From Escherichia phage vB_EcoM-G28, in sequence record NC_054916.1: a stretch of DNA of 64,000 bases; one strand, given 5' to 3'. The translations under genes were made by a program, and so were the position numbers. Shown piece by piece: positions 1 to 64,000 of the stretch (position 1 is the stretch's first letter; every line of letters starts with the position of its first letter). The notes below the pieces were generated by a model. The model was given only the letters and a program-made list of their open reading frames with translations, was not told the origin of the DNA and made no database searches.

Positions 1-2178
1 TTAGGCCGCAAGGGCCTTCATAGTTTTAGCGATTTGGGAAACTTCATCATCACTTAAAGAGTTGCGATATCCGATGAAGTCGGAAACAATACGGAATTTC
101 TTGGTAAACTCAGCAACCATTTTATCACTGTTTTTTGAAGCATTATTTGATAATACATCAAAAAGATTAGTTACTGTCCAGATATCATGACCGATGGTAT
201 CTTTTCCACCATTAAAATATACACCGCGCAATGAACTAACTATATTAGCGAGTCGTGTATATTCTTCAGAAACTTCATCTGTACTGAAGTACTTCATCAT
301 AAAATCGAGTTCAGGATACTTAATAATTTTATCAATATATCGTTTAGCTGAACTTGAATAACCTACATACTTATCATAATCTACATCATCAAAAGCATCT
401 ACATATAAATCACGCAAAGCTTCAAAAATACATTGGCACTGACCGAGTTCTTTTACCTTTTTCTGTAAAAGCGGACGAATAACATAAAATTCATTAATGC
501 CAATAAGATTAGCCATACGAATCAAAATATTCATAGATGGATGACAAAGAGATGTAGTACCATCCATAGAGAAAATATCAGAACGATGCATATACGCTAC
601 ATAACCAGTAATTTCATCTGCTTCTGATGTGAGCGTAAATAGTTCCTCTTTTTCCCAACGCCCGTCTTTAATTTCAAACTTAAATGCTGTAGCAGCTTTA
701 GGGCGAGGAGCTTTACTTTTAACTACCTTTGGAATATAGCTTTTAACTAAAGCTTCAATTTCTGACAAATAATGAATGTTAACTTCATCACTTTCAAACA
801 TCGCTATAATATCAGGAAGCAAATCAATCTGCGATTCTACTTCTGGATTAATAAACAGAAGGCGTTCGTTGTGATGAATATTCAAAGTGTTATTAAATTC
901 ACTATCATCTAACGCACGTGCTAATCCACGGACAATATTAACACGATTTTTAATATTATCAATAACGATATTAATTTTTGTTGTATTAATACCAAACAGA
1001 CGATAACTTGATGCAACGGCTGAAGTTTCATGACTTTGCTTAATGCGTTTCAGTCGAGGGTCAAGATTTACTTCATACACAACTCCTGCATTGCATAACT
1101 TACTGTCAGGTTCAAACATGCTCTGCATCTTTTTATATGACAGATTTTTAGTCGTGAATTTGACTGAATTACTAATCATATAATCTCGAGCAGAATATCC
1201 CATCTTCATCAATTCACGATATGTGTGACGAGGAGATGTAGATTCTTTAAATCGCTTTACATCTTCATTAAATGCTTTCTCACTGAGTTCTTTAACTCGT
1301 TCAATAATATTTTTACGAGTACGATCATCCAGTGAAAGAGCCTCACGAGATGGAGCAATATCAAGTGAACCCATTGGAAACTTAATGTAATTCACTTCAT
1401 TGCGAATGCTTAGCCAGTTACGGTCTCTAATAACACCATCGATAGGATAAACAATACCGCCATAGATAGCATATAATCCACCACGATCTGGCCAGTATCT
1501 TTCTGGATTTACACCGTAATAGTCATCAAAATCCGGAAAATAATCAATTTCGTGGTCAAGACCATTAATGATAGCCAAATCTTTGAACGGTCGCATGATA
1601 TAAGAAACTTCATAAGCAAAGTTTCTAAAATCTTTTTCTTCAACTGGAACTACGATTTCAATACCAGTTTTATCATTTGGACCCATTTCTTTTACGAATG
1701 TAGGTTTAATTTGCGGACCGTCACCATCCATGTAAGCTACATAACCACGAATTTCGCCTTTATGATATGAAGTAATACTAAACGTATCAGTATAACTAAA
1801 CGGAGATTTAGAACCTAAACCAAATCCACCAATGAAATCGTTAGATTCAGCCTTAGATGAACTGAAGTATGAATTATACAACCCAGGAGAATTATCATCA
1901 CCCTGAATATCAAAATCGCTCATACCCGGACCAAAATCTCGACAAACAAATCGCGGATCTAATCGTCCTGGAACTTGAATGATAAATTTTTCAGGATTTC
2001 CATTAAGAGCATGGGCATCAATCATGTTGGTAATCAATTCACGGACTACTGCGCGAATCTTGTTTGTATACAAATCAGATGACAGAATTTTGAATACTTT
2101 AGGAGATGCTGTGATGCTAAATGCTTTTGATTTAGAACCATTACCAAGAATTGTTTCTTTTTCAGTGGTGATAATCAT
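1..2178 (-). CDS. rIIA: rIIA protein (lysis-inhibition / exclusion-sensitivity factor) with GHKL-type ATPase-like N-terminus
   Basis: 725-aa ORF, ATG at 2176-2178, stop at 1-3; [11 protein letters not shown] (E-x-x-N-x-x-D) and DFGPGM motifs; size and position as in T-even phages. Confidence 0.85.
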
Positions 2179-2188
2179 AATTTCCTCA

Positions 2189-2392
2189 TTAATTCATATT
2201 GCGTTTAATAACTTCAGCAACTTCTAGTAGTTCATCTTTAGTTGCGGTGTCAGATTGAATTTTATCTCTAATATTCTTAAAGCGGTTTTTAAACTCTTCG
2301 GCTTCTCCCATATCGAAAAAGCGTTGAATGATTCTATATTCTCGATGAACTGCTTTATCAAAAAGTTCTAAATTTACACTATATGATTTCAT
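2189..2392 (-). CDS. small hypothetical protein downstream of rIIA (rIIA.1 position)
   Basis: 67-aa ORF, ATG at 2390-2392, tightly packed with rIIA on same strand. Confidence 0.5.
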
Positions 2393-2417
2393 TTCAATAT
2401 CCTCATTTGCCCAATTA

Positions 2418-2447
2418 ATTATACCACATCCTTGTGGTAAAGTAAAC
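2418..2447 (-). promoter_or_regulatory. early (sigma70-type) promoter, GTTTAC-N18-TATAAT
   Basis: minus-strand GTTTAC (plus gtaaac 2442-2447), 18-nt spacer, TATAAT (plus attata 2418-2423); directly upstream of rIIA.1/rIIA. Confidence 0.6.
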
Positions 2448-4264
2448 TACTGGCTCATCCATTCTTTACGAAGGTCAGCATTATCTCCCATGAGCATTTC
2501 AAAAAGCTCTTTCCAGTTCTCAGGAAGTTTAACAACATCATATACTGGATTTTGAATCATCTCACGATATTCAGATTTTTCCAAAGAGCCAAGTCCTTTA
2601 ATATAACGGATGCTATGTTTAGGTAGAGCATCTTTGGCACTCTCATATTCAGCGACTGTATAAAACCATTCTTGTTTTTTACCGACCTGAGCGATGATTA
2701 CAGGGGTTTTGACAAAGCGAATTCTTCCTTGTTCAAACAGTTCTGGCCAATTACTAAAAAATCCGAGCAGAGAAGGATAAATGCTTCCTAGACCATCATG
2801 GTCAGCATCGGTCATAATAGCAATATTATGATAATTCAAGTTTTCAGCTTTTTCACCAAGAACCAATCCAGTGATTGCGCAAATATCAAACAGTTCTTTG
2901 TTTTTAAGCATATCAGCATATGACATGCCCCAACTGTTAAGAACTTTACCACGCAATGGATAACCACCATGAAGTTCTTTATCACGAACATCAATAAGAT
3001 ATCCAATAGCAGAATCACCCTCAGTCAAGAAAAGAGTAGTGTCAGCATCTTTACCACAAAGATTCGCTTTAATATGTTTATGAACCTTAGCTTTAGAAGC
3101 CTTTTTAGCTGCTTTAGTTTCTGCTGCTTTTTCTGCCGCCAATTTACGAGCCAAGGCAGCTTCAATAATTGGCATTAAAATTGCTTCATTATTTAAAATA
3201 GCACGTGAAATCTTTTTAGCATCAAGCTGAATATGACTACGAATTTCACCAAATGGAGAAGTCAAACGCTCTTTAGTCTGAGAGTCAAATCGCATGTTTT
3301 TCATATCACGAACAAACATAACGATAGTCAAACATTCTTTAACACGTGCTTTAGTTACATCAATTTTGAACTTACGTTTGATTTGTGGAATAAGGTCTTC
3401 ACAAATATCATCCATAACACAGTCAATGTGATGGCCACCATTCTTAGTATGAATGTTATTGACGTACGTTAATTGACGAAAACCATCCGGCGAACGACCA
3501 ACCGCAATAGAACAGTTTTCTTGTTCTTGAACGATAGCATGCTCATCATATTGGCGTGCATATTTCTTAAAATTACCCTGAACCTTTTTACCATTAAAGG
3601 TAAATTGAATATCAGGATAAACTACTGCAAGTGTCTGGAGACGATCTAGTGTAATGTCAAGATAAACTTGAGATAGCTCATTAGTTTCAAATGACATAAA
3701 ATCAGGAATGAAAGTAACGCGAGTTCCTTTCCATTTTCCAGGAATATCTTCCCACGATTTATTTTCCATGCCGTTTGAACAACGAACTACAATATTATTT
3801 TGACCGTCGCCAGTTTCACCGACAAACATCACAGAAAAAATGTTAGTTAAACTAGAACCAACACCATTCATACCACCGGTGACGCGTTCTTTATCATCAC
3901 CAAAGTTACCACCTGCTTTTGGAATAGTCCAGGCAGCAACTGGACCAGGAATTTCTTCACCAGTAGGTGTTTTAACCATCGCCTGTGGAATACCACGACC
4001 GTTATCTTCAACTGTTACTTGATTGTTTTTGATAGTAACATTAATTTTATTTGCGAATTTAAACTTAGTACGAATACCTTCATCTACTGAGTTATCGATA
4101 ATTTCATCAATAAGCTTAACAAGACCAGGTACATACTGAACACTTTCCCATTTACCAAACAGAAAGCGCTCATGCATTTCATTAGCAGAAGAACCAATGT
4201 ACATGCCGCTACGCTTTTTGATATGTTCAATATCGCTCAGAATTTTAATTTCATTCTTAATCAT
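2447..4264 (-). CDS. 39: DNA topoisomerase II large subunit, uninterrupted GyrB-like ATPase + TOPRIM (gene 39 type; no separate gene 60)
   Basis: GHKL motifs IDNSVDE, DNGRGIP, GGMNGVGSS; TOPRIM motifs EGDSA and DADHDG; ATG at 4262-4264 with GAGGA RBS; continuous 605-aa frame. Confidence 0.9.
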   Translation of the reverse strand: MIKNEIKILSDIEHIKKRSGMYIGSSANEMHERFLFGKWESVQYVPGLVKLIDEIIDNSVDEGIRTKFKFANKINVTIKNNQVTVEDNGRGIPQAMVKTPTGEEIPGPVAAWTIPKAGGNFGDDKERVTGGMNGVGSSLTNIFSVMFVGETGDGQNNIVVRCSNGMENKSWEDIPGKWKGTRVTFIPDFMSFETNELSQVYLDITLDRLQTLAVVYPDIQFTFNGKKVQGNFKKYARQYDEHAIVQEQENCSIAVGRSPDGFRQLTYVNNIHTKNGGHHIDCVMDDICEDLIPQIKRKFKIDVTKARVKECLTIVMFVRDMKNMRFDSQTKERLTSPFGEIRSHIQLDAKKISRAILNNEAILMPIIEAALARKLAAEKAAETKAAKKASKAKVHKHIKANLCGKDADTTLFLTEGDSAIGYLIDVRDKELHGGYPLRGKVLNSWGMSYADMLKNKELFDICAITGLVLGEKAENLNYHNIAIMTDADHDGLGSIYPSLLGFFSNWPELFEQGRIRFVKTPVIIAQVGKKQEWFYTVAEYESAKDALPKHSIRYIKGLGSLEKSEYREMIQNPVYDVVKLPENWKELFEMLMGDNADLRKEWMSQ

Positions 4265-4317
4265 CACTTATCCTCGTTTGGTTTCGGGAATATTATACTC
4301 CAGTAATCATAAAGCTA

Positions 4318-4333
4318 AAGGCCCGAAGGCCTT
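4318..4333 (-). terminator. stem-loop terminator (AAGGCC-CGAA-GGCCTT) flanked by A/T runs, possibly bidirectional
   Basis: perfect 6-bp GC-rich stem with tetraloop, T-run follows on both strands; lies between 39.1-like ORF stop and gene 39 start. Confidence 0.55.
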
Positions 4334-4606
4334 TTATTTAAAACGGATAGTCGAATCCTTGAAGAATAGACCAGAACATACTGTTCCTTCTACTTTCTGC
4401 CCGGTAGGTCCAATAGCACGAAATCCAGTATGTTGGAAATCATTTTCAGAGCAACCGAACCAATTATATCCAGTGATTTCAATATTAGTAAAACCGCTTG
4501 AAGACAAAACTTTGGTTGCATTATCAGCATCAGTACATCCTACTAAAGATACTGCTAATACTAATGCCGCGATAGAACGATTAACATATTTCATAATTTC
4601 ACTCAA
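4334..4606 (-). CDS. hypothetical lipoprotein-like protein
   Basis: 90-aa ORF; N-terminal hydrophobic segment ending LVGC (lipobox-like). Confidence 0.5.
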   Translation of the reverse strand: MSEIMKYVNRSIAALVLAVSLVGCTDADNATKVLSSSGFTNIEITGYNWFGCSENDFQHTGFRAIGPTGQKVEGTVCSGLFFKDSTIRFK

Positions 4607-4970
4607 ATTTAATGGCTTGAAGGAGACTAATAATTCTCAAGCGACTTCTTTCATCTTTAACTGTAAAAGAAAGAGGGTCGCCAGATTTCATAGTGATAGT
4701 GCATTCAAAATCAAAATCTTCAGGAACTTCTTCGAAGAAGTCAAATTCTTCATCATAAATTAGAACATTACTCTGAAAACTGTGAAGAATTTTTCCATCA
4801 TTTCCAGATGCTGTACTAATCATTGTAACATTATGGCCTTTCATATCTTCAACGATAAATTCGCTTGTAGATATTACGGCATTAATAGAACCATTCCTAT
4901 AAATAGAAGAAAGTAGATATTTCTTTTCTTCACCTTCGCGAACACGATATTTCTTACCAATTTTAAACAT
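4599..4970 (-). CDS. hypothetical protein
   Basis: 123-aa ORF, ATG at 4968-4970. Confidence 0.45.
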   Translation of the reverse strand: MFKIGKKYRVREGEEKKYLLSSIYRNGSINAVISTSEFIVEDMKGHNVTMISTASGNDGKILHSFQSNVLIYDEEFDFFEEVPEDFDFECTITMKSGDPLSFTVKDERSRLRIISLLQAIKFE

Positions 4971-4972
4971 AA

Positions 4973-5149
4973 TTACCCTTTAAGTAAGTCGTAAAATCCA
5001 CCATTCACATGCTTAGGAGCAGAAGGCCGACGAGTAGACAAACGATGACATTTAGGGCAAACATCATTTTCTCGTTCAGAAATCTTTTTAATTTTTTCAT
5101 ATTCATGCCCACAATCTTCGGATTGGCATTTATAATCATACATTGGCAT
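4973..5149 (-). CDS. FmdB-family-like zinc-ribbon protein (58 aa; below ORF-track length cutoff)
   Basis: translation MPMYDYKCQSEDCGHEYEKIKKISERENDVCPKCH... has the M-P-x-Y-[DE]-Y-x-C-x(2-3)-CG...CP-x-C signature; AAGGA RBS; ATG 2 nt after upstream stop. Confidence 0.55.
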   Translation of the reverse strand: MPMYDYKCQSEDCGHEYEKIKKISERENDVCPKCHRLSTRRPSAPKHVNGGFYDLLKG

Positions 5150-5151
5150 AA

Positions 5152-5571
5152 TTATTCCTTAAAATGTGCTTTCAACATCTGATACAAGGACCATGCCTGT
5201 TCATTATTTTCAATAGTAACTTTCATGACAGGAAATTCGGTGAAATCTTCTATTTGTTCTTGCTCTTCCTGCTCTTGCTCTTCAGCTGCCTGGTATGGAT
5301 TTTCCACTTCATCAAAGAACCTGGCTTCGTCAGTAGAAAGCCAGATAAAGTTTTCGTCAAGGATATCGCCATGTTTTGCATATCCAATTGTGCCAGTAGA
5401 TGACATAATTTTAGTAGGACGACCAAGATAGTCAGCATCTAAAATTTTAAAAGGTTCCATACCTAAACGTCGTGCATAGATTCCATTATCAGTATGGTCT
5501 TTAATAAAATTTTCTTGGGCTTGTTTATTTTTAAATTGATACCATTTATTAACTTCAAATTTAATAGCCAT
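5152..5571 (-). CDS. hypothetical acidic protein with [10 protein letters not shown] tract (occupies the T4 goF position)
   Basis: 139-aa ORF, ATG at 5569-5571; name only by size/position. Confidence 0.5.
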
Positions 5572-5786
5572 TAATAAATTTCCTTCCAGTAAGTTGTGCC
5601 ATCTTCAGTAATTTCACGAAATACACCGTAAATTGGTTGTTTATCACCAACCTTTTCATACACATAAACCGAAGTCAAGTGAGTAAACTTAATGGTGTGT
5701 TCCTTTTGAACTACTACCAAATCTGGATCGAATAATACATCTTCAAATTCGTCATTAGTGCAGTTCTGAACAATTTTACGTTTCAT
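5571..5786 (-). CDS. hypothetical protein, 71 aa (occupies the T4 cef position)
   Basis: ORF with ATG at 5784-5786; name only by size/position. Confidence 0.45.
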
Positions 5787-5799
5787 TACAATTTCCTCA

Positions 5800-6069
5800 T
5801 TAATTGAACAGTGGAGCGATGCGTTTCAGAAGAGTAGCAGCACCTTTGGCAAATTTTACATCATGAAAAACAGTTTCTTCTTCCGTTACAACACGAACTT
5901 TAATGTTTTCACAATCCCAATTTTTACGAACAATCTTCAAAAGCTGCAGTAAATCTTTACATTCAGCAATATCGATAACACATCCACGAGAATCTTCCAT
6001 TATCGCACGATAACCGTAAGCCATACCATAATCGTTGAAAGATTGCTCGATGATAATTAAGTTTTCCAT
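5800..6069 (-). CDS. hypothetical protein
   Basis: ORF; ATG at 6067-6069 preceded by conserved leader TTGGAGAATAAA shared with two other genes. Confidence 0.5.
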   Translation of the reverse strand: MENLIIIEQSFNDYGMAYGYRAIMEDSRGCVIDIAECKDLLQLLKIVRKNWDCENIKVRVVTEEETVFHDVKFAKGAATLLKRIAPLFN

Positions 6070-6095
6070 TTTATTCTCCAAGTTGTTTTCTGTAT

Positions 6096-6134
6096 CAGTA
6101 GTTGATATTGATATAGTACCATAATCAACTACTG
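6096..6134. repeat. 11-bp perfect inverted repeat (CAGTAGTTGAT / ATCAACTACTG) with 17-nt spacer containing a -10-like TACTAT
   Basis: read directly from sequence; lies between the motB-like stop and the next gene. Confidence 0.6.
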
Positions 6135-6166
6135 ATGTATATAGTTTTATGAAAAAATTTTAAACT

Positions 6167-6655
6167 TTATGCATAGAGAGCTTTGCTATAGTGTTTAATC
6201 CAGCTTTCAGGAATGACTTTGTATGTTCCTAAAAATACCACGTTATACAACTTAACGCCATCTTCTACCCACTGATCGGTAATGTATGCGCACATAGCAC
6301 GAGTATAAACAGCCGCTCCATCATCTTTGATAAATTTAAATTCACAAGGAGAAACGAACTTAATAGCCTGACCGAGTTTCCACTTAAAATCTACACCTAC
6401 ATGTGAAGTATCAATCGTTTCAATTCCTTTAGCAGGAACAGCTTTCAAAAACGCAGATTCAAGAAATTTCGCACGAACATAGCCAAACTGAGGTTTAGAC
6501 TTTCCATCTTTAGGAATGATACGCACTTTTACTTCAGAATCTTCATCTTTAACGCCATGTTTAAGCTGAATGCTTACAATTTCGACCAATTTTCCTGCTG
6601 CTTTAGAACGGGATTTATCAGATACACGAGCAATTTCACCAATATTAATAATCAT
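6167..6655 (-). CDS. MotB-like protein (by size/position), shares C-terminal domain with adjacent ORF
   Basis: 162-aa ORF; C-terminal AYITDQWVEDGVKLYNVVFLG aligns with CGWVTDQWIEDGVELLNVVHAG of ORF 6732-7271. Confidence 0.5.
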   Translation of the reverse strand: MIINIGEIARVSDKSRSKAAGKLVEIVSIQLKHGVKDEDSEVKVRIIPKDGKSKPQFGYVRAKFLESAFLKAVPAKGIETIDTSHVGVDFKWKLGQAIKFVSPCEFKFIKDDGAAVYTRAMCAYITDQWVEDGVKLYNVVFLGTYKVIPESWIKHYSKALYA

Positions 6656-6731
6656 AGTTATCTCTCACTTGTTAAAAAGATTTTATACTCCACGGGACCA
6701 TTATACTCTGGTCCCAAGAGTTTGTAAACTA

Positions 6732-7271
6732 TTAATTTAAAATAGCTACCACTGCACTACGAGGTACTACACTAAAATCACCTGCATGAACAACGTTCAG
6801 AAGTTCAACACCATCTTCAATCCACTGGTCTGTTACCCAACCACAGACCGAAATAAATGGAGTCTTGATAGCTACCGCACGAGTCAAAAGGTCAGTAGGA
6901 TCGCATTCTTGGAAGAGGATGAACTCTGCTTCAAAGACTATAGTTTTAATTACTTCATCATTATCTAAACGGTGTACTCGAATCACGTAAGCTTTATTCT
7001 TATCATGCCAGTTACTTTTTGAAAAGCTTTTAACCACAAACTCGCCTTCACCAAAAACATTAGTCAATGCTTTATAACCCAAATTTAGTTCAGTAGTTTT
7101 AATTTCAGTTTCAACCAGTTTGTAGATTTTGCCGATTTCAATAGCGGTAGTCATAGTAGGTTCCTTAATTTCCAGTGGTTTAACAGGGCATACATAAGTG
7201 CTTACAACATCAAAATCAATCAGTTTAGCTACCGGATTTGGTGTGTATTCAGGATTATAATTAAATTTCAT
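6732..7271 (-). CDS. hypothetical protein, C-terminal paralog of the motB-like ORF
   Basis: 179-aa ORF; shared ~35-aa C-terminal block. Confidence 0.5.
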   Translation of the reverse strand: MKFNYNPEYTPNPVAKLIDFDVVSTYVCPVKPLEIKEPTMTTAIEIGKIYKLVETEIKTTELNLGYKALTNVFGEGEFVVKSFSKSNWHDKNKAYVIRVHRLDNDEVIKTIVFEAEFILFQECDPTDLLTRAVAIKTPFISVCGWVTDQWIEDGVELLNVVHAGDFSVVPRSAVVAILN

Positions 7272-7273
7272 AA

Positions 7274-7777
7274 TTATCTCATTTCAATAAAATCTACAAG
7301 TTCAGCATGGGATTTGCGGAACATTACTTGGTGTCCACCAATGACAACTTGATCATCTGGCACTTCGTATACAGCAAGATAAAATCCTTTAGAAGATAAT
7401 TCTTCACGCTCTTCTCGTGTGAACCATCTCATCATATCATATTCGCTAGCGAAAGCAAAATGATAAAGAGCTATAAACCATCCTGGAATATGATATTCTA
7501 CTCCAACATAATCTTTCTTGAACTTAGTATTAATTACTATATTAGCGTTTTTAACTAATAGTTTATCTTCGTGTGGTAAAGGAATTCTTTTATTATTATT
7601 ATCGCTATGATGCATAAAATTAGGTCTGTCATAACCTACGTGTAATAGCCACTCTTCGCTCCATGAATCTATTATACTCCTGTACGGTGTTATTTGAACA
7701 CAAAGATTTCGACGTATTGTTATAGCATCTTCATAATCAAGAATACTAAACGATGATTCAACACGATAAATTTTCAT
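7274..7777 (-). CDS. hypothetical protein
   Basis: ORF trimmed to ATG at 7775-7777 (GAGGA RBS) because an early promoter -10 overlaps the longer track start. Confidence 0.45.
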   Translation of the reverse strand: MKIYRVESSFSILDYEDAITIRRNLCVQITPYRSIIDSWSEEWLLHVGYDRPNFMHHSDNNNKRIPLPHEDKLLVKNANIVINTKFKKDYVGVEYHIPGWFIALYHFAFASEYDMMRWFTREEREELSSKGFYLAVYEVPDDQVVIGGHQVMFRKSHAELVDFIEMR

Positions 7778-7804
7778 TTTATTATCCTCAGTAGCTATGG
7801 TGTT

Positions 7805-7834
7805 ATAATACCACAACTAACCGAGGAAGTAAAC
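7805..7834 (-). promoter_or_regulatory. early promoter, GTTTAC-N18-TATTAT
   Basis: plus-strand ataata 7805-7810 and gtaaac 7829-7834; between dexA stop and next gene. Confidence 0.55.
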
Positions 7835-7840
7835 AACTTT

Positions 7841-8524
7841 TTATCGTTTTGTTGGAAGAGATAGAGGATCGCATTCTTCCTCTGACGGAGCATCTTCAAG
7901 ACCCATAGCATAGCGCAAAGCATACTTCATCATCAGGATGTCTTTTGCACAGTCATGAATAGAATCATGTGCAACGAATCCATCTAAAGTTCCTTTTGGA
8001 AGAGGACACGTGGTCATATCACGAACAAGGAGAAGTGCTTCAATTCTGGTACGAATATCACGCTGATTCCAGAATTTACAAGGTTCTAACTTAAATGTGT
8101 CAAGTTCATTCTCAGAAACGCCATTAAGACGTTGAATATCGCGAATGAGATCGACTAAAATTGGAAAATCAAATGACATTCCACGGCACCAGCCCTGAGA
8201 TTTCCAAGGATCGATATTATGCGCATTGATGTAATCATTAAATTTTGCAATACCATCGATAGTGCTTACATCTTCATCTGACGGTGCAATATTTTTTCGA
8301 GCTTCAGGAGACTGATTTTTCCACCATTCGATAGTGCTTTTAGTAAAAAGACGATGTCCTTTTTGGCTTTTTAAATCAAATTTGATTTTAATGCCGCGCG
8401 AAACTAATTCATCAAATGATTCAACTACTTCTGGATTAGGGTCAAAGGCAATAACAGCCAAATCAATAACAGCTGCCTTTTCACCGCTTCCCATTGTTTC
8501 AAAATCTATAATAAAATCAAACAT
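7841..8524 (-). CDS. dexA: exonuclease A (DEDD-family 3'-5' exonuclease)
   Basis: 227-aa ORF; DFETMG exo motif I and HDSIHD motif; size and position as T4 dexA. Confidence 0.8.
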   Translation of the reverse strand: MFDFIIDFETMGSGEKAAVIDLAVIAFDPNPEVVESFDELVSRGIKIKFDLKSQKGHRLFTKSTIEWWKNQSPEARKNIAPSDEDVSTIDGIAKFNDYINAHNIDPWKSQGWCRGMSFDFPILVDLIRDIQRLNGVSENELDTFKLEPCKFWNQRDIRTRIEALLLVRDMTTCPLPKGTLDGFVAHDSIHDCAKDILMMKYALRYAMGLEDAPSEEECDPLSLPTKR

Positions 8525-8799
8525 TAAATTTTCCTCGCTAAATCGCGAATTTGACCTACAGTATAATCTTGGATATAAACTTTATTAATGGGCTCATCAA
8601 TAAATTTTGCCATAGATTCAATATCTTTTTGTATCTCTTCAAGACTGTATACTATCTTTAAAGCTTTTTCGCGAATAGTAACATTATCAGGTCCTGAATT
8701 TTCTTGAATGACAGCTTTAACATTTGTCATAAGAGATTTAAACTGATGCAAACTTAATTCAATCATTAATAACCGCCTTATAAAGATGGCTAATTTCAC
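8524..8799 (-). CDS. hypothetical protein
   Basis: 91-aa ORF in operon context. Confidence 0.4.
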   Translation of the reverse strand: MKLAIFIRRLLMIELSLHQFKSLMTNVKAVIQENSGPDNVTIREKALKIVYSLEEIQKDIESMAKFIDEPINKVYIQDYTVGQIRDLARKI

Positions 8800-9019
8800 C
8801 TAAAACGTAATCACTGATTGTAACAGTTTTCACTTCACCACAAAAGAATTCTAACGCAATCAAATCTCGTTCAATTTCTTCTAGTTGAAGCATTAACTTG
8901 CCTGATTTAATTTTTACATTTGTACAATTTTTACTATAAGCTATTTCATAAATTTCGCTCACTTTATCTTGAAGTAGATAAAACTGGTCTTTAGTTATTT
9001 CCACGAATAGCTTCCTCAA
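8759..9019 (-). CDS. hypothetical protein
   Basis: 86-aa ORF directly downstream of dda. Confidence 0.4.
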   Translation of the reverse strand: MRKLFVEITKDQFYLLQDKVSEIYEIAYSKNCTNVKIKSGKLMLQLEEIERDLIALEFFCGEVKTVTISDYVLGEISHLYKAVIND

Positions 9020-9025
9020 ATTTAA

Positions 9026-10345
9026 TCATACATAAAACACATCATAACGACCACGTGTTACACCAACATAAAGAAGCTGCTGAGCTAGTTCAGCATCTGC
9101 ATAATGAATGCAAGGTGTATAAATGAAAGCACGATCTACAGACATACCCTGAGCTTTATGGAATGTTGATGCAGGAAGTGCTTTCACTTTACTAAACTGT
9201 GATTTAGCATCCCAAAAATCACTCCATGGAGCTTTTCCGCCTTTATTCCAATTTTTGTAAGTTTCTGCAGTTTTACCTAAAAATAAGTTAAACTTATACA
9301 GCTCTTCATCAGATGAAATTATTTTAATCTTTTCACGATAATATTCATCATCGCCGTAAGTTTCTACTGTTAAATCCCAATGACGAATTAGATATTCTCC
9401 AGGAACGCCACGAGCTTTAACAAATGTTGATGTATATTCTGCTTCTATAATACGAACTAATTGTCCGTTATTAAAAATAATTTCTGACACAGGCTTTCCA
9501 TCAATTTTGTATGTTTTAATTAATGGTTCCTGCATTACAATAATTTCACCGACAATAAAATCTTTATCAGTTTCAAAAATCTTTTTACGAATAATGCTAT
9601 TTAACTTATCAACAGATTTATTCGTAAATGCCATTACACGATTTTCAAACAAATCATCTAGTGATTTTACGATTGAAAAATAATTTACCATAAAATCACG
9701 TAAAGCGGTATCACCAGTAAATCCACGTACTCCATGCCCGTCAACAACTTTATCATAAATCCACTTACCGTTGCGAACATCAGTAGCTACATCAATAATA
9801 GGAGCATTACTGCGTTTAACTTCAGTGAGTTCACACTGATAAAAATCTTTGTGCGTAAAGAATGGACTGATATAAGCAGTGTTTTCTCCTGGGTCAACAG
9901 GTCTAATTTGCTTATTATCGCCTATTCCAATTATAGTACACCACGGCGGGATAGTTGAAAGCAGAATTTTAAATAGCTTTCTATCATACATTGACACTTC
10001 GTCGCAGATTAATACTCTGCATTTAGCCAAATCCGGTACTTCTTTTTGTTCAAAAAGAACGTTTTCTTCGTATGTTACTGGGTTAATTTTGAGAATACTG
10101 TGAATAGTACTTGCTTCTTTCCCTGATAGTTTTGAAAGAATCTTTTTAGCTGCATGTGTAGGAGCTGCTAAAATAATTCCAGTTTCGCCCGTAGATATTA
10201 AAGCTTCAATGATGAACTTAGTAAGAGTAGTCTTACCAGTACCAGCAGGTCCATTAATAGTTACATGATGTTTCTTTTCTTTAATAGCCCTCATAACGAT
10301 GTTAAAGGCATTTTTCTGGCCTTCGGTCAAATCATCAAATGTCAT
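9026..10345 (-). CDS. dda: Dda DNA helicase (SF1)
   Basis: 439-aa ORF; Walker A GPAGTGKTT, Walker B LICDEVSM; ATG at 10343-10345. Confidence 0.9.
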   Translation of the reverse strand: MTFDDLTEGQKNAFNIVMRAIKEKKHHVTINGPAGTGKTTLTKFIIEALISTGETGIILAAPTHAAKKILSKLSGKEASTIHSILKINPVTYEENVLFEQKEVPDLAKCRVLICDEVSMYDRKLFKILLSTIPPWCTIIGIGDNKQIRPVDPGENTAYISPFFTHKDFYQCELTEVKRSNAPIIDVATDVRNGKWIYDKVVDGHGVRGFTGDTALRDFMVNYFSIVKSLDDLFENRVMAFTNKSVDKLNSIIRKKIFETDKDFIVGEIIVMQEPLIKTYKIDGKPVSEIIFNNGQLVRIIEAEYTSTFVKARGVPGEYLIRHWDLTVETYGDDEYYREKIKIISSDEELYKFNLFLGKTAETYKNWNKGGKAPWSDFWDAKSQFSKVKALPASTFHKAQGMSVDRAFIYTPCIHYADAELAQQLLYVGVTRGRYDVFYV

Positions 10346-10653
10346 CGTAAATTCCCTGCAATTGGTATACTAATAATACGCCCAGTATCTAAAATTCGCC
10401 GATATAATCTTTGTGTGTCTACATCAGGCTTAACATGTTTAACTTCTATTTTATTAAACCAAAACTTGCGTGGAGTCTCAACTAATCTCGGAATTCCCAT
10501 ACCTAAAGCTAGTTGATACTGCTCTTTAAGAGTAGTAAATACTTTATCAGCAATCTCCCTTTCAAAAAATACAGCAGGACGATGTTCATCAAGAGGAACA
10601 GGCACCGCAAATCCATCTTTATCTCTATACACTATCGCATATACATAAAACAT
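10342..10653 (-). CDS. hypothetical protein
   Basis: 103-aa ORF overlapping dda start by 4 nt. Confidence 0.45.
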   Translation of the reverse strand: MFYVYAIVYRDKDGFAVPVPLDEHRPAVFFEREIADKVFTTLKEQYQLALGMGIPRLVETPRKFWFNKIEVKHVKPDVDTQRLYRRILDTGRIISIPIAGNLR

Positions 10654-10654
10654 A

Positions 10655-11401
10655 TTATCCTCGGATAAGTTTAAAAATTGAACAATTTAGCGGGTATCCT
10701 CTTTTCAGTTTAAGTTTATCAATAAAAGACAAGTTTTGATACCGCTCTACACCTTGAATAATTTTATCACACATATCATATTGCATTTCTGCTTCTGACA
10801 ACTTTTTCACGGTTTTCCAATCCGAGCCTTTAAGAAGAACGTTCAATTTAACAACTTCAGCGCCTTCTGCTATACGAGAACCATCAATACGAGCTTTAAG
10901 TGCTATAATCGTTAGCTTAACGTCAGAAGTTTGTTTTGATTTAGAAAGCTGAGAAATGTGCTCAATTCGGTTTTCACGTTTTTTCTGTATAGCTTTAATT
11001 TGATTATAAGTCTTTTTGATTTTAGCCCATTTCTTTTCATCTAAATTTAGTTTATGAACTTTTTTCGCAGATGAACGACCAATTCGCAAAGCAAATAAAT
11101 CACGCTTTTCAATCAGCTCTTCTAAAGTATAATCAGAACGAAATGTATTATACTTTTTCTTTACTGCAATAACATTCCCTTTAATGTATCCAACGTTATT
11201 ATCAAAACGTTCTAACGATAATTTCTCTCCTTCAATACGATTATCAAAAGGTTCTCCTGAGTAAGCGCAAACTTTCTGATCTAAAATGTTCTTAATGTAA
11301 TTGAAGTCTAAGTTAAAATCTTTAGAACGTCTTTTAGCTGATGCCTGAGTGTGCTCTAAACGACGTGTAATTTTACGAATTTGATTTTTAGACAGTTTCA
11401 T
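10655..11401 (-). CDS. hypothetical basic protein (occupies T4 srd position)
   Basis: 248-aa ORF, ATG at 11399-11401; name only by size/position. Confidence 0.5.
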   Translation of the reverse strand: MKLSKNQIRKITRRLEHTQASAKRRSKDFNLDFNYIKNILDQKVCAYSGEPFDNRIEGEKLSLERFDNNVGYIKGNVIAVKKKYNTFRSDYTLEELIEKRDLFALRIGRSSAKKVHKLNLDEKKWAKIKKTYNQIKAIQKKRENRIEHISQLSKSKQTSDVKLTIIALKARIDGSRIAEGAEVVKLNVLLKGSDWKTVKKLSEAEMQYDMCDKIIQGVERYQNLSFIDKLKLKRGYPLNCSIFKLIRG

Positions 11402-11430
11402 ATTTTTCTCACGGACGGTTAACTACTTAT

Positions 11431-11460
11431 ACTATATCATTTTTACTTCAGCTTGTAAAC
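11431..11460 (-). promoter_or_regulatory. early promoter, GTTTAC-N18-TATAGT
   Basis: plus-strand actata 11431-11436 and gtaaac 11455-11460; upstream of the srd-position ORF. Confidence 0.55.
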
Positions 11461-11516
11461 AACTTTATGAAAAATGCTTTAAAACTTTCATGGTATAATG
11501 AATCTAAGTCCTTCCA

Positions 11517-12119
11517 TTATAGATTAAATCCTTCAAAATCAAGAGTATAGATAGTGTATGTTGAATACTTTTTATACTCGTATCTATCCGCAATTCTAAA
11601 TACACTTCCAGATGGTATCATTACTTCTTGTTCATCTGAAACTAATTCCATATTACGATAGCGATGGCTATCCGGAAACTTAAAACTTGGACTATATTCT
11701 TTACAGCGTAGAGCTTTTATAGCATACTCCTGGAAATTAAATACCATAGGAGCTTTGAATTCAAAAATAACTTGTGTATTGTATTCTAATCCAGAAGCAA
11801 AATGTAGAGCTATATTTTTATCATATGAAGCTGATACTACTTTATCAAATGTAATAATATCAATTCCTTGATTTAACACCTGCTTAGTCTCAACTGGAAC
11901 ACCTCTCCAAAGAGGTTTATCGTTTGGAACCAAACGAGATTTGATTATTTCATTTAACCAAGAATGATCGTCTGGCTTATTAGTAATACAATGAATTAAA
12001 AGTTCAATTTCAGATAAATTAAATCCTTCAGAAAGTAATTCTTCACGAATAGAAGCACGCACCGATGCATCCATTGATTTGATTTTAAAATCTTTTAATT
12101 GCATTGCTGAATATTTCAT
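11517..12119 (-). CDS. modA: ADP-ribosyltransferase ModA
   Basis: 200-aa ORF; R-S-E motif set (PLWRG, SASY, EQEVMIP) typical of mono-ADP-ribosyltransferases; paralog of adjacent ORF. Confidence 0.7.
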   Translation of the reverse strand: MKYSAMQLKDFKIKSMDASVRASIREELLSEGFNLSEIELLIHCITNKPDDHSWLNEIIKSRLVPNDKPLWRGVPVETKQVLNQGIDIITFDKVVSASYDKNIALHFASGLEYNTQVIFEFKAPMVFNFQEYAIKALRCKEYSPSFKFPDSHRYRNMELVSDEQEVMIPSGSVFRIADRYEYKKYSTYTIYTLDFEGFNL

Positions 12120-12739
12120 TCAACTACCTCAATATCATACACTTTAAATGTTCCAAATGAATCGTGTAATTTTTCTTTTGAAATAGAAGTTATTTTATAC
12201 TTTCCAATTGGAATCATCCATTCTTGTTCACGCACAATCATCATTAAGTTATCAGTACGTTCTGAATCTAATCCATCAGTATCTTCATATGTATACTTAA
12301 ACTCAGTATTAGGAGAAGAAAGTATAATATCGCTGATATGGTCAGAGTAATTAAAAGCTTTATCAGTTTTTAAGCGAAGTACTATTTCAGTGAAATACTC
12401 AACATAAGAAAAACCGCATGCTGTGTGCAAACTAGTAGTAAATGAATCTACCCTGTTCGTTGAAAACACTTCTCCGACTTGTAAATCTTTAATGAGCTCT
12501 TTTGTCGATTTTGATATACCACGATATAGCTGATAAGGTGATTTAGTTAAATGCTTTTTAATGATTTTATTCAACTGCCGATGAAGAGCTTCATTCTTTT
12601 TGGCTTCCATACATTGCCAAAGAATTGACTGTTCAAAGTCAGTAAATTTTTCACAGACCTTTTTATACATATTATATTGAAAATCAACGCTTTCAGCTTT
12701 TATAGATAACTGTTCAACATCTGCAAGATTAATAATCAT
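12116..12739 (-). CDS. modB: ADP-ribosyltransferase ModB
   Basis: 207 aa from ATG at 12737-12739 (GGAGG RBS); motifs QLYRG, FSTNR, EQEWMIP. Confidence 0.7.
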   Translation of the reverse strand: MIINLADVEQLSIKAESVDFQYNMYKKVCEKFTDFEQSILWQCMEAKKNEALHRQLNKIIKKHLTKSPYQLYRGISKSTKELIKDLQVGEVFSTNRVDSFTTSLHTACGFSYVEYFTEIVLRLKTDKAFNYSDHISDIILSSPNTEFKYTYEDTDGLDSERTDNLMMIVREQEWMIPIGKYKITSISKEKLHDSFGTFKVYDIEVVE

Positions 12740-12765
12740 GATAGCCTCCATATACTTCAGAAGCT

Positions 12766-12795
12766 ATCATATCATTGTTAGGAAGGAAAGTAAAC
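12766..12795 (-). promoter_or_regulatory. early promoter, GTTTAC-N18-TATGAT
   Basis: plus-strand atcata 12766-12771 and gtaaac 12790-12795; upstream of modB. Confidence 0.5.
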
Positions 12796-12806
12796 AACTT
12801 TTTGAA

Positions 12807-12989
12807 TTATTTTGCCCAGGGAGCCCAGGGCGGAGGGTCAAGATGGTATGAAGCTAGTTCTTCTAGAAGAGCATCTGGGGCTTCAATTCCATAATTCTGT
12901 AATACTATACGGTACTCTTTCTTATAATCACTAGAATCATTCCGGATATTCGTAGAATGATTATCTTCTAACATCTCAAATAAATCCAT
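12807..12989 (-). CDS. hypothetical protein with Pro/Trp-rich C-terminus
   Basis: 60-aa ORF; GC-rich 3' end encoding DPPPWAPWAK. Confidence 0.4.
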   Translation of the reverse strand: MDLFEMLEDNHSTNIRNDSSDYKKEYRIVLQNYGIEAPDALLEELASYHLDPPPWAPWAK

Positions 12990-12997
12990 ATTAATTC

Positions 12998-13468
12998 CTA
13001 GCGATAAAAACCAAAATAACGATTAGCTTCAATAATTTTTCTTTCTTCTTCGGACATTCTCCAGCGTAGTCCAACATCAAAATGAGCCCAGACCATCTTA
13101 ACAAATGCATTTATATCTTTAATATCTTCAATAATGAATGTTTTACTTTTAGAAGGTTGACTCGCTAATTTAACTTTATCGTCTTCAAACAGGTCAAAAA
13201 GACCATATTCACGAGCTCTTTTATAGCCTTTAATAGTTAAAGCTTCAGAAGAAGAAAATGGTGAATCAGTATTCTGCAAAATATCTTCAGTATGCTTTAT
13301 AATTAGAATAACATTTTCTGGATATTTTCTTTCTTTTATATCTTTAATTAAAAGATTCGGATTTTCTGCTAAAGGAATAATTAATGAGCACTTTTTGTCA
13401 AGCGTATTTACTGATTTACCTTCTTTAGACATAAATTCTATTGAATATAGTTTTGCTACTTCAATCAT
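12998..13468 (-). CDS. hypothetical protein
   Basis: 156-aa ORF. Confidence 0.45.
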
Positions 13469-13621
13469 ATGATTTCCTCTTGCCTACTAATGGACCGTCA
13501 GGAATTTTGTTTTCCTGGATATATTTCTCATTTTCTTCCATCATTTTACTGCCAATTTTAAGAAGCAAATCCAATGCTTCATTTGCTTTAGCCTTGGCCT
13601 CTTCTAACGTCATATCTCTGT

Positions 13622-13825
13622 TCATGATTTATCCCCATAGATGTCTCTCATCAATTTAAGCGCTGAGCGTTCTAATTTCTTTTCTTTCTCGGCACTAATC
13701 ATTGATTTCATCCATTCTTCTGATTCGTTCTGCATTTCTTTATTTGCCTGTTCAACCCAACCATCATCAATGTACATTGAGTTTGGTCTACTGAACCATT
13801 CAAACATTTTCTTCAGAACTTTCAT
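13622..13825 (-). CDS. hypothetical protein
   Basis: 67-aa ORF. Confidence 0.4.
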
Positions 13826-14297
13826 TTGTTTTACCTAAAACAACAGTAGGAGCATCGTCAAATTCATGAATTTTTAGCAAATTTGGATGTAAACTATTCC
13901 ACACAGAAGAAATAAAATATGATAAAGCATCTTCACTCGCAATTATAAATTTATTTCCTTTATCTATTTTCCAGTTATATACTGAATCATACGAATAGAA
14001 AGATAAAGGTTTATCATTATATTGTTCTGCGCTAACATTAATGTATTCGGATTTAGTAAATGCTTCAATTGCTCTAAATGGAATATTTGGTACAGTTTCA
14101 ATGATACCAATCTTTTTAAGCTTTATTTCAACATCTTCTGGAACTGGCATTGAAACGAAATTTTCTACGAGATACATTGGGTCACAATAACCCTTATCAA
14201 TCAATACTGCTACGGTAATTGGAACGTCTTTAGCAAACGCCATGCTATCGCTATTAATATACATTTCAAACAAAATCGCTTCCATAATTTTCCTCAA
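13800..14297 (-). CDS. hypothetical protein
   Basis: 165-aa ORF. Confidence 0.45.
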
Positions 14298-14635
14298 TCA
14301 CAAGATGTAGATGAACAATTAGAATCACAAGAACTTCCACATGAATCACCTGCCCATACATGAACAGGAACATTAGTATCATATGAATCAGAATTAGACT
14401 GTATATTCTGTGTATTAGATGATGTAGTAGGTGTTGACCAGCGCCAGGGATTTTTATAATATTCCTGGGCTTCTTCATAAGTCATAGTAACTGCTTCTAC
14501 TGTTCCATCTCCCATATAAACATATTCAACTACAGTTAAAGGAAGGTAGTCATTTGAAATAGGAACTACACCTTCTCCAGGAGTCGTAGAGAAAAAATCC
14601 GTAAAGAAATTTTTAAACCAATTAAAGATAAACAT
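14294..14635 (-). CDS. hypothetical protein with hydrophobic N-terminus and Cys/Ser-rich C-terminal tail
   Basis: 113-aa ORF; C-terminus [15 protein letters not shown]. Confidence 0.45.
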
Positions 14636-14841
14636 TACAAAAAGCCTCTTTTGAATTCAACTTGCTTCTCGCCATAATCATATCGAATCTCTGCATTAAA
14701 TTCGACAGAACCATCTGCGTACATCATAAATGAATGCACAACAACTTCTGTAGACCATGGCTGTAATTCATATTTCTTCATTACATGCCGTGAAATGATA
14801 ATATCTAAATCTTCGTTTGGTTTAATCCAGCGATTTAACAT
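14635..14841 (-). CDS. hypothetical protein
   Basis: 68-aa ORF, ATG at 14839-14841, served by promoter at 14868-14897. Confidence 0.4.
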   Translation of the reverse strand: MLNRWIKPNEDLDIIISRHVMKKYELQPWSTEVVVHSFMMYADGSVEFNAEIRYDYGEKQVEFKRGFL

Positions 14842-14867
14842 AGTGCTCTCCTCTATAAGATAATTCT

Positions 14868-14897
14868 ATTATACCATACTCATTTTGGAAAGTAAAC
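14868..14897 (-). promoter_or_regulatory. early promoter, GTTTAC-N18-TATAAT
   Basis: plus-strand attata 14868-14873 and gtaaac 14892-14897. Confidence 0.6.
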
Positions 14898-14912
14898 CGT
14901 TTAAATGAAAAA

Positions 14913-14932
14913 AGGACTCCCGAAGGAGTCCT
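14913..14932 (-). terminator. rho-independent terminator downstream of soc (AGGACTCC-UUCG loop, then U-run)
   Basis: 8-bp stem, CGAA/UUCG tetraloop, TTTTTTCATTT follows on minus strand. Confidence 0.7.
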
Positions 14933-14939
14933 TGAATTA

Positions 14940-15185
14940 TTAACCGCCAGTTACTTTCCACAAATCTTCGTTTGCAGCAATCCACGCAGCACGTTGATTT
15001 TCTTCATATACAGTAGTATATGCTGCTTTTTCTGAAGGGAATGTCTGGTAATGAGCGCCAGAAATTTTGTGAACGTCAGAATAAAGAGGGAAAGCTACAG
15101 AAATTTCCTTTCCTTCAATTTTCTTATTTCCATCTAATTTTTGCTCAAATGTTTTAATATTAACATAACCGCGAGTACTAGCCAT
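14940..15185 (-). CDS. soc: small outer capsid protein Soc
   Basis: 81-aa ORF beginning MASTRGYVNIKTFEQ, matching my recollection of T4 Soc; ATG at 15183-15185. Confidence 0.8.
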   Translation of the reverse strand: MASTRGYVNIKTFEQKLDGNKKIEGKEISVAFPLYSDVHKISGAHYQTFPSEKAAYTTVYEENQRAAWIAANEDLWKVTGG

Positions 15186-15267
15186 GTAATTCTCCTTTTA
15201 TTTAAATTACATGATTATTTATAATCATTCTCGCGGCTTTTAAGTCGTCTTTTAAATAAACGAGCTA

Positions 15268-15786
15268 TTAATAACCTCGGTCTTGACGAGCGAAGTTTTC
15301 AGCATTTTTCAGATAATAAAGTTTAAAGATTTCTTCAGCCGTAAGACCGAGACCTTGGAACATGTTCAGAACGAAATGAAGAATATCAATCATTTCAAAT
15401 TTAATTTCCAACTGGTCTTGTGGAGACAAATCAGTAATTAGAGTTTCGCGGCGTTCACCATGTTGAGCTTTCCAAGGCTTCCATACAGCAGATGCATCTT
15501 TTTCGCCATTGCTCATACCGCCAAGAGATGTCAGAAGTTCACGGAATTCATCGTCAATATAATCTTTCTGATTACGTAGCCAATCAACAACTTCACCAGC
15601 AGTAGCCAAATCATCAGGATGACGGTTATATTCAGGTTTATCTTTAGCTAAACGAACCTGCAGAGATTTCTGCATATCAAGCATAACTTGCAGCGGGTCT
15701 TTTTCATCACCGAGAATATCCCAGTATTCGTTTTGAGCTTTATCAGCGCCTTCAATCAGTTGTGAACATTCATTAAAGTATGCCAT
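15268..15786 (-). CDS. 56: dCTPase/dUTPase (MazG-like NTP pyrophosphatase), gene 56
   Basis: 172 aa from ATG at 15784-15786 (AAGGA RBS); acidic helix motifs of MazG family; position between soc and dam. Confidence 0.7.
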   Translation of the reverse strand: MAYFNECSQLIEGADKAQNEYWDILGDEKDPLQVMLDMQKSLQVRLAKDKPEYNRHPDDLATAGEVVDWLRNQKDYIDDEFRELLTSLGGMSNGEKDASAVWKPWKAQHGERRETLITDLSPQDQLEIKFEMIDILHFVLNMFQGLGLTAEEIFKLYYLKNAENFARQDRGY

Positions 15787-15846
15787 TATTTTTCCTTTCA
15801 ATTCATTAATAAGTTAAATAATTATATCATTTGAATATATAAGCAA

Positions 15847-17186
<1,340 letters not shown>

Positions 17187-17211
17187 TATATTATCCTCAG
17201 CAGTTTATTTT

Positions 17212-17241
17212 ATAATACCACAGCAAGCTGAGAAAGTAAAC
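17212..17241 (-). promoter_or_regulatory. early promoter, GTTTAC-N18-TATTAT, upstream of nuclease-like ORF and dam
   Basis: plus-strand ataata 17212-17217 and gtaaac 17236-17241. Confidence 0.55.
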
Positions 17242-17259
17242 AAATTTTGTAAAATTTGC

Positions 17260-17267
17260 GATAAATA
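17260..17267 (+). promoter_or_regulatory. late-promoter-like box GATAAATA (7/8 match to TATAAATA)
   Basis: 24 nt upstream of the plus-strand ORF at 17291; imperfect match, so tentative. Confidence 0.3.
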
Positions 17268-17290
17268 TTTAATTTAAAGGAGGACGACGC

Positions 17291-17491
17291 ATGGTACAAA
17301 AATTAATGGCACTTGTTAATGCCATAAAAGGTAATAAAAAACGTATAGCTTTTACTATTTCTGCTATGATAGGAATTTTACTATGGAACTTTATTTTATC
17401 GCCAATTGCTATTGCTCATGGCGTTAGTATTCCAGTAATTACTCTCGATACATTCGTAGATTTAGCATTTGCTTTAGTTGGATTAATTTAA
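17291..17491 (+). CDS. small hydrophobic (predicted two-TM) membrane protein, plus strand
   Basis: 66-aa ORF; strong RBS AAAGGAGG 6-8 nt before ATG; two hydrophobic segments; converges on primase gene 3' end. Confidence 0.5.
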   Translation: MVQKLMALVNAIKGNKKRIAFTISAMIGILLWNFILSPIAIAHGVSIPVITLDTFVDLAFALVGLI

Positions 17492-18516
17492 ATCTTAGCA
17501 TATTTAGATAGCCGCATTTTAGCCATCAACCCTTGGGCAATATTATTTTTCATATATTCCATAATTTGTTCAGGGGTTGCACCTTCCTTTCTAATCATAT
17601 CATTAACATCTTTTGATTTCCAGGGAGATTTATCCCAAAACATAACCCTTTCTCCTGCGTCAACTAATTTAGTCATTCGTTTAATAGTATCAGGATGACG
17701 AGGTTCATTATCCAAAACCCATACTCGTCTATCTTTAAATGGAACAATTTCTAGGTCTAATTGACCACCTGTAATAGCTATACCATTTTCAATAAAAAGT
17801 GAATCTATAGGTCCTTCTAGAACATATACATCACCATCTTTAACTCGTTCAACACCATAGATTTTTGTTGCCTCAGGATAAGCTTTGATGGTGATATATT
17901 TTTGAGGAGCATCTTTCTTTAATGCACGTCCTTGAAAAGACTCAGCTTTTCCATTAGCATTATAAATTGGAATAACAAGACGAGGCTCAGGTATTTCCTT
18001 TTTATATGTTCCTGGTGCTATACTATTAACTAATTTAGGCCATTCGGTTGTAAACCAAAGATATTTCCATTTATCCTTTGGAATACAACGAGCTTTTACG
18101 TATTTTATAATTGGATGGTCTTCCGTCAGTTTATCTAATCTAATGCATGACGGAAGAGATTTAATTATTTTCTTCTCAGGTTGTTTAGGAAGTTCTTTAG
18201 GTTTTTCTACTGGACGACTTTTACCTTTTTCTTTTCTTATTTCAAAGATATACTCACGATATAAATCAGGTTCAAACTCCTTTAAATATATTCCGATTGG
18301 TGCATGATAGTTACAGTTATAACAATGAATATTTCCTTCATTATTATCACCGTAATACCATCCACGGGCTTTATTTTGGTCGGTTTTTGAATCTCCACAA
18401 ACAGGGCATCTAAACCGTAATTTAAAAGTTGAACTATTATTTACTTGTGTGAATTTAGGTAAATGAGCTAGCGCACGATATGCAAACTCATTATCAATCC
18501 AAGGTATTGATGACAT
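17488..18516 (-). CDS. 61: DNA primase (zinc-ribbon + TOPRIM), gene 61
   Basis: 342-aa ORF; CPVCGDSK...HCYNCNYH zinc ribbon; TOPRIM EGPIDS/DNE motifs. Confidence 0.9.
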   Translation of the reverse strand: MSSIPWIDNEFAYRALAHLPKFTQVNNSSTFKLRFRCPVCGDSKTDQNKARGWYYGDNNEGNIHCYNCNYHAPIGIYLKEFEPDLYREYIFEIRKEKGKSRPVEKPKELPKQPEKKIIKSLPSCIRLDKLTEDHPIIKYVKARCIPKDKWKYLWFTTEWPKLVNSIAPGTYKKEIPEPRLVIPIYNANGKAESFQGRALKKDAPQKYITIKAYPEATKIYGVERVKDGDVYVLEGPIDSLFIENGIAITGGQLDLEIVPFKDRRVWVLDNEPRHPDTIKRMTKLVDAGERVMFWDKSPWKSKDVNDMIRKEGATPEQIMEYMKNNIAQGLMAKMRLSKYAKI

Positions 18517-18682
18517 TTTTACTCTTCTTTTTCTTTAGATTCCTCTTTTTCTTTTTAGGAATCTGTTCAGGACCTTTATTTACTACAGCGCCTGACGTTG
18601 TTCCAGTAGAGATATTTTCAGGATTACCACCTGAATCTCCAGCTACCATATCTTCTTTGATAAATTCTTTATATGTTTTCAT
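18494..18682 (-). CDS. hypothetical Lys-rich small protein overlapping primase start
   Basis: 62-aa ORF, ATG at 18680-18682, AGAGGT RBS. Confidence 0.4.
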   Translation of the reverse strand: MKTYKEFIKEDMVAGDSGGNPENISTGTTSGAVVNKGPEQIPKKKKRNLKKKKSKNVINTLD

Positions 18683-18705
18683 ATTAACCTCTATTCATAA
18701 AAGCA

Positions 18706-19311
18706 TTAAAAATTTGGGTCATCAATAGAAACTTTTACTTTAAACTGTTTTTCTGATGGTAATTCATATCCGCATATTACAATTTTGTGATCAATATCAA
18801 AATACACAGAAGCAATATGATTAATGATGTTTTCAGTAAAGTCTAAATCAACCTCAATATCTTTTTGACCACAACCCAAAGGATAAATAATGCGAGTAAT
18901 TCGATTATCTTTAACAAAGATTCCACCAATATACTCTGTGCTGCGTTTAAAGTCTACGCGCCGCCGAAATGAAAAATATTCAGGCTCTTTATGAGCTCGG
19001 CTCATAGGACACAACGAGTAACTAGAGTAAGAGATGTCAAATCCTACGCCTTCGATATTAGCCAAAGTGTCATGATTAAACCAATTATAATCGTACGCCA
19101 AGTCCATTAGATTATAATATGTAAAAGGCACCGGATTAACATCACTAGTCACAAGCACGTAATTAGCAACTGCTATAATTTCGTTGTTTTTAACGAATAC
19201 AAACCGCGATTGATGCGAATGACCTGGACCTGCGTTTTCACGATTAATGATATAACACTGGGCACCTTTATATTTGTACGTGTCTTTGCACTTGTGCATT
19301 TGATAAAGCAT
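18706..19311 (-). CDS. hypothetical protein
   Basis: 201-aa ORF; ATG shares an A with the sp stop codon (TAATG coupling). Confidence 0.5.
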   Translation of the reverse strand: MLYQMHKCKDTYKYKGAQCYIINRENAGPGHSHQSRFVFVKNNEIIAVANYVLVTSDVNPVPFTYYNLMDLAYDYNWFNHDTLANIEGVGFDISYSSYSLCPMSRAHKEPEYFSFRRRVDFKRSTEYIGGIFVKDNRITRIIYPLGCGQKDIEVDLDFTENIINHIASVYFDIDHKIVICGYELPSEKQFKVKVSIDDPNF

Positions 19312-19604
19312 TATTCACCTACCACTTCAGCGATGATATTTTTATTATTGAAGTTTTTATCGCAATACAGAACGTAATTATACTGCATTACACCACCAGA
19401 CTTAAGCTGTTTTTGCACTTCAGCTTTCATTTCAGGACGATCACGCTCAACGATATTCATAATATCTGCTTCAATCTGAGTTTCAACCTCAGTCTGATCT
19501 GCAGTCATAGACCATTCGCACAAATCTTTATCATAACCTGCCATAGCAGGCTGAGCAGCGCAAGAAGCTAAAGCAAAAATTGCAGCAAAAACAAATTTTT
19601 TCAT
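19311..19604 (-). CDS. sp: periplasmic Spackle-like protein (superinfection exclusion)
   Basis: 97-aa ORF with N-terminal signal peptide (MKKFVFAAIFALASCAAQPAMA); size/position as T4 sp. Confidence 0.65.
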   Translation of the reverse strand: MKKFVFAAIFALASCAAQPAMAGYDKDLCEWSMTADQTEVETQIEADIMNIVERDRPEMKAEVQKQLKSGGVMQYNYVLYCDKNFNNKNIIAEVVGE

Positions 19605-19661
19605 GATAATCTCCTCAGTAGTTTATGTTTATATAGTATCTCAATTTCTAACAAAAGTAAA

Positions 19662-19916
19662 CTATTTTATTTCCTCAAGTTCGTTAATCAATAAAAGTTC
19701 TCTGACGCTAAAAACAAAGAAAAATGTGTTCCCATCAACCAGAGCATGACCGCTAATAGAACACCCTCTGCGGAATTTAGAAACTTCACAATCTAGAACT
19801 GTAAAGGGTTTTAATCCTATGACTTTAGCTGTGCGTCTATTCAGTTCACAACCACTTGCGAATTTTTCCAAATCTTCTTCTGATTTAAACTGATATTCTC
19901 TATTAACTAGCATCAT
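19662..19916 (-). CDS. hypothetical protein
   Basis: 84-aa ORF downstream of early promoter at 19948-19977. Confidence 0.45.
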   Translation of the reverse strand: MMLVNREYQFKSEEDLEKFASGCELNRRTAKVIGLKPFTVLDCEVSKFRRGCSISGHALVDGNTFFFVFSVRELLLINELEEIK

Positions 19917-19947
19917 TTTCTTTTCTCCGCGATTAGCTGATAGAATT

Positions 19948-19977
19948 ACTATAACACAACTCTATCAGCTTGTAAAC
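19948..19977 (-). promoter_or_regulatory. early promoter, GTTTAC-N18-TATAGT
   Basis: plus-strand actata 19948-19953 and gtaaac 19972-19977. Confidence 0.55.
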
Positions 19978-19979
19978 TA

Positions 19980-20222
19980 CTATTTTACTAGCATCAATAA
20001 CTGTTTCTCTAACTTGACGATTTTACGAAAGTATCTTTTGCATTGGCGAATCTGTCGCTTCGTAGGGCGCACAGCAAACTTAATAAATTCCACTCGACCA
20101 AATGGAGGACTTTCTTCTGCTGGAATATCTAACACCAATTCCCACGTATCCGCAATAAGTGCCTTGAATTGAGTATTTTTCCTGACATTATACGGAGTAG
20201 GTTTAAATAAAACAATATGCAT
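19980..20222 (-). CDS. hypothetical basic protein immediately downstream of dmd
   Basis: 80 aa from ATG at 20220-20222 (GAGGA RBS inside dmd 3' end); 1-nt gap after dmd stop. Confidence 0.45.
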   Translation of the reverse strand: MHIVLFKPTPYNVRKNTQFKALIADTWELVLDIPAEESPPFGRVEFIKFAVRPTKRQIRQCKRYFRKIVKLEKQLLMLVK

Positions 20223-20223
20223 A

Positions 20224-20406
20224 TTATCCTCGGCAATCCACTTCACATACTTTCTTGTCATCAATGAAAGCTTTAACTAGCGCTTTATTAACTTCAGCAT
20301 ATTGAGTAGTAGCCCATTGAACGTCATCTTTCATCATTGTGATTTCTTTAGTAAACATGCTTTCATTCTTAAACCACCCCATAAAAACTACCTTTACCAA
20401 TTCCAT
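20224..20406 (-). CDS. dmd: Dmd-like antitoxin (inhibitor of RnlA/LsoA-type toxins)
   Basis: 60-aa ORF, ATG at 20404-20406, just downstream of helicase 41; size/position and recalled sequence of T4 Dmd. Confidence 0.65.
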   Translation of the reverse strand: MELVKVVFMGWFKNESMFTKEITMMKDDVQWATTQYAEVNKALVKAFIDDKKVCEVDCRG

Positions 20407-20435
20407 AAAAATCTCCTCATTTAACCAACAAGACT

Positions 20436-20465
20436 ACTATACCATAGTCTTGTCAGCTTGTAAAC
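20436..20465 (-). promoter_or_regulatory. early promoter, GTTTAC-N18-TATAGT, upstream of dmd
   Basis: plus-strand actata 20436-20441 and gtaaac 20460-20465; overlaps gene 41 stop. Confidence 0.55.
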
Positions 20466-21892
20466 TAAAATTTTAATTCATTCGCCAAAGCATCTAACTG
20501 GGCTCGAGTAGATTCATTTCTTTGATAGCGATTCTGCTCAGCTTGTATCTGTTGTGAACCTGCTACTTCGTTCACTTCAGTTGGAGTAGAATCTTGCTCA
20601 ATTTCTACCCATTTCTGATTTCCTTTTTGAACACCCATCAAAAACTTATTCCATTTATTCTTATCACCATATCGTGATTTGATTTGCTTAATTAGTTGTT
20701 GTTCAGCAGCTGCTAACTCCTCGGTTTCAATGACCGCAAGCATAAAATCGGCTGTTGCTGGAAGACCGGCAGATTCTGCAATATCGCTCATGTTAACATC
20801 AGAAGAATCCCAAGCTTGTTTACCAACCTGTGCTGCGGTCCAAAGAACAGTTTCGGTTTCAACAGCCAGAGCACGTAATTCTTCTGCGATAGCTTTAACA
20901 GTTGTGTAACTATTTTCTGAATAAACTCTGATGCGGCAAGATTTACAAATACCCAGATAGTCAACAATAATGATTGTTGGAACAAAATTCTTCTTGAGCT
21001 TTAATTCATTTAAAAGCGACCGAAATGTATTAGCGTCTGCTCCACCAGTAGGATACTGTTTAACGATTAAACGGCCGAGAGTAGATTTCTCACGCCATTT
21101 TTCCATTTTTCCTTTATATTCAGCGTAAGAAATATGCCCATCATCAATGTCATCAAGAGAAACATCGAGCATATTAGCGTCAATACGTTTAGCACAGACT
21201 TCTTCTGCCATTTCCATGGAAATGTAAAGAACATTATGTCCGAGCTGCAAATAATCTGCTGCCAATGAACACAGACCTAATGACTTACCAACGTTAACAC
21301 CAGCCATTAAAACGTTCAGTGTTCCAGTTTCAGCTCCGCCTTTAGTAATTTTATTTAGAATTTTGAGTCTAAATGGAACCTTACGAGCTTTATTCATATA
21401 AGATAGCCAACGTGCTTCGTAGTCATCCATCCAATCATGGCCAACGTAGCTATCAAATGAAATTGATAATGCTTGGCGCATGATGTCAGGAATAGCACCT
21501 ACATCTGGCATTTTCTTATTTCGTTTTTCTGGAGGAAGCTCAGCATTGGTTTGAATTTCAATTATTTTAGATGTGGCGTTAAACATCGCCCTTTGCTGAA
21601 CATATTTTTCTGTTTCTTTTACTAACCAGCTGTGGTCTTCTGGAGAATCGGCTAGTTTTGAAATAAGTGTTTTTACGCCAGAATATTCCGTTTCAGTAAA
21701 TGAACTATTTTCTAATGCAACATTTAACGCATTAATAGATGGAACGCTATGATACTCATTAACATGAGATTTAATTAATTTGAATGTATTTTTAGCTGGA
21801 CCACTTTCAAAATATTCTGAATCCATATATGGCCAAACTTTTGAAAAATAAGCTTGATCAAATATGAGATGAGAAAGAATAATTTCTACCAC
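20465..21892 (-). CDS. 41: replicative DNA helicase (DnaB family), gene 41
   Basis: 475-aa ORF; Walker A MAGVNVGKSLG; apparent GTG start. Confidence 0.9.
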   Translation of the reverse strand: MVEIILSHLIFDQAYFSKVWPYMDSEYFESGPAKNTFKLIKSHVNEYHSVPSINALNVALENSSFTETEYSGVKTLISKLADSPEDHSWLVKETEKYVQQRAMFNATSKIIEIQTNAELPPEKRNKKMPDVGAIPDIMRQALSISFDSYVGHDWMDDYEARWLSYMNKARKVPFRLKILNKITKGGAETGTLNVLMAGVNVGKSLGLCSLAADYLQLGHNVLYISMEMAEEVCAKRIDANMLDVSLDDIDDGHISYAEYKGKMEKWREKSTLGRLIVKQYPTGGADANTFRSLLNELKLKKNFVPTIIIVDYLGICKSCRIRVYSENSYTTVKAIAEELRALAVETETVLWTAAQVGKQAWDSSDVNMSDIAESAGLPATADFMLAVIETEELAAAEQQLIKQIKSRYGDKNKWNKFLMGVQKGNQKWVEIEQDSTPTEVNEVAGSQQIQAEQNRYQRNESTRAQLDALANELKF

Positions 21893-21901
21893 ACTTACTC
21901 C

Positions 21902-22240
21902 TTAAAAGAATTTAAATTTTTTCTTTGACCTTTTATTAAATGCATCTTGTAGTTGCATTGTAATACATTTTTCTACATGAGAAGCTAACTCAGCTTTTCT
22001 TTCTTGGTCAAGAACAGCAAAGTCCATTACGACTTTTCCATCAACCCAATCTAATTTTGTCACATACACAATGTGTGTAGAACCATCTTCTAGTTTAATG
22101 ACAATCTCCTGGATAACATTTTCCATGGCAGATTTAATTATCTTAAGAGATTCATTAAAAAGACGTTCTTTTCTTTCTTCTTCCCCCTCCGAAGAGGGGG
22201 ATTCGTCGATAATTTCTAAATCTAAATCATCTTTATTCAT
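21902..22240 (-). CDS. 40: gene 40-position protein (head assembly accessory), acidic N-terminus
   Basis: 112 aa from ATG at 22238-22240, overlapping uvsX stop (ATGA); name by position. Confidence 0.5.
   Translation of the reverse strand: MNKDDLDLEIIDESPSSEGEEERKERLFNESLKIIKSAMENVIQEIVIKLEDGSTHIVYVTKLDWVDGKVVMDFAVLDQERKAELASHVEKCITMQLQDAFNKRSKKKFKFF
22183..22200 (-). other. GC-rich perfect hairpin (CCCCCTC-UUCG-GAGGGGG) embedded in gene 40 coding sequence, ~30 nt downstream of uvsX stop
   Basis: 7-bp G/C stem with tetraloop in an otherwise AT-rich region; no U-run. Confidence 0.5.
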
Positions 22241-23414
22241 TAAATTCTTCCATATCACTTAACTGATCTAGGTCAGTTTCTAAATCAGCTGCTGATTTAC
22301 TTTTACTTTCTGGAGATTTAAATTTTTCAACCTTTGAGTTAATTAATTCATCAACTTCAGCTTCAACAATTTCATTACTATCAATAGCACCTAACTGATA
22401 AGCACGTTTAATAGCATCTCGGAATGGTTGATGCTTAAATAAAGGACCCCAGAATGTAGTGCAATTGGTATCTTTTGCGCGCCAAGATTTTTCTTCGCGA
22501 ATCATCTCGCCGGTTTCTTCGTCAAGAAATTCACGAGCATACCAACCATTTTTAGGTTTTACTACAAATCCTAATTCAAGAGCCATATCTAACAATCCAG
22601 AATAAGGATCGATACCACCGTCAAATTTAACATCAATAAAGAATTTACTTTTTTCTTTGACGGTACGAGATTTTTCTACATTTAGAACAAATTGATACCC
22701 CTGAAGATCAGAACCATCTTTAATCTGACGCTTACCGATAATGAATACAGTATCAGCCGAATACATTACGCCTGTACCACCTGTCATCACGGTTTTACTA
22801 AACATTTCAATTGTTTCAATTGTATGGTTAACCGCAACACATGGAATGTTTTTAATACTAAAATAAGGAGTAACAATACGGAATAATGACTTCAGTGATT
22901 TAGCACGAGTCATATCTGCCACAGATTTTTCATTCAAGGCATCTTCCGTTTCTTTCTTAGAAGCCATATTACCGATTGAGTCGATGAATACGATAACTTT
23001 TTCACCGCGCTCAATAGCTTCAAGCTGATTCACCATATCAATTTTCAGTTGTTCAACTGACTGAATTGGCGTATGAATTACTCGTTCCGGGTCAACTCCC
23101 ATGGATCGCAAATAAGCTGGAGTAATACCAAATTCGCTATCATAGAATAGACAAACTGCGTCAGGATATTTGTTCAAATACGCCGCAACCATAGTCAAAG
23201 ACATATTTGATTTAAAGTGTTTAGAAGGACCCGCAAAAATGGTTAAACCAGACTGCATTCCACCATCAATTGCGCCGGAAATAGCGATATTGAGCATTGG
23301 AATTTTTGTACGAATTACATCCTTTTCGTTAAAGAATTTAGATGTAGTCAGTTCAGCAGTCATTTTAGAAGTGGAAGCTTTAATCAAACGGGATTTTAAA
23401 TCTGCAATAGACAT
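22233..23414 (-). CDS. uvsX: UvsX recombinase (RecA/Rad51 family)
   Basis: 393-aa ORF; Walker A GPSKHFKS; ATG at 23412-23414. Confidence 0.9.
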   Translation of the reverse strand: MSIADLKSRLIKASTSKMTAELTTSKFFNEKDVIRTKIPMLNIAISGAIDGGMQSGLTIFAGPSKHFKSNMSLTMVAAYLNKYPDAVCLFYDSEFGITPAYLRSMGVDPERVIHTPIQSVEQLKIDMVNQLEAIERGEKVIVFIDSIGNMASKKETEDALNEKSVADMTRAKSLKSLFRIVTPYFSIKNIPCVAVNHTIETIEMFSKTVMTGGTGVMYSADTVFIIGKRQIKDGSDLQGYQFVLNVEKSRTVKEKSKFFIDVKFDGGIDPYSGLLDMALELGFVVKPKNGWYAREFLDEETGEMIREEKSWRAKDTNCTTFWGPLFKHQPFRDAIKRAYQLGAIDSNEIVEAEVDELINSKVEKFKSPESKSKSAADLETDLDQLSDMEEFNE

Positions 23415-23491
23415 TCATTTTTTCCATAGGCATCATTATATTTTCCTCACTGGTTAAAGATAGGGTAATTATAACACAATAAATTTAGGCA

Positions 23492-24334
23492 TTAATCAAC
23501 CGCTATTGGATGAATAGCATTAAACTTATGAAACGCTTCTGATTTTTCTTTGCGCGAAACACACATGCGAAGAACCTTTAATGGCTCGTCTTCTTCACCT
23601 AATGATTTTCGTTTTTCAATATTAGAAGTTTTCCAACGAGCTTGCTCTGGAAACTCTCTATTGATTTGCTCAAGAGCTCTATTATGCTTAGAATTACTAC
23701 GAATTGAGCTGCATCCACCGGGAGCCTGTGCTTTTCCAGATACAACCAGATATTTGAACAAGGCCAAATGCGGATAACCTTGATTAATTAAATTGAGAAA
23801 TGCATACATATCTTCGCATAAATCAATTTTTCCATACCCAATTTGTTCTGTTGTAAGTTTTCCAAGGTCATACCATGTATTCGTGAATCCATATGAATTT
23901 TCACGATAATTACCCCAAGATGAAGTAATTTTAAAAATTGGTAGACGAGCATGGCCATGATAATACCCGCAATCCATGGCATCCTCAACATATTGAATCA
24001 ATTCATAGAACTGTTCACGAGTCAATTGATTGACTTTATCTACACAACGACGGTCATCTCTTTTTCGCATTGAACTCATACGAATAGTAGTATCATCGTC
24101 AATCATCCAGATTCGTTGACCTGCATACATATCAGTAATTGCTTTACGAGTACCGGCAATTCCGTTTACATCATCAGGAATAGTTATAATTTTAGCTCTA
24201 GACCCATAGGCATCATAATAAGCTTTTTCTTCATGTTCACGTACTACGATATGAGGTTCATAATCAGTTGGAAACATATCAAGGGCAGAAACTGCCCCTG
24301 CACGTTGATAGCTCGGAATTACGAATTGAATCAT
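23492..24334 (-). CDS. putative glycosyltransferase (DxD-type) at the bgt locus; candidate HMC-DNA glucosyl-modifying enzyme
   Basis: 280-aa ORF; RIWMIDDDTTI (hydrophobic strand + DDD); lies between uvsX and gene 42. Confidence 0.45.
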   Translation of the reverse strand: MIQFVIPSYQRAGAVSALDMFPTDYEPHIVVREHEEKAYYDAYGSRAKIITIPDDVNGIAGTRKAITDMYAGQRIWMIDDDTTIRMSSMRKRDDRRCVDKVNQLTREQFYELIQYVEDAMDCGYYHGHARLPIFKITSSWGNYRENSYGFTNTWYDLGKLTTEQIGYGKIDLCEDMYAFLNLINQGYPHLALFKYLVVSGKAQAPGGCSSIRSNSKHNRALEQINREFPEQARWKTSNIEKRKSLGEEDEPLKVLRMCVSRKEKSEAFHKFNAIHPIAVD

Positions 24335-24972
24335 TTAAGTGCCTTGCATTTGTCAAAATGGTATCTTGTCATATTTGGCCCACGTCCTTTTAGTCCGCAA
24401 TGCGGACATATTTTTTCTATCAAATTATGAGGTTTTCCTTTACGATTTTTAGACATCGTTTCTTTAATTATTTTAGCTTTTTCTGCGCCAAAAATTTCTT
24501 CATAAGTTTTACCAGAATTTTCCTTTGCTCGATTTATAATTCCATATGCCTGCTCATTTTTACCATACATTGGATTACCTTCGCCTTTCATTCTTTTAGA
24601 ATGATCAGGACGCTTGATTCCACGAAAGGCATTTCCGCACTTATATCTTTCTTCTGGAGATAGTTTTTTACCGTACATTCCATTTAATTTGCCTGGAAAA
24701 CTTCCTCCCCATGCTTCATTCTTTAAATTATATGAATCCGGACAATTAGCAGCATCTAAACAAGTTAAAATAATTTCTTCAACCTGTCTAAACATTGGTC
24801 CTTCATATAATATTTCTTTATTAAAGGATTTTATTCCATATTTCTTTTTAGCATGTTGCCAAACTACACCCGAACCATCATAATTCGGGTTGTGACCATC
24901 ATGACTTCCTATATACCACTTTTTAGTTTTAGGATGTTTATACTTATAAACATGTGGCACATTTACTTCCAT
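24331..24972 (-). CDS. GIY-YIG homing endonuclease (Seg-like) with NUMOD-like repeats and C-terminal zinc finger
   Basis: 213 aa; VYK-x9-WYIGS N-terminal module; repeated NGMYGK/GNPMYGK; C-terminal CPHCGLKGRGPNMTRYHFDKC. Confidence 0.6.
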   Translation of the reverse strand: MEVNVPHVYKYKHPKTKKWYIGSHDGHNPNYDGSGVVWQHAKKKYGIKSFNKEILYEGPMFRQVEEIILTCLDAANCPDSYNLKNEAWGGSFPGKLNGMYGKKLSPEERYKCGNAFRGIKRPDHSKRMKGEGNPMYGKNEQAYGIINRAKENSGKTYEEIFGAEKAKIIKETMSKNRKGKPHNLIEKICPHCGLKGRGPNMTRYHFDKCKALK

Positions 24973-25703
24973 TTTCCAGTATAATCCTTTTTAGCAATAT
25001 GAGTTTCACCAGTGTTCCACCAATGGTCAACTAAATAAAACTGATTTTCGTACACATGAAGACTTCCAACGTTCCATATAATAGAACCTGCTTTATATTG
25101 CCGCGATGGGTCGCCTGCATTCAAATCAGATACTAATTTATCTAATACGTATTTTTGCCATGCATAGTCATTACGATAGCCTGCCCAGCAATCATTGCTT
25201 CTCATGTTAACTACTGCATTGACTTTCTTATCACGAATCAGATACTGTACTGTATTCGTACACATGAAATCTGACATACCATCTTTATTGTAGTCAAACT
25301 GCATAGATGGACGAGTATAAATCATGATACCGCGCCGAGAATCAGGATTTTGACCAAGTTCAGCTAAACACATATCATACTGGGCATAGTTATCTTCTGA
25401 CCAGATAGCCCAACCATAATTTGAGTTAATTTCACCTTTAGAAGATGCTACTTGTTGCCAAATCTTCGGTGTTTCACCCGGAATATCTTTAACGAACAAG
25501 CTTTTAGATTTATACCATTCAAGTTCACGCTGAATGTATTCATCATTAAGAGCGCCAAAAATAAACGGTTCATCTGCTACAAATGATGCGCCAATAATTT
25601 CAATAGTTTTAACACCTGTTTTATCAACTACGAAATCTTTTTCCTTTAATGCAAGCCCCAAATGAAGACGGATTTCTTCAACTGTCATAGAGTCACTAAT
25701 CAT
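24963..25703 (-). CDS. 42: dCMP hydroxymethylase (thymidylate-synthase fold), gene 42
   Basis: 246-aa ORF; size and position; TS-like fold assumed from T4 knowledge. Confidence 0.8.
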   Translation of the reverse strand: MISDSMTVEEIRLHLGLALKEKDFVVDKTGVKTIEIIGASFVADEPFIFGALNDEYIQRELEWYKSKSLFVKDIPGETPKIWQQVASSKGEINSNYGWAIWSEDNYAQYDMCLAELGQNPDSRRGIMIYTRPSMQFDYNKDGMSDFMCTNTVQYLIRDKKVNAVVNMRSNDCWAGYRNDYAWQKYVLDKLVSDLNAGDPSRQYKAGSIIWNVGSLHVYENQFYLVDHWWNTGETHIAKKDYTGKWK

Positions 25704-25856
25704 TTAAACCTCAATTGATGCATTCATATTTAACTTGTAACAGTAATAAGCTCCAACCTAAAATAACAGTTGGAATCATAAGAGGAACCGTTACACTATA
25801 GTATATACTTATTATAATCATCAAGATTAAAAGCAATGCTGCTATAATTTTGCTTT

Positions 25857-26108
25857 TCATTCCTTCTCTCTGATGATAATTACTTGATTTGGTTGTGCAG
25901 ACTTTTTAGTTTCACCAGCAATTGACCAAATAAATGTAATAAACCAACCAATAATTGACCAGTTAAACAGTAAAGACGTGAAAAAGATTCCTACTGTCGA
26001 TTTTGACCCACGCATCAAGGCGATAAACCATGGAAGCATGTATATAATAATAGCCAACACACCTGAAACTAAAACCATAAAAATTGAACCTGCTACTAAA
26101 GTTTCCAT
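25857..26108 (-). CDS. imm: Imm-like membrane immunity protein
   Basis: 83-aa ORF with two hydrophobic segments; position upstream of gene 43. Confidence 0.65.
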   Translation of the reverse strand: METLVAGSIFMVLVSGVLAIIIYMLPWFIALMRGSKSTVGIFFTSLLFNWSIIGWFITFIWSIAGETKKSAQPNQVIIIREKE

Positions 26109-26115
26109 GTTTTCC

Positions 26116-26496
26116 TCACTTAGTCAAATTTTTTACACATGAATTATAAGAATTTACTACATACTCCATCGGAGCATTTTTACCAGTACGCCATTGGTAA
26201 TTATTAGCCCAATTAGCCCAAAGTTCGGCGCAGTAGTTTTCAATTTTTTCTTCGCGTGTAATTACATCCGAATTACGATATGCTTGAACAGATTCATCTG
26301 GACGAATAGCTTCGTCAAAATTCGCCTGCATTTGTTCTACTGTTTGCTTTGGAGCTTCTTTATAACACTTGACATTAGGATTATAAAATTTGCTTGAACA
26401 GTTTACAATTTTTCCTACATCAGACTGATTTACTACCGGTCCTTGAGCTACACAACCAGTAAGACCTAATGCAATAACCAAAATAGCGATTTTCAT
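26116..26496 (-). CDS. hypothetical lipoprotein (imm.1 position)
   Basis: 126-aa ORF; N-terminal LGLTGC lipobox; ATG at 26494-26496. Confidence 0.5.
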   Translation of the reverse strand: MKIAILVIALGLTGCVAQGPVVNQSDVGKIVNCSSKFYNPNVKCYKEAPKQTVEQMQANFDEAIRPDESVQAYRNSDVITREEKIENYCAELWANWANNYQWRTGKNAPMEYVVNSYNSCVKNLTK

Positions 26497-26530
26497 TTCA
26501 TTCTCTAAATCCGTATCAGTTGATAGTTGT

Positions 26531-26560
26531 ATAGTACCACAGAAGAACAGTCTTGTAAAC
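26531..26560 (-). promoter_or_regulatory. early promoter GTTTAC-N18-TACTAT with conserved leader
   Basis: plus-strand atagta 26531-26536 and gtaaac 26555-26560; leader ACAACTATCAACTGATACGGATTT shared with promoters at ~54627 and ~6110. Confidence 0.6.
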
Positions 26561-26648
26561 AGTTTTGTGAAAAATTTTTTAGGGAATTCTAAAGGTCCAG
26601 AATCATCTGTTTTTCATAAGTATAGATTTATATTACTTGTATGAAAAA

Positions 26649-26664
26649 GGGACCCGGAGGTCCC
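26649..26664 (-). terminator. rho-independent terminator downstream of gene 43
   Basis: GGGACC-CGGA-GGTCCC hairpin followed by TTTTTCAT on minus strand. Confidence 0.65.
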
Positions 26665-26677
26665 TAGATTTATTCTA

Positions 26678-29374
26678 TCAGCCAAACAGGAAGTCTAACG
26701 AAGCTTTTTCTTCATAGTCCATACCAGCCGATTCACACATACCTGCAAGCGGTTTAACAAACGATTTTTGGAACAAAGTTGAGTAGTCAATCCAAGATAG
26801 TACATCAGAACGAATTTCTTTTGGAAGTTCTGTACCTGATGGCCAAGCAATGCACTTGTCACCAAATGGATTTCCTTCACGTAATGGAAGAACCATTACT
26901 TTATTTCCATCCAAAATTGGAGCTACACCTAAACCGTTAACAGCTCGACGATAAGTTAGCACACCACGAATATGGAACGGGCATTTAAATCCTGGCCAAC
27001 CTTTATCATCATATTTCGCTATATCGTTCGCAGTTTTTACTTCAGCAATAACTTTATAGTCAAGTTGACGATATTCTTTCTCGAAGTTCTTGTAATATTC
27101 TTGGACAGACTCTTCACCTTCCTGAAGAATACGACGAATACTTTCTTCGAGAGCTTCTTGTACTGCTTTTGGTGTTGAACTCTGTTGAGTTTCCATACCC
27201 ATGATTTTTAGATGCGGTTCAGCAAATCGCTTATCTTCCATATCATAAACGTTCAGAGCATAACGTTTTTTCGCTTTCCAAAATCCGCCAACGCCCTTTG
27301 AACCAAGTGGAGGACAAGAAATAGCTTCACGGTCCATATGCATCAGATGCTCGCGGTTATTCATATAATCACATAACTCACGATATGCAACATCAATCAT
27401 AGGTTCCATCTTTTTCTTACCGAACTGATTCATGAATTCAACTAAATCGTTCTGCTCTTTAAAACGGTCAAGACCAACTTTTTCAATAACTTTATCTACG
27501 CAAACATATACCGAATCAGTATCACCTGCTGCGATGAAATCTTCACCGTTAGTTCCGCATACTTTATTCAGATATTCATTAATTTTACGAGCAATCCACT
27601 GAATACCGACTTGACCAAAAATTGTGATAGCAGTAGCATTTCGCAAATCATAGTAACGGAAATGAATATTACCAAGAGCACCATAAAGACTGTTAATAAG
27701 AATTTTACGGTTCAGCTGATTTGTATTAGCAAGTGTAGCCGCTTTTTCACATTCCTCAATCAGACTATTGAGAACAGATTCGGTGTAATTCGACAGTTCA
27801 TTTAAAAAATCATCAGTGAACTTAACATATCGTTCAACTTCTGGTTTAGTTGAACAAGACCCTGCGCCTTTCATAATAATCTTTTTAATAGCTTCGGCAT
27901 TCATTTCTTCAGCGAACATTTTCTTTTTCCAGTCTTTACGCTGGAAAAATACTTTAGCGATTTCCTTTGGAATGATACCTTCTTGATGCTTATCATACAT
28001 CCATCCATTCGGAGAACAAGAATATTCATCACTCGGTTTAGGAGCTGTTCCTGCGATATATTCATGAATTGGATGAACTTTAAACTGACCACGAATAGTT
28101 TCAGGACTAATGTTAACCTGGCGAATAATGCTCGGATACAGAGACGTCAAGTCAAAACTCATAATGTATCGACGAGCAATTGGCTTAGGTTCAAATACAA
28201 ATGCACCCGGAAAACTCTGTTTAATGTGCGAACCTTGTTGAGGAATAACCTTGTGTTCACCTTTCAATGAGTTAAAAATAATAGCATCCCAGGTTTTAAT
28301 AGGACTCATTACACAAGAAAAAGGCATTTTAGCGTAATAAGACATACTTAAAACTAGATCGATAAACCCACGAATTTTATCGATTGCTTGAACTGATTCT
28401 ACGTCAATGATGTTATAACTAATGTATCGTTGATGATTAGTCTCACGAAGTTTATTAATAGGACCGTCGTATGGTAATTTACCTTTTTTGGTTTCATGTT
28501 GAGCAACTGATTCCAAAGAGAATGACGGCAAATTAGTAAAAGCGAATTTCTTGTACAAATCTAAATAATCAAGAATAGATACGCCATCAATAGAATAAAT
28601 TTCTTTACTACCGTACATATTTTGAATTAGTTTAGATTTTACCCGACCGATTGGAGAGAAACGTTTCATACTACGTTCACCTAGAATCATTTTAACGCGA
28701 TTCATGATATACGGAACGTCAAATCCCTCAATATTCCAACCGGTAAAAATAGCAGGTCGTTTCTGTTCCCAGAGATTAATATATTCCATGAGCATATCAC
28801 GCTCATTATCAAATGGCATATAAATTACTCGGTCAAGAATTTCTTGAGGAACTTCATCACCACCTTCACAGTCAAGCTTAGCAGCTAACTTTGCATCCCA
28901 TTTTGATACTGAACCGTACATTGAATTCAACAAATCAAAGACGTAAAAACGGTCGTCAATTGAATCATAATGAGTGATAGCATCAATTTCATATTCTGCT
29001 TTCATTGGGTCAGGAAATTTATCACCAGTAACCTCAATGTCACAGTTAGCTACACGAACAAATTTTCGGTCATAAACAATTTCTGAACCATATGTATCAC
29101 TGATATAAGCGAGTTTAAAATCGTTCATACCGAGAGCTTCGAGACCGATGTCTTCCATTCGTTTCATCCAATCTCGTGCATCTTTCATTGATGGAAATTT
29201 TTGAGGAGCGCAATTTTTACCGTAAATGTCTTTGTATTTTGATTCTTCCTTACAATGTCTAAACATAGTCGGAAGATATTCTACTTCGCGAGTACGTTCC
29301 TTTCCATTTTCATCAATATAACGTTCAACAATATTATTTCCGACTGTTTCGATAGAGATATAAAATTCTTTCAT
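26678..29374 (-). CDS. 43: DNA polymerase (family B), gene 43
   Basis: 898-aa ORF; motif A DLTSLYPSII, motif B KILINSLYGALG, motif C AGDTDSVYV; N-terminal exonuclease domain. Confidence 0.95.
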   Translation of the reverse strand: MKEFYISIETVGNNIVERYIDENGKERTREVEYLPTMFRHCKEESKYKDIYGKNCAPQKFPSMKDARDWMKRMEDIGLEALGMNDFKLAYISDTYGSEIVYDRKFVRVANCDIEVTGDKFPDPMKAEYEIDAITHYDSIDDRFYVFDLLNSMYGSVSKWDAKLAAKLDCEGGDEVPQEILDRVIYMPFDNERDMLMEYINLWEQKRPAIFTGWNIEGFDVPYIMNRVKMILGERSMKRFSPIGRVKSKLIQNMYGSKEIYSIDGVSILDYLDLYKKFAFTNLPSFSLESVAQHETKKGKLPYDGPINKLRETNHQRYISYNIIDVESVQAIDKIRGFIDLVLSMSYYAKMPFSCVMSPIKTWDAIIFNSLKGEHKVIPQQGSHIKQSFPGAFVFEPKPIARRYIMSFDLTSLYPSIIRQVNISPETIRGQFKVHPIHEYIAGTAPKPSDEYSCSPNGWMYDKHQEGIIPKEIAKVFFQRKDWKKKMFAEEMNAEAIKKIIMKGAGSCSTKPEVERYVKFTDDFLNELSNYTESVLNSLIEECEKAATLANTNQLNRKILINSLYGALGNIHFRYYDLRNATAITIFGQVGIQWIARKINEYLNKVCGTNGEDFIAAGDTDSVYVCVDKVIEKVGLDRFKEQNDLVEFMNQFGKKKMEPMIDVAYRELCDYMNNREHLMHMDREAISCPPLGSKGVGGFWKAKKRYALNVYDMEDKRFAEPHLKIMGMETQQSSTPKAVQEALEESIRRILQEGEESVQEYYKNFEKEYRQLDYKVIAEVKTANDIAKYDDKGWPGFKCPFHIRGVLTYRRAVNGLGVAPILDGNKVMVLPLREGNPFGDKCIAWPSGTELPKEIRSDVLSWIDYSTLFQKSFVKPLAGMCESAGMDYEEKASLDFLFG

Positions 29375-29434
29375 AGATATTCCTTAGTTTATAGCCCGAG
29401 TTATTAGGCTCTTGATATATTATACTCCAAATAA

Positions 29435-29448
29435 GGGGCCGAAGCCCC
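29435..29448 (-). terminator. rho-independent terminator downstream of regA
   Basis: GGGGC-CGAA-GCCCC hairpin, U-rich tract follows on minus strand. Confidence 0.6.
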
Positions 29449-29453
29449 CTTGC

Positions 29454-29822
29454 TTAATTACCAATCGTATATTTAGGAACGAGTTTCCATTCATGTTTTT
29501 GCTTAAAAGAAATAACTCGGAAGTTATTAGTTAAATCTTTCATAAAAGTTCTTTGACCGGGAGCGATTTCAATCAGTCCCCAATCTTCTAACAGCCATGC
29601 AATCGAATCACGACGAACTTCATCTTCTTCTGTCATTTCAACCTGGCGACCATCCATACGAAGCATTTCTTTAAAATGAACGATATAGTATAGTCCTTTT
29701 TTCTGGAGAATATGACAGGATTGATACAGAACTTTATCTTTATTATTAGCAATTCCCATACGAGTCAGAGTTTCTTTAACTTTCAGAAAATCTTCAGGTT
29801 TTTTAAGAGTAATTTCAATCAT
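29454..29822 (-). CDS. regA: translational repressor RegA
   Basis: 122-aa ORF directly downstream of clamp-loader genes; size/position. Confidence 0.7.
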   Translation of the reverse strand: MIEITLKKPEDFLKVKETLTRMGIANNKDKVLYQSCHILQKKGLYYIVHFKEMLRMDGRQVEMTEEDEVRRDSIAWLLEDWGLIEIAPGQRTFMKDLTNNFRVISFKQKHEWKLVPKYTIGN

Positions 29823-29823
29823 T

Positions 29824-30387
29824 TTACCATTCCAATGCTAGTTTTTTGAGTTGTTTCTGTTCTTTTACGTTCTTAGTCACTTCTTTCAAAAAATCATCCG
29901 TGACTAAACCTTTTAGTTCTTTTAATACTAAAGGAAGTTTTCCATTTTTAGTAAGAATTGATTTATAGTTAATTGCATCATTTGTATTAACTTGATACCG
30001 CTTAGCAAGTAACTTAATAATCAATACTTCGGTAGAATCTTCAACCAGTTTTGCCCATTTACCATATCTTTTACCACGAGGAACAGCAGCCATCAGATAA
30101 TTAAAATGGGCTTCATCGCTTAAACCTGATCCAATTAAATTCATAGCATATACAGCTGGCATGCACTCAGGAAATTGTGATAATGCATTCTCAACCATGT
30201 ATTTTGAATAATCTTTTTGAGCAATAGAGCATTTAGTTTTATTATTGATCGCTCCAATTATTTCAAAAAATTCATTTTCAGCTTTTTCCTTAAAAGAATC
30301 AGCAGCAGATTGGACAGCTGTCCAATCTTTTGAATACCAAGCAACTTGATGCTCGTTTAATTGAATATCATCTTCAAATAAGCTCAT
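29824..30387 (-). CDS. 62: clamp loader small subunit, gene 62
   Basis: 187-aa ORF; ATG 1 nt after gene 44 stop; size/position. Confidence 0.75.
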
Positions 30388-30388
30388 A

Positions 30389-31348
30389 TCACTTCCACTG
30401 CATTTCGCATGCCAATTGAATGAAAAGATATGCTAAATGTAACTCAGTATTAGCCGCAATTCCATGATACTGGTTATTTTCACCAACAATTTCATACATA
30501 CGAATAATACTTTGCGGAGTTACACGTGAATAAATTTCTTCGGCAAGTTTACCTACGAACCACGAATAATCAGCTGCATATTTTGGCGCTAAAGCTCTGA
30601 GCTGTTTAACATCTTTATTTTTGAGAGATTCAAGAACATCATCAATAGCACCACGATCGTTAGTAACCAGTGATAAAATACCAGCATCCAAAACACCTTT
30701 AGATGAATAACTATCGAGCTCACCAATAGTTTTACGAAAATCAGGAAAATTCTTTTTAACCAAAGCTGCTACAACTTTCATATCAGCTATAGCAATTCCT
30801 TCACGCTTGCAGATTTCAGTCAATCGACGAATCATCTGCTTCATCATTTCAATTTTATCTTCATCGGTTGGTTGACCGAACGTAATAACTCGGCAGCGTG
30901 ACTGAAGCGGTTTAATAATACCATCAATATTGTTAGCAGTAATAATAATACTACAGTTTGAACTATAAGCTTCCATAAAGGAACGAAGATGTCGCTGAGA
31001 CTCTGCTAACCCTGAGCGGTCAAATTCATCAATAACAATTACTTTTTGACGACCATCAAATGAAGCTGCACTAGCAAAATTGGTCAAAGGACCGCGAACG
31101 AAATCAATTTTACAATCTGACCCATTCACAAACATCATATCAGCATTTACATCATGACACAATGCTTTTGCTACGGTTGTTTTACCTGTTCCTGGAGAAG
31201 GAGAATGAAGAATAATATGTGGAATCTTACCTTTACTTGTAATAGATTTAAAGGTTTCTTTATCAAAGGCGGGAAGAATACATTCATCGATAGTAGATGG
31301 ACGATATTTCTGTTCAAGAATGTGTTCTTTTTCATTTACAGTAATCAT
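30389..31348 (-). CDS. 44: clamp loader ATPase subunit (RFC-like AAA+), gene 44
   Basis: 319 aa from ATG at 31346-31348 (GAGGA RBS); Walker [11 protein letters not shown], Walker [12 protein letters not shown] motif LQSRCRVI. Confidence 0.9.
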
Positions 31349-31382
31349 AATTTCCTCATTCAAGTTTTAGTGTAAATTATAA

Positions 31383-31396
31383 AGGGCCGAAGCCCT
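31383..31396 (-). terminator. stem-loop terminator downstream of gene 45
   Basis: AGGGC-CGAA-GCCCT hairpin followed by TTTATAATTT on minus strand. Confidence 0.55.
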
Positions 31397-31399
31397 CTA

Positions 31400-32086
31400 T
31401 TAAAAGTCGTGGGTAGAATCAGCTTCAAGAGCTACTACATAATTCGCGTGTTCACCTTCAAATTTAGCAGCGCCTTGTTTACCTTTTGCCCAGAGCAGAA
31501 GTTTATAATTTCCTGGTTGCATTTTCATATTTGCCATATTGATAATGAAATTAAATGTATTTTCACCATCATAATCACCAAGAGTCAAAGAATATTTAAC
31601 ACGGGTCAAAGCAGAATCTTCTACTTTATTAAAACCGTTAATTACGATTTTACCTTCTTTTACTGTGATAGCAATTGTATCAATCTGCAGACCGCGAGAT
31701 ACACGCAACAGCTGTTGAAGGTCTTCAGCTTTAATTTCAGTAACAACAGATGCTACTGGGAATGGAATTGGTTTATTAGGAGCAACTACTGTACTCGGAT
31801 CGGCTGCTGGCCAAAAAATTGTTGAACGAGCATCAGCAATTTTAATATTACCATCTTCTGACTGGGAAATTTCTGCATCATCATTAACTAGAGACAGAAT
31901 ACCGAGAAAACCGTTCAAATCGTAAATCGCTACATCAAAATCAATAGTGTCAGAAATATTTGCTTCCGCATAAGTTGTACCATTAACCGCGCGAGTCATA
32001 ATAAATTGACCGGATTTAAGCATAATACCAGAGTTAATAGTAGCGAAATTTTTAAGCAGAGCAGTAGTATCTTTAGACAGTTTCAT
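31400..32086 (-). CDS. 45: sliding clamp, gene 45
   Basis: 228-aa ORF between clamp loader and rpbA; size/position. Confidence 0.8.
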   Translation of the reverse strand: MKLSKDTTALLKNFATINSGIMLKSGQFIMTRAVNGTTYAEANISDTIDFDVAIYDLNGFLGILSLVNDDAEISQSEDGNIKIADARSTIFWPAADPSTVVAPNKPIPFPVASVVTEIKAEDLQQLLRVSRGLQIDTIAITVKEGKIVINGFNKVEDSALTRVKYSLTLGDYDGENTFNFIINMANMKMQPGNYKLLLWAKGKQGAAKFEGEHANYVVALEADSTHDF

Positions 32087-32141
32087 GTAATTTCCTTCAA
32101 TTCAAATGAGATTTAATTTTATAACTAATTTAATAAAGCAA

Positions 32142-32531
32142 TTAACGATTAAAATCAGCAGCAATTGTTTCCGCAACAATTTGAGCAGCAACAATTAGAC
32201 GTTCATCTGCATTACCGCAATAACCATCTTCAAGGCGTTCACCACATGAAGTCATAATAAATTTAGCACCAGCATTTAGAGATTCTGTCGTATGTTTGCG
32301 CATTAGTTCAATCCATTTATCACTCACTTCACGATCGATGGCTTCATAATACGCATGACGAGCAGGTGCAGATTTAATTTTGCTCTGAATAACTTCCATC
32401 GCGTTATCAGAAAGAGACAAAACCCATGCTCGACGAATTTTATTTTGGTTTTGTGGATTTGATTCAGAACGCACGTGTTTTGGCTGAATATCTTTTACAT
32501 CAACAGTATAATTCACAGTAATTTTAGTCAT
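32142..32531 (-). CDS. rpbA: RNA polymerase-binding protein RpbA
   Basis: 129-aa ORF; size/position only. Confidence 0.6.
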
Positions 32532-32540
32532 AATACACCT

Positions 32541-32732
32541 TTAGTCATAATAATCAGTAACAGTCCAAGCTTCATTTCTATTGGACATTATTTTTGTATA
32601 TTCTGCTTTAAATGCATTCCTAAGCATAGATTCAGTAACTATATGCTCTTCATTAGAAAAATTATTTCTCAGAATATATCGTTTTATTTCAGGAAAAGTT
32701 AATAAATGCTGTCCAGTTGAATATTCTGCCAC
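32541..32732 (-). CDS. hypothetical small protein
   Basis: 63-aa ORF, apparent GTG start. Confidence 0.35.
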   Translation of the reverse strand: MAEYSTGQHLLTFPEIKRYILRNNFSNEEHIVTESMLRNAFKAEYTKIMSNRNEAWTVTDYYD

Positions 32733-32742
32733 AGTTCCTCCG

Positions 32743-32750
32743 TATAAATA
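32743..32750 (+). promoter_or_regulatory. late promoter box TATAAATA (gp55-dependent) upstream of plus-strand HNH gene
   Basis: exact TATAAATA 33 nt upstream of ATG at 32784. Confidence 0.5.
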
Positions 32751-32783
32751 TGTTTATCACTCGCTGTATCAAAAGGATATGTT

Positions 32784-33500
32784 ATGAATTATAAACTAAT
32801 TTATGAAAAGTTAATCTCTAATGCTAAATCTCGAAAACTTGATTGCTATACTGAATCTCATCACATTATACCACGCTGTTTAAATGGTAGCGATGATGCT
32901 TCAAACTTAGTAGATTTAACACCAGAAGAGCACTATGTAGCTCATCAACTTTTAGTAAAAATTTATCCTTCTGAACCAAAATTAGTCTATGCTGCTAACA
33001 TGATGACAGTTTCCACGAAATACGCTAAACGCAACAATAAAACTTTCGGTTGGATTCGTCGTAAACTCTGGGAAATAGAAAAGAATAAAGAATTCTCCCA
33101 GGAGACACGAAAGAAAATGTCTGATGCAGTAGCTAATAAAGCAAGACTAACTTGTCCTCATTGCGGTAAATCTGGATTAAGCGGGAATATGAATCGATGG
33201 CATTTTGATAACTGCCCGAATCACCCTAATCCTAAAGTTAGACCACCGATGTCTAAAGAACATAGAAATAATATCTCAAACGGACTTAAAGCAATCGTTC
33301 TTGAAGAAACATCCTGCGAATTCTGCGGAATGATAGGCAAGAAATGCGTTATCGCAGCGCATAGAAATTTCTGCAAGAAAAATCCAAATGGACGCAAGAA
33401 AACTGAAAAGACTGGTACTTGCGTCCATTGTGGTAAAGTTACCACTTTCGGAAATTTATCAAGATGGCATAATGATAACTGTAAATATAAACCTAGCTAA
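32784..33500 (+). CDS. HNH homing endonuclease (Mob-like) with three tandem zinc-finger repeats, plus strand
   Basis: 238 aa; HNH core ESHHIIPRCLNGSDDASNLVDLTPEEHYVAH; three C-x2-C-G...N-x2-R-W-H-x-D-N-C repeats; AAGGA RBS; overlaps gene 46 3' end by 8 nt. Confidence 0.8.
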   Translation: MNYKLIYEKLISNAKSRKLDCYTESHHIIPRCLNGSDDASNLVDLTPEEHYVAHQLLVKIYPSEPKLVYAANMMTVSTKYAKRNNKTFGWIRRKLWEIEKNKEFSQETRKKMSDAVANKARLTCPHCGKSGLSGNMNRWHFDNCPNHPNPKVRPPMSKEHRNNISNGLKAIVLEETSCEFCGMIGKKCVIAAHRNFCKKNPNGRKKTEKTGTCVHCGKVTTFGNLSRWHNDNCKYKPS

Positions 33501-35181
33501 TCTTAGCTAAACTAAATCTACCAACTTTTTCCATCTGAATATGCTGACCATATTCTTGTGGGTCATGGTCTTTATGCGAAATTATGAAGAAGTTGGTATC
33601 CTTCAAACCATCTAAAATTTTAGCTACATTTTTAATACCTTCAGCATCAAATGCACCGTCATACACTTCATCAAGAAATAAACAACTTATTTTAACACCT
33701 GAAACTTTTTCAGCAATATCACGCCAAGTAAATAAAAGAGCAATATCAATTCGTGCTTTTTCACCTTGACTAAATGAAGCATAACTAAAATCTTCACGAC
33801 CACGGGATTTAATTGTCTCATTAAATTCTTCATCTAATGTAAACACATAATCCGCTTCCATTATTTTAAGATAATGGTTAATCTGCTTATTAAATAATGG
33901 AATGTACTTTTTAATAATAGCACCTTTAATACCAGAATCTTTGAGCATATCAGTCAAAATTCCTCTATGGTATTTTTCCATTACTAAATTAGTTTTTGTC
34001 TTAACAATTTTATCAAGTTCTTCTTGAAGCAGTGCTATTTCATCAGCGTGGTCAATAAACTCGGATGATGCTTTTTCTATAGCCGCTTTAACCTTTTTAG
34101 CTTTATCTACCGTCGTGATTAAGGATTGCTTTTTATTACGAATATCATTTGCCAATGACTGCTGAGTCTTAATATTATCTCGGTATTCATCGACAAGAAC
34201 TTTTAAATTATCACGATGTGTTGAAAGCTGTTCAAACGAATGCGTGCATTCAGAAACTTTATCTTTAATTTTAGAAACAACTTTATCACCGGAACTTAAT
34301 TGTGACAAACAGGTTGGACATAATCCACCTTCGTGATACATATTAATGACTTTATTATACGAGTCAATTTTTGATTTAATCAAAACTGCTTCTTGACCGA
34401 TTTTATTAAATGCATCAGTCGGGTCTTCATCTAAAACAATATTAACTAATCTTTCATTAGCTTCTTCTATTTCCGATTTTAGCGTTCTAGCTTCCTTTGC
34501 CAAATCGTCATACATATTCTGTAGACGAGTAAGGTTGTCACCAGTTAATTTTTTCTGGCGTTCAACGTTATCATTATATATTTTAATTTGCTGGATAATA
34601 CTATCTTTTTTAACATCAAGCACTTGGTTTTGTGAATTTAATTCACGTATTAGTGCTTTATTAAGTTTATCCATTTCAGCTAATGTTCCTACTTCGAGCA
34701 GGTCTTCGACAAGCTTTCTTCTTGCAGGAGTGGATAGGCCCATAAAAGGGGTATATCCAGCCGTGCCGAGTACGACGATCTGTTTGAAACTGGCGTATGA
34801 CATTCCGATAAGCTGTTCAAATTCTGCTTGGAAATCTTTACTGCTGGCAGATTCATTAAGACGTGTACCGTTAACGGTGATTTCGAAAACATTTGGTTTT
34901 TGTCCTCTTTTGATATAGTACTTTTTCTCATCATATTCCATCCACAGTTCAACTAAAAGTTCTTTCTTATTTGTGCTGTTTATTAATTGGCCTTTCTTTA
35001 CATCACGAAATGGCTTGCCAAAAAGCCCAAATGTGATGGCTTCTAACATAGTAGACTTACCACCGCCATTTCGTCCAGTAATAAGAGTTTTTTGAGCCTT
35101 ATCTAGTTGAATGTCAACTCCATTTTGACCAACTGACATTATATTTTTATATTTTACTCTATTAAGTTTAAATGATTTCAT
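33493..35181 (-). CDS. 46: recombination/repair nuclease ATPase subunit (SbcC/Rad50-like), gene 46
   Basis: 562-aa ORF; Walker A GRNGGGKST, long coiled-coil middle, Walker B LFLDEVYDG. Confidence 0.9.
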   Translation of the reverse strand: MKSFKLNRVKYKNIMSVGQNGVDIQLDKAQKTLITGRNGGGKSTMLEAITFGLFGKPFRDVKKGQLINSTNKKELLVELWMEYDEKKYYIKRGQKPNVFEITVNGTRLNESASSKDFQAEFEQLIGMSYASFKQIVVLGTAGYTPFMGLSTPARRKLVEDLLEVGTLAEMDKLNKALIRELNSQNQVLDVKKDSIIQQIKIYNDNVERQKKLTGDNLTRLQNMYDDLAKEARTLKSEIEEANERLVNIVLDEDPTDAFNKIGQEAVLIKSKIDSYNKVINMYHEGGLCPTCLSQLSSGDKVVSKIKDKVSECTHSFEQLSTHRDNLKVLVDEYRDNIKTQQSLANDIRNKKQSLITTVDKAKKVKAAIEKASSEFIDHADEIALLQEELDKIVKTKTNLVMEKYHRGILTDMLKDSGIKGAIIKKYIPLFNKQINHYLKIMEADYVFTLDEEFNETIKSRGREDFSYASFSQGEKARIDIALLFTWRDIAEKVSGVKISCLFLDEVYDGAFDAEGIKNVAKILDGLKDTNFFIISHKDHDPQEYGQHIQMEKVGRFSLAKIS

Positions 35182-35196
35182 TTTGTATCCAATTGT

Positions 35197-36051
35197 TCAC
35201 AATGAAGAAAATTCTTTAACTAAAGCCTGTAATGAAGCCTCTATTGGATATCCATTCTTAACTAACATTTTCCTAAACATTACATGTTTAGGACGATTAT
35301 ATGATATCCACAATTCATACAATTTATCTTTATTATCCCAATGATAGCCTTTTCGTCGAGATGCTATATGAGCTTTTCTAATCTCCGGATTTTTCCAACT
35401 AGCAGCTACTGAATTTGATATAGCTATTTTATATTCAGGTTTTGATAAAGCAGCACGAACAGCCTTTTGGTGTTTAATTTTATTTTCTTCGTTATTAAAC
35501 CATTCCCTTGAAGCAATTGAAATTTTTTGTTTTGTTTTAAAATTATTTAATCTTTCTTTGTTATCTTTCCTATTTTTTGCTACTGAAAAATATTTTAATG
35601 CCCTTTCTCTAGCAGCATTTCTATTTTGCGGATTTGAATAATACTGTTGAAGCCTTTTTGATATTGTGTCACTTACATCTTGTTTTATAAAACTATATTC
35701 AGCAGCTATTAAATCAACTTCGGCTAAAGATAAATTTTTATATGTTTTTCCTGACATCATTCTATTTAAAGCATTTAGCATTTTTCCATTTTTACCTTTT
35801 GCTAATAAGAAATGTGCTTTAAAATGATTAAAATGACTTAAATTAACTAAATTCCATGTAGATTTTAAATATTCAGGAAATATTGATTTAGGAAGCACGT
35901 GGTGTGCTTCCGTTTTACCTGGAGTTTTAACAGTTGAATTCATAGAAATAAAATTAATGTAAGACTTGGCGTCTTCTTCACTCAACGCTAATTTTTCAAC
36001 TAATTCCTTTATTAAAAATTCATCATTAATGTCAAGTTTAAAATTCTTCAC
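35197..36051 (-). CDS. HNH homing endonuclease (Mob-like)
   Basis: 284 aa; HNH core EAHHVLPKSIFPEY...NLVNLSHFNHFKAH; GTG start overlapping upstream stop (GTGA); C-terminal region similar to HNH at 55701-56480. Confidence 0.7.
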   Translation of the reverse strand: MKNFKLDINDEFLIKELVEKLALSEEDAKSYINFISMNSTVKTPGKTEAHHVLPKSIFPEYLKSTWNLVNLSHFNHFKAHFLLAKGKNGKMLNALNRMMSGKTYKNLSLAEVDLIAAEYSFIKQDVSDTISKRLQQYYSNPQNRNAARERALKYFSVAKNRKDNKERLNNFKTKQKISIASREWFNNEENKIKHQKAVRAALSKPEYKIAISNSVAASWKNPEIRKAHIASRRKGYHWDNKDKLYELWISYNRPKHVMFRKMLVKNGYPIEASLQALVKEFSSL

Positions 36052-36311
36052 AAAAGATTCCTTTTAATGTATCTTTTAGACCATTCTATCATATCATCAT
36101 AATCTAAAAAGTATTCGTCAAATTCAGCCATGCAAACAACGCCTTGTGCTGTTTTTGATGTAATGTAAATTATTCCAACATATCTAGAATCTTCTTCGAT
36201 ATAATCAATATTTGCTATGAATTCATCATTAATGTCAAATGTCGAAAACTTCACAGTATGCATCCTTAATACAAGATACAGCCATATCTCGTAATGATTT
36301 AGGTGTGTCAT
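36048..36311 (-). CDS. hypothetical protein (46.1 position); true start possibly GTG near 36254
   Basis: 87-aa track ORF; internal GTG-AAG...GAC-ATT-AAT-GAT-GAA-TTC with AAGGA RBS duplicates the start region of the HNH gene. Confidence 0.4.
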   Translation of the reverse strand: MTHLNHYEIWLYLVLRMHTVKFSTFDINDEFIANIDYIEEDSRYVGIIYITSKTAQGVVCMAEFDEYFLDYDDMIEWSKRYIKRNLL

Positions 36312-36498
36312 TATCTAAAATGTTGAAGTTAAAAGATACAGCCCAGTCAGTGCAGACTGTAACCTTTTTAATACAATTATCTTCAACCTCTAACGGTTCA
36401 AACCAATATTCAATAATTTCTTTATGCCCAATATCATCTTTTACTTCGCATTCAAAATGCTGACTCATCATAACATTTTTAAATTCATCAAAAGTCAT
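36235..36498 (-). CDS. hypothetical protein (46.2 position)
   Basis: 87-aa ORF, ATG at 36496-36498, 4-nt overlap with gene 47 stop. Confidence 0.45.
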   Translation of the reverse strand: MTFDEFKNVMMSQHFECEVKDDIGHKEIIEYWFEPLEVEDNCIKKVTVCTDWAVSFNFNILDNDTPKSLRDMAVSCIKDAYCEVFDI

Positions 36499-37514
36499 TG
36501 TGTTGCCTCTACATATAACTGATTTGCATATTGAATAAGTGCTTCACGGTCAGAATCAGTGATGTCTGGAATTGCATTAATGTATTCTTCCATCAATGTC
36601 TGAAGAGATTGAACTTCAACTTCTTCACTATCATCTGACTCGACAGAGTTATCAATCTTTGACACAACTCGTAATGAATGCACAACTTTTTCTAGTTCAG
36701 ATTCGAACTTCGTTAGATTTTTGTCTACTTCAGTTACTATAACACGTACTGATAGATTTGTAAAATCTTTATAGTCAATTTTTCCTTTAAATGGATAATG
36801 AATTCTACGATGCCAGGTAGTGTTGTTTGGAATAAATTCCATTCGTTCTGTTTCTGTATCAAACATCCAGAACCCACGAGGGTCATTCTCGTCACCTGCA
36901 GTTAGTGTCCATGGTGTCCCAATATATCTGACGTTAGCAGCCTCAGAGATAGTATGGAAGTGACCAGACCACACTTCTTTATAAGTCTTAAGGAAATCAG
37001 GTTCAAGACCATGAGATTTCATTCCTTTATAAAAATAAAATCCATTCAGTTCCCAGTGACCAACACAAAAAGAAGCAGAAGAAGTTTTTATGTGCTCGAG
37101 AATTTCACCAGTATTTTCTTCACACATCCAAGGAATTAAATCAATTAAACATCCGTCAAAATCTACTGTAGTAGGCTTATCATACACTTTAACATTAGGA
37201 TATTTAGCCAAAAGCTCAGTAGAAGCATTTGGATGCATTACATTTTTGTAGTGGAGATCGTGATTTCCTACAATAGTATGTAATGTGATTCCAGCGTCAT
37301 CAAGCATTTGAACTATTTCACGGGCAAACTCCATAGTTTTATGTGTAATTGCTTTTCGCACATCAAAAATATCACCATATTGAATCCATACAGTAATTCC
37401 ATTTTTCTTAGAATATTCTATCGCTTGCTTAATTCCATCAATTTGAATACCGCGAATCCACTCATCATCAGCTTTAACGCCTAAATGCCAATCACCCAAG
37501 TTTAGTATTTTCAT
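36495..37514 (-). CDS. 47: recombination/repair nuclease subunit (Mre11/SbcD-like phosphoesterase), gene 47
   Basis: 339-aa ORF; calcineurin-like motifs GDWHLG, GDIFD, GNHD. Confidence 0.9.
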   Translation of the reverse strand: MKILNLGDWHLGVKADDEWIRGIQIDGIKQAIEYSKKNGITVWIQYGDIFDVRKAITHKTMEFAREIVQMLDDAGITLHTIVGNHDLHYKNVMHPNASTELLAKYPNVKVYDKPTTVDFDGCLIDLIPWMCEENTGEILEHIKTSSASFCVGHWELNGFYFYKGMKSHGLEPDFLKTYKEVWSGHFHTISEAANVRYIGTPWTLTAGDENDPRGFWMFDTETERMEFIPNNTTWHRRIHYPFKGKIDYKDFTNLSVRVIVTEVDKNLTKFESELEKVVHSLRVVSKIDNSVESDDSEEVEVQSLQTLMEEYINAIPDITDSDREALIQYANQLYVEATQ

Positions 37515-38115
37515 GGTGTCTTTTCCATCCTAATTTAGCTGCTTTTGAAACCAGTTCTTTAATTTTTCCTTTTGTCCATTCAGGACCAGGAGGTTCATGA
37601 CATAACATTTGCTTAACTCCGTTATTATACCATTTTTTACCTTTATTATGTGATGAAGCTTTAAATTTATTTGACCTTCCTTTTACATAACCTTCTGGAA
37701 TATAAGGCAAAAAGGCAGATTTTCCTGTTAATGGATCATGTGAATGTATATTTCCTTTACAATTATGAGAACCATATAATGGATGATTTTGTCCTTTATT
37801 ATCTCTTCCAAATGAACCTTTTGGAGCAGCATATGACATATTAAAGAATAATGGATTTTTAACTGCATCATGCAATCGTTGATAATATAACTCGCATTTA
37901 ATAGCTTCTTCACGCGTATCAAATTCAGCTAAAATGCATGAATCAAATAAGTGAGGATTATCTGAAAGCTCTTTATTATAAATTTTCTTATACTTTTTAG
38001 ATAAAACTGAACCATGATATCCAGCTAAATGCCTATCTAAAGACGTAGATCCAATATAAAAAGGAGGAAGTTTATCTCCGCTATATATTGTTAAATAAGT
38101 TATATATTTTTTCAT
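37492..38115 (-). CDS. GIY-YIG homing endonuclease (Seg-like)
   Basis: 207 aa; TIY-x8-FYIGST module, REEAIKCELYY; 3' end overlaps gene 47 start by 23 nt. Confidence 0.65.
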   Translation of the reverse strand: MKKYITYLTIYSGDKLPPFYIGSTSLDRHLAGYHGSVLSKKYKKIYNKELSDNPHLFDSCILAEFDTREEAIKCELYYQRLHDAVKNPLFFNMSYAAPKGSFGRDNKGQNHPLYGSHNCKGNIHSHDPLTGKSAFLPYIPEGYVKGRSNKFKASSHNKGKKWYNNGVKQMLCHEPPGPEWTKGKIKELVSKAAKLGWKRHHENTKLG

Positions 38116-38277
38116 ATATCAAGAACCGTCATTGAAATGCAAAATAAAATTATTGAAATAAACCCATCTGGTGTGCTAAAGAACCCAATCCAACATGCTC
38201 TAGTGAATAGATAAAATGCAAGAAAAAGTATCACATATCCAAGAAATATCATTATATCAAACTCCGTATAAAGCTAA

Positions 38278-38291
38278 AGGGCCGAAGCCCT
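38278..38291 (-). terminator. stem-loop terminator immediately downstream of alpha-glucosyltransferase gene
   Basis: AGGGC-CGAA-GCCCT hairpin abutting the stop codon. Confidence 0.5.
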
Positions 38292-39494
38292 TTATTTTGT
38301 AATAATGTCAAACTGTTCTTTAAAGCAGAAGCTTGAATCTTGATGCTGATACAAAAATTCATAAGCTTTTTCGCGTTCGCGGTCATAAAGAGTTCGGTCA
38401 GATGACAGTTCTTTAATACGTTCAAATGTTGATTCCATGTCATTTTCATCAAACCAAATGATACCGCTATCATGCGAGGTCAAAGGAGTATTATCAACAC
38501 GGAATTTTAAATTTTCGCCAGTAGATTTCCAAAATACCGGAATTGTTCCACATGCACCAAGCTCGAGATGAGTATATTCTAAAGAGCGCTGTAGATATTT
38601 TTTATCCAACTTACTCAACTGATAACCAAAACCGGATTTACTCATACGTTCAAGCATTTCGCTATTTACATAACGGTCAAGAATTTGCGTTGGTAAATTA
38701 GGAGCAATTTTAATTTGGTCTACTTGATGAAGACGATAATACTCGTATGGAATTCCTTTTTCTTTAATAGGAATGAACGCTGGAGAACGTTCCAGACCTT
38801 CCATAATAGTACTTAGTCCTGCAGGTTTAAGATGTTTTTCATGAAAATCAAACATCTGATAAAAACCTTTCCATGTAGTCGTACGACCAATCCAACGGTT
38901 GATATTCATGTTAATTTCAGAAACATCTTTCCAGTAGGTTGACCGAACCTTCGCAATATCCATAGGAGGCTGAAAGTTATATACTGTCGGTGCTTCTTCA
39001 ATATCATCAAACAGAGAAACTGTTTCAGGATACCATTCTTTCATCAGAACTTTATTAAAATCACCATTATCAGAATGGCTAAAAATAACATCAGCTCGAC
39101 GAACAGTTTCTTCTAATCCCAAATTTCGGCGTAAAGAAAGAGAAGAATGGTCATGTTGATAAACTACAACACGAACCGAAGGTTTAATGTTATCAATAAT
39201 TTTTTTATAGTTATTAATAGTGTCTTCTTCAACTGAAGTAGCAGGAACTGAATTGATAATTAGAATATCACAATCATTTACCAGCTTAAGTGTTTTATCG
39301 TATTCTTTTGCCAATAAAACCGGAATTGAAAATGATTTATAATCATGCGCGCAATTACGAGTAAATGATTTATCTTTAGCATAAACCAAAGTTACTTCAT
39401 GACCATTCTTAATAAACCAATCACGTTGCTCAAGAGAAAATTTAGTTACACCACAACCTTCAAGACCTCGAGCCATAAAAATACATACTTTCAT
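38292..39494 (-). CDS. agt: alpha-glucosyltransferase (HMC-DNA glucosylation)
   Basis: 400-aa ORF in the position of T4 a-gt between gene 47 and gene 55; size/position. Confidence 0.65.
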   Translation of the reverse strand: MKVCIFMARGLEGCGVTKFSLEQRDWFIKNGHEVTLVYAKDKSFTRNCAHDYKSFSIPVLLAKEYDKTLKLVNDCDILIINSVPATSVEEDTINNYKKIIDNIKPSVRVVVYQHDHSSLSLRRNLGLEETVRRADVIFSHSDNGDFNKVLMKEWYPETVSLFDDIEEAPTVYNFQPPMDIAKVRSTYWKDVSEINMNINRWIGRTTTWKGFYQMFDFHEKHLKPAGLSTIMEGLERSPAFIPIKEKGIPYEYYRLHQVDQIKIAPNLPTQILDRYVNSEMLERMSKSGFGYQLSKLDKKYLQRSLEYTHLELGACGTIPVFWKSTGENLKFRVDNTPLTSHDSGIIWFDENDMESTFERIKELSSDRTLYDREREKAYEFLYQHQDSSFCFKEQFDIITK

Positions 39495-39545
39495 TTAATA
39501 TCCTCTTTGTTTTGGTTTATTTTACCAAAAATTTATAAAGCAATA

Positions 39546-39563
39546 TAGGAGCCGAAGCTCCTA
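39546..39563 (-). terminator. stem-loop (TAGGAGC-CGAA-GCTCCTA), possible weak terminator
   Basis: 7-bp stem; downstream U-tract is weak. Confidence 0.35.
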
Positions 39564-39737
39564 TCCACATAATACGCCATACAGAGGCTCGTTAGAACTT
39601 CTAAATTTTCTGCGCTTATATGTTATAGTTCCTTCTGCTTTAGCTTTATCATGAGACTCTTTAAAGCGTCTCATCATTTCCTCTTTAGAGGAACAAATTT
39701 TATTATAATCTATTTCAGAAGTCTGGGTGTTCATCTT

Positions 39738-39944
39738 TCATAACTGCCACCATTTTTTGACTTGATAAGAATCAACCCACACTTTCATATTAGGGTCTGC
39801 TCTTACAATAGGAGGATTAACTTCTTTAATTGAACTATCATGGTATTCTTTTTCAGAAATTTTCACACAAAGATGACCATTCAAAGATTCAGTAAATCCT
39901 GCATTAATTTTAAGACGCTTGAATTTTACGTGTGTAAGCATCAA
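39738..39944 (-). CDS. hypothetical protein
   Basis: 68-aa ORF. Confidence 0.35.
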   Translation of the reverse strand: MMLTHVKFKRLKINAGFTESLNGHLCVKISEKEYHDSSIKEVNPPIVRADPNMKVWVDSYQVKKWWQL

Positions 39945-40227
39945 TCATATCCTCAATCTGCGATCTAGTAGTCTTCCAAAGAATACTGATGAGTTCATCG
40001 TTATATGGCTGTTTTAGAATATCCCGACTTTTCTTGATAGCATATTCGTATTGAGCAAAATTATTATTTTCAGCTGCAATCTGAGCGTGCTTATAAAGAC
40101 GATTCAGTTCGCGTTTGTTTTTAGACAATAACTTATTTGCTTTTCTTTCTGCTTCAAGACGGTTCTTTTCTTCAATAGAAGAAATAAGCTTTTCCACTTC
40201 ATCATTAATTTCGGGTTTATCAGTCAT
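39910..40227 (-). CDS. hypothetical protein
   Basis: 105-aa ORF. Confidence 0.4.
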   Translation of the reverse strand: MTDKPEINDEVEKLISSIEEKNRLEAERKANKLLSKNKRELNRLYKHAQIAAENNNFAQYEYAIKKSRDILKQPYNDELISILWKTTRSQIEDMIDAYTRKIQAS

Positions 40228-40228
40228 A

Positions 40229-40447
40229 TTATTTCTCTAATATAAAATAAAAATCATCATCTGTTAAATGATACCGATAATTTAATTCTACACCATTAGA
40301 TTTAAAAGCGGTATCATACGGATTTTCTGGATCAATATCAATGTCAAGAGCTAAAACTTCCCTGAGATACATTTTAAGTAAATAGGGAATAGCTTCAACT
40401 TCAGGTATTTCTTCCAAGAATCCGGAGAGGTTAATCGTTAGCCTCAT
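40229..40447 (-). CDS. hypothetical protein
   Basis: 72-aa ORF. Confidence 0.4.
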
Positions 40448-40988
40448 ATAAAAAATCCAAACTAGGAGAATCGTCTACAACACTTTTCTTTTCAGCCCCC
40501 GGTGTTCTATAGGTTGATTCTTCGTAATGCGTCATTTTATCGTAGATGTCTTGAATAAAAGTTTCATCTACTAACGCAACCATATCGTCGTCACGGCTGT
40601 CATAGACATTGTGAACGAAGTAACTATATTTCTTTGCAACTTCCTTACGTTCTTTTTTAATACGTTGGACGAATGCATTAAAACAAGCTTGAGTTATATA
40701 CGCATGTGGGTTTTTATATTTCGTTTCATCAAAATTATGAAGCCCCTTAATAGAAGCTTCTATACCATCTGCAATCATTTCTTGTTTCCAAGACTGGGTG
40801 TATCCTGAAAAGTTGAAACGTTTAGATAAGCCTTCTGCAATAAGCATAATGGCTAATCCGATAGTATCATTTTGACGAACTACTTTATTTGGGTCTTTAT
40901 TATTTGCTAATTCTGTTTTCCAATCAATAATAGCTTGTAAAAGCTCTTTATTGTTTACGTAATTATATTTAGGCTTAGTTTCTGACAT
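40431..40988 (-). CDS. 55: late-transcription sigma factor gp55
   Basis: 185 aa from ATG at 40986-40988; size/position and recalled T4 gp55 N-terminus [10 protein letters not shown]. Confidence 0.8.
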
Positions 40989-41066
40989 TTTCACCTCTTA
41001 GCTCAATTCATAGATCTATTATATCATAATATTTGAAGATCTATCTTAAAGCACAGAGGATATCAG

Positions 41067-41336
41067 TTATCTAAGTAAACAGTATGCTTGGAACACTTTC
41101 TCCATCATCTTTTTAAATTCATGAATATCTATATAATGACTAGTTAAATCAGCATGATATAAAAAGTCTAAAAACTTTTCATGTGTGCTAACATATTCAC
41201 TTTCATTTAATTCAGAAACATGACTTTCCCAATATCCAACACCAGTCTTATTTGGGAAAAATGAAATTTTCATATATTGGTCAACATAGAAAATGCCATA
41301 ATTTTCAATAGTAATAGAAATATTAATAAATTTCAT
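41067..41336 (-). CDS. hypothetical protein
   Basis: 89-aa ORF. Confidence 0.4.
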   Translation of the reverse strand: MKFINISITIENYGIFYVDQYMKISFFPNKTGVGYWESHVSELNESEYVSTHEKFLDFLYHADLTSHYIDIHEFKKMMEKVFQAYCLLR

Positions 41337-41554
41337 ACATTCATCAACTTAGCCGCTTCGAGAGCTGCATCTAGTGAATCAAATTGGTCAACATATTCAA
41401 TCAATTCGCCGTAATTAGCATATAACCACCATTGGCTAAATTCATACTCAAGGATGAATCCGTTTCCTTCAATTTGAGTTAAACCAATGCCATTTGTATT
41501 TACTTCATACCCAGCAAGACGCAAATCGTTAATAAGAGCTTCGTTCATATTCAT
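41333..41554 (-). CDS. hypothetical protein
   Basis: 73-aa ORF. Confidence 0.4.
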   Translation of the reverse strand: MNMNEALINDLRLAGYEVNTNGIGLTQIEGNGFILEYEFSQWWLYANYGELIEYVDQFDSLDAALEAAKLMNV

Positions 41555-41877
41555 ACCTTAGTAATTTTCAGGTCTGCAAATTTTTTCTTGCGTTGATTTT
41601 TCATACGACGAATAGTCTTATCGGAAATTTCACGCTTTTGATAAGCTTTAGATTCTACACCGAAAGCTTTAACATCAAATTCTGACAAGATATATTGAAC
41701 CAACAATTCACGGACAGTATTGCGTCCAATCTTCTGATCATTCTGTTTCATCGTCTGATGAAGCTCTTTTTCCCATTTATCCAAAATTTGAGGAGTTACA
41801 ATATCGCCTTTTTCTAACAAAGAAACTACTTTATCATATGCGTAAGAATTGATGGCGTTTTTAATTTGAATAGTCAT
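41551..41877 (-). CDS. hypothetical protein
   Basis: 108-aa ORF. Confidence 0.45.
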   Translation of the reverse strand: MTIQIKNAINSYAYDKVVSLLEKGDIVTPQILDKWEKELHQTMKQNDQKIGRNTVRELLVQYILSEFDVKAFGVESKAYQKREISDKTIRRMKNQRKKKFADLKITKV

Positions 41878-41916
41878 ACATTATCCTCAATTACGTTAAA
41901 ATTTTATTATCCAAAA

Positions 41917-41930
41917 AGGGCCGAAGCCCT
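41917..41930 (-). terminator. rho-independent terminator
   Basis: AGGGC-CGAA-GCCCT hairpin followed by TTTTTGGATAAT on minus strand. Confidence 0.6.
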
Positions 41931-42130
41931 TAGCTAAACTTTTTGGCACCCTTCCAGCCTTCATACATCATTGCGGCTGATATTAATATTGCTCCTGAGC
42001 AACTTGAATATTTGTGGTTCCAAAACCAATTCAGAAAAACTTCGTCGTCAATACCTTGGGCTATCATATTTTCAAAGAATTGACGACGAGCTTCGGCAAT
42101 TCGCTGTGATAATTTAGATTCAGGATTCAT
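41930..42130 (-). CDS. hypothetical protein
   Basis: 66-aa ORF. Confidence 0.4.
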   Translation of the reverse strand: MNPESKLSQRIAEARRQFFENMIAQGIDDEVFLNWFWNHKYSSCSGAILISAAMMYEGWKGAKKFS

Positions 42131-42272
42131 TTAAATTTCCCACCAATTGCCATTTTCATCAATGAATTTAATCCAGTCATTTACTGACCACTTGGTCGTA
42201 TCACCTTTTGGAGCAACATTTAAAGTATATAATCCTTGTTTAAAAAGCATGCGTTTGATATTCATATTTTCC

Positions 42273-42566
42273 TCAGCTGTAACGATAACACTCGTTTGAT
42301 TTGCGCTTAGCAACTCGTTGAGAAGTATTATAATCAAAATCATCATCAATGTAAACTGATTTTTTCAACTTTCTTACTTCACCACGTAATTGGCGATTTA
42401 GCTCATCTTTAACTTCTGAGTCAATGCCTTTCATTCTACGCCATTTATCTGAGCGAAAAATGTTTTCAACCATATCTTTATGACTTACACCATCAGGAGC
42501 TTTACGCTTTCCGAAATAGTCATAATCACGAACTTTTAAGTCTTTACGACGATACGTTTTACCCAT
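42273..42566 (-). CDS. hypothetical basic protein
   Basis: 97 aa from ATG at 42564-42566, overlapping upstream small ORF stop. Confidence 0.4.
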   Translation of the reverse strand: MGKTYRRKDLKVRDYDYFGKRKAPDGVSHKDMVENIFRSDKWRRMKGIDSEVKDELNRQLRGEVRKLKKSVYIDDDFDYNTSQRVAKRKSNECYRYS

Positions 42567-42735
42567 TGAGTTTAATTTCCTTAGCAACTGAACTAAATAC
42601 AGCACGATCGCAAATCATCTGTTTATTCCATTTAAGTACAGTATAATGAACATCTAGATCATCTACTGCTGTAACAATAACAATATGTCCGTTAACACGA
42701 TAATACTGATCTCTTTTAATCTCTTTATCAACCAT
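42559..42735 (-). CDS. hypothetical small protein (58 aa; not in ORF track)
   Basis: ATG at 42733-42735 with GAGGA RBS; first gene after promoter 42766-42795. Confidence 0.4.
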   Translation of the reverse strand: MVDKEIKRDQYYRVNGHIVIVTAVDDLDVHYTVLKWNKQMICDRAVFSSVAKEIKLNG

Positions 42736-42765
42736 ATCAAATCCTCAAAGGCAATTCATATGTTA

Positions 42766-42795
42766 ATAATACCACAGTTTGAACTTCTTGTAAAC
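42766..42795 (-). promoter_or_regulatory. early promoter, GTTTAC-N18-TATTAT
   Basis: plus-strand ataata 42766-42771 and gtaaac 42790-42795. Confidence 0.55.
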
Positions 42796-42892
42796 AACTT
42801 TGTGAAATTATTTTAAGGAATGATAAGAAGGGAACGATAGCTTAGAATGGTAATATACAGAATGTGAGAAAGAAAGGCCCAGAGGGCCCGTC

Positions 42893-43201
42893 TTAGTCTT
42901 CTATGATATCTCTATCATATCCAAGTGAAATGAGAGTTTCTTTGAAGTGTTTAATGTTCTTTTGTCTAGAATCATTAATGAAAATGACTGGATAACGAAT
43001 GTTAAGAGATGTGAATCCAGCTCGTTTAGCAAGAGATACAATCAGTGGACGATCATACTCAATCTTACCATTATTTGTAAGAACTTTATAGAAAGTAAAA
43101 GGAGCATTGAGCTCCTTTAGAAGTTTTGTAACTGATTGACATCCAGGACAACGACCTACTTCATCTGGAATTCCATAGACTTCAATCTTATTTTGTTTCA
43201 C
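42893..43201 (-). CDS. nrdH: NrdH-like glutaredoxin
   Basis: 102-aa ORF; CPGC redox motif; AAGGA RBS, apparent GTG start. Confidence 0.8.
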   Translation of the reverse strand: MKQNKIEVYGIPDEVGRCPGCQSVTKLLKELNAPFTFYKVLTNNGKIEYDRPLIVSLAKRAGFTSLNIRYPVIFINDSRQKNIKHFKETLISLGYDRDIIED

Positions 43202-43203
43202 AA

Positions 43204-43440
43204 CTATTCCTTACTAAGAGCAGCATTCAGCTTGTTAGTAATTTTATCCAGACGCTCATTGAACTCACTAGAAGATAAGCCCTTTTCTGGAGAAATTAAA
43301 CTAATAACGAAAAATACAACAATAAAAGGAATAAGAAAAATAGCTCCAACTGCCATAAACAGAAAGAATGTTACAGTTGTAAGAAAATCAGCTAAACCTT
43401 TACGAAATTTATACATATTTACCCTTAATTTATTAACCAA
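43204..43440 (-). CDS. hypothetical membrane protein
   Basis: 78-aa ORF with central hydrophobic segment. Confidence 0.45.
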   Translation of the reverse strand: MVNKLRVNMYKFRKGLADFLTTVTFFLFMAVGAIFLIPFIVVFFVISLISPEKGLSSSEFNERLDKITNKLNAALSKE

Positions 43441-43530
43441 GCATTGATAAGTACTAAACTATACTGCGAATAAAATTCTGGACCAAAATGAAAAATCATA
43501 TCATTTATAGTATCAATAATATAATTCAGT

Positions 43531-44001
43531 TTAATCATGTTTCCACACCCCATCGGTATTTGACCAAAGTCGCTGATTATCTGAACCTCGCCACAGCTTT
43601 TTGGTCGGAAGATTTTTCTCATACTTCCCATCAATAATAACATCAACATATTTAAGCATTTCTAGTTGTTTAATATCTTCAAACTTATATCCTGTCCACA
43701 ACCAAATGCTTTTATTGGGATAAAGATTTTTAATAGTTTGAACCACAGAGTGAATCACGTCTCTGTTATCAGGATAAAGAGGGTCTCCTCCAGTTATAGT
43801 TAATCCTTCTATATAATCATTATTCAAACATTCAATTAATTGCTCTAGTGTTTCACCAGTGAATGGAATGCCATTTCTAGCATTCCATGTTGATTTATTA
43901 TAACACCCTTCACATTTATGCAAACAACCTGTAACGAAAAGAACGACCCTGCAACCAGGGCCATTCACAAAATCGCAAGGATAAAATCTATCATAATTCA
44001 T
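43531..44001 (-). CDS. nrdG: anaerobic ribonucleotide reductase activating enzyme (radical SAM)
   Basis: 156-aa ORF; CLHKCEGCYN (C-x3-C-x2-C) cluster. Confidence 0.9.
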   Translation of the reverse strand: MNYDRFYPCDFVNGPGCRVVLFVTGCLHKCEGCYNKSTWNARNGIPFTGETLEQLIECLNNDYIEGLTITGGDPLYPDNRDVIHSVVQTIKNLYPNKSIWLWTGYKFEDIKQLEMLKYVDVIIDGKYEKNLPTKKLWRGSDNQRLWSNTDGVWKHD

Positions 44002-45815
44002 TGGTGTTTAACCCTATGCATGATTTCTTTATTTTTACCGAGATTAAATCCGCGTTCGTTCGGATTTCCCAAATAACCACATGTTCTTCTTATTGTGTTC
44101 ATCTTTTTAGGATCAGTTTCTCCACAAATAGAACAAACAAATCCGCTTTCAGTAGGAGTCATTTCATGGGTACTTCCGCATGTAAAACATTTATCTACCG
44201 GCATGTTAACACCAAAATAATCTAAATGTTGTGCAGCATAATCCCATACGGCCTCAAGACCCTTTAAGTTATTTTTCATATCAGGAAGTTCAACATAAGA
44301 AATGTGACCACCTGTCGCAATGAAATGATATGGTGCTTCACGAGAAATCTTTTCAAACGGAGTAATATTTTCTTCTACTGAAACATGGAAACTGTTAGTG
44401 TACCAGCCTTTATCTGTAACATCTTTTACGCTTCCATATTTTTCTGTATCGAGTTTACAGAAGCGATAACAAAGGTTTTCAGCAGGAGTCGAATATAAAC
44501 TAAAAGCAAAACCGGTTCTTTGAGTCCACTGCTTAAGATGAGCATTCATTTTAGTTAAAATTTCTTGTCCAATATCACGACCGACAAGAATATTCAATTC
44601 GTGAATACCAATGTATCCTAAAGACACTGAACTTCTACCGTTTTTAAATAACTCAATTATGTCGTCATCAGGTTTAAGACGAACCCCGAATGCACCTTCT
44701 TGGTAAAGAATAGGAGCAACAGTCGCTTTAACTCCTTTTAAGGAACTAATTCTACACATCAAAGCTTCAAAACATAAATCCATTCGTTCATTGAATAATT
44801 CGATAAATTTCTGTTCATTGAACTGTGTTCCAATATAAGAATCTAACGCGATGCGAGGAAGATTTAATGTTACAACACCGAGATTATTACGTCCATCAAG
44901 AATTTCATTACCGGTTGAATCTTTCCACACACTCAAGAAACTACGACAACCCATTGGAGAAACAGGAATAGATGAGCCGGTGATAGCTTTATTGTTCTTA
45001 GCTGAAATAATATCAGGATACATTCTTTTGCTTGCGCACTCTAGAGCAAGCTGTTTAATATCATAGTTCGGATCGTCTTTATAAAGATTAACACCTTCTT
45101 CAACGAACATAACAAGTTTAGGGAAAATAGGAGTTATCCCATCACGACCAAGACCTTTAATACGATTTTTCAGAATTGCTTTCTGAATCATTCGTTCAGT
45201 CCAGTCAGTTCCTGTACCAAATGTAATTGTTACAAAAGGTGTTTGTCCGTTTGAACTAAAGAGAGTATTTACTTCATATTCATAAGCTTGGAATGCATCG
45301 TATACATCTTTTTCTGTTTTAGATTGAGCATAATTCAACGCATCAGCGATTTGCCATTTTTCTGCATCCTCAATATGTTTTGCATAGGTGCGTTTAACAT
45401 AAGGAGAAAGTACTTTATCTACATTCGCAAAAGTCGTTCCGCCGTATTGGTGAGAAGCAACTTGCGCAGTAATTTGTGCCATAATTGCAGTAGCAACTCC
45501 AATTGATTTAGGAGTTTCAATCTGCGCATTACCTAGCTTAAATCCGTTTTCAAGCATTCCTTTTAAATCTACTAAACAGCAATTAGTAAATGGAAGAGCA
45601 GGGGAATAATCAATATCATGGAAATGAATAATTCCGCTTTCATGCGCTTTCATAATAAAAGACGGGACCATATTTTTGGCAATGTGTTTAGACACAATAC
45701 CAGCCATAAGGTCCCGTTGAGTTGGAAAAACACGAGAATCTTTATTAGCATTCTCGTTTAAAAGGTCTTTATTAGTTTTATGAATCAATCCTTCAATTTC
45801 TTTTTCAATTGTCAT
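43998..45815 (-). CDS. nrdD: anaerobic ribonucleoside-triphosphate reductase (glycyl radical enzyme), intron-less
   Basis: 605-aa continuous ORF; C-terminal zinc ribbon CFTCGSTHE...CSICG and glycyl-radical motif RRTCGYLG. Confidence 0.9.
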   Translation of the reverse strand: MTIEKEIEGLIHKTNKDLLNENANKDSRVFPTQRDLMAGIVSKHIAKNMVPSFIMKAHESGIIHFHDIDYSPALPFTNCCLVDLKGMLENGFKLGNAQIETPKSIGVATAIMAQITAQVASHQYGGTTFANVDKVLSPYVKRTYAKHIEDAEKWQIADALNYAQSKTEKDVYDAFQAYEYEVNTLFSSNGQTPFVTITFGTGTDWTERMIQKAILKNRIKGLGRDGITPIFPKLVMFVEEGVNLYKDDPNYDIKQLALECASKRMYPDIISAKNNKAITGSSIPVSPMGCRSFLSVWKDSTGNEILDGRNNLGVVTLNLPRIALDSYIGTQFNEQKFIELFNERMDLCFEALMCRISSLKGVKATVAPILYQEGAFGVRLKPDDDIIELFKNGRSSVSLGYIGIHELNILVGRDIGQEILTKMNAHLKQWTQRTGFAFSLYSTPAENLCYRFCKLDTEKYGSVKDVTDKGWYTNSFHVSVEENITPFEKISREAPYHFIATGGHISYVELPDMKNNLKGLEAVWDYAAQHLDYFGVNMPVDKCFTCGSTHEMTPTESGFVCSICGETDPKKMNTIRRTCGYLGNPNERGFNLGKNKEIMHRVKHQ

Positions 45816-46285
45816 TTTAAACTCTTTCTAAGCTGCTTCTTAAATGAAGCTATTAACTGTGTTTTGGTGTCAGATTCATTATATTCAAATCCTCTTTGAA
45901 GCATCTCGGCCATCATTTCCTCTTTTCCTAAACGAGAAAATTCCTTTGATTTATCTCCAACAAAGTTAGGGTGAATATTATTTTGGGTGTAATCGGATTT
46001 TAAATAAGTAAGTAAATTTTCTAACCATTCAAGATAATCAACACCTTGTCCCTTTAAGCCAGAACGATTAAATTTATGCTTCATTTGACCTTCTGCGGCA
46101 TTGCAGAGATTACAAAGCAATCCACGTACCTTTCCAGCTTTCGGTCCGTTTAATTCATGGTCATGGTCGAGGTGATTAGCTTGAACATCAGGATTTAGTT
46201 CTCGTTGGCAAATTAAGCATTTACCGTTTTGCGCATCATAAAATTTCTGTTTTTCTTCTTTATATAATTTGCCAGTCAATAACAT
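45812..46285 (-). CDS. 49: endonuclease VII (Holliday junction resolvase), gene 49
   Basis: 157-aa ORF; zinc-binding CLICQ...HDH...CNLCN. Confidence 0.8.
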   Translation of the reverse strand: MLLTGKLYKEEKQKFYDAQNGKCLICQRELNPDVQANHLDHDHELNGPKAGKVRGLLCNLCNAAEGQMKHKFNRSGLKGQGVDYLEWLENLLTYLKSDYTQNNIHPNFVGDKSKEFSRLGKEEMMAEMLQRGFEYNESDTKTQLIASFKKQLRKSLK

Positions 46286-46326
46286 AATAAACCCTTACCT
46301 TAAATAGATAAGGGTATTTATTATTT

Positions 46327-46812
46327 TCAAGTATTGTAAAACATTTGATGCAATCGCTTATATTGCCGAATCTTTTGGTCAGAAAAATAAATTTGATTTT
46401 CAAGCCATTCAATGTATTCTGCGGCAGCTTGCATCAGGTTACCTTCATAGCCATCGTTATTTTCTTGTGCAGCTAATTTAGCTAATGCGTATGAAATACG
46501 TTCACCTTGAAAATCGGCTTTAGGCTTCTGAACAACTTGATTAGTTCGCTCTACAACTTCTTCAATTTCGCCATTTTCGACTGATTCAGTATTCCACAAG
46601 CACCAATACGTAATTGGCTTATCGTAGATGTTAATAATTTTTCCATCAGAAAGTTCAATTTCAATAATTCCAGTGTCAGGCTCTATATCATCTTCACATT
46701 CTTTTGCAAGTTCACGAACTTTAAAGACAGTACCTGCACTAAGTTCCGGCCAGTAATTACACAGCCCTGTATCAGCACGATTAATTCTAAACCACTTATC
46801 TACTGTAATCAT
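46327..46812 (-). CDS. hypothetical protein (size/position of T4 pin protease inhibitor)
   Basis: 161 aa from ATG at 46810-46812. Confidence 0.45.
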   Translation of the reverse strand: MITVDKWFRINRADTGLCNYWPELSAGTVFKVRELAKECEDDIEPDTGIIEIELSDGKIINIYDKPITYWCLWNTESVENGEIEEVVERTNQVVQKPKADFQGERISYALAKLAAQENNDGYEGNLMQAAAEYIEWLENQIYFSDQKIRQYKRLHQMFYNT

Positions 46813-46902
46813 GTCCCATCTCCATATCAATTAAGTCATTTATCGTTGGTTCATTATATACTGTTTCTTCATCAGTGTAAACCGGTTCTTCCGGCTCTGG
46901 CT

Positions 46903-47106
46903 CTACAGTTTCCCATCTAGCCGCCCACCAAGGTTTAACCCCCGAAGCTTATTAAGTTCTTCATCATCAATCCAGGATTCTAGTCCTGATGGCAGGTCAC
47001 ATTCAATTTCCCAAAGAAGTTCTTCAATTTTCTGAAGACGATCTAGTTCTTCGGCTGGAATAGTAACCATTGACGGAGCTCGTGATACATTAATATCGTA
47101 AATCAT
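46903..47106 (-). CDS. hypothetical protein
   Basis: 67-aa ORF. Confidence 0.35.
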   Translation of the reverse strand: MIYDINVSRAPSMVTIPAEELDRLQKIEELLWEIECDLPSGLESWIDDEELNKLRGLNLGGRLDGKL

Positions 47107-47108
47107 AT

Positions 47109-47324
47109 TTACCCCAATTTAACCATACAATCGCCGTATTTCCACTTAGAAATAGACTTTTCACCATTAGAATAATAAACTTCGAGTTTAGCACGATTAT
47201 TTTTAATTTGAATAACCTTGGCTGTCATCAAAGTTCCATACCCATAATAAACTGCAACTTCATCACCTACATATACCGCGCTTCCGCGGTAATCATGAAT
47301 ATAGTCAGTTCCTTCGAGCATCAT
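47109..47324 (-). CDS. hypothetical protein
   Basis: 71-aa ORF. Confidence 0.4.
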   Translation of the reverse strand: MMLEGTDYIHDYRGSAVYVGDEVAVYYGYGTLMTAKVIQIKNNRAKLEVYYSNGEKSISKWKYGDCMVKLG

Positions 47325-47584
47325 TTAAAATATTCTCGCAGTTGGTCAAATCCACCAATATGACTTCCATCAGGAGCAAATACCTGGGGCATTGTCAAGC
47401 CGATTTGAGTATCACGACCTAGTTTAGTCAGAAGCTCAGCGATTTTCTCATCATCAAAAACACCTTTTTCCGGCATAATGTTGATAAATTCAAACGGCTG
47501 TTTCTTCACGGTCAAAAGACGTTTTGCATTATCGCAATACACACATTTATGAATGTTGCTATCATAACCATATACTTTAAACAT
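47321..47584 (-). CDS. nrdC: phage thioredoxin/glutaredoxin NrdC
   Basis: 87-aa ORF; CVYC active site. Confidence 0.85.
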   Translation of the reverse strand: MFKVYGYDSNIHKCVYCDNAKRLLTVKKQPFEFINIMPEKGVFDDEKIAELLTKLGRDTQIGLTMPQVFAPDGSHIGGFDQLREYFK

Positions 47585-47585
47585 A

Positions 47586-47828
47586 TTATTCCTTAATTCC
47601 TAGTACTTGTTTAAAAGTCTCGTCGTAATCAAGACTTTGGCCCGTTTGTTCTTTATGTTTGTATATAATATCACTTACTTCTGATAGCATATTTTTATAT
47701 GAACGAGTTAAAGCAGATTTAAGCACGCTGTATCTATCAGGAAATTTACCATGTTCATTATAATAAGCTATTGCTAATTCACGGACTGCCTTTTCAGCAG
47801 CCTCCATATATTCTTTACGCTTGGTCAT
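47586..47828 (-). CDS. hypothetical protein (nrdC.1 position)
   Basis: 80-aa ORF. Confidence 0.45.
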
Positions 47829-47830
47829 TT

Positions 47831-48220
47831 TTAATCCAAAATATTATTAGGCATTGGTTGAACACTCACAAGTTCTTTAAAGAACTCAGTAGAGTCAGGT
47901 AATTTAACCATTTCCGGAGCATGCTTACTGAATTTATGTTTACATTGACGGCATTTATATTCAAGCTCTGGTTTACGCCAGTTAATCAACTGAACTTGTT
48001 CAGTACCGCATTCAGGGCAATTAGGAACGTTTTTAGAAGCTCTTTCACGTCGTTCAACCATAGCCATAATAGCATCCCATGCTGGAGGTTTAAAATCTAA
48101 ATCGTCGCAGCCGTGAATCTTTCCACGCATTTCCATATCATCTTCCTCACCAGCCATAATAATTTTAATTAAACTGGAATTACTTGAAGCTGCAATGTCT
48201 TCTAATAAACGCTTTTTCAT
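47831..48220 (-). CDS. hypothetical zinc-ribbon protein (nrdC.2 position)
   Basis: 129-aa ORF; CPECG...CRQCKH. Confidence 0.45.
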
Positions 48221-49146
48221 TTCAATACCTCAATAGCATTACGTAAACCATTTGCTTTTGCATTAAGAGCTTTTAACAATTTGGTGTGTTCTGCAATTTG
48301 GGCTTCAACTTCAATCAAACGGGCATTGAGATATTCACGTTCTTCACTCAGATTATCAACCTTTTCTACTTTAGGCTCTTTTACAACTGTCTTATATGTA
48401 TTAGGGTTCTTCAGTTTAATTAGAATGCGTGAACTGTATAACATTGAACCATTATCTTCGGTTTCGTCATACATTTCCACTACGTCCATAATTTTTAACA
48501 TCATGCGGAGTTTATAAGACAACGAACGAATAGTTTTGTTGTGCTTATTAATTTCTTTAGCTGTCATGGTGCCAAGATTACGTGAGTAATAATAAGGAAC
48601 CTGGATATTAATTAATACTGATGAACCACCTGGCTTGTGTGTTACTTCATCAGCAATAACCCAGTCCTTAACATGAACTGTATTTGTACGGTCATCGCCC
48701 GCGGTAAATAGTTTGCGAGCATGCTTAAAAAGCATATTCACTTGGTCATTGAATTGACAAGCAAATTTATCAGCAAATTTAGTTTCAGGAATGGTAGAAA
48801 ACCAATCAGCCAAATAAGTCTTTTTAACATCATTAACAATAGTAAATTCAACCAAATCGGTTATAGATGTCTCAGATTTAATGAAGCTCGGCTTCATAAA
48901 GTTTTTAATGTTCTCATGAGCTACAGTAGAAGATAACATACGAGAACGTTTAAACCATTCAAGCAAATTGCCTAACGAATGAGAATAAGCGTTTTGAGTA
49001 TCTTTACAGATATGATTTTCCTGACCAACATATTGAAGGAAATCACGAAGAATATTATTGATTATTGCTCTGTGTCCTATCTGATAATTACGGTGTTTAG
49101 TAATAAGACTATCAAAATAATCAATATAATGTTTACGAGTTTTCAT
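48217..49146 (-). CDS. hypothetical protein with C-terminal coiled coil (nrdC.3 position)
   Basis: 309-aa ORF; C-terminal heptad-like [33 protein letters not shown]. Confidence 0.5.
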   Translation of the reverse strand: MKTRKHYIDYFDSLITKHRNYQIGHRAIINNILRDFLQYVGQENHICKDTQNAYSHSLGNLLEWFKRSRMLSSTVAHENIKNFMKPSFIKSETSITDLVEFTIVNDVKKTYLADWFSTIPETKFADKFACQFNDQVNMLFKHARKLFTAGDDRTNTVHVKDWVIADEVTHKPGGSSVLINIQVPYYYSRNLGTMTAKEINKHNKTIRSLSYKLRMMLKIMDVVEMYDETEDNGSMLYSSRILIKLKNPNTYKTVVKEPKVEKVDNLSEEREYLNARLIEVEAQIAEHTKLLKALNAKANGLRNAIEVLK

Positions 49147-49198
49147 ATTCTTCTCACTTGGTTAATGGTTTATACTCCGAGCCATCCTTGGCTTTAAA

Positions 49199-50200
49199 TT
49201 ACTTAATTAACTGTAAAGCTTGTTCAAGACGATCAAGACGATTAACAGATTCTTCCCAAATCCTTTTAGCCTGCTCATATTCTTTCTGCGCTTTATTAGA
49301 AATTTCTAGAGCTTCTTTATAAGCTTTTTCTAATGCAATAACTTCTGGACGAATTTCTACCGATTTAGGCGAATCATCAAGATTATCCATTAGTTCCTCA
49401 AGTGTAGTTTCTTCTTTAGGAGTATTCACAATTTCTTCACATTTTTGTTGGTAAATTTCTTTATCAGTCGGTGAGTACGCACATTTTACTTCACGAAGGC
49501 TAATTACAATTTTATATCCTTCCCAACCGCATATATTCTTAAAAGGATAAGTATGAATATTTTCTACTGTTTCCATACAGCCCAAAACCGCCTCTAATTG
49601 ATAAGTTATAGTGCTAGCAATTGAGAAAAATTTATTAATATTCTTTTGGTTAGCGTTTGGTGTAAAAAATCCATAATTCACAAAAATAGCTACTTTATTT
49701 TCATCAAGCTCATATTCTTTTACGATAATCATATCAGAAGCCAAAGGATGAATTTGACGATAATCGCCATAACATAATTTAGAAGCTGATTTTAGAATTT
49801 GTCCTTTGAAAAGTCTGAAATTACTAATCCAACGACGAGTAAAAATATTCTCAGGGTCTTCTTTATTATTAAGATGATAAGAATTAACATCACCGAACCA
49901 ATTATATCCTACTACATCTTTAGTTCGTTTAATTTCTTTCCCAAATTTACTAAGAATATCTCTGTTGACTAAGTATGAAAGAAGACGAGACCCTTTAAAG
50001 GTTTTCTTAATGTCATCTTTATCTGTACGACTAGAAATTTCACGAACTTCATGAATAAATTTGCCGGAAGAAACAATACTTGCATCAGTATTATTGAGCC
50101 ATTGATTGATAATAGAAATCACACTATTCTTACTAGACATAGGTTTAACTTTATCATCAATAACGCTGTTGAACGATTTAATATATTCGTTGCGAGTCAT
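49199..50200 (-). CDS. hypothetical protein with C-terminal coiled coil (nrdC.4 position)
   Basis: 333 aa from ATG at 50198-50200 (GAGGAG RBS); track start lies inside the promoter -10. Confidence 0.5.
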   Translation of the reverse strand: MTRNEYIKSFNSVIDDKVKPMSSKNSVISIINQWLNNTDASIVSSGKFIHEVREISSRTDKDDIKKTFKGSRLLSYLVNRDILSKFGKEIKRTKDVVGYNWFGDVNSYHLNNKEDPENIFTRRWISNFRLFKGQILKSASKLCYGDYRQIHPLASDMIIVKEYELDENKVAIFVNYGFFTPNANQKNINKFFSIASTITYQLEAVLGCMETVENIHTYPFKNICGWEGYKIVISLREVKCAYSPTDKEIYQQKCEEIVNTPKEETTLEELMDNLDDSPKSVEIRPEVIALEKAYKEALEISNKAQKEYEQAKRIWEESVNRLDRLEQALQLIK

Positions 50201-50228
50201 ATTAATCTCCTCAGTAGAAAGTAAGAAC

Positions 50229-50258
50229 ATTATACCACATCCTTGTGGCGAAGTAAAC
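50229..50258 (-). promoter_or_regulatory. early promoter GTTTAC-N18-TATAAT, near-identical copy of promoter at 2418-2447
   Basis: plus-strand attataccacatccttgtggcgaagtaaac vs attataccacatccttgtggtaaagtaaac at 2418-2447. Confidence 0.6.
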
Positions 50259-51265
50259 TAGTTTAGTGCATTTAGTGCGTTGTTCAATTTAGAACGTTGC
50301 TTCATGAGATTTTTTACTTTTTCTTGAGCTTTTTCTAGCATCTTTTCAGCTTCTAACACTTCATTAGTTGCTTTAACGAGTTCATCATCTACTGCCTTGA
50401 TAGACTTCTCAATCGCATCCGCGTGCCATTTTTCAACAGGTTTAAGACTCGGATTTTCAACAGGAAGAAAATTCACTTTATTGAATTTCCATGCATCATT
50501 ATTACCTGAACTATACATCCAAAATTTAGGATCGTTTGATGAGTAATTAGTTTGGGGTTCAGGTTTTTTCTCTTGTGTAACTTCGTCCTTTCTCAAAAAA
50601 TCATATTTAAATGAAACGATCATATCAAGTTCATATGTTGTCGTATCTAATTTAAATCGTTCGAAATGCTGCGAAATCTTAGATTGAACAGCAGCAACAA
50701 CATCCATATACTTAAATGCTTCTGTCAGCTGTGATTTAAGACATTCACAAATTGAAAGAGAATTTTTTGTATTAGGTTTAAATCTAATTCGTGCAGTTCT
50801 ATTATTTTCTTTTAATGGTCTTACTTCCATCTGAAGAGTATAACCATCAAATTTCAGATTCTTTAAGTTAATATCAGAACCTTTTAATCGACTAGCAGTA
50901 GACAAAATTTGCTTTAATTGTTTACGGAATAAAGCAATAAATCTCCATTCAAGACGATAATGATTTGGATTAAAAAATCCAGTTGATAGATCAGTCTTAC
51001 TTTGACCAACGCCTCGAACAAATAGAGGATTTTTATAATCAATAGTTTTACAGAAATCAACGAGCTGTTCGCGAGCAGTCATTTGTGTAATATATCCTGC
51101 TTCATTAAAATTACGCACCCATTCACTGCTGTTCAGATGTTTAAAGGCGTGAATGGAACAATTAACTTTACCAAGGTCTAAATTATTTTCGCACAAAAAT
51201 GTCATAGCATCACGAGTATAGCTGGCATTACGAACCATATCTTCAATTTGAGAACGAGTTTTCAT
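50258..51265 (-). CDS. hypothetical protein with C-terminal coiled coil (nrdC.5 position)
   Basis: 335-aa ORF. Confidence 0.5.
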   Translation of the reverse strand: MKTRSQIEDMVRNASYTRDAMTFLCENNLDLGKVNCSIHAFKHLNSSEWVRNFNEAGYITQMTAREQLVDFCKTIDYKNPLFVRGVGQSKTDLSTGFFNPNHYRLEWRFIALFRKQLKQILSTASRLKGSDINLKNLKFDGYTLQMEVRPLKENNRTARIRFKPNTKNSLSICECLKSQLTEAFKYMDVVAAVQSKISQHFERFKLDTTTYELDMIVSFKYDFLRKDEVTQEKKPEPQTNYSSNDPKFWMYSSGNNDAWKFNKVNFLPVENPSLKPVEKWHADAIEKSIKAVDDELVKATNEVLEAEKMLEKAQEKVKNLMKQRSKLNNALNALN

Positions 51266-51273
51266 GGTATTCC

Positions 51274-52182
51274 TTAAGATTTAAGTAAATCAACAATTTT
51301 AATTAATTTTTCACGTTCAGATTTAGCTTTACTACTCAATCCAGATAGTCTGAAAATTTCATCGTCATATTGTTGAATAGAAATATTCAGCTCTTCAATT
51401 TGCTTATTAAAATAATCAATTTGTTCAGAATGTTTTTCGTTACTACGAACTGGTACAGGTTTTGTAGGCAATTTAGTTAAACTGGATTCATCCGGGCGAT
51501 AAATTAAAATACAACTTGAACCAATCGGGCATTTAGCACCAGATGAATATTCTAACGTTCCAGCTTCTTTTAAAACTTCAAAAGCTAAACAGAGATGATG
51601 CCCCATATTAACATAATCTGTAGAGCGAGCTCTGACGTAATAATCATCGCCGCGAATACTAAATTTAAAGCATTTAAGGTCTTCTGTATTATTGGTCTTA
51701 AAAATCATTTGTTTATCTAGACCTTTAGCTAATCGAGCGCCTAATGCTAATAATCGTCGTTGATTTTCCCACAAATCCGCAATCATTTGATCGAATGATA
51801 ATTTCGGCATTAGTCGACCATAAAGGTCATATCCTTTATTATAATTGCGAAGGATTTCACTCGCGTTAATACGAGACAACGCTCCAATTTTATTAAGGGC
51901 TTTCATGATGCGATTAGATAAACCCATTCCAGACCCGTTTGTTCGTTGTAAATGTTTATCTAATCCAAACCCAATATCAACTTTAAATTTATCTAAAATT
52001 TCAGCATGAACATCTCTGTCAATAACATTCAAATCCAAAGTTGGGTTAAATCTATGAAAAAATTTATCTGGCTCTCCACGACGAAGTATAGTCCATTCAT
52101 TCAATTTTTTATTAACTAAAGATTTAATTACTGCATTGACATTATTAATTACTACTGACATATTTTCCTCACTCAATTTCAA
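51274..52182 (-). CDS. hypothetical protein with C-terminal coiled coil (nrdC.6 position)
   Basis: 302-aa ORF. Confidence 0.5.
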   Translation of the reverse strand: MKLSEENMSVVINNVNAVIKSLVNKKLNEWTILRRGEPDKFFHRFNPTLDLNVIDRDVHAEILDKFKVDIGFGLDKHLQRTNGSGMGLSNRIMKALNKIGALSRINASEILRNYNKGYDLYGRLMPKLSFDQMIADLWENQRRLLALGARLAKGLDKQMIFKTNNTEDLKCFKFSIRGDDYYVRARSTDYVNMGHHLCLAFEVLKEAGTLEYSSGAKCPIGSSCILIYRPDESSLTKLPTKPVPVRSNEKHSEQIDYFNKQIEELNISIQQYDDEIFRLSGLSSKAKSEREKLIKIVDLLKS

Positions 52183-52576
52183 TTTTACTAAATATACAGA
52201 ATAAGATGGAACAGACTATATAAGCACCACACACAGATTGAACTAATACCATTCCAAAGAACCAAACAATATTATCAAACAATGTCTGTTTTACGTCGAA
52301 AGGACGTAAACTTACAGTAATATTATCGCCTTTTTCTATTGATGAATACATCTCTGGTGAAATATATTCGCTAAATCTATAACCGTCTTTGAGTTCATAT
52401 ACGGCAATAAACGATAAACTAGACCCCTTTCCTTGAGTTACTGTAAGGGTATTAACTACAGTAACATCATAATCTTTATAATACATATAATCATTAATTG
52501 CGTAATAACCATATGCAATTACTATACATAAACAACATATCAATAAATTCAATCTTTTAATTATCAACTGTTTCAT
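52169..52576 (-). CDS. hypothetical membrane protein (nrdC.7 position)
   Basis: 135-aa ORF with N- and C-terminal hydrophobic helices. Confidence 0.45.
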   Translation of the reverse strand: MKQLIIKRLNLLICCLCIVIAYGYYAINDYMYYKDYDVTVVNTLTVTQGKGSSLSFIAVYELKDGYRFSEYISPEMYSSIEKGDNITVSLRPFDVKQTLFDNIVWFFGMVLVQSVCGAYIVCSILFCIFSKIEIE

Positions 52577-52631
52577 AATAATCTCAATTAAAAGGGCTTA
52601 GAACCATTATACCATCCTTGGTATAAAGCGG

Positions 52632-53159
52632 TTATGCGAGTACCGTCTTTAACCGTTCTTCAAACTTCCGAAGAGTATTTTGGCGTTCAGCTCTTTGCTT
52701 TTTGTAAGTTTCAATACGCTCTGAAATGAGAGAGTATCGTTCATTTACTGATTCTTTCATAAAATCAGGAATTTCACGAGAAGCTTTAATCTCGTCAAAT
52801 TTATCAATAACAGCTTGCTCTTCAGCAATTAAGTTATCATACATCAAAATATCTTTCTTGATGAACTCAATATCTTCTTGAGTTACACGAGATAATTTAG
52901 ATGCTTTATCCTTTTTGTACTGTTCGTTAGTATCACGAGACCAGTGTAATGTACGATTTTTATTCGTATTCTTGTAAATTTCTACAATACCAATCTCATC
53001 GATAATAACGATCCAATTCCAACGGGATTTGTAAATTTGTCCTCCATCAACCGTGATTTCACCTCCGATTGAGATGTCATTAAAGAACTTGCTTTGTGCT
53101 TCAGATTTAAATTTACCATCGTTGTAATTTACCAGGTTGAAAATATCTTTAGCGTTCAT
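52632..53159 (-). CDS. hypothetical protein with C-terminal coiled coil (nrdC.8 position)
   Basis: 175-aa ORF; ATG at 53157-53159 after promoter/leader cassette. Confidence 0.5.
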   Translation of the reverse strand: MNAKDIFNLVNYNDGKFKSEAQSKFFNDISIGGEITVDGGQIYKSRWNWIVIIDEIGIVEIYKNTNKNRTLHWSRDTNEQYKKDKASKLSRVTQEDIEFIKKDILMYDNLIAEEQAVIDKFDEIKASREIPDFMKESVNERYSLISERIETYKKQRAERQNTLRKFEERLKTVLA

Positions 53160-53187
53160 TTTCTGTTCCTCCGTAGTTGATAGTTGT

Positions 53188-53217
53188 ATAGTACCACAGA
53201 GGAACAGTCTTGTAAAC
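53188..53217 (-). promoter_or_regulatory. early promoter GTTTAC-N18-TACTAT
   Basis: plus-strand atagta 53188-53193 and gtaaac 53212-53217. Confidence 0.6.
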
Positions 53218-53219
53218 CA

Positions 53220-53522
53220 CTAAAAGAAACTTCTTTCACAATTTTTTCCACTGAACCATGCGCTCACTGCTTTCTTAGTCTCAGGAGCAGTGTTATCCAT
53301 AAACCATTCAAAGGAAGCCTTTTTATGATTCTGGAGGGCTTCTCGGGCTTTAATCTGCTCACGGTCTATTAACACTAACATATGAGCCTTTCTTGTCACC
53401 ATGGGCTTCTTATGATTTTTTGAATATTCCCAATCATTTGTCCATCGCATCGTTGTTGCGAATTGAAGTACAGCTTCTTTAATTTTAGTTTCGTAAATTT
53501 CACGAGCCTTTGAGTATAACAT
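53220..53522 (-). CDS. hypothetical protein (nrdC.9 position)
   Basis: 100 aa from ATG at 53520-53522 (GGAGG RBS). Confidence 0.45.
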   Translation of the reverse strand: MLYSKAREIYETKIKEAVLQFATTMRWTNDWEYSKNHKKPMVTRKAHMLVLIDREQIKAREALQNHKKASFEWFMDNTAPETKKAVSAWFSGKNCERSFF

Positions 53523-53623
53523 CACTACCTCCATTTATCAGTTTAATTCTAGTCATCTTTTTAATGGCAGTCCATATAATCTATTTCTGAACTGCCTTTT
53601 TGTCATAGAAGTCCTCTTATGAA

Positions 53624-54592
53624 TTATTTCAGAAGAGTAACCTCAGCGATTTCTTCCCAACCGTTTTTGTCGGTCATAATAAAGTCAGCAAGATAAAGTG
53701 CAGTACGCAGTGAAACATTGCGTAAACGATTAACATTGACTTTCATCCATGATAATGCTTTATAAGTTTCTTCATCAGAAAGACCGCGCTTTTGCATCAT
53801 GTCAGTTGAAAGAATAACATCTTCAACCCTGACCATAATTTCTTCATTAGTGTGAACACCCAAATCTAAATAAACTGAGCGGGACACTAATGCTTGTAAA
53901 TGTGGAGCAAGTTTAGTACCACGGTCTAATTCGCGGTCAATGTCAACGTTTGTGATAAAAACAATCGTTCCTTTAAATTCAAACTCACGCTCAATGCCTT
54001 TTTCTTCTAAGTAAGAAGATGCAGTGCTCCAGCAGACTTTACGGGTCTCTCCAGTGTCCAGAGCAGCTTTCAGAAGATTAAGAATGTCCATATCAGAGAA
54101 AACATCCACATCATCAATCAAAAGGACAGAATTCTCTTCACGATTATTCCAAAGCTGTTCATAAAGACCGATACCAGAGATTTTACCATTAATGCTTTTA
54201 TATTCAATGTATCCAATATCATTTGCTTTATTTAAAGCTTTATCCAAAGAATACGTTTTACCAATACCTGCTGCTCCCGAGATAATTAATGAACGAATGT
54301 TTCCGTTAATAATACCATTCGTCATCATTCCCATAACATTAAATCTTTTATTAATGCGGGTTTTCATATCTTCATATGATTCTTTAACTTCTTCAACTTT
54401 TACACCATCATATGAAATGTCTGATTTGTAAACCCAAACACCACGACGTTTACCATCAATTTCAACAAAAACTTTACCATCTCCTTGTGCATCTACCGGA
54501 GCATTATCTGGGAACCATTCACCTAAGAGCTCAAAAGTTCCAGAGATTTCTTTACCAAAGTAGATACCCTTATTGATAGTTACAGTTTTCAT
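53624..54592 (-). CDS. AAA+ family ATPase of unknown function (nrdC.10 position)
   Basis: 322 aa from ATG at 54590-54592; Walker A GAAGIGKT, Walker B VLLIDDVD, sensor-like FITNVD. Confidence 0.6.
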   Translation of the reverse strand: MKTVTINKGIYFGKEISGTFELLGEWFPDNAPVDAQGDGKVFVEIDGKRRGVWVYKSDISYDGVKVEEVKESYEDMKTRINKRFNVMGMMTNGIINGNIRSLIISGAAGIGKTYSLDKALNKANDIGYIEYKSINGKISGIGLYEQLWNNREENSVLLIDDVDVFSDMDILNLLKAALDTGETRKVCWSTASSYLEEKGIEREFEFKGTIVFITNVDIDRELDRGTKLAPHLQALVSRSVYLDLGVHTNEEIMVRVEDVILSTDMMQKRGLSDEETYKALSWMKVNVNRLRNVSLRTALYLADFIMTDKNGWEEIAEVTLLK

Positions 54593-54626
54593 TTTATTCT
54601 CCAAATCCGTATCAGTTGATAGTTGT

Positions 54627-54656
54627 ATAGTACCATAAAGCTTTATGCTTGTAAAC
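54627..54656 (-). promoter_or_regulatory. early promoter GTTTAC-N18-TACTAT with conserved leader
   Basis: plus-strand atagta 54627-54632 and gtaaac 54651-54656; leader nearly identical to that of the gene at 26116-26496. Confidence 0.6.
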
Positions 54657-54686
54657 CGTTTTGTGAAAAAATTTTGAAATAAAAAA

Positions 54687-54704
54687 GGGAGCCTTCAGGC
54701 TCCC
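54687..54704 (-). terminator. rho-independent terminator downstream of the NTase-like gene
   Basis: GGGAGCC-TTCA-GGCTCCC hairpin then TTTTTTATTTC on minus strand. Confidence 0.7.
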
Positions 54705-54706
54705 TA

Positions 54707-55717
54707 TCATTTATAATAACTTCGGTGGTTTTCAAGATAGACCTTCTCAAGGAAGTCATCCCAGAAACCCATGTCCACTTTTTGCTGCATACCGTTCTTA
54801 GAAGCTTCAGTAGATGCTGCTTCTACTTGATCGACCACATCTTCCAAAAACTCTTGAACTGTTTTAAATGGATGCTTACCCAACTTCACGTCGAGAATAA
54901 ATGGAGCATCTTGGAGTGGATAAACCAAGTCACCAGTTTTGTAAATTTCCAATAGTTGGAGTCCACCACGACAAGCATGACTCAGAGCTTTCCAGTCAAT
55001 GCCCTCATTCGCTTCAGCCTTACGAGCGCGTTCGCCGTATTCAGCATCAAGTTTATTCAAAGATTGCTTAAGCTCGATAAGAGAAAGCGTTGTTTGATAT
55101 TTACGACCCAACACAGTGTAGAACGTTTGTGGGCCTGTTTTCTCATGATTATGGAACACCCATTCACAGAATTCGTTTTCTGGAAGACGATGCTTAATAT
55201 CTTCAACTTTAGTACGACGCTGCTTAATGGAACCGTCTTCTTGATAATCAACCCACTGATCAGGGATTTGATTAACTACTTTCAATACATCACGTAATGC
55301 GGCCAAACGAGAACCCTTAACGCCGTATTTAGAAGCTTGCTTGCGAACATATCCTAAATAGGATTTCATGTTAGTCGTATAAAAACGAGAACGATTGTCT
55401 TGAATAAACTTCCATACATCAGGCAAATCAGATTTAACCACTAGTTCAGGCGGAGTGTGAAGCATATCCAATGCTACAGTTTCACCATCTGCTGCTAATT
55501 TAAAGAAATACTTAAGACTGTATAGTTCATGGTCAATATCATCTTTAGTGTTTTTAGATGATGTGTTGTTAGTGTTTTTACTCATATGCTCTTTAACATT
55601 TCCGATAAGAATATCACGAGCAGGAGGAACAAAGATTTCTTTAAAATCTACATCAGATTCTGGAGTAGAAGTTCCATAAAGATGACTACCAAAATAAGAC
55701 TTAACTACAGTTTTCAT
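54707..55717 (-). CDS. Pol-beta-superfamily nucleotidyltransferase-like protein (nrdC.11 position)
   Basis: ~336 aa from ATG at 55715-55717 (track ORF extends to 55753); FGSHLYGTSTPESDVDF (GS-x10-D-x-D) plus downstream VALDML acidic strand. Confidence 0.55.
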   Translation of the reverse strand: MKTVVKSYFGSHLYGTSTPESDVDFKEIFVPPARDILIGNVKEHMSKNTNNTSSKNTKDDIDHELYSLKYFFKLAADGETVALDMLHTPPELVVKSDLPDVWKFIQDNRSRFYTTNMKSYLGYVRKQASKYGVKGSRLAALRDVLKVVNQIPDQWVDYQEDGSIKQRRTKVEDIKHRLPENEFCEWVFHNHEKTGPQTFYTVLGRKYQTTLSLIELKQSLNKLDAEYGERARKAEANEGIDWKALSHACRGGLQLLEIYKTGDLVYPLQDAPFILDVKLGKHPFKTVQEFLEDVVDQVEAASTEASKNGMQQKVDMGFWDDFLEKVYLENHRSYYK

Positions 55718-56480
55718 TATTAGACCTTTCATAATCTTCATTAAATTGTACAATCAATCGATGATAATTAGATTTTGGATATCCTAATTTACTTATATAA
55801 GTTCCGAATGACCCACGTTTAGGTCTATTTAATTTAATCCATAACTTATAAAGTAAGTCATAGTCTTGCCAATGTTTACCAGTTCTTTGTCTAATTTTAG
55901 ATGAATTTGATTGTTTCTTTTTAGTTTCAAAATTATTCAAAGATTTTTTGACTGCAGCAGAGTGTTTTTCTTTAACTCCCGGTCGTTTAAAAGCAGCTTT
56001 CACCCCTTTAGATATTTTTTCTTTAACTTCCGGTTTGTTTTGTGCTTCTAACTGGGATTCTGAAATTTTAGCCCTTATTTCAGGAAGACTTAATGTTATC
56101 GAACGTTTTTCTCTGTATTCATTAGACTTCCACATTTCTTTCATTGTATTAGAATGTATTTTTGAAAATTTTTCTCTAACTAACTGATATCCTCTTGAAG
56201 TTAATTTGAGATTTCTTCCTAAAGAATCTTCTCCAAAATTATAAAATGACCACCATGCATAAATTAATCCAGGCGAATTATAATGAATTTTAGCTAAAAG
56301 CCAATGGGCTATAAAATGCTCTCTAGCTGTTAATAAAACTAGATTATCAGAATCATCATTACCACCAATACAAGATGGAATAATATGATGCTTTTCCGTA
56401 TAAAAATTTAATTTAGATTTATCTAATTTTCTGAGTTTTCCTTTCTTAATTAAATTATTATATACTTTAGTATAATTCAT
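55701..56480 (-). CDS. HNH homing endonuclease (MobD-like by position)
   Basis: 259 aa; HNH core EKHHIIPSCIGGNDDSDNLVLLTAREHFIAH; C-terminal similarity to HNH at 35197-36051. Confidence 0.7.
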   Translation of the reverse strand: MNYTKVYNNLIKKGKLRKLDKSKLNFYTEKHHIIPSCIGGNDDSDNLVLLTAREHFIAHWLLAKIHYNSPGLIYAWWSFYNFGEDSLGRNLKLTSRGYQLVREKFSKIHSNTMKEMWKSNEYREKRSITLSLPEIRAKISESQLEAQNKPEVKEKISKGVKAAFKRPGVKEKHSAAVKKSLNNFETKKKQSNSSKIRQRTGKHWQDYDLLYKLWIKLNRPKRGSFGTYISKLGYPKSNYHRLIVQFNEDYERSNNENCS

Positions 56481-56554
56481 TGGTTCTTCGTCTCATTTAA
56501 TTTTGCTTTGCATTTATAACACATGTCTGTTCCACTTGAAATAAACATATTTCC

Positions 56555-57088
56555 TCACTTCGAAATCATAGTTGGAATGACAGAATCAAGATAAGTCTTT
56601 AGCGCAATAGCTTCGTCTTTGGTAAATGTGACAATATGTGCTCGAGAATCATCATTTTGGCGAACAAGTACGACATCGCCATCTTCATAACATTTTGATA
56701 CATTTAAAAGAGTTTCATCATTCTGATTGCAAGCGTTAGTAATAATAGCATTGCAATTTTTGAGCCATTTTAAACTATGTTTTCTTTCATTAGAATAATA
56801 AAAATATTTAATCTTAGCTATAAAACTATCCCAATGGATAACTGATAAACACATTGACTCACTTTTAATATTAAATCCTGGGCATGAAGAATAAAAATGA
56901 ATTTTGTGCTCATCATTGATGCTTACTATTTTATCAGTATAAGGATATTCAATTTGGGTTAAATGAATGATTTCACTAGGCGTAAAATATAGCATATCGT
57001 CTTCTTGCGTCAAACGATACATGTTATTTACTTTTTCTATAGCCAATTCACCAAAAAGCGGACTAACTTCTAATACTAATCGTTTCAT
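56555..57088 (-). CDS. hypothetical protein
   Basis: 177-aa ORF. Confidence 0.45.
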   Translation of the reverse strand: MKRLVLEVSPLFGELAIEKVNNMYRLTQEDDMLYFTPSEIIHLTQIEYPYTDKIVSINDEHKIHFYSSCPGFNIKSESMCLSVIHWDSFIAKIKYFYYSNERKHSLKWLKNCNAIITNACNQNDETLLNVSKCYEDGDVVLVRQNDDSRAHIVTFTKDEAIALKTYLDSVIPTMISK

Positions 57089-57089
57089 A

Positions 57090-57368
57090 TTAATCCTTTT
57101 TATTGGAACGAATTTGTTCTAAAATTTTAGAGTATTCCTTTGTATCAGATTTACGTACAATCGATACGCTATAAGGCATACTATCAGTGTCTTTTATAAA
57201 TCGTTCCAAATGACACTCTAACAAAATTTCTGGATTATAAATCGTGTACATCAAATTACCTGTTGCTCCACGATATTGACAGATTTCTACTGATTGAGCA
57301 TCATTCCACAATTTTGTTAAAACTAAATCACCTACTTCTAATTTAGGAAAGCCCATGTTATTCACCAA
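57090..57368 (-). CDS. hypothetical protein
   Basis: 92-aa ORF. Confidence 0.45.
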   Translation of the reverse strand: MVNNMGFPKLEVGDLVLTKLWNDAQSVEICQYRGATGNLMYTIYNPEILLECHLERFIKDTDSMPYSVSIVRKSDTKEYSKILEQIRSNKKD

Positions 57369-57543
57369 TTAAAGTTTCAATATAAAAATCAAGATTTACT
57401 TTAGCTTCTTCCATAAGAGTTTTGTATTTAATCTTGTTGGCATGTCCGGAGAAAGCTGATTCATCAATAATTGTTGATGTATGAACAGCTTTACTATACG
57501 TCTCAATTAATTCTCTTAATTTAAAAGCCTGCTCACTTGTCAT
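57358..57543 (-). CDS. hypothetical protein
   Basis: 61-aa ORF, ATG at 57541-57543, downstream of promoter 57676-57705. Confidence 0.4.
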   Translation of the reverse strand: MTSEQAFKLRELIETYSKAVHTSTIIDESAFSGHANKIKYKTLMEEAKVNLDFYIETLIGE

Positions 57544-57675
57544 TACATACTCCTCTGAATCATATCAATAATGTTGTTCACCAGATTATAAGTAAACATT
57601 GGGTAATTATATTGAATCATCACATACACAACAAACAAAACTTTCATTCTCTTCTCCTTGATAGTTGACAAGATT

Positions 57676-57705
57676 ACTATATCATAACCTTGCCAACTTG
57701 TAAAC
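57676..57705 (-). promoter_or_regulatory. early promoter GTTTAC-N18-TATAGT
   Basis: plus-strand actata 57676-57681 and gtaaac 57700-57705. Confidence 0.55.
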
Positions 57706-57707
57706 CA

Positions 57708-57881
57708 TTAAATGACGTTTTCGATAAAATTCTGAAGCTTTGTGTGAGCATCAACCATGATTTTCATTTCTTCTTTAGCGAAAGCTGTGCCTCTTTCCCG
57801 AGAAGAACATTCATAGTCAGAAACTGCATTAGCATATTCTTCAATTAGCTTCATTAAAAACATCTGCTTTTCAGTTTTCAT
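57708..57881 (-). CDS. hypothetical small protein (57 aa; not in ORF track)
   Basis: ATG at 57879-57881 with AGGTGG RBS; overlaps upstream stop. Confidence 0.35.
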   Translation of the reverse strand: MKTEKQMFLMKLIEEYANAVSDYECSSRERGTAFAKEEMKIMVDAHTKLQNFIENVI

Positions 57882-58065
57882 TATTCCACCTAATCATTTC
57901 AAGATATTGAACTAATTTAGCTTTAGATTTATCCAAATCCTTTTTAGCTGCTTCTATACCGTCGTATGAATATCCTTCACAATGCTCAACTGCTAATTGA
58001 TATGAATCTATTTCAATATCATGCGCTAATTTAATGATTTTTTCAAACTGTTCACGTGTTAGCAT
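57871..58065 (-). CDS. hypothetical protein
   Basis: 64-aa ORF. Confidence 0.4.
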   Translation of the reverse strand: MLTREQFEKIIKLAHDIEIDSYQLAVEHCEGYSYDGIEAAKKDLDKSKAKLVQYLEMIRWNNEN

Positions 58066-58067
58066 AC

Positions 58068-58250
58068 TTAAACTCTCGTATTATGATCGATAATTTCATC
58101 AAGAAACATATCTAACGCTTCTAAAGCATTATCAACTTTAGCTTCAAATTCTTCAATACCTGATAAGGCAAAGTTAATGCGTTCCTCATCTGCTTTACGA
58201 ATTAAAGCTACCAATTCCTTAATTTTATCCGCTTGTTCGATACTAATCAT
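58068..58250 (-). CDS. hypothetical protein
   Basis: 60 aa from ATG at 58248-58250. Confidence 0.4.
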   Translation of the reverse strand: MISIEQADKIKELVALIRKADEERINFALSGIEEFEAKVDNALEALDMFLDEIIDHNTRV

Positions 58251-58438
58251 TATTCCACCACATATGAAAGAGAGAATATTGCACACGCCATGTGAGTTGC
58301 AACTTCATCACACATATTATAACGTTTCTTGAGAAGTTCTACAAGTTCTTCACTAGTAACTTCATCCATGTCGACGAAAAAATCACCATTAATGATGACG
58401 TAGATATTTCCTTCTTGATTAAGTGCTTCAATTTTCAT
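58250..58438 (-). CDS. hypothetical protein
   Basis: 62 aa from ATG at 58436-58438 with AGAGGAG RBS, first gene after promoter 58467-58496. Confidence 0.45.
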
Positions 58439-58466
58439 GATGTTCTCCTCTTTATCTGATAGTTGT

Positions 58467-58496
58467 ATAGTACCATAACTCAAACGGAAAGTAAAC
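58467..58496 (-). promoter_or_regulatory. early promoter GTTTAC-N18-TACTAT
   Basis: plus-strand atagta 58467-58472 and gtaaac 58491-58496. Confidence 0.6.
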
Positions 58497-58511
58497 CGGT
58501 AAAATGAAAAA

Positions 58512-58529
58512 AGTCTCCCGAAGGAGACT
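58512..58529 (-). terminator. rho-independent terminator
   Basis: AGTCTCC-CGAA-GGAGACT hairpin then TTTTTTCATTTT on minus strand. Confidence 0.7.
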
Positions 58530-58533
58530 AATG

Positions 58534-58920
58534 TTATTCAAGGGAAAGAAGATACTTACTCTGGTAAAACATTCCAGTAATATCATCTATCGTGCTTTGG
58601 ATGGCTGGAGGCATTTCTTTATAAATGCTGTTAGATTGGTCTAGTATGCGATCAATCATTTTAATTGTGTCGGTAGGAAGTTTACTGGCATCTGGAATTG
58701 AAGGTGTGTATTTTCTACCAGAATACCCCAAATATTGCTCACCAAATTTATCAATTAAATCTGGCAACTCGGAGAAAATAAAATCGTATGCTTTGTGTCT
58801 AGCATAACTTTTAGTTTCAAAATGTGCAGAATGAAAATAAGCTTGTGCAGCCATTAATAAACCTAAGTATTCATCTGCCTTTGAAGGTTTTCCACTTTGT
58901 GAAAAGTCGCTGAATTTCAT
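58534..58920 (-). CDS. hypothetical protein (rI.-1 position)
   Basis: 128-aa ORF. Confidence 0.45.
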
Positions 58921-59210
58921 TCAGTCTCCAATTTAATGTTCATAATTCTAGCGTATGATTGTGCCATCTCCGCGCCTCGTTCTATACATTCAAAATCAGA
59001 AGAGCACAGGTCATTTTTATAGGTCGTTCTCATAAAACTATAGAATTGTTCAGACGATTCTACGCTTTTATTTTCAAAAAGCATATAAACGTGCCTAATA
59101 CCAGATTCCATAAATTTATCAAAATGAGGATCGACATTCGCTTCAATCGATGGAGATAAAACAAATGACAATCCTAGCATGGCAAATAGTGCCGTTGCTT
59201 TTAAGGCCAT
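58917..59210 (-). CDS. rI: RI-like lysis-inhibition regulator (signal-anchored periplasmic protein)
   Basis: 97-aa ORF with N-terminal hydrophobic anchor MALKATALFAMLGLSFVLSPSIEA; size/position next to tk. Confidence 0.6.
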   Translation of the reverse strand: MALKATALFAMLGLSFVLSPSIEANVDPHFDKFMESGIRHVYMLFENKSVESSEQFYSFMRTTYKNDLCSSDFECIERGAEMAQSYARIMNIKLETE

Positions 59211-59222
59211 AAATGCCTCCTA

Positions 59223-59435
59223 TCATTTTTGTCCTGTATTTACTTTATGCCGATGCACGGCCTTAACTTTATCAAGGTATTTTTCAAAATTTCGCAATCT
59301 AGTATAGTCTGCCGGAGATTGGTTGAGTGATACTTCTCGACGCAAAGCTGAAATGATATTTCCAACTTCCCTACGAATTTCATCTAATTGAAGCACAGTA
59401 AGATTGCGAAGTTGCTTTTCAGTTAATTGTAGCAT
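59223..59435 (-). CDS. hypothetical protein
   Basis: 70-aa ORF. Confidence 0.4.
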
Positions 59436-59477
59436 ATATACCCCTTTAGTTAGATAAACCTATTTATAACTTTTGCA

Positions 59478-60059
59478 CTAACCGAGCTTTTTAGTTAATT
59501 CATTCCAATGTTTTCTGCACAAAGAAACATAAATTTCATCACCAATACAGATTTGATTACCTTCTTTAACTGGTGTTCCATCTTCCATTAATCGAGCTGT
59601 CATAATCGCTTTTTTACCACAATGACAAACTGCCTTTAGTTCAATAAGTTTATCTGCAATCGCTAAAAGTTCTTTAGAACCTTCAAACAATTTTCCAGCG
59701 AAATCAGTCCTTAATCCATAAGCCATAACAGGAACATTATATGTATCAACAATTCGACTTAATTGATGCACCTGTTCAGTTTTTAAAAACTGAGCTTCAT
59801 CTACAAATACGCAATGAATATCTTTTTGTGCTTCAGCCCATTTATAGAACTCGAAAATATCCATATCATCTGTAATAATATTCGCTTCCTGCTTAATTCC
59901 AATGCGAGAAACGACTTCACAGACAGAATCGCGAGTATCAATAGCAGGCTTAAGAACTAATACACTCATTCCACGTTCTTTATAATTATGTGCAGCAGTC
60001 AAAAGAGAAGCAGATTTTCCAGCATTCATTGCTGCATAAGTAAAAATTAAACTCGCCAT
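59478..60059 (-). CDS. tk: thymidine kinase
   Basis: 193-aa ORF; P-loop AAMNAGKSASLL; C-terminal zinc-binding cysteines CHCGKKA...C-x-x-H. Confidence 0.9.
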   Translation of the reverse strand: MASLIFTYAAMNAGKSASLLTAAHNYKERGMSVLVLKPAIDTRDSVCEVVSRIGIKQEANIITDDMDIFEFYKWAEAQKDIHCVFVDEAQFLKTEQVHQLSRIVDTYNVPVMAYGLRTDFAGKLFEGSKELLAIADKLIELKAVCHCGKKAIMTARLMEDGTPVKEGNQICIGDEIYVSLCRKHWNELTKKLG

Positions 60060-60068
60060 ATCACCTTC

Positions 60069-60254
60069 TTAAAGCGTATTCACATAAGCTATTAATTCAT
60101 TTTCTTTCTTATCAAACCGATCAGCAAATTCTTCCTGCTGTTCGGGAGATAGCGGGCCGTATTCATCATAAAAGGTGTTTGCTTCTATATGCTCATCTAG
60201 AAGTTCATGGATAAGCTCAAACAATTTATCTTTTTGTTCTTTGCTTAGACTCAC
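60069..60254 (-). CDS. hypothetical acidic protein
   Basis: 61-aa ORF, apparent GTG start. Confidence 0.4.
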   Translation of the reverse strand: MSLSKEQKDKLFELIHELLDEHIEANTFYDEYGPLSPEQQEEFADRFDKKENELIAYVNTL

Positions 60255-60427
60255 AGTATGTCAATCCCCAAAAGTTTTAAAATGACTCGTTTCTGATTCA
60301 TAACCGCTACGATTGAATGACCGTTGGGGTCTTTTTGACCTGATCCAATTATAAATCCTTTTTGCGCAGAAAGTTCAATCAAAACATCAAGTTCACGTAA
60401 TAATTGATATTTTAAATCATCATTCAT
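60251..60427 (-). CDS. hypothetical small protein (58 aa; not in ORF track)
   Basis: ATG at 60425-60427 overlapping upstream stop; weak support. Confidence 0.3.
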   Translation of the reverse strand: MNDDLKYQLLRELDVLIELSAQKGFIIGSGQKDPNGHSIVAVMNQKRVILKLLGIDIL

Positions 60428-60651
60428 TTTGGTTTACCTTCTTTAACGAAATCAGGATAAGGATAAAATCCCGAATAAAATCCTTCACCTTTATGATTGA
60501 TGCATCCTTTATTAGAACAATAGCACCAATAATCGAAATCACAAGCCATTTCATCGTTGCATAAAGCAAAAACAACCGGCCACTTACACTTTTCACAGTG
60601 GGCATTTTTAAGAATATTAGTTTGGCTCATAACCATGTAACCTTTAAGCAA
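60424..60651 (-). CDS. hypothetical Cys-rich (zinc-binding?) protein
   Basis: 75-aa ORF; CEKCKW...CNDEMACDFDYWCYCSNKGC. Confidence 0.45.
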   Translation of the reverse strand: MLKGYMVMSQTNILKNAHCEKCKWPVVFALCNDEMACDFDYWCYCSNKGCINHKGEGFYSGFYPYPDFVKEGKPK

Positions 60652-60839
60652 TATTCTTCTACATGTTGTTTACGACCTTTCTTATCAATAAAGGTATATT
60701 CAACGAATGTTCCAATGTAGTCTTTATCTACATCGTGTGGACTATTAATTGGACATTTAGTACGGCAAATGCGTTCCCATTGACGAATAATTACTGCTTT
60801 GTTTTTAGGATCAAACGGATGCGGGTAATGTACTTTCAT
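60627..60839 (-). CDS. hypothetical protein
   Basis: 70-aa ORF, ATG at 60837-60839. Confidence 0.4.
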   Translation of the reverse strand: MKVHYPHPFDPKNKAVIIRQWERICRTKCPINSPHDVDKDYIGTFVEYTFIDKKGRKQHVEEYCLKVTWL

Positions 60840-61290
60840 AATCCACCACTATTAAATCAATATCAGGAGTAAACATGTCGATTAATTTAGAAACCTTATC
60901 CCAATCGCCGCCAGCAATACCACAACCTATGCGTGGAATGTAAATTACCGGTTTAAACAAAAGGGTTTCTGCCTGTAGATTTAATTCTATCATGCAGTTT
61001 ACTAAAGCACCATAATCAAGATTAGGACCTGGTTCGTATTGCGTATACAAGTTATAACATATGCCAAAACCATTAGGTTTATGTTTAAAAACAATAGACA
61101 TATCGCCTAATTTATCACGAGAACCGTACTCAGTAGTGGTTTTATCTATTTCTAAAATTTTGGGATAGGCTCTTGCTAATTGACCAGCTACACCACTGCC
61201 CATTGTATGAAAACAGTTACACCCATGCGCAATAATATTACCTTCAAGAAAGAGGGCGACAATATCGCCCTTGATATATTTTACAATCAT
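60811..61290 (-). CDS. macro-domain-like protein (putative ADP-ribose binding/processing)
   Basis: 159-aa ORF; IIAHGCNCFHTMGSGVAGQLARAYP resembles the macro-domain glycine-rich ADP-ribose-binding loop. Confidence 0.45.
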   Translation of the reverse strand: MIVKYIKGDIVALFLEGNIIAHGCNCFHTMGSGVAGQLARAYPKILEIDKTTTEYGSRDKLGDMSIVFKHKPNGFGICYNLYTQYEPGPNLDYGALVNCMIELNLQAETLLFKPVIYIPRIGCGIAGGDWDKVSKLIDMFTPDIDLIVVDYESTLPASV

Positions 61291-61634
61291 CTAGTACTCA
61301 ATCCTCGATTATAAGAATCTACCAAACGGTCAACCATTGAATGACAAGCGGCTTTATCTTTCTCCTCCGCAACTGAACATTCTAAGGTATTCCACTTTTT
61401 AGCATATCGTTTTAACAATGTATCATTTTTGTATCTGCTTGATTTATCTCTTTCTCCGTCTTTATATGCATATATTAATTTCTGCGCAAATTCAGCTTGA
61501 CATGCTTTATTTTTCCCACAATAATCTGCCGCAGTGCGGTTCACATACTCCCTAATTTCAGTATATGATGTATCTGCTGACGCATAAGCAGAAAATGAAA
61601 TTAATCCTATACATAAAACCAAAATTTTAGTCAT
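61287..61634 (-). CDS. hypothetical secreted protein (size/position of T4 vs)
   Basis: 115-aa ORF with N-terminal signal-like segment. Confidence 0.45.
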   Translation of the reverse strand: MTKILVLCIGLISFSAYASADTSYTEIREYVNRTAADYCGKNKACQAEFAQKLIYAYKDGERDKSSRYKNDTLLKRYAKKWNTLECSVAEEKDKAACHSMVDRLVDSYNRGLSTR

Positions 61635-62172
61635 TTACTATTTCCAAAAGTTTATTATTTTTAAGGTAATTAGCCTTTTCTAGGACTTCAGAAGCATATT
61701 TAGAACCTGCTTTAACATTCCATCCCGAATTATAAGAGGATATTGCTTTTCTTATATCGCCCTTATGTATATTTAACCAATAAGAAAGTTCAATGTACGC
61801 CCAGGAAGCTGAATTGGATCGTTTATTCAACATTCTTTTTATTTCAGCATCGGTCATATTATAACCAAGTTCCTTAACTCTCGCTCGCATAGTAGGCAAA
61901 TAATTTTGGAACATTCCATAAGCGTGATGCTTTGGTTTAGATTTTAAATTAACTCCGCCAGAGCTTTCTTGCCATAAAATAGCAGCCATTATATGACCTA
62001 ATCCGCTCTTGTGGATATTTTTGTGTGTTTTATATTTTCCATCCTTAGAAAATTGTTCCCCGAATTGATATGCGTAACGCATGTTATCGAGTTGGACATT
62101 ACTGAAAGTATGCTCGGAGCTATGTGCCATCATTGAAATGGCCAATAGACCAGCGAGTAGTGCTTTTCTCAT
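61627..62172 (-). CDS. secreted lytic-transglycosylase-like protein
   Basis: 181-aa ORF; signal peptide; AILWQESSGG resembles SLT-domain catalytic E-S motif. Confidence 0.5.
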   Translation of the reverse strand: MRKALLAGLLAISMMAHSSEHTFSNVQLDNMRYAYQFGEQFSKDGKYKTHKNIHKSGLGHIMAAILWQESSGGVNLKSKPKHHAYGMFQNYLPTMRARVKELGYNMTDAEIKRMLNKRSNSASWAYIELSYWLNIHKGDIRKAISSYNSGWNVKAGSKYASEVLEKANYLKNNKLLEIVND

Positions 62173-62179
62173 GCTTACC

Positions 62180-62641
62180 TCATTGAGTTTTAATTACTGC
62201 TTTAGAAGCCTTTCCTGGTAAACGACGACTGTTAATAATTGCCATCCTGCACTGAAGCGACGGGTCTTTGAACTTCGCATTAGGTTTACAAACTGTAAAT
62301 CCAAGCCAAAGATTTCCATCTGTGATTTCTAAACGTCCAGGACGGTATTCAACCCCATCAATAAAATCCTCGTCAATGTCAGGACGCGGAGGCATACTCA
62401 GGAATTCATTAACTTCTAAAACATGGTCTTTTATTTTGTGGAATAATTCAAAAACATATGTCTCATCAATCTCCCGTTGAATTGCACGATCAAGAAGATG
62501 CTGAGAATATTTTAGATGAAACGATGAGACTCCTGCTGCTTTTGATGCCTCACGAATCTCATTGTTAATTTGACGAAACTCCGACTCAAAGTGACGACGG
62601 AGCTTATTTCGACGGATAAAAACTTCTGTGTTGATAGTCAT
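62180..62641 (-). CDS. regB: RegB-like sequence-specific endoribonuclease
   Basis: 153-aa ORF immediately downstream of a consensus early promoter; size/position as T4 regB. Confidence 0.65.
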   Translation of the reverse strand: MTINTEVFIRRNKLRRHFESEFRQINNEIREASKAAGVSSFHLKYSQHLLDRAIQREIDETYVFELFHKIKDHVLEVNEFLSMPPRPDIDEDFIDGVEYRPGRLEITDGNLWLGFTVCKPNAKFKDPSLQCRMAIINSRRLPGKASKAVIKTQ

Positions 62642-62668
62642 GTTATTCTCCTCTTAACTGATAGAAAA

Positions 62669-62698
62669 ATTATACCACAGTCAAGAGGAAAAGTAAAC
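62669..62698 (-). promoter_or_regulatory. early promoter GTTTAC-N18-TATAAT upstream of regB
   Basis: plus-strand attata 62669-62674 and gtaaac 62693-62698. Confidence 0.65.
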
Positions 62699-62700
62699 AG

Positions 62701-63021
62701 TTATTCTTTAAATCTGATCAATTTATTCATAGACTTTGAAACTTCTGCACGAACCTCATGTAAGTTTTTAAGCTGTTCAAGACGCTGTTCATAGTAAGCA
62801 ATTTCATCTTCTTCGAGACAGTCCTGTGAATCTTCTTTAAGATAGCGTGCATAGTCCTGGAAAGCTTTACGGACTACTTCCTGGAAGTCATCAAGACTTT
62901 GAATTTTCTTAGGAGCGGCAGATACACGACGAGGGGCAGTATAATACTCATAACCAAACCCTGCACTTAATTGAGCCATTAGTATTTTTCCTCTGGTTGG
63001 AACACAGCACGGCAAGCCCAC
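62701..63021 (-). CDS. hypothetical protein (vs.3 position)
   Basis: 106-aa ORF. Confidence 0.4.
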
Positions 63022-63245
63022 ATACTTGCTTCTTTGAGTTTCGTTTTAGCAATAGTTAACTGATCGAGGCTTTCGGCGTAATTCTTCGCGAGTTCATCAT
63101 CTTCACAGCTATCAAATGCTTCCCAGAATTCATCGTATAAAGCGTCAAAGATAAGTCCCAAACGAACTTCAGCGTCTTTGATAGCATTCACTTTACCGAT
63201 TTTCTCTTCAGTATGCGGCTTATAACCCTTAATATCTTCAATCAT
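62979..63245 (-). CDS. hypothetical small acidic protein (vs.4 position)
   Basis: 88 aa from ATG at 63243-63245 (GAGGA RBS). Confidence 0.4.
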
Positions 63246-63459
63246 ATTTAACTTCCTCACCAGTACATAAATCGTATTCAACTAAACGAATAGGTTCATG
63301 AATGCCATATCCCTGAACAGAAATTTCTGTCGTAGGATAAATTCCATCAATATCACCCATATTCCAGGCTTCATTAAATTGCTGTTCGCCTGAATTACTA
63401 AACCACTCGGCGAAAGCATTTAGTACATCTTTAGAACCTTCAATAATTATCTTTGCCAT
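63238..63459 (-). CDS. hypothetical protein
   Basis: 73-aa ORF. Confidence 0.4.
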   Translation of the reverse strand: MAKIIIEGSKDVLNAFAEWFSNSGEQQFNEAWNMGDIDGIYPTTEISVQGYGIHEPIRLVEYDLCTGEEVKYD

Positions 63460-63821
63460 TATAAGCTCTCAGTAAAGGTACGAGCGATAACGTCGCGCTG
63501 CTGTTCCGGAGTCAGAGAGTTAAAGCGAACTGCATAACCTGATACACGGATGGTCAGCTGCGGATATTTTTCCGGATGCTTAACTGCATCTTCCAGGGTT
63601 TCACGACGCAGAACGTTAACGTTCAGGTGTTGACCACCTTCAATTTTAACTGTAGGCTGTGTTTCAATTTCAATTTCACGGGCGTGCAATCCATAGAAAA
63701 TTTCCGGGTCTACAAAAGAGTCCTCTTTAAAGGTTTTAGAGACAATAATTCGTGCTTGAATACCATCTTCAAAATAAATAGTACCTTTATGTGTGCCTTC
63801 AAGAATTTGATATGCTTTCAT
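63459..63821 (-). CDS. GrcA/YfiD-like autonomous glycyl-radical cofactor
   Basis: 120-aa ORF; C-terminal glycyl-radical signature RVSGYAVRF within [60 protein letters not shown]; 3' half is GC-rich. Confidence 0.8.
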
Positions 63822-63828
63822 ATAAACC

Positions 63829-64000
63829 TCAATTAGAAAATAAATTTATCCAAGATTGTTCTTTAATTAAAAATGGCTCAGAATCATATGCCATTAAACT
63901 TTGGGTGATTAGTCCTTTAAAAGGTCCATCAATAAATTCCATGGTAAAATATGGAATTTTATTCATTAGCCGTGCATTAGGAGCAGTACATAAAACTCTG
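63829..64000 (-). CDS. hypothetical protein, 5'-truncated by window edge
   Basis: open minus-strand frame running from window end to TGA at 63829-63831. Confidence 0.35.

Follow-up and report, generated by a model that had tools for sequence, protein, structure and literature searches.

A host-derived grcA tract in the vs.6 gene of Escherichia phage vB_EcoM-G28 and its probable renewal by recurrent exchange

Phage T4 is commonly held to have next to no DNA in common with its host. Within the 64,000-nucleotide stretch of Escherichia phage vB_EcoM-G28 (NC_054916.1) analysed here (the window), a short ORF on the minus strand (63459..63821) carries a patch of DNA that resembles the grcA gene of Escherichia coli. 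This raises the questions of what kind of gene harbours such a patch, where the patch came from, and whether it was acquired once or has been replaced repeatedly. The account that we consider very likely is that the gene, vs.6, encodes a spare part for pyruvate formate-lyase (PFL), that it is an old phage homologue of grcA carrying a tract of host grcA DNA, that tract replacement follows the host, and that conversion has been repeated.

The vs.6 gene and its product

The ORF encodes 120 amino acids from an ATG start codon, which is preceded at a distance of 5 nt by a Shine-Dalgarno sequence (GAGG, 63827..63830, minus strand) that can be read directly in the sequence. It is the vs.6 (Y06I) gene of Tequatrovirus, the T-even phage version of GrcA/YfiD, an autonomous glycyl-radical cofactor. 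A sequence-only reading had proposed a GrcA-like spare part, and alignment with T4 Y06I bears this out, as 118 of the 120 residues are identical; relative to the T4 copy in NC_000866, the G28 protein has T54 instead of P and R73 instead of H. Annotated vs.6/grcA genes of Tequatrovirus share 97–100% nucleotide identity with the ORF, including the grcA gene of Escherichia phage NiC89 (100%) and the vs.6 genes of RB14, AR1 and other phages (97–98%). In the regB-denV early region, vs.6 lies downstream of denV/vs.8 and between vs.7 and vs.5, all on the same strand. A vs.1-like ORF (61627-62172), a regB-like ORF (62180-62641) and the vs.5 ORF (63238-63459), which has a stop/start overlap with vs.6, are also found here, and comparison with the T4 annotation gives the same gene order, regB-vs.3-vs.4-vs.5-vs.6-vs.7. 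The T4 counterpart is thus the same gene at the same genomic position, with the same host-like 3′ tract, and vs.6 is kept in all the T4-like genomes compared by Nolan et al. (PMC1524935). Both the gene and the biochemical role of its product were already known, and as a gene discovery the locus adds nothing. A promoter and terminator scan of positions 62600-64000 found nothing upstream of vs.6, with fewer promoter-like sites than in shuffled sequences. The scan also picked out a terminator-like hairpin at 63625-63639, but on the antisense strand, and this was treated as a chance occurrence.

By alignment, the protein has the two-part GrcA layout, in which a variable or disordered N-terminal half is followed by a PflB-like C-terminal domain. 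The Pfam Gly_radical model (PF01228) matches residues 60-101 at 67.2 bits against a cut-off of 22.2, while the NCBIfam GrcA model TIGR04365 (IPR011140) gives 154.6 bits, which is below the curated equivalog cut-off of 170 because the N-terminal half has diverged. The structure of E. coli GrcA (YfiD; PDB 6OWR) matches with an E value of 4.6e-42 over GrcA residues 28-127. The last 61 residues are 100% identical to those of E. coli GrcA, in agreement with the near-identity of a C-terminal block of about 60 residues that had been proposed in the sequence-only reading. The N-terminal half, by contrast, is only about 27–31% identical to that of E. coli GrcA and is 7 residues shorter. The phage gene further differs from its bacterial counterpart in being phage-encoded, with an AT-rich 5′ half, within a run of same-strand phage genes and with a translationally coupled downstream gene. 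Residues 58-120 also align with residues 697-759 of PflB (E = 5e-26). The glycyl-radical signature RVSGYAVRF (63522..63548, minus strand; residues 92-100) is identical in GrcA and PflB and aligns with the PflB Gly734 loop region, although vs.6 stands alone and is without the catalytic barrel that accompanies the C-terminal glycyl-radical domain of PflB (~693-759). The predicted radical glycine is G95 (63537-63539), equivalent to G734 of PflB and G102 of GrcA.

In E. coli YfiD, residues 1-60 are disordered and residues 61-127 fold like residues 693-759 of PFL, and both YfiD and T4 Y06I restore oxygen-cleaved PFL once the PFL-activating enzyme (PFL-AE) has installed the radical (PMC8683613). The rescue of oxygen-cleaved PFL by T4 Y06I, which the sequence-only reading had mentioned, is thus borne out by the literature (Wagner et al., 2001, cited in PMC8683613). 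The same job as that of E. coli GrcA has therefore been shown for the T4 orthologue, and a PFL-repair function for the G28 protein would carry over by analogy with Y06I, from which it differs at two residues. Going by the published biochemistry of Y06I and YfiD, the host PFL-activating enzyme would place a glycyl radical on the vs.6 protein, whose structured C-terminal domain would then replace the radical domain that oxygen cleaves at Gly734 of host PFL, returning the enzyme to activity. The phage may supply this part itself because it shuts off host gene expression, so that GrcA could not be made by the host during a micro-oxic, fermentative infection.

The window also encodes the anaerobic reductase NrdD (43998-45815) and its activase NrdG (43531-44001), both of which had been recognised in the sequence-only reading along with a hint that vs.6 might repair NrdD. 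Such a role would fit the presence of both genes in the same window, a nucleotide-metabolism role was speculated upon by Nolan et al. (2006; PMC1524935), and spare parts for other glycyl-radical enzymes are conceivable (PMC8683613). A BLASTP comparison of vs.6 with the phage NrdD, however, returned nothing significant, its best match (E = 3.7) not being at the NrdD radical loop, and repair of NrdD is therefore not favoured. Moreover, the domain shows 100% identity to host GrcA and aligns along PflB 697-759, and it is cleaved PFL that Y06I reconstitutes in published experiments (PMC8683613). We thus regard NrdD, rather than host PflB, as a very improbable target.

Composition and origin of the 3′ tract

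Three segments can be distinguished in the gene, all on the minus strand. [quoted passage not shown] The host-derived tract of 175 nt (63469..63643) runs from the second base of codon 60 to the second base of codon 118 and encodes the structured glycyl-radical domain. The last 10 nt (..G AGC TTA TAA; 63459..63468) are a phage-specific gene end, in which a GAGAG element resembling a Shine-Dalgarno sequence would serve the next gene and TAATG forms the stop/start overlap with vs.5.

The GC content of the window is 34.2%, and that of positions 63641-63821 is 34.3%, in line with the AT-rich 5′ portion and surroundings described in the sequence-only reading. The GC-rich 3′ half was likewise confirmed (47.6% at 63462-63650 and 48.4% at 63459-63640), although the by-eye value of around 50% was slightly high. 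The highest 150-nt (50.7%) and 190-nt (48.4%) GC windows of the 64 kb both fall in the tract. Codon usage follows the same division, GC3 being 0.42 for the tract as against 0.22 for the 5′ half (mean of the window ORFs, 0.236 ± 0.063); only 0.23% of 57-codon windows reach the tract value. Host-type codons in the tract include CTG (five times), CGT (four) and CCG (three). A second GC peak of 100 nt (54949-55048) was rejected as a further host patch, as it had no blastn match in E. coli genomes.

The tract is identical to E. coli grcA (allele L001) at 174 of 175 positions, the sole mismatch (window position 63597) being synonymous. Across 5,426 complete E. coli genomes, grcA is without exception 96.8–97.8% identical to gene positions 179-363, a close match rather than the distant similarity that would have counted against a host origin. 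In a megablast search of the entire window against the same genomes, the tract was the only match, and the window outside it gave none. A maximum chi-square breakpoint test against grcA separates a left portion with 53 of 115 positions identical (46%, also the nucleotide identity of the 5′ half over aligned codons) from a right portion with 178 of 182 (97.8%; chi2 = 109). Three of the four mismatches to E. coli in the 3′ half cluster in the last 10 nt (63459..63468). The synonymous divergence (dS) between the tract and E. coli is 0.023, as compared with 0.65 between E. coli and Klebsiella pneumoniae. With a nucleotide identity of 97–100% to grcA and about 80% to pflB, the comparison clearly points to grcA, and not pflB, as the source. 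In both Tequatrovirus and Mosigvirus, the structured radical domain is encoded by 175 nt of E. coli grcA DNA.

The sequence-only reading had described the gene as a chimera of a phage N-terminus and recently captured host sequence. The host part stands, but the N-terminus is not an unrelated phage sequence. When the N-terminal halves of vs.6 and GrcA are compared on their own, they align with an hhalign probability of 99.1% (E = 6.8e-19, 27% identity), and the 5′ part of vs.6 is 89% identical to that of Mosigvirus and 73–75% identical to those of Jiaodavirus and Karamvirus. Since the diverged N-terminal half is still homologous to GrcA, vs.6 is an old full-length phage homologue of grcA in which the radical-domain segment has been overwritten by host DNA, and not a fusion of unrelated parts.

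As in psbA-type mosaics, vs.6 contains a segment with host composition and far higher host identity than the rest of the gene. The psbA and psbD genes of cyanophages are host-derived genes of T4-like phages, in which patchy %G+C has been explained by intragenic recombination between host and phage (PMC1484495). The two systems share host-like segments in a metabolic gene of T4-like phages, but the gene, the hosts and the ecology differ. Unlike cyanophage psbA, vs.6 has one tract with sharp borders, which matches the extent of a protein domain and is 99–100% identical to extant host alleles, and the same segment carries a species-specific allele in phages of two host genera.

A transfer in the opposite direction, in which E. 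coli (and K. pneumoniae) received the 3′ half of grcA from phages, has in its favour that shared polymorphism alone does not give a direction and that exchange of cyanophage psbA has been reported both ways (PMC1484495). The tract, however, has the GC content and codon usage of the host, and is an outlier in the phage and not in the host. In E. coli, grcA adjoins ung and eamB, and the identity of the 3′ half of host grcA by genus (Escherichia sp., 98.9%; Citrobacter, 92.9%; Salmonella, 84%) is roughly as species relatedness predicts. Lytic T-even infection, furthermore, normally leaves the infected cell without descendants. Phage-to-host transfer is consequently highly improbable, and we retain the host as the donor.

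Tracts in phages of other hosts

In Jiaodaviruses that infect Klebsiella, the tract is of the K. pneumoniae type; it has the same 5′ junction, and its 3′ limit differs by no more than a few nucleotides. Over a 171-nt core, Jiaodavirus PSE-D1 is identical to K. pneumoniae at 166 positions and to E. coli at 150, whereas G28 is identical to E. coli at 170 and to K. pneumoniae at 150. The K. pneumoniae grcA used was a single allele, taken from PLSDB, where a K. pneumoniae chromosome is listed as a 'plasmid'; a search of 5.8 billion proteins had yielded phage and assorted Enterobacterales clusters without a usable K. pneumoniae GrcA entry. As the K. pneumoniae-type tract of Jiaodavirus lies between nearly the same boundaries, tract replacement follows the host, being of the E. 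coli type in Tequatrovirus and Mosigvirus and of the K. pneumoniae type in Jiaodavirus. The E. coli-type gene nevertheless persists in Tequatroviruses whose isolation host was Salmonella, Serratia, Proteus or Yersinia. An IMG/VR locus with 91% identity to Yersinia grcA (L118) was rejected as a third host-tracking case, as the gene on this 'viral' contig is a complete bacterial grcA and not a phage vs.6.

Six Jiaodaviruses have 5-14 scattered synonymous changes relative to the single K. pneumoniae allele examined. These changes, set against one host allele, are scattered and private to the six genomes and give no evidence of continuing homogenisation in this genus; the pattern resembles a single older capture with subsequent drift. 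A phage-specific gene end (GAGGCACTATAA) is retained in Jiaodaviruses too, and in phage Mineola it is annotated as the ribosome-binding site of the next gene. In T-even phages as well, the next gene may constrain the 3′ limit of the tract through its ribosome-binding site and overlapping start.

Other phages carry the domain without such a tract. In T5-like phages, Krischvirus, Karamvirus and Pseudotevenvirus, grcA-like genes encode small Gly_radical proteins that stand alone and share the RVSGYAVRF domain, but the 3′ halves of these genes are 72–85% identical to any host grcA examined and the GC step is absent or smaller. The copies in Karamvirus, Krischvirus and T5 have no close host match. 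In Karamvirus-type copies, the 3′ GC content is 0.38-0.42 and identity to any of 81 host species is at most 80%; in Karamvirus-like unconverted lineages, the 3′ half is AT-rich and 74–80% identical to any host. The T5-like, Krischvirus, Karamvirus and Pseudotevenvirus copies serve as unconverted or long-ameliorated controls.

These comparisons also bear on whether an ancient capture could have retained its near-identity to the host by selection alone, acting on the protein and on host-preferred codons without recent DNA transfer. The 61 residues are indeed extremely constrained, with no amino acid change between phage and E. coli and a near-invariant domain across hosts. Selection on the protein would, however, leave synonymous sites unfixed. 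E. coli and K. pneumoniae, whose proteins are almost the same here, have 19 synonymous differences in the 171-nt core as opposed to one between G28 and E. coli, the Jiaodavirus copies have freely gathered their 5-14 synonymous changes, and in Karamvirus, Krischvirus and T5 a similar domain is written in codons that are AT-rich or differ in other ways. Selection alone is close to refuted by these synonymous-site data, and we consider it very unlikely.

Single capture or repeated exchange

With a host origin of the tract supported, the remaining issue is how often host DNA has entered. More than one exchange is indicated by host-specific alleles in phages of two host genera, three shared single-nucleotide polymorphisms (SNPs) and identical haplotypes. 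Among T-even phages, tract sites 12, 39 and 102 segregate for the same bases as the SNPs of E. coli at these sites; at site 102, for example, G28 has A and T4 has C. The tracts of phages L092 and L095 are identical to the allele of E. coli 00-3076, and that of phage Lv5cm to the allele of E. coli 184/2aE. One phage tract is 100% identical to the grcA allele found in roughly 45% of E. coli genomes, and identity to that allele is 99% or more in 292 phage records. The T4 tract is identical to E. coli at 169 of 171 positions in NC_000866, and T4 record MT984581 shows no difference over the 175 nt. A comparison of Tequatrovirus with Mosigvirus gives a dS of 0.49 for the 5′ half and of 0.07 for the tract.

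Some of these observations are also compatible with a single recent capture of E. coli grcA by one T-even phage, followed by spread through Tequatrovirus and Mosigvirus by recombination during co-infection, with no continuing exchange with the host. The 5′ junction (..AAAA|TTGAAGG) is identical in all phage copies, and in the last 10 nt A174G is common to all but T4 and C177T is found in most, both of which fit one capture and phage-to-phage spread. Lateral spread would explain the low dS of the tract relative to the 5′ half between genera equally well. Homoplasy at mutable third positions could also mimic shared polymorphism among the tracts, site 39 having a third state (G) in one phage. Against a single capture, all three E. 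coli SNP sites are polymorphic in the phages too, with the same bases, and the chance that three random host SNP sites among 57 third positions would all coincide with the nine phage-variable sites is ~0.003. In addition, at least two phage haplotypes are identical over the tract to two different extant E. coli alleles. We therefore view a single capture as unlikely, yet the least improbable of the alternatives.

The case for repeated conversion draws on five E. coli alleles and ten phage sequences, and from this small sample it is likely, but not proven, that conversion is ongoing within E. coli phages. On balance, it seems probable that vs.6 evolves in concert with host grcA, its domain-sized tract of 175 nt being repeatedly overwritten by host DNA during lytic infection. 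The tract would have entered by homologous or homeologous recombination with fragments of host DNA during infection and, once in place, would offer enough identity for further host-to-phage gene conversion. Conversion could then keep the tract 99–100% identical to the alleles that circulate in E. coli, with the remainder of the gene left to drift. The 5′ limit may be set by the loss of homology at the domain boundary, and the 3′ limit by the phage-specific ribosome-binding site and the start overlap of the next gene.

The added value of the locus is evolutionary, in that the window has nucleotide homology to the host in one patch only, which is the size of a domain and nearly identical in sequence to alleles of present-day E. 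coli. Repeated overwriting, if true, would amount to allele-resolved, continuing host-to-phage gene conversion in the best-studied lytic phage. The searchable literature holds no report of allele-level exchange between vs.6 and host grcA, although a T4 genome review (PMC150520) and a GrcA NMR paper (PMC6754787) may mention yfiD/grcA nucleotide identity. If exchange continues, vs.6 would provide a simple, tractable system in which host-to-phage recombination can be measured in a strictly lytic phage, the tract could be a marker of the recent host species of a phage, and the phage would be keeping its repair part in exact agreement with the host enzyme and activase with which it has to work.

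Identity as high as this might be ascribed to contaminating host DNA or to a chimeric assembly, for which nothing speaks except the unusual identity itself. The tract lies in frame within a conserved gene, with the same boundaries and phage-specific flanks, and it is found in about 640 independently sequenced phage genomes, T4 reference records included, so that an artefact is scarcely credible. The vs.6 tract is a caution for pipelines that call host-identical DNA in phage assemblies contamination.

The vs.6 gene and its product

The window covers ~64 kb at the left of a Tequatrovirus genome. In Escherichia phage NiC89, the 701 bases surrounding the glycyl-radical gene recur with 100% identity; in RB14, AR1 and hundreds of further T4-type phages they do so with 97–98%. 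The gene is labelled vs.6 or "autonomous glycyl radical cofactor" in those records. Its ORF (63459..63821, minus strand, 120 aa in the ORF list) is placed in the T4 gene order regB-vs.3-vs.4-vs.5-vs.6-vs.7, with a GAGG ribosome-binding site at 63827–63830 and a TAATG overlap between its stop codon and the vs.5 start at 63457–63461. The product contains a Gly_radical domain (Pfam), and its residues 20–120 align to the NCBIfam GrcA equivalog model with 154.6 bits, under the 170-bit cut-off. Among solved structures it matches E. coli GrcA best (6OWR; E 4.6e-42) and residues 697–759 of pyruvate formate-lyase (PFL; PflB) next. The gene is T4 vs.6, already known and characterised, whose T4 product (Y06I) differs from that of the window by two residues. 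Upstream, where T4 has a 330-nt vs.7, an ORF at 63829–63966 encodes 45 aa with no Pfam match; it is shortened by an in-frame stop ahead of the window's end at 64000.

E. coli GrcA (YfiD) and Y06I both acquire a glycyl radical from the PFL-activating enzyme (PflA) and reactivate PFL that oxygen has cut at Gly734 (PMC8683613), in agreement with the sequence-only reading, which had cited such a rescue by the T4 homologue. Residues 1–60 of YfiD are disordered and aid binding and activation, while residues 61–127 fold like PFL 693–759 and bear the radical (PMC8683613). NrdD and NrdG are both encoded in the window, as that reading had stated. vs.6 and the phage NrdD are not significantly similar, and PflB stays the likely client.

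With the last 60 residues removed, 57 distinct phage halves were compared with 68 host GrcA halves, and the N-terminal alignments match over all 60 columns (hhalign 99.1%, E 6.8e-19, 27% identity). vs.6 is also among the few T4 ORFs kept in all T4-like genomes compared by Nolan et al. (PMC1524935). This homology and conservation mark vs.6 as an old, full-length phage homologue of grcA.

A patch of host grcA in the 3′ half

The GC-rich 3′ half, first noticed by eye against the AT-rich 5′ third of the gene and the surrounding genome, is borne out by calculation: GC is 48.4% at 63459–63640, compared with 34.3% at 63641–63821 and 34.2% in the whole window, and the highest 150-nt and 190-nt GC windows of the 64 kb both fall in the former stretch. 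Codon usage follows, with a GC3 of 0.42 in the host-like tract (63469–63643) versus 0.22 in the 5′ half of vs.6. The 57-codon windows in the window's ORFs average 0.236 ± 0.063, and only 0.23% of them reach the tract's value; its codons are host-type (CTG, CGT, CCG). The joint top 100-nt GC (0.53) lies at 54949–55048, within a 348-aa minus-strand ORF (54707–55753), and neither blastn nor megablast finds this peak in 5,426 E. coli genomes, in contrast to the vs.6 tract.

Gene positions 179–363 share 96.8–97.8% identity with grcA in all 5,426 complete E. coli genomes. In a pairwise alignment, the similarity starts abruptly at ..AAAA|TTGAAGGTGG (window 63643) and extends to within 10 nt of the stop codon; the 185 nt hold four mismatches, three of which occur in the last three codons. 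A maximum chi-square scan places the break between 46% and 97.8% identity (chi2 = 109). Over the 175 nt of the tract there is a single mismatch, synonymous, at 63597, as expected of the recently captured host sequence proposed from inspection. Given this abrupt identity, and since a megablast search of the 5,426 genomes with the entire window finds no match besides the tract, the nucleotide comparison identifies it as a genuine and unique patch of host DNA. It covers GrcA residues 67–125, almost exactly the structured domain, and the disordered half retains the phage's own version. Of the proposed phage/host chimera, the host-derived 3′ part stands, but the 5′ half is not unrelated to GrcA; the chimera originated by partial overwriting of vs.6, not by the joining of unrelated pieces.

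The plus strand, antisense to vs.6, has a terminator-like hairpin with a T-run after it just within the 5′ junction of the tract (63625–63639), probably by chance. The T4 reference (NC_000866, 7558–7920) has CAT (His73) within the tract, where E. coli, the window's phage and T4 record MT984581 have CGT (Arg). The radical domain shows no amino-acid change other than His73 in any Tequatrovirus or Mosigvirus copy examined.

Species-matched tracts and probable repeated conversion

vs.6 homologues of other phage genera were compared with grcA of 80 bacterial species, E. coli alleles and K. pneumoniae, every gene being cut at the EGGQH codon. Tequatrovirus and Mosigvirus copies have a 3′ GC of 0.48–0.49, a 5′ GC of 0.33–0.36 and 96–98% 3′ identity to E. 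coli. In Karamvirus-type copies these GC values are 0.38–0.42 and 0.34–0.38, and 3′ identity to any host is at most 80%. Krischvirus and T5 (3′ GC 0.43–0.49, 5′ GC 0.32–0.44) also infect E. coli and reach only 72–78% 3′ identity, so infection of this host is not enough by itself to produce the pattern. Jiaodavirus copies, from Klebsiella/Salmonella phages, have a 3′ GC of 0.55–0.57 and a 5′ GC of 0.36–0.37, and their 3′ half encodes the LLDAVEH variant typical of Klebsiella and Salmonella. The identity of their tract to host grcA falls from 97.1% for K. pneumoniae to 92% for K. aerogenes and 88% for E. coli. Over a 171-nt core, the window's phage matches E. coli at 170 positions and K. pneumoniae at 150; Jiaodavirus PSE-D1 matches K. 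pneumoniae at 166 and E. coli at 150; the two hosts match each other at 149. Six Jiaodavirus genomes differ from one K. pneumoniae allele by 5–14 scattered synonymous changes, a pattern suggestive of an older event and later drift.

Synonymous divergence (Nei-Gojobori) in the tract is 0.023 between the window's phage and E. coli, and 0.65 between E. coli and K. pneumoniae. Between Tequatrovirus and Mosigvirus it is 0.07 in the tract versus 0.49 in the 5′ half, so the tract is much younger than the split of these genera. Five E. coli alleles differ at only three tract SNPs (sites 12 A/G, 39 T/C and 102 A/C), all of which also vary, with the same bases, in ten Tequatrovirus and Mosigvirus sequences. 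Across the tract, phages L092 and L095 carry the allele of E. coli 00-3076/SK1144, and phage Lv5cm that of 184/2aE; the window's phage and phage copy L093 share A102 with E. coli strain 503025. Judging by an evenly spaced listing, roughly 45% of E. coli genomes have a grcA that equals the L092 tract over all 175 nt (100.0% identity). Against this allele, the phage collection holds 292 records at least 99% identical, one T4 record being 100% identical, and 349 at 95–99%. Were three host SNP sites placed at random among 57 third-codon positions, all three would coincide with phage-variable sites, of which there are nine, with a probability of about 0.003. These shared SNPs and allele matches favour repeated host-to-phage conversion. 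A single capture, with subsequent phage-to-phage spread and some homoplasy, would explain the common 5′ junction and the common variants in the last 10 nt equally well, and is considered unlikely in view of the SNPs. The same 5′ junction, with phage-type sequence up to it, is found in E. coli-type and Jiaodavirus copies, as is a phage-specific end of ~10–12 nt. This end alters an amino acid in Jiaodavirus (TEAL in place of TESL), and in the phage Mineola record it is annotated as the next gene's ribosome-binding site.

Repeated conversion could proceed as follows. During T-even infection, when host DNA is broken up and phage recombination is highly active, a grcA fragment could substitute for the homologous part of vs.6. 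Once in place, 175 nt of near-identity would ease further conversion, and the tract would follow host alleles. Its 5′ limit would lie where homology breaks down, at the domain boundary, and its 3′ limit would reflect the need to keep the next gene's ribosome-binding site and start overlap. The tract may be beneficial in that it fits host PflB and PflA exactly and has host-optimal codons, or its identity may mostly be a side effect of recombination.

Host-phage intragenic recombination is known to have produced patchy GC in the cyanophage metabolic genes psbA and psbD (PMC1484495). The literature searched, whose coverage is incomplete, contains no report of a domain-sized tract near-perfectly identical in nucleotides to living E. 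coli alleles, of a species-matched tract in Klebsiella phages, or of SNPs shared by vs.6 and grcA. That vs.6 evolves in concert with host grcA is a reasonably probable reading, and a worthwhile, directly testable extension of a known gene.

More distant homologues and database records

Seven T4-like IMG/VR contigs (L108–L113, L120), several of them from human-associated metagenomes, encode 130–137-aa vs.6 homologues with Pasteurellaceae-type residues in the C-terminal domain (NPDKYPQL, VITRTFTESL). This domain shares 78.7–83.6% nucleotide identity with the best host grcA, that of Haemophilus for four of the seven, and may represent a third, older case of host tracking. Nine copies from Klebsiella phages, including Pseudotevenvirus (L006, L007, L101–L107; RB43 is L105), encode the E. 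coli-type LEDAVKH or the Klebsiella-type LLDAVEH variant, and their DNA is only about 83–85% identical to any host examined. They could stem from old conversions and subsequent drift, or reflect selection for a match to the host variant.

T5 and many T5-like phages have a grcA-like gene with 72–75% identity to the tract. In T5 (AY587007, 199–588), its annotated CDS start at 220 overlaps an annotated tRNA-Met gene (199–274), so translation may in fact begin further downstream. One candidate phage copy (IMGVR_UViG_2706794630_000006) was rejected as a full-length, bacterial, Yersinia-like grcA on a 19-kb "viral" contig, with 341 of 384 nt identical to Yersinia artesiana. Some PLSDB "plasmid" records (CP125156.1, LR134122.1 and L032) appear to be chromosomes, complete or in part; one example is a 5.37-Mb K. 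pneumoniae replicon with grcA. The PLSDB grcA of K. aerogenes NCTC10006 is frameshifted, probably by an assembly error.
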